A stretch of DNA of 10,403 bases from Octopus sinensis (lineage: Eukaryota), in assembly GCF_006345805.1 (NCBI RefSeq), contig NW_021827612.1, positions 1-10,403 of the forward strand, given 5' to 3'. Below the pieces are notes generated by a model, which ran no database searches, was not told the origin of the DNA, and was given only the letters and a program-made list of their open reading frames with translations. The translations under genes were made by a program, and so were the position numbers. This document shows positions 1 to 10,403 of this stretch, piece after piece. Within the stretch, counting starts at the first letter, position 1. Every line of letters starts with the position of its first letter.

Positions 1-617
1 ATCTCCACCATTGCACGACTTCTTCAACTTTAACTTTCCCTTTCCCATTGCTTCTTCCTCAAGGTATTTTGGCGCTTCTTCCTCTCACCCTCTTTAATTC
101 TTTCTTTCTCTCTCTCTTGGTCATTGCTTCTGTTCTCGGCCCTCCTCAATCCCCCCCTCTCTCTGTCTCTCTTTCTCTCTCACCTTCTTGCAACCTGGTG
201 CTACTAAGCTATTCCATTGGTGACAGCCGCTTGTACAACACGTGTCTTCTCTACTGAAAAGGTAACCGCTTCCCACGCTTGCTGATCAATTGTTTTTGTC
301 CCATTTTGTCTCAAAGGCGTAAGACGCCCCCGTATCATTCCATTTTTATTCGTTACTGTTTCCAATTTTATCTTCGTCTCTTGTTTTCCTATTCGTCTCT
401 GTTGTCACATTCTTTCCTTCTACCAAGCAAATCTAATGCCCATACCTTAGCTTTTCCTTGGGGCTGGCCGTTTTGGAGCAAACCTCAGAATGAAACAATC
501 GAAATTTGCCATGATAAATTGGTTTCTGACTGAAGAATGAAGGCTCTGAATGACTGTCCGTTTTTCCGTGTTCGTCAATTCGTGAATTTCACGTTCTTTA
601 TATATAAAGTTTTATTC
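1..617. other. Pyrimidine-rich non-coding segment, possibly the decayed 3' region of a Penelope-like retroelement
   Basis: CT-rich low-complexity tract (~40-185). CTGAAGA...GAAT...GTC at 530-558 resembles a degenerate hammerhead core of the kind found in Penelope pseudo-LTRs. The segment ends at a (TA)n run. No RT or GIY-YIG motif is visible. Confidence 0.25.
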
Positions 618-634
618 TATATATATATATATAT
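618..634. repeat. (TA)n microsatellite
   Basis: Direct reading of the sequence. Confidence 0.95.
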
Positions 635-851
635 CTCAGGCTCTTGTTGTTTGTGCAGAAATTGCATATGTCTCATGTAGAGTGATTTATGTATGGTCGG
701 TTTCATTATAATATCCTTCCATTTGACATCAAAATCAGTGTTGTGTTTTTTTAAGTGCCAGGTGTAGTTTGAGAAAGTTGCATAGTTCTTCTTTTCAACA
801 ATCCTGGTGAAAGAGGCTTAAATTAGCATTGTTTAAACTAAACCTCTGGCA

Positions 852-1052
852 TGTGTGTATATGTGTGTATTCCTCACCAGTGTTGGTTTGTTCACGTCCT
901 TGTAATTTAGTTGTTCAGTATTAGAAACTGATAGAATAAGTAATTGGCTCAGTGAAATAAATATACTGGGGATGACTCATTTGGCTAAAAATATACTTCA
1001 AGGCAATGCCCCAACATGGCCACAGCTCAATGACTAGAACAAGAAAAGGATA
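852..1052 (+). mobile_element. Diverged 3' module of SINE family A
   Basis: GATAGAATAAGT...CATGGCCACAGCTCAATGACTAGAACAAGAAAAGG aligns by eye to the reverse complement of 7599-7780 (GATAGAATAAGT...CATGGCCACAGTCAAATGACTGAAACAAGTAAAAGAG). It is preceded by a TG/TA microsatellite, as in the other copies. Confidence 0.65.
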
Positions 1053-1094
1053 GGTGTTTGTGTTTTGGGTTCTATTTTCTTGTTTGTCATCAAA

Positions 1095-1151
<57 letters not shown>

Positions 1152-1158
1152 ATATATA
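1095..1158. repeat. (CT)n followed by (TA)n compound microsatellite
   Basis: Direct reading of the sequence. Confidence 0.95.
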
Positions 1159-1491
1159 GAGACCCCCTTTGGTCACAAATGACCATGGAATTGCACCTAG
1201 AAAGTTACCCTCCAAGGCACAAGTCTGGGGGCAAGGTTGTTTATGGAAGACCAGCAGTTGCCCATGCATACCGGCCTCCCCGCTCCATGATACCAGTGTT
1301 ATCCAAGGGAATAGGCAACAGCAGATACAGCTTGGCACCTGTAGCATTGCAACTCATTTCTACAGCTGATTGAACTGAAGCAACAGGAAATAAACTATCT
1401 TGCTCAAGAACACAACACAGCTCGGTCCAGGATTCAAACTCACAAACTCAATATCGGAGGCTCGATGCTCTAACCACTGTGCCATACGCCT
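1159..1491 (-). mobile_element. tRNA-derived SINE, family B, near full length
   Basis: On the minus strand the head is AGGCGTATGGCACAGTGGTTAGAGC (A box) ... GAGTTTGAATCC (B box), followed by a CORE-like GTGTTGTGTTCTTGAGCAAGA. The body is colinear with the plus-strand copy at 6565-6900. Confidence 0.85.
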
Positions 1492-1494
1492 TGA

Positions 1495-1497
<3 letters not shown>

Positions 1498-1547
<50 letters not shown>
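1498..1547. repeat. (TA)n microsatellite
   Basis: Direct reading of the sequence. Confidence 0.95.
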
Positions 1548-1550
<3 letters not shown>

Positions 1551-1788
1551 CTTGCCCTATACACTAGGGATCTTGAAAATTTCATATCTTTATTTCTCCT
1601 GCTCTTCCCTTGAAAATCTTGGGCTTCTCCATTGGAATGAGAGAGGGCAGATTCAAACAATCATTTTACAATCAGGGAAAAATCCCAAACCCAAAATATT
1701 TCTAATTCCCTGTTTTTGCCAAAAACCAGAAACTATCAACTTTTTAAAACATACACACACACTCACATGTACACACTTTCTTTTTTAA

Positions 1789-2011
1789 CCCTTTCATTAC
1801 TAACCCGGCTGAAACCAGCTCTGTCTCTGTAGTGCACAAATGTCTTGGTTTCAAAAGTTCTGATTTAAAATCTTCCACCAAACCTTAGTCACAATTTATG
1901 TTCCTAACACTAGCTTAATGATAACTAAGTTATTTTACTAAATTCTTTGTTATATTCAAAATTAATTGAAAGAAACACAGAGCATCTCAAACAGAATATG
2001 GTAACAAAAGG
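1789..2011 (+). mobile_element. piggyBac-type MITE, unit F1
   Basis: TTAA (1785-1788) then CCCTTT...; ends TGGTAACAAAAGG then TTAA (2012-2015). TTAA flanks with CCC...GGG termini are the established piggyBac signature. No coding capacity. Strand labels for the MITE units are arbitrary and give relative orientation only. Confidence 0.8.
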
Positions 2012-2035
2012 TTAAAGTCACCATGATATTTTTAA

Positions 2036-2258
2036 TCCTTTTGATACCACCAACCCGGCTGAAACCACCTCTGGCTCTGTAGTACAAATGTCTTGTTTTC
2101 ATAAGTTTTGAATTAAAATCTTCCACCTAACCTTAGTCACAATTTATGTTCCTAACACTAGCTGAATGATAACTAAGTTATTTTACTAATTTTTTTGTTA
2201 TATTTAAAATTAATTGAAAGAGAAACAGCATCTCAACAGATATATGGTAACAAAAGGG
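2036..2258 (+). mobile_element. piggyBac-type MITE, unit F2
   Basis: TTAA (2032-2035) TCCTTTTGATACCA ... TGGTAACAAAAGGG TTAA (2259-2262). 14-bp imperfect TIRs; colinear with F1. Confidence 0.85.
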
Positions 2259-2481
2259 TTAATGTGTCCCAGCTGAAGTCTAATCACAAATTTTCTGATC
2301 TGACTTGTCTTTGAAATTATTTGTAACTTCCTTTAACTTTCACCTTCCTTATATCCATCTTAAAAGCTTAGTCTTACCAGATGCAAAAGGCTTAGTTTGA
2401 TAGCGAAAGGATGCACGACTTAAATTCAGAAGGAACAGTGTTGGAACAAATTCCTCAAGACAACTTGTCTGATGCTTTAGT

Positions 2482-2544
2482 TATAGCCTTGGGCCGGCCA
2501 AATCCTTCTGAGTGGATTTGGTAGATAGAAACTGAAAGAAGCCC
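2482..2544 (+). mobile_element. Internal fragment of SINE family A
   Basis: TATAGCCTTGGGCCGGCCAAA...GAGTGGATTTGGTAGATAGAAACTGAAAGAAGCCC matches the reverse complement of 5641-5705. Confidence 0.8.
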
Positions 2545-2604
2545 CATATGGCCTAGTGGTTAGAGTATTGCTCTCACAGTCTAGTGATCATGATTTCAAT
2601 TCCT
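2545..2604 (+). mobile_element. Isolated tRNA-like SINE head (B/F-like)
   Basis: A box TGGCCTAGTGG (2549-2559) followed by TTAGAG, and a B-box-like GATTTCAATTCC (2592-2603). Truncated at the MITE array. Confidence 0.6.
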
Positions 2605-2620
2605 AGACATTTGTACTTAA

Positions 2621-2843
2621 ACACTTTTGTTACCATATTTCTGTTGAGATGATCTGAGTTTCTTTCAATTACTTTAAATATAACAAAGAATTTAGTAAAA
2701 TAACTTCGTTATAATTAAAGCTAGTTTTAGGAACATAAATTGTGACTAAGGTTTGGTGGAAGATTTTAATTCAAAACTTAGGAAAACAAGACATTTGTAC
2801 TACAGAGCCAGAGGTGGTTTCAGCTGGGTTTGTATCAAAAGGG
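2621..2843 (-). mobile_element. piggyBac-type MITE, unit R1
   Basis: TTAA (2617-2620) ACACTTTTGTTACCA ... TGTATCAAAAGGG TTAA (2844-2847). Reverse complement of the F units. Confidence 0.85.
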
Positions 2844-2867
2844 TTAAAAATATCATGGTGACTTGAA

Positions 2868-3088
2868 CCCTTTTGTTACCATATTTCTGTTGAGATGATC
2901 TGAGTTTCTTTCAATTACTTTAAATATAACAAATAATTTAGTAAAATAACTTTGTTATAATTAAAGCTAGTTTTAGGAACATAAATTGTGACTAAGGTTT
3001 GGTGGAAGATTTTAATTCAAAAGTTAGGAAAACAAGACATTTGTACTCAGAGCCAGAGGTGGTTTCAGCTGGGTTTGTATCGAAAGGG
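2868..3088 (-). mobile_element. piggyBac-type MITE, unit R2
   Basis: TGAA (2864-2867) CCCTTTTGTTACCA ... TGTATCGAAAGGG TTAA (3089-3092). Confidence 0.85.
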
Positions 3089-3111
3089 TTAAAATATCAC
3101 GGTGATTTGAA

Positions 3112-3332
3112 CCCTTTTGTTACCATTTTTCTGTTGAGATGCTCTGTCTTTCTTTAAATTACTTTAAATATAACAAAGAATTTAGTAAAATAACTTAGTT
3201 ATCATTCAACTAGTGTTAGGAACATAAATTGTGACTAAGGTTAGGTGGAAGATTTTAATTCAAAACTTATGAAAACAAGACATTTGTACTACAGAGCCAG
3301 AGGTGGTTTCAGCCGGGTTGGTATCAAAAGGA
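3112..3332 (-). mobile_element. piggyBac-type MITE, unit R3
   Basis: TGAA (3108-3111) CCCTTTTGTTACCA ... TGGTATCAAAAGGA TTAA (3333-3336). Confidence 0.85.
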
Positions 3333-3356
3333 TTAAAAATATCATGGTGACTTTAA

Positions 3357-3499
3357 CCCTTTTGTTACCATATTTCTGTTGAGATGCTCTGTGTTTCTTT
3401 CAATTAATTTTGAATATAACAAAGAATTTAGTAAAATAACTTAGTTATCATTCAACTAGTGTTAGGAACATAAATTGTGACTAAGGTTTGGTGGAAGAT
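3357..3499 (-). mobile_element. piggyBac-type MITE, unit R4 (truncated)
   Basis: TTAA (3353-3356) CCCTTTTGTTACCA ...; similarity to the other units stops after GGTGGAAGAT (3499). Confidence 0.8.
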
Positions 3500-3605
3500 A
3501 AATGCTAATGATGTAAGTGCCCGAAACTTTCAACCCTCCCTTGGGTCACTCTATAACTTTTCTTGGTTATTAATAGCACCAAATATGTTTAATGATGTTT
3601 TGAGT

Positions 3606-3983
3606 TTGCTTTTCCTTTTTAAGTCACTGGACTGTGGCCATGCTGTAGCACCACTTTGAAGAGTTTAGTTGAATAAATTGACCCTGGGGTTTTTTAAGTG
3701 TAGTACTTTTTCTCTAAGCCTCTTTTTGAAAACTGTTAAGTTATGGGAATGTAAACAAACCAGCAGTGGTTGTCAAGCTGTTGTGCAGCACAAATACAAC
3801 TCAAACATACACTTATACACACACACACACACACTTAAATTGCTTCTTTCAGTTTCTATCTGCCAAATTCACTCACAAGGGTTTGGTTGGCCCAGGGCTT
3901 TAGTAGAAAACACTTGCACAGTGGGATTGAACCCCAAACCATGTGGTCGGAAAGCAAACTTCTTACCACACAGCCATGCCTGC
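3606..3983 (-). mobile_element. SINE family A, diverged full-length copy with internal CA microsatellite
   Basis: Same order of blocks as 7599-8009: 3' module (GACTGTGGCCATGCTG, GGTTGTCAAGC), CA repeat, CTTCTTTCAGTTT, then the tRNA-like head CTTACCACACAGCCA. A short deletion lies in the CORE-like part. Confidence 0.85.
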
Positions 3984-3985
3984 AC

Positions 3986-4097
3986 TTATATATACACACA
4001 CATACACATATATATATATATACACTCACACACACACTTATATAAACTGACACTTAAGTAGCATGTATGTTTGTGTGTGTGTGTGTGTGTGTGTGTG
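3986..4097. repeat. Mixed TA/CA and (GT)n microsatellites
   Basis: Direct reading of the sequence. Confidence 0.9.
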
Positions 4098-4492
4098 CAT
4101 TTTTAAGACTTCTTCATGAATTCCAACATCAAATTGCAGGTAAAATTAACTCCAACAGTCATTACAGCTGAAAATAGAAATCTAATTAATTAGTCATTAA
4201 TTACTTTAGGCAATTGGCATATGTGTCTCTCTCTGCGTTTGTGTGTGTATATATATATATATATAAAAATGCTAATTTATTCATCTTGCATTTTTTATAT
4301 ATTTGTTCGAGGCAGAAGGTATTAAATGTACTTTTTGTTGTTATTGTTGCTGTTGCTTAGCTCCAAGTCAGTTCTGATTTTTTTATTCACCATAAAGGTT
4401 ATATACAGAATTGGACAACACATCCGGGGAACTTAAAATAACAAAAGCAAATGACAAGACAAGAAAGAATAAAAATAATAATGAATTATTAG

Positions 4493-5186
4493 ATCATCAT
4501 CATCGTTTAACGTCCGTTCTCCATGCTAGCATGGGTTAGACGGTTCGACTGGGGGATCTGGGAAGCCAGAAGGCTGCACCAGGCTCTGGTCTTATCTGGC
4601 AATGTTTCTACAGCTGGATGCCCTTCCTAACGCCAACCACTCCGTGAGTGTAGTCGGTGCTTTTTACGTGCCACCTGCACGGAAGCCAGTCGAGGCGGCA
4701 CTGGCTTCGGTCACGATTCGGATGGTGCTTTTTATGTGCCACCTGCACGGAAGCCAGTCGAGGCGGCACTGGCTTCGGCCACGATTCGGATGGTGCTTTT
4801 TACGTGCCACCTGCACGGAAGCCAGTCGAGGCGGCACTGGCTTCGGTCACGATTCGGATGGTGCTTTTTATGTGCCACCTGCACGGAAGCCAGTCGAGGC
4901 GGCACTGGCTTCGGCCACGATTCGGATGGTGCTTTTTACGTGCCACCTGCACGGAAGCCAGTCGAGGCGGCACTGGCTTCGGTCACGATTCGGATGGTGC
5001 TTTTTATGTGCCACCGACACGGAAGCCAGTCGAGGCGGCACTGGCATCGGCCACGATTCGGATAGTGCTTTTTACGTATCTCCAGTCCAGGGGTCCTGGC
5101 ATCTGCCAGGTGCCAGTCATAGGATTGGTTCGATTTCGATTCCAATTTCACTTGCCCCAACAGGTCTTCGCAAGCAAAAGGGGGGG
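4493..5186 (-). mobile_element. Non-autonomous retroelement D with (GAT)n tail, carrying an internal 68-bp tandem array
   Basis: The (ATC)n-GTTTAACGTCCG...CCATGCTAGCATGGGTT end and the TTTCTACAGCTGGATGCCCTTCCTAACGCCAACC block recur at 8443-8594. A microsatellite tail implies LINE-driven retroposition. No pol III head is seen, and the 5' boundary is approximate. Confidence 0.7.
4656..5078. repeat. 68-bp minisatellite: 6 full units plus a partial seventh, alternating A/B variants
   Basis: Unit starts at 4656, 4724, 4792, 4860, 4928, 4996 and 5064. Unit A is GGTGCTTTTTACGTGCCACCTGCACGGAAGCCAGTCGAGGCGGCACTGGCTTCGGTCACGATTCGGAT. Confidence 0.97.
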
Positions 5187-5300
5187 ATAATATAGATAAT
5201 TACAAATGAGGTGTAAATGTCCACTAGATCCCCGGAATCGAGTGGTTACATTTTCGTCAGTTTTTTCCACAGAACAATATATTTCACCAAATTTCTAAAT

Positions 5301-5404
5301 ACATTTTCAGAATATTTTTCATAAAATTCCAGCAAACAGAGTTTCAAAAATACCTTTCTCAACATTTCAAAATACATTTTCAAAACACATTTCGAATATA
5401 CATA
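5301..5404 (+). repeat. Left copy of a ~100-bp direct duplication (putative TSD)
   Basis: Matches 5730-5829 with 4 substitutions and one 4-nt indel by manual alignment. Confidence 0.9.
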
Positions 5405-5729
5405 CTCTTTTCAGTCATTTGACTGCGGCCATGCTGGAGCACCGCCTTTAATCGAGCAACTCGACCCCGGGACTTATTCTTTTGTAAGCCCAGTACTTAT
5501 TCTATCGGTCTCTTTTGCCGAACCGCTAAGTAACGGGGACGTAAACACACCAGCATCGGTTGTCAAGCAATGCTAGGGGGACAAACACAGACACACAAAC
5601 ATACACGCACACACACATATATATATATACATATATACGACGGGCTTCTTTCAGTTTCCGTCTACCAAATCCACTCACAAGGCATTGGTCGGCCCGGGGC
5701 TATAGCAGAAGACGCTTGTCCAAGGTGCC
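5405..5729 (-). mobile_element. SINE family A, 5'-truncated copy
   Basis: Highly similar to ~7612-7940. Lacks the tRNA head and ends in the CORE-like block at CCAAGGTGCC. Confidence 0.9.
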
Positions 5730-5829
5730 ACATTTTCAGAATATTTTTCATAAAATTCCAGCAGAGTTTCAAAAATACCTTTTTCAACATTTCAAAATAC
5801 ATTTTCAAACCAACTTTCGAATATACATA
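5730..5829 (+). repeat. Right copy of a ~100-bp direct duplication (putative TSD)
   Basis: Matches 5301-5404. Confidence 0.9.
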
Positions 5830-6061
5830 TTCCAAAACTTCAAGAAACATTTTACAGAGCTTCAAAATTACTTTTCTCAAATCAAAAATACATAATTTCG
5901 AACTTACATATCACAGAATTTCAACATTTTACAGAATTTCACATTACATTTTCAAGGTTTCGAAATACATTTTCACAGAGTTTTTCTTTTTTAACACAAT
6001 CTTAGACGCATTCTATTATCTGTTCCACATCCCTGAAGCTCATCACTGCAAGTCAGTCCTG

Positions 6062-6430
6062 TTCCATTTGTGACCATCCTGTCTTTTATTCAGATATATC
6101 TAGGAGCACATTTTCCACTATAGAATGTGTTGAAGGAGATTTAGCTGCTATTTCTAGCTGACTGAGTGACAATATCGTTGATCCCTCTCCACCATGTTGT
6201 TGTTGTTGTTGTTGTTGTTGTTTAACCCAGGTCCTGATCCAGCAGACATATGACCACAGGAGATGGTCCACCTGTGGCCATCCCAACTTTTATTTAGGCA
6301 TGGTATATCTTGGACCTAGCTGTTTAATGTGATCTTTCCTTTTGACGATAACAGGGTGGTGTTTAAAGGACATTTGGCTGCTATTTCTAGCCTGTTAAAA
6401 AGCCCACATAAAGTCTCCTTGTTGGCACAT
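6062..6430. mobile_element. Two adjacent degenerate copies of an unclassified repeat (family E), with a (GTT)9 run between them
   Basis: GTGACCATCC..CTTTTATT (6070) matches GTGGCCATCC..CTTTTATT (6274). ATTTAGCTGCTATTTCTAGC (6139) matches ATTTGGCTGCTATTTCTAGC (6372). (GTT)n lies at 6196-6222. Confidence 0.55.
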
Positions 6431-6449
6431 TGTTGTTGCAGTTATTGCT

Positions 6450-6563
6450 GTGGTTGTGTGGTAAGAAGCTTGCTTCCCAACCACATGGTTTCGGGTTCCG
6501 TCCCACTGTGTAGCACCTTGGGCAAGTATCTTCTGCTATAGCCTCAGGCCAACCAAAGCCGTG
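6450..6563 (+). mobile_element. SINE family A head plus CORE-like block, 3'-truncated
   Basis: GTGGTTGTGTGGTAAGAAGC (A-box region), GGGTTCCGTCC (B-box-like), and GCACCTTGGGCAAGT, which resembles the CORE-SINE CCTTGGGCAAG motif. Confidence 0.85.
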
Positions 6564-6564
6564 A

Positions 6565-6900
6565 AGGTACATGGCTGAGTGGTTAGAGCATCAGGCTCAG
6601 AATCATGACATAGTGAGTTCAATTCTCAGGTCGGGCTGTGTGTTGTGTCCCTGAGCAAGACACTTTATTTCATGCTACTCCGGTTCACTCAGCTATAGAA
6701 AGGAGTTGTGACATCACAGGTGCCAAGCTGTATCGGCCCCTTTGCCTTTCCCTTGGATAACATCGGTGATGTGGAGAGAAAGAGGCTGGTACGCATGGGC
6801 GACTGATGGTCTTCCATAAACAACCATGCCTAGACCTGTGCCTCAGGGATTTTCTAGGTGCAATCCCATGGTCATTCATGACTGAAGGGGGTTTTTACCC
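6565..6900 (+). mobile_element. tRNA-derived SINE, family B, near full length
   Basis: A box TGGCTGAGTGG, B box GAGTTCAATTC, and GTGTTGTGTCCCTGAGCAAGACAC. Colinear with the reverse complement of 1159-1491. Confidence 0.85.
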
Positions 6901-6922
6901 CCTTTTTTTTTATATCTACATA

Positions 6923-7186
6923 CACACGCGTCGGCTGCGGGGTCACTCCGAAAAGCTCTATCTGCGACGATTTCATCTCAATCGAAGGAGAGGGGCTTTC
7001 TCCGTCCAGGTTGCGGATTCATGGAATAAGCTGCCGGACGAGATGGTGAAGATGCCGACGACCGCTCGGTTCAAAGTCTCCCTTGACCACAAGTGGCCGG
7101 AACTCTTTACATGAACACCACCCTGTACATAACTCCATGTCCCCCTACATGGCCTTGCTTTTTGAGCCAAAAATTAACTAACTAAC
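6923..7186 (+). mobile_element. 5'-truncated CR1-clade LINE: ORF2 C-terminus, short 3' UTR and (TAAC)n tail
   Basis: The frame ending at TGA 7112-7114 encodes HTRRLRGHSEKLYLRRFHLNRRRGAFSVQVADSWNKLPDEMVKMPTTARFKVSLDHKW. This fits the CR1 ORF2 C-terminal pattern RGH..KL...FS.RV...WN.LP......S...FK..LD. A microsatellite tail AACTAACTAAC follows at ~7176-7186. Confidence 0.85.
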
Positions 7187-7204
7187 ACACATGCACACAC
7201 ACTT

Positions 7205-7534
7205 TTTTTTCCATGCTTGTATGTATTGGAGGGAGTTCTTTGAGTCAAATGCTTTCCACGGCTGGGTGCCCTCTCTGTCACCAAACCTCACTTGTTTCTA
7301 AGCAAAGTAATATTTTCCCATCGCCTGACATGTTCTTACATAACACTGGGAATGAATGACACCGCCTCTATGACAGGGATGCTCATTTACAACTATCATG
7401 CGGTGTGAAAACATGAACAAACACACATTAACACCCATAAGAGGCTTCTTTCAGTTTCCCTCTACTAAATCCGTTTGCAATGTTTTGTAGAAATACTTGC
7501 CCAAGGTACCATACAGTGAAACAGAACCAAGAAC
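7205..7534 (-). mobile_element. Chimeric SINE: family A CORE-like block joined through a CA tract to a different 3' module with a D-type end
   Basis: 7440-7534 matches family A (GGCTTCTTTCAGTTTCC, CTTGCCCAAGGT). TTTCCACGGCTGGGTGCCC...CACCAAACC (7253-7287) and CCATGCTTG (7211) match the D-type 3' end. The sequence in between differs from the usual A 3' module. Confidence 0.65.
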
Positions 7535-7598
7535 TTCCGGCACATTCCTTCGTTTTATATCCATTTCTCAATGCTGGCATCAGTCGGACAGATCTTAG

Positions 7599-8009
7599 AC
7601 TCTTTTACTCTTTTACTTGTTTCAGTCATTTGACTGTGGCCATGCTGGAGCACTGCCTTTAGTCGAGCAAATCAACCCTGGAACTTATTCTTTGTAAGCC
7701 CAGTACTTATTCTATCGGTCTCTTTTGCCGAACCGCTAAGTGACGGCAACGTAAACACACCAGCATCGGTTGTCAAGCAATGCTAGGGGGACAAACACAG
7801 ACACAAACATATACACGCACATACATATATATATATACGTATATACGACAGGCTTCCTTCAGTTTGCGTCTACCAAATCCACTCACAAGGCTTTGGTTGG
7901 CCCGAGGCTATAGCAGAAGACACTTGCCCAAGGTGCTACGCAGTGGGACTGAACCCGGAACCATGTGGTCGGTAAGCAAGCTACTTACCACACAGCCACT
8001 CCTGCGCCT
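7599..8009 (-). mobile_element. SINE family A, full-length copy (~410 bp)
   Basis: The minus strand reads AGGCGCAGGAGTGGCTGTGTGGTAAG (A box), GGGTTCAGTCC (B box), CACCTTGGGCAAG (CORE-like), an internal TA/TG microsatellite, a 3' module and a (TAAAAGAG)n tail. Confidence 0.9.
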
Positions 8010-8249
8010 ATTGAGTATTTTTATGTTTGGGTGCTCTACCTGTCACCAACACTTACCCATTTTTTTTAAATATTGGAATGTTTTTGTTTAGTTTTATTCT
8101 TTAGAATTCTGTTCAACTTAGAATGCACACAACTATAGGATGTATTGTTTGCAGGGAACATTGACTAAATAACACCGTTTTTAGCTCAGTCAGTCTTATG
8201 CAAAGAGGTGGGAATGAAAACTTACACACACAAACACACACACACACAT

Positions 8250-8420
8250 AGGTGTTAAGCGTAGCTGTGTGGTAAGAAGTTTGCTTCCCACCCAAACGAT
8301 TCCAGGTTCAGTCCCACTGTGAGGTACCTTGGGCAAGTGTCTTCTACTATAGCTTTCATCTGACCAAAACTTTGTGAGTGAATTTGACAGATGGAAACTG
8401 AAGGAAGCCTGTCGTATATA
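8250..8420 (+). mobile_element. SINE family A 5' half (head to internal microsatellite)
   Basis: GCTGTGTGGTAAGAAG, AGGTTCAGTCCC, ACCTTGGGCAAGTG, GGAAACTGAAGGAAGCCTGTCGTATATA. Confidence 0.85.
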
Positions 8421-8442
8421 TATTTTCATATATATATATATA

Positions 8443-8594
8443 ATCATCATCATCGTTTAACGTCCGTTTTCCATGCTAGCATGGGTTGAGCGATTTTGAC
8501 TGAGGGCTGACAACCAGATGCCAGTTTGATCTGGCAGAGTTTCTACAGCTGGATGTCTTTCCTAATGCCAACCACTCCGAGAGTGTAGTGGGTG
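8443..8594 (-). mobile_element. 3' fragment of retroelement D
   Basis: Colinear with 4493-4660; stops at GGGTG, exactly where the 68-bp array begins in the other copy. Confidence 0.85.
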
Positions 8595-8604
8595 TATATA
8601 TATA

Positions 8605-8814
8605 TTCTTTTCTACTCTAGGCACAAGGCCCGAAATTTCAAGGGAGGGACCAGTCTATTAGATCGACCTCAGTACGCAACTGGTACTTAATTTATTGACC
8701 CCGAAAGGTTGAAAGATATAGTTGACCTCAGTGGAATTTGAACTCAGAATGTAAAGAGAGATGTAATACCACTGTTTCACCCAGCATGCTAACGTTTCTC
8801 CCAGCTCGCCGCCT
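8605..8814 (-). mobile_element. tRNA-derived SINE, family C, copy 1
   Basis: On the minus strand the head is AGGCGGCGAGCTGGGAGAAACG, the B box is GAGTTCAAATTCC, and the central block is TTCAACCTTTCGGGGTCAATAAATTAAGTACCAG. Colinear with 8830-9057. Confidence 0.8.
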
Positions 8815-8829
8815 TTGACGGAATATATA

Positions 8830-9057
8830 TTCTTTTCTTCTCTAGGTACAAGGCTCGAAATTTTTCGGATGTGAGTGGTGGGTAGGGGGCAGTTGATTAG
8901 ATTGACCCCAGTACACAACTGGTACTTAATTTATCGACCCCGAAAGGATGAAAGGCAAAGTTGACCTCGGTGGAATTTGAACTCAGAACATAATGATGGG
9001 TGAAATACCGCTAAGTGCTTCACCCACCATGCTAACATTTCTGCCAGCTTGCAGCCT
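8830..9057 (-). mobile_element. tRNA-derived SINE, family C, copy 2
   Basis: Same architecture as copy 1, with central block GCCTTTCATCCTTTCGGGGTCGATAAATTAAGTACCAG. Confidence 0.8.
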
Positions 9058-9070
9058 ATATATATATATA

Positions 9071-9114
<44 letters not shown>
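9058..9114. repeat. (TA)n/(CA)n microsatellite
   Basis: Direct reading of the sequence. Confidence 0.9.
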
Positions 9115-9115
<1 letters not shown>

Positions 9116-9177
9116 TTTATTTATTTATTGGTTAAACTGGCAAAATGACCATTCCGAAATATAATAATATATATATA

Positions 9178-9500
9178 TTTTTTTTTTTTTTTTATGTGCC
9201 CTTTTCAAGCCTAGCCAGGCCCATGGGTCCAGTTTCCTGGTTTCTATGACGTATGTGTTCCCCCCCCCCAGCTGGACAGGACGCCAGTCCATCACAGCGT
9301 TACTCAAGAAACAGGAAGAAAGCAGGAGAGAAAGTTGGGGTGAAAGAGTACAACAGGGATTGCCACCACCCCCTGCCGGAACCTCGTGGAGTTTTTAGGT
9401 GTTTTCGCTCAATAAACGCACACAACGCCCGGTCTGAGAATCGAAACCGTAATCCTCCGACCGCGAGTCCACTGCCCTAACCACTAGGCCATTGTGCCTC

Positions 9501-9503
<3 letters not shown>
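9178..9503 (-). mobile_element. tRNA-derived SINE, family F, full length with A16 tail
   Basis: The minus strand reads GTGGAGGCACAATGGCCTAGTGGTTAGGGC (A box) ... GGTTTCGATTC (B box), then a body containing GATGGACTGGCGTCCTGTCCAG. The poly(A) tail is the T run at 9178-9193. Confidence 0.85.
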
Positions 9504-9539
<36 letters not shown>

Positions 9540-9544
9540 TATAA

Positions 9545-9578
<34 letters not shown>

Positions 9579-9590
9579 CCACACACACAC
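9504..9590. repeat. (TA)n followed by (CA)n microsatellite
   Basis: Direct reading of the sequence. Confidence 0.95.
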
Positions 9591-9593
9591 TCA

Positions 9594-9971
9594 CTAGCAG
9601 TATCGCCAGCGTTGCTCGTGCTTGTTTCGCCCTTTAGAATTGGAATTTTTGAAAAGTAAAATTTTGCATTATGTAGCTTGTTATTTATTTGATTGAACAA
9701 CATTGAAAAATGGCGACACAGCAGTCAAAAGATCGTAAAAAAAATAGGGATTTTCATAGAAAAAAAAGCACCTTTTTGATGTAAATAATTTTTGGTGTTA
9801 ACATGGTCCGATTTGAATTGTTTCTTCTACGGAAGGAAGAGCAAGCCTTCTTCTATCATACTCTCAATTTTGGTCAACTTGTGCCGTAGGGTCTCGGAGG
9901 AGATAGTGTTAGTTGAAGGCTATCAAACCTGCCATACTCAGACAACTTAGCTTTATATATATATATATATA
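9594..9971 (-). mobile_element. Non-autonomous Helitron-like element
   Basis: The minus-strand 3' end reads ...GCACGAGCAACGCTGGCGATACTG-CTAG|T: a degenerate GC-rich palindrome ~7 nt before a terminal CTAG, then T. This is the established Helitron 3' signature. The other end runs into (TA)n and the canonical 5' TC is not resolved. Confidence 0.6.
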
Positions 9972-10403
9972 CAAAAAGCAATAAAGATTCAAGTTAATTT
10001 AAATGAATTTACTTGAATATGGTACCTAACTTAGATGCACCAAAAAAAAACTATAGTGTTTTAACAATACAGTAATGTGGGGTGATTATATTTAAATTAA
10101 AATTCTGTGATAAGACTGTACATCATCTTTAAAGAACTTAATGAACTTTGGAAATCTGTTTATGTTACTTAATTATTACATCACTTCATGAGTATAGCCT
10201 CAACCACTAGGATGTCTAGAGAACTCACATGTATTTTAGCTGATGAGTACGGGACACGTTATATGCTGTAATTTTTGCAACTTTAATAAAGCCTGTCCTG
10301 TATGAAACGATTGTACTAAAAACCTATCCATTCTTGTTGCTTTCTTTTCGCGTATATATATATATAATTCCATGAGAGTTAGAAGTTGTGAATCCAACCA
10401 ATT

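Follow-up and report, generated by a model that had tools for sequence, protein, structure and literature searches.

We analysed a stretch of 10,403 nt (hereafter the window), in which an element of about 223 bp occurs as five full copies and one truncated copy, at 1785-2262 and 2617-3499. Two of the copies, F1 and F2, form a head-to-tail pair on the + strand at 1785-2262 (the F dimer). The others, R1 to R4, amount to 3.6 copies on the − strand at 2617-3499 (the R array), running in the opposite direction to the F dimer. The features of the locus are the following:

1785..1788, + strand: left outer TTAA of the F dimer, read directly, with TTTT just before it
1789-2011, + strand: F1, a full MITE copy, with TTAA at 2012-2015 on its 3′ side
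2012..2035, + strand: F1/F2 junction, TTAA + AGTCACCATGATATTT + TTAA, with the spacer at 2016-2031
2036-2258, + strand: F2, a full MITE copy, with TTAA at 2032-2035 on its 5′ side
2259..2262, + strand: right outer TTAA of the F dimer, followed by the unique sequence TGTGTCCC, without the spacer
2263..2616, no strand: segment of 354 bp between the arrays, carrying SINE-like pieces
2482-2544 and 2548-2612, no strand: the SINE-like pieces between the arrays, a body fragment and a tRNA-like head
2617..2847, − strand: R1 with its flanks (element 2621/2622-2843, outer TTAA 2617-2620, inner TTAA 2844-2847)
2848..2867, − strand: R1/R2 junction, the exact spacer as its reverse complement (2848-2863), then TGAA
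2868..3092, − strand: R2, a full copy (element 2868-3088) with its own 5′ TTAA (3089-3092)
3093..3111, − strand: R2/R3 junction, a 15-nt spacer variant AATATCACGGTGATT with three changes (3093-3107), then TGAA
3112..3336, − strand: R3, a full mosaic copy (element 3112-3332) with its own 5′ TTAA (3333-3336)
3337..3356, − strand: R3/R4 junction, the exact spacer as its reverse complement (3337-3352), then TTAA
3357..3499, − strand: R4, a truncated copy of 143 nt that covers alignment columns (cols) 89-233 only, its 5′ 84 nt missing

The R array was described by TRF as 3.6 copies of a period of 246, with 93% matches and a score of 1523, and the repeat period is 244-247. Copy-to-copy BLAST comparisons gave E-values of 1e-60 to 1e-120, far beyond chance, and a BLAST search of the 10.4-kb window for additional copies returned none beyond these six, all of which lie at one locus. 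A previous sequence-only reading had described the six copies as a dimer and a tetramer; the coordinates and strings all check, but the 'tetramer' comprises 3.6 copies, the outer end of R4 having been lost. Sequence to the right of 3499 is unrelated to R4. R1 abuts the tRNA-like SINE head, and the same SINE does not resume after 3499. An assembly fold-back artefact was considered and rejected, the arms being 95-97% identical and not 100%.

The hallmarks of piggyBac elements are duplication of a TTAA target, short TIRs and a CC[C/T]T terminal motif (PMC2872659, PMC5381638), and in functional piggyBac elements the first TIR base is C (PMC5381638). The family at this locus has TIRs of 14 nt, within the 12-19-bp range and with the terminal CC[C/T]T, that are complementary at 13 of 14 positions: 5′ CCCTTTTGATACCA (a pattern also written CCCTTTTG(A/T)TACCA) and 3′ TGGTAACAAAAGGG. 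The element ends in CCC/GGG. TTAA stands on either side of the F dimer (1785-1788 and 2259-2262), and at the inner sites it recurs unchanged or, with one base altered, as TGAA. Moreover, the TIRs resemble those of coral piggyBac elements, CCCTTTCACTGCCA and CCCTTTCCCTACTA (PMC2872659). The element is also small (about 223 bp) and non-coding, the longest ORF touching the copies having 54 aa. This ORF, which spans the F1/F2 junction, has no protein relatives, and neither has a SINE ORF; none of the ten longest ORFs of the window was present in the protein collection, and no transposase was found in the window. The earlier identification of a piggyBac-type MITE is upheld by the TTAA flanks, the CC[C/T]T motif, the 14-nt TIR and the absence of any ORF above 54 aa, and the sequence supports its assignment as a putative non-autonomous element of piggyBac type.

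Every inner junction consists of TTAA or TGAA, a spacer of 15-16 nt and then TTAA; in the form with the exact spacer and two TTAA sites it reads GGG-TTAA-AGTCACCATGATATTT-TTAA-[C/T]CC (also written GGTTAAAGTCACCATGATATTTTTAA[C/T]CC). As previously claimed, the spacer is fixed, with AGTCACCATGATATTT at 2016-2031, its exact reverse complement at 2848-2863 and 3337-3352 and the variant at 3093-3107, and two inner sites of the R array, at the R1/R2 and R2/R3 junctions, are TGAA. Its absence from the outer flanks was likewise confirmed: with up to three errors allowed, the window holds no other site but a weak, unrelated match at 10223-10236. A search for a spacer remnant on the outer flank of R1 gave a non-significant match (6 of 16 positions). 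The F1/F2 and R4/R3 junctions have the exact spacer and a derived TCC end in common, so that either one is a copy of the other or the two descend from a single source; their 24-nt cores are identical (0 differences). When junction-centred segments of 264 nt are compared, F1/F2 and R4/R3 are 97% identical and the other junctions 91-93%. A two-unit higher-order periodicity in the R array was rejected, since only the F1/F2 and R4/R3 segments are especially close. Descent of both arrays from one putative ancestral junction is supported.

The condition of the ends varies from copy to copy. F1 keeps TTAA-CCC at its outer 5′ end, where its TIR, CCCTTTCATTACTA, differs from CCCTTTTGATACCA at 4 of 14 positions and is the most mutated among the TIRs still present. 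Its 3′ end reads ...TGGTAACAAAAGG, with one G lost; this AAGG end is private to F1 (R4 has GGG) and, read from the opposite strand as CCTT, still conforms to the piggyBac motif CC[C/T]T. F2 begins with TCC, carries a private ACC insertion and has an intact 3′ TIR (TGGTAACAAAAGGG). The TCC inner end is common to F2 and R3 and would therefore be inherited. At the outer 3′ end of R1 we read GTG, not GGG, and a TTAA one base off register, the site in register being TTTA (or its reverse complement, TAAA). R2 retains CCC at its 5′ inner end, with one TIR change, and the 3′ TIR of R4 is intact. Four of the eight inner ends are fully intact (R4 3′, R3 3′, R2 3′ and R1 5′), and the only terminal-triplet lesions among inner ends are TCC, in F2 and in R3, and the missing G of F1. 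By contrast with the idea that the outer ends were kept functional and the inner ends disabled, just one of the four outer ends is intact (F2 3′); R4 5′ is deleted, R1 3′ is GTG and F1 5′ bears its four TIR changes. The earlier description of the dimer, with intact outer and damaged inner ends, is correct as to the TTAA-CCC of F1 and the presence of AAGG and TCC, but not as to the outer TIR of F1, and the argument that damage is concentrated at the inner ends does not hold. The ends are variously decayed, and nothing indicates present mobility.

Private changes are unevenly distributed along the F dimer, with 14 of 17 in the outer 157 of 458 nt and 3 in the inner 301 nt (binomial, 6.6e-5; scan over all cut points, P = 0.005, a post hoc scan of only 17 events). 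The scan places its best cuts at F1 col 84 and F2 col 160: F1 has eight private changes in cols 5-88 and two in cols 89-233, and F2 has six in cols 161-233 and one in cols 5-160. The left cut coincides with the point at which R4 is truncated (col 88/89), as expected if the truncated R4 was the template. Because R4 lacks cols 1-88, the eight 'private' 5′ changes of F1 could characterize the A-type unit and not an old resident copy. R4 has no private changes and is 95% identical to F1. The 5′ part of R3, about 160 nt, is F2-like and includes TCC (96% identity to F2 over 170 nt), and its 3′ part is R1/R2-like, with G- at cols 181-182 and a TTCA site; a derived T at col 134 is common to R3 and R4. 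R1 and R2 are about six events apart, and units of the R array differ by 7-12 events per 146 nt, which is more than F differs from R4-R3 and suggests that the R array predates the exchange. Signs of recombination are found in the mosaic R3, in TGAA at two junctions, in the T at col 134 and in the F dimer itself, which by its pattern of changes is a mosaic with apparently old outer parts and an apparently young inner part. A single hop of a dimer predicts even divergence; an uneven pattern is what would follow from exchange between the arrays, by gene conversion or by out-of-register repair. The divergence of the F dimer from its presumed source is not uniform, and the pattern appears to fit recombination between the arrays better than one clean dimer hop.

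Judged from this one locus, a local cluster of piggyBac-type elements probably became a short tandem array by ordinary recombination, a reading that we hold with moderate confidence. Two copies in the same orientation would have inserted at two TTAA sites 16 bp apart, and the stretch of former target DNA left between them would have become the spacer, flanked by TTAA duplications. This double-insertion model (PMC5932611) explains why the spacer occurs at inner junctions only. Unequal sister-chromatid exchange or replication slippage, a conjectural mechanism beside the observed mosaicism, would then have multiplied the 246-bp unit (element + TTAA + spacer + TTAA) into at least four units, and the same step could account for mosaics like R3 and for the spread of junction variants, TGAA among them. 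The inverted F dimer would have received the same junction by exchange with the neighbouring array, likely through gene conversion or out-of-register homologous repair. An old MITE resident at the F site, either solo or already a dimer, would have acquired from the already truncated R4-R3 a segment composed of the 3′ part of unit A, the spacer and the 5′ part of unit B, with the direction of transfer and the resident copy number as we infer them. A founder dimer A-B in which all inner units are B5′/A3′ hybrids was rejected, because it predicts the 3′ private changes of F2 in R1, where they are absent. Consistent with an array that arose by double insertion, the copies lie head to tail and every junction contains target-site sequence (TTAA, spacer, TTAA/TGAA). 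The alternative raised earlier, that of a MITE in transition to a satellite, is a good fit. The arrays of 2 and 3.6 units in the window fall short of a satellite in the strict sense (long or many arrays). Taken together, the locus has the look of a transposon on its way to becoming a local tandem repeat, and not of an established compound transposon.

From the inner-only spacer and the damaged inner ends, the sequence-only reading had proposed that the array was built elsewhere and mobilized as a multimer through its outermost TIRs. In such a compound MITE, a multimer from elsewhere, or adjacent A-B units of the R array, would have been cut out by a piggyBac transposase acting on the first unit's 5′ end and the last unit's 3′ end, and then reinserted at TTAA, like a composite transposon or a maize macrotransposon. 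We regard both the event and this mode of end use as possible but doubtful. On both sides the F dimer finishes precisely at a TIR end and TTAA, with the spacer absent beyond, and its homology to R3 extends no further than GGG-TT; such bounds would be equally expected from a dimer hop, and they keep compound transposition among the candidates. In addition, the derived TCC of F2 and R3 predates the copying, and with it F2/R3 would have been unable to move as a solo unit. There is eukaryotic precedent in the KolobokP multimers, (LTDR-INT)n-LTDR with TSDs, and in CMITE-IN, where a piggyBac MITE of corals became the core of a new mobile unit. However, an inner-only spacer is also expected from double TTAA insertion 16 bp apart followed by unequal crossover in place, and so does not prove that the array was built elsewhere. 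The strongly uneven divergence of the F dimer runs against the uniform divergence that a single hop predicts, its outer 5′ TIR is the worst of those remaining, the inner 3′ end of R4 was intact at the time, and inner ends are no more damaged than outer ones, all of which argues against movement through the outermost TIRs. The R array likewise lacks intact ends, one being truncated and the other GTG with an off-register TTAA. Both arrays lie within one locus of 1.7 kb, which leaves no other locus whose flanks are unrelated; the F dimer does have a TSD and unique flanks, and its sole counterpart is R4-R3, truncated and part of a longer array 850 bp away. Conversion of a solo copy and an old dimer hop with later homogenization of the interior are indistinguishable here. 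A fuller version, in which the dimer with its 16-bp 'INT' is a transposing family and a miniature piggyBac counterpart of KolobokP LTDR-INT-LTDR, moving by its outer ends, growing by unequal crossover and with the F interior later homogenized, seems unlikely.

The arrangement could also have arisen without transposase, as an inverted segmental duplication in which fold-back or template switching copied part of the array across the 354-bp middle segment. The mirrored order (F1>F2> mid <R1<R2<R3<R4, with F1~R4 and F2~R3) and the abrupt stop of R4 at 3499 against unrelated DNA, like a breakpoint, would be accounted for. We nevertheless consider it highly unlikely, because no flank is mirrored (1550-1784 has no match right of 3499, and the right flank of F2 has none beside R3), R1 and R2 lie between the supposed arms, and the F copy ends exactly at TIR/TTAA on both sides, which random breakpoints would not produce. 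The same clean ends, as opposed to a random cut in the unit, make it scarcely credible that rolling-circle replication of an extrachromosomal circle multiplied the 246-bp unit, or that aberrant (alternative or sister-chromatid) transposition did so, before reintegration. Constant unit length and identical spacers at three junctions would suit a circle, and rolling-circle replication has been proposed for Bari1 arrays (PMC5932611), but the units are 3-8% different and mosaic, pointing to an old array shaped by recombination and not to one burst. As for the element itself, it is very improbable that it belongs to a TTAA-targeting Kolobok type, or that it is a 246-bp satellite with chance inverted termini. 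Kolobok also targets TTAA, molluscan KolobokP forms multimers and all six copies lie at one locus; yet Kolobok ends read 5′-RR...YY-3′ (AGGRR in T2-MITEs) and those of the locus CC...GG with CC[C/T]T, terminal nucleotides on which we rejected the Kolobok class, and beyond the TTAA at either end of the F dimer there is no partial unit, which is not how a satellite would end. The KolobokP LTDR architecture was rejected on dimensions, the units being 223 bp and the spacer 16 bp as against LTDRs of ~450/660 bp and a coding INT.

Maize Ac/Ds macrotransposons and bacterial composite transposons consist of two nearby elements in direct orientation that are moved jointly by their outer ends, as has been shown genetically. 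Here joint movement is one possible reading, disfavoured by the divergence pattern. In Acropora corals, CMITE forms tandem arrays of full-size piggyBac-derived MITEs with conserved gaps, which have been attributed to slippage and not to independent insertion (Wang et al. 2010, PMC2872659). Common to CMITE and the octopus element are TTAA duplications and head-to-tail arrays, some of them gapped in CMITE, whose elements and gap sequences are both highly similar; CMITE TIRs are 13-14 nt long and start with CCCTTT, and its size is about 100-220 bp (PMC2872659). Unlike CMITE, the present element belongs to another phylum and has an unrelated interior, and it forms two inverted arrays with one shared junction and signs of exchange between them. 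In Drosophila, a double insertion gives a TE dimer that grows into an array by unequal exchange (McGurk & Barbash 2018, PMC5932611), again with head-to-tail dimers, target-site sequence in the junction and array expansion, and there with frequent small lesions of the inner TIRs. The families concerned are P and hobo, not piggyBac-type, and their insertions usually share the same site, so that the junction holds one TSD (PMC5932611); here the sites would be 16 bp apart, with the spacer trapped between them.

KolobokP, from molluscs and other invertebrates, has a composite-like repeat-INT-repeat structure (Kojima & Bao 2022, PMC9587614). Its direct repeats also have their own short TIRs, its (LTDR-INT)n-LTDR multimers with TSDs are ascribed to unequal crossover, and its solo repeats can be excised (PMC9587614). 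The differences lie in the ends (RR...YY in KolobokP, CC...GG here), in LTDRs of ~450 or 660 bp and in a kilobase INT that encodes a transposase and a nuclease (PMC9587614), where the 'INT' of the present locus measures 16 bp and has no coding capacity. In Xenopus, the Xmix/Xstir tandem repeats, cited in PMC6004289, reside inside a TTAA-specific T2-MITE, and the likeness is that of a TTAA-targeting MITE and a tandem repeat family spreading together with TIRs. Only an internal segment was amplified there, between one pair of TIRs, in an element of the Kolobok superfamily with AGGRR ends; here, whole elements with their own ends are repeated.

On the in-place reading, the locus would be a compact, readable example of a cut-and-paste transposon becoming a tandem repeat, with target DNA caught as a spacer, unequal exchange, sequence transfer between adjacent arrays and decay of the ends as its stages. 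It would extend a route already seen in corals and flies to another animal group, the SINEs of the window pointing to a probable cephalopod origin. Were the junction found to be dispersed genome-wide, this would be the first piggyBac-type compound MITE and would bear on the assembly of new mobile units; as it stands, the locus changes no general view.

Beyond the window, exact scans of viral and metagenome contigs and prokaryotic genomes with conserved 19-22-mers gave nothing or chance seed matches only, and nhmmer with a profile of the MITE detected no extended homology in the viral, metagenome and prokaryotic collections. Literature searches found nothing for a 16-mer of the SINE and unrelated primers only for an 8-mer of the TIR. 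We also sought the pre-insertion sequence through repeats of the flanks, and none could be rebuilt; the left flank of the F dimer and the right flank of F2 are unique within the window. The string expected for the F site without its insertion is CTTTCTTTTTTAATGTGTCCC. Finally, the F and R arrays together constitute an inverted repeat of ~375 bp, which could form a hairpin if transcribed.

The six copies of one short element in this region (five full and R4 truncated) form an F dimer on the + strand and an R array on the − strand, in which neighbouring copies are joined by a 15–16-nt spacer.

Layout of the two arrays
1785–1788, + strand: outer TTAA left of F1 (sequence read)
1789–2011, + strand: element copy F1
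2012–2015, + strand: TTAA right of F1, F1/F2 junction
2016–2031, + strand: spacer AGTCACCATGATATTT, F1/F2 junction
2032–2035, + strand: TTAA left of F2, F1/F2 junction
2036–2258, + strand: element copy F2
2259–2262, + strand: outer TTAA right of F2 (sequence read)
between the F dimer and the R array: non-MITE stretch of 354 bp
ending at 2843, − strand: element copy R1
2868–3088, − strand: element copy R2
3112–3332, − strand: element copy R3
3357–3499, − strand: truncated element copy R4

The R1/R2 junction consists of TTAA, spacer and TGAA, that of R2/R3 of TTAA, a 15-nt spacer variant and TGAA, and that of R3/R4 of TTAA, spacer and TTAA. Sequence reading, TRF, BLAST and a spacer scan bore out the sequence-only reading of arrays, junctions and spacer, including the six copies and the dimer; its tetramer, however, amounts to 3.6 copies (TRF: period 246, score 1523), R4 being truncated. 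The copies match one another with BLAST E-values of 1e-60 to 1e-120, and BLAST found no further family member in the 10.4-kb window. Scanned with up to three errors, the window holds the spacer at the four junctions, plus one weak unrelated match at 10223–10236. The R2/R3 spacer (3093–3107) carries 3 changes in 16 nt and the other three are identical to the base; either it belongs to an older junction lineage or the others were recently homogenised. The 13 nt directly outside the outer end of R1 (2605–2617, AGACATTTGTACT) exactly match a motif within every copy (for example, 2789–2801 and 3035–3047; BLAST E about 0.1). Of these 13 nt, the first four lie in the adjoining SINE head, and the match could be chance or the relic of a fifth unit removed by a microhomology (ACT) deletion.

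The element termini read TTAA-CCCTTTTGATACCA ... TGGTAACAAAAGGG-TTAA, with TIRs complementary at 13 of 14 positions, and no copy contains an ORF longer than 54 amino acids. Defining features of the piggyBac superfamily are TTAA duplications and 12–19-bp TIRs bearing CC[C/T]T at the terminus (PMC2872659; PMC5381638), and the TIRs are very similar to those of coral piggyBac elements and MITEs, such as CCCTTTCACTGCCA and CCCTTTCCCTACTA (PMC2872659). Because TTAA, CC[C/T]T ends and short TIRs fit this definition, the earlier label 'piggyBac-type MITE' is justified on structure, and an element outside piggyBac altogether is very unlikely. Kolobok elements also target TTAA, but their RR...YY termini, AGGRR in T2-MITEs (PMC9587614, PMC6004289), are not those found here, and this identity was rejected. 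Exact scans of viral, metagenome and prokaryotic collections gave no real match to conserved words of the element. None of the ten longest window ORFs was present in the protein collection, where ORFs across the F1/F2 junction and across a SINE were without relatives.

F1 is 95% identical to R4 over 147 nt (the first, or A-type, units) and F2 is 96% identical to R3 over 170 nt (the second, or B-type, units). Because the 24-nt junction core does not differ between F1/F2 and R4/R3, a derived TCC at the second-unit start is common to both, and 264-nt segments centred on these junctions are 97% identical, whereas every other pair reaches only 91–93%, one ancestral dimer junction is common to both arrays. 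Only F1 has lost one G at its inner end; R4 reads GGG there. R1 and R2 stand apart as a type of their own: about 8–10 diagnostic differences set them off from the other copies, and about 6 differences separate R1 from R2. R3 is a mosaic that resembles F2 over the first ~160 columns and R1/R2 towards its end and in its TTCA flank, and at column 134 R3 and R4 have a derived T where F1, F2, R1 and R2 keep C; judged from the alignment, these are marks of gene conversion and unequal exchange within and between arrays. Divergence among R-array units (7–12 events per 146 nt) exceeds that of F from R4–R3, and the R array therefore predates the F/R copy event.

Such a copying event is called for by the common junction and by the precise boundaries of the F dimer, each a TIR terminus abutting TTAA. 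These exact ends fit the proposal that the dimer transposed by its outer ends, and an ancient hop followed by homogenisation is compatible with uneven divergence. A single hop, however, predicts equal divergence of the whole F dimer from its source. Counted by alignment column, changes private to F1 number eight in columns 5–88, which might be A-type features as R4 lacks columns 1–88, and two in columns 89–233; F2 has one in columns 5–160 and six in columns 161–233, and R4 has none. The outer 157 of 458 nt thus hold 14 of only 17 private events (binomial 6.6e-5), and a post hoc scan of all cut-point pairs against 400 random placements gave P = 0.005. The best cuts are column 84 in F1 and column 160 in F2; the former lies no more than five columns from the R4 truncation point (column 88/89).

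Confinement of the spacer to inner junctions had been taken as a sign of multimer movement, but in-place growth gives the same pattern: double insertion at TTAA sites 16 bp apart would produce TTAA-M-TTAA-spacer-TTAA-M-TTAA (as modelled by McGurk and Barbash, PMC5932611), and unequal crossover between both copies would add units, the spacer never lying outside. Nor are lesions concentrated at inner ends, as had been argued: 4 of 8 inner ends are fully intact against 1 of 4 outer ends. At a fifth inner end (R2 5′), CCC is retained and the TIR has one change; the damaged ones include a single inherited TCC in two of the eight, and one that lost a G yet reads CCTT. Among the outer ends, that of R4 is deleted and that of R1 reads GTG with an off-register TTAA. 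In the dimer, the outer end of F2 is intact and the outer TIR of F1 is changed at 4 of 14 nt. We consider a dimer hop doubtful, a transposase-independent inverted duplication quite improbable, and circle or aberrant-transposition routes extremely unlikely.

Somewhat better than evenly probable, in our judgement, is a history in which two insertions hit neighbouring TTAAs, unequal exchange followed, and recombination then carried the junction across between the two neighbouring inverted arrays. In its simplest reading, an old MITE, alone or as a dimer, would have occupied the F site first. R4–R3, truncated by then, would have served as template for homologous repair that replaced or lengthened the interior of this insertion, the junction arriving within the repair tract. 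Repeated conversion between the inverted arrays, with an 'edge effect', would equally give this mosaic picture. Sequence flanking the arrays either occurs once in the window or does not continue on the far side of the array, so the empty site is not reconstructable from the window.

The nearest known system is the CMITE family of piggyBac-derived MITEs in corals, with CCCTTT... TIRs and tandem arrays of full-size elements, some with gaps, in which elements and gap sequences are both conserved; its authors read the arrays as slippage and describe CMITE-IN, a new mobile unit built around a MITE (PMC2872659). In Drosophila populations, repeated insertion readily produces dimers of DNA transposons, which grow by unequal exchange and whose inner TIRs often show lesions (PMC5932611). 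The compound reading has precedents in CMITE-IN and in molluscan KolobokP, a 'repeat-INT-repeat' transposon whose repeats carry TIRs and whose multimers are flanked by TSDs (PMC9587614), although KolobokP belongs to a different superfamily and is far larger. Tandem arrays (corals, flies) and repeat-INT-repeat structures (molluscs) are already known; this locus adds an example and no new kind.

Together, the F dimer (1785–2262) and R3–R4 (3108–3499) make up a long inverted repeat. Single-strand folding of 1785–3499 predicts 375 F:R3R4 base pairs (MFE −799 versus −358 kcal/mol for shuffles), so a read-through transcript would be a hairpin; the repeat is a possible hairpin-RNA source or fragile palindrome.

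The window is otherwise AT-rich, microsatellite-rich eukaryotic DNA with many SINE-like repeats, and Rfam, tRNA and Pfam searches of it gave no match. A composite SINE-like repeat (core GGCCATGCTGGAGCACCGCC, internal CA/TA microsatellite, tRNA-like part) occurs at 3610–3976, 5401–5731, 7612–7939 and 7821–8033/8227–8439, one pair forming a 213-nt inverted repeat. These presumably resemble octopus SINEs, an identity for which literature and tool searches found no support. A second SINE family has tRNA-like heads (GGCCTAGTGGTTAGAG...TTCAATTC) at 2548–2612, whose end adjoins R1, 6571–6625 and 9432–9492, none called a tRNA by ARAGORN or Rfam. ORFs lie at 6806–7114 (+) and 1090–1347 (−); the tail of one, ...RGAFSVQVADSWNKLPDEMV...FKVSLDHKW, is without a Pfam match and resembles a motif at the C terminus of ORF2 proteins in invertebrate non-LTR retrotransposons, and the N-terminal part of this ORF has an inverted second copy near 1321–1419. 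Long dinucleotide microsatellites are unusually dense for 10 kb:

1095–1147: (TC)26
1498–1547: (TA)25
4064–4097: (TG)17
9057–9107: (TA)26
9504–9578: (TA)37

A GC-rich 68-bp tandem repeat (4588–5131; about 6–8 copies, 95% matches) begins exactly at the end of a dispersed repeat, whose segment 4500–4659 is 78% identical to 8450–8594, the latter copy continuing into (TA)n. It is a further case of a tandem array joined to a mobile-element end.
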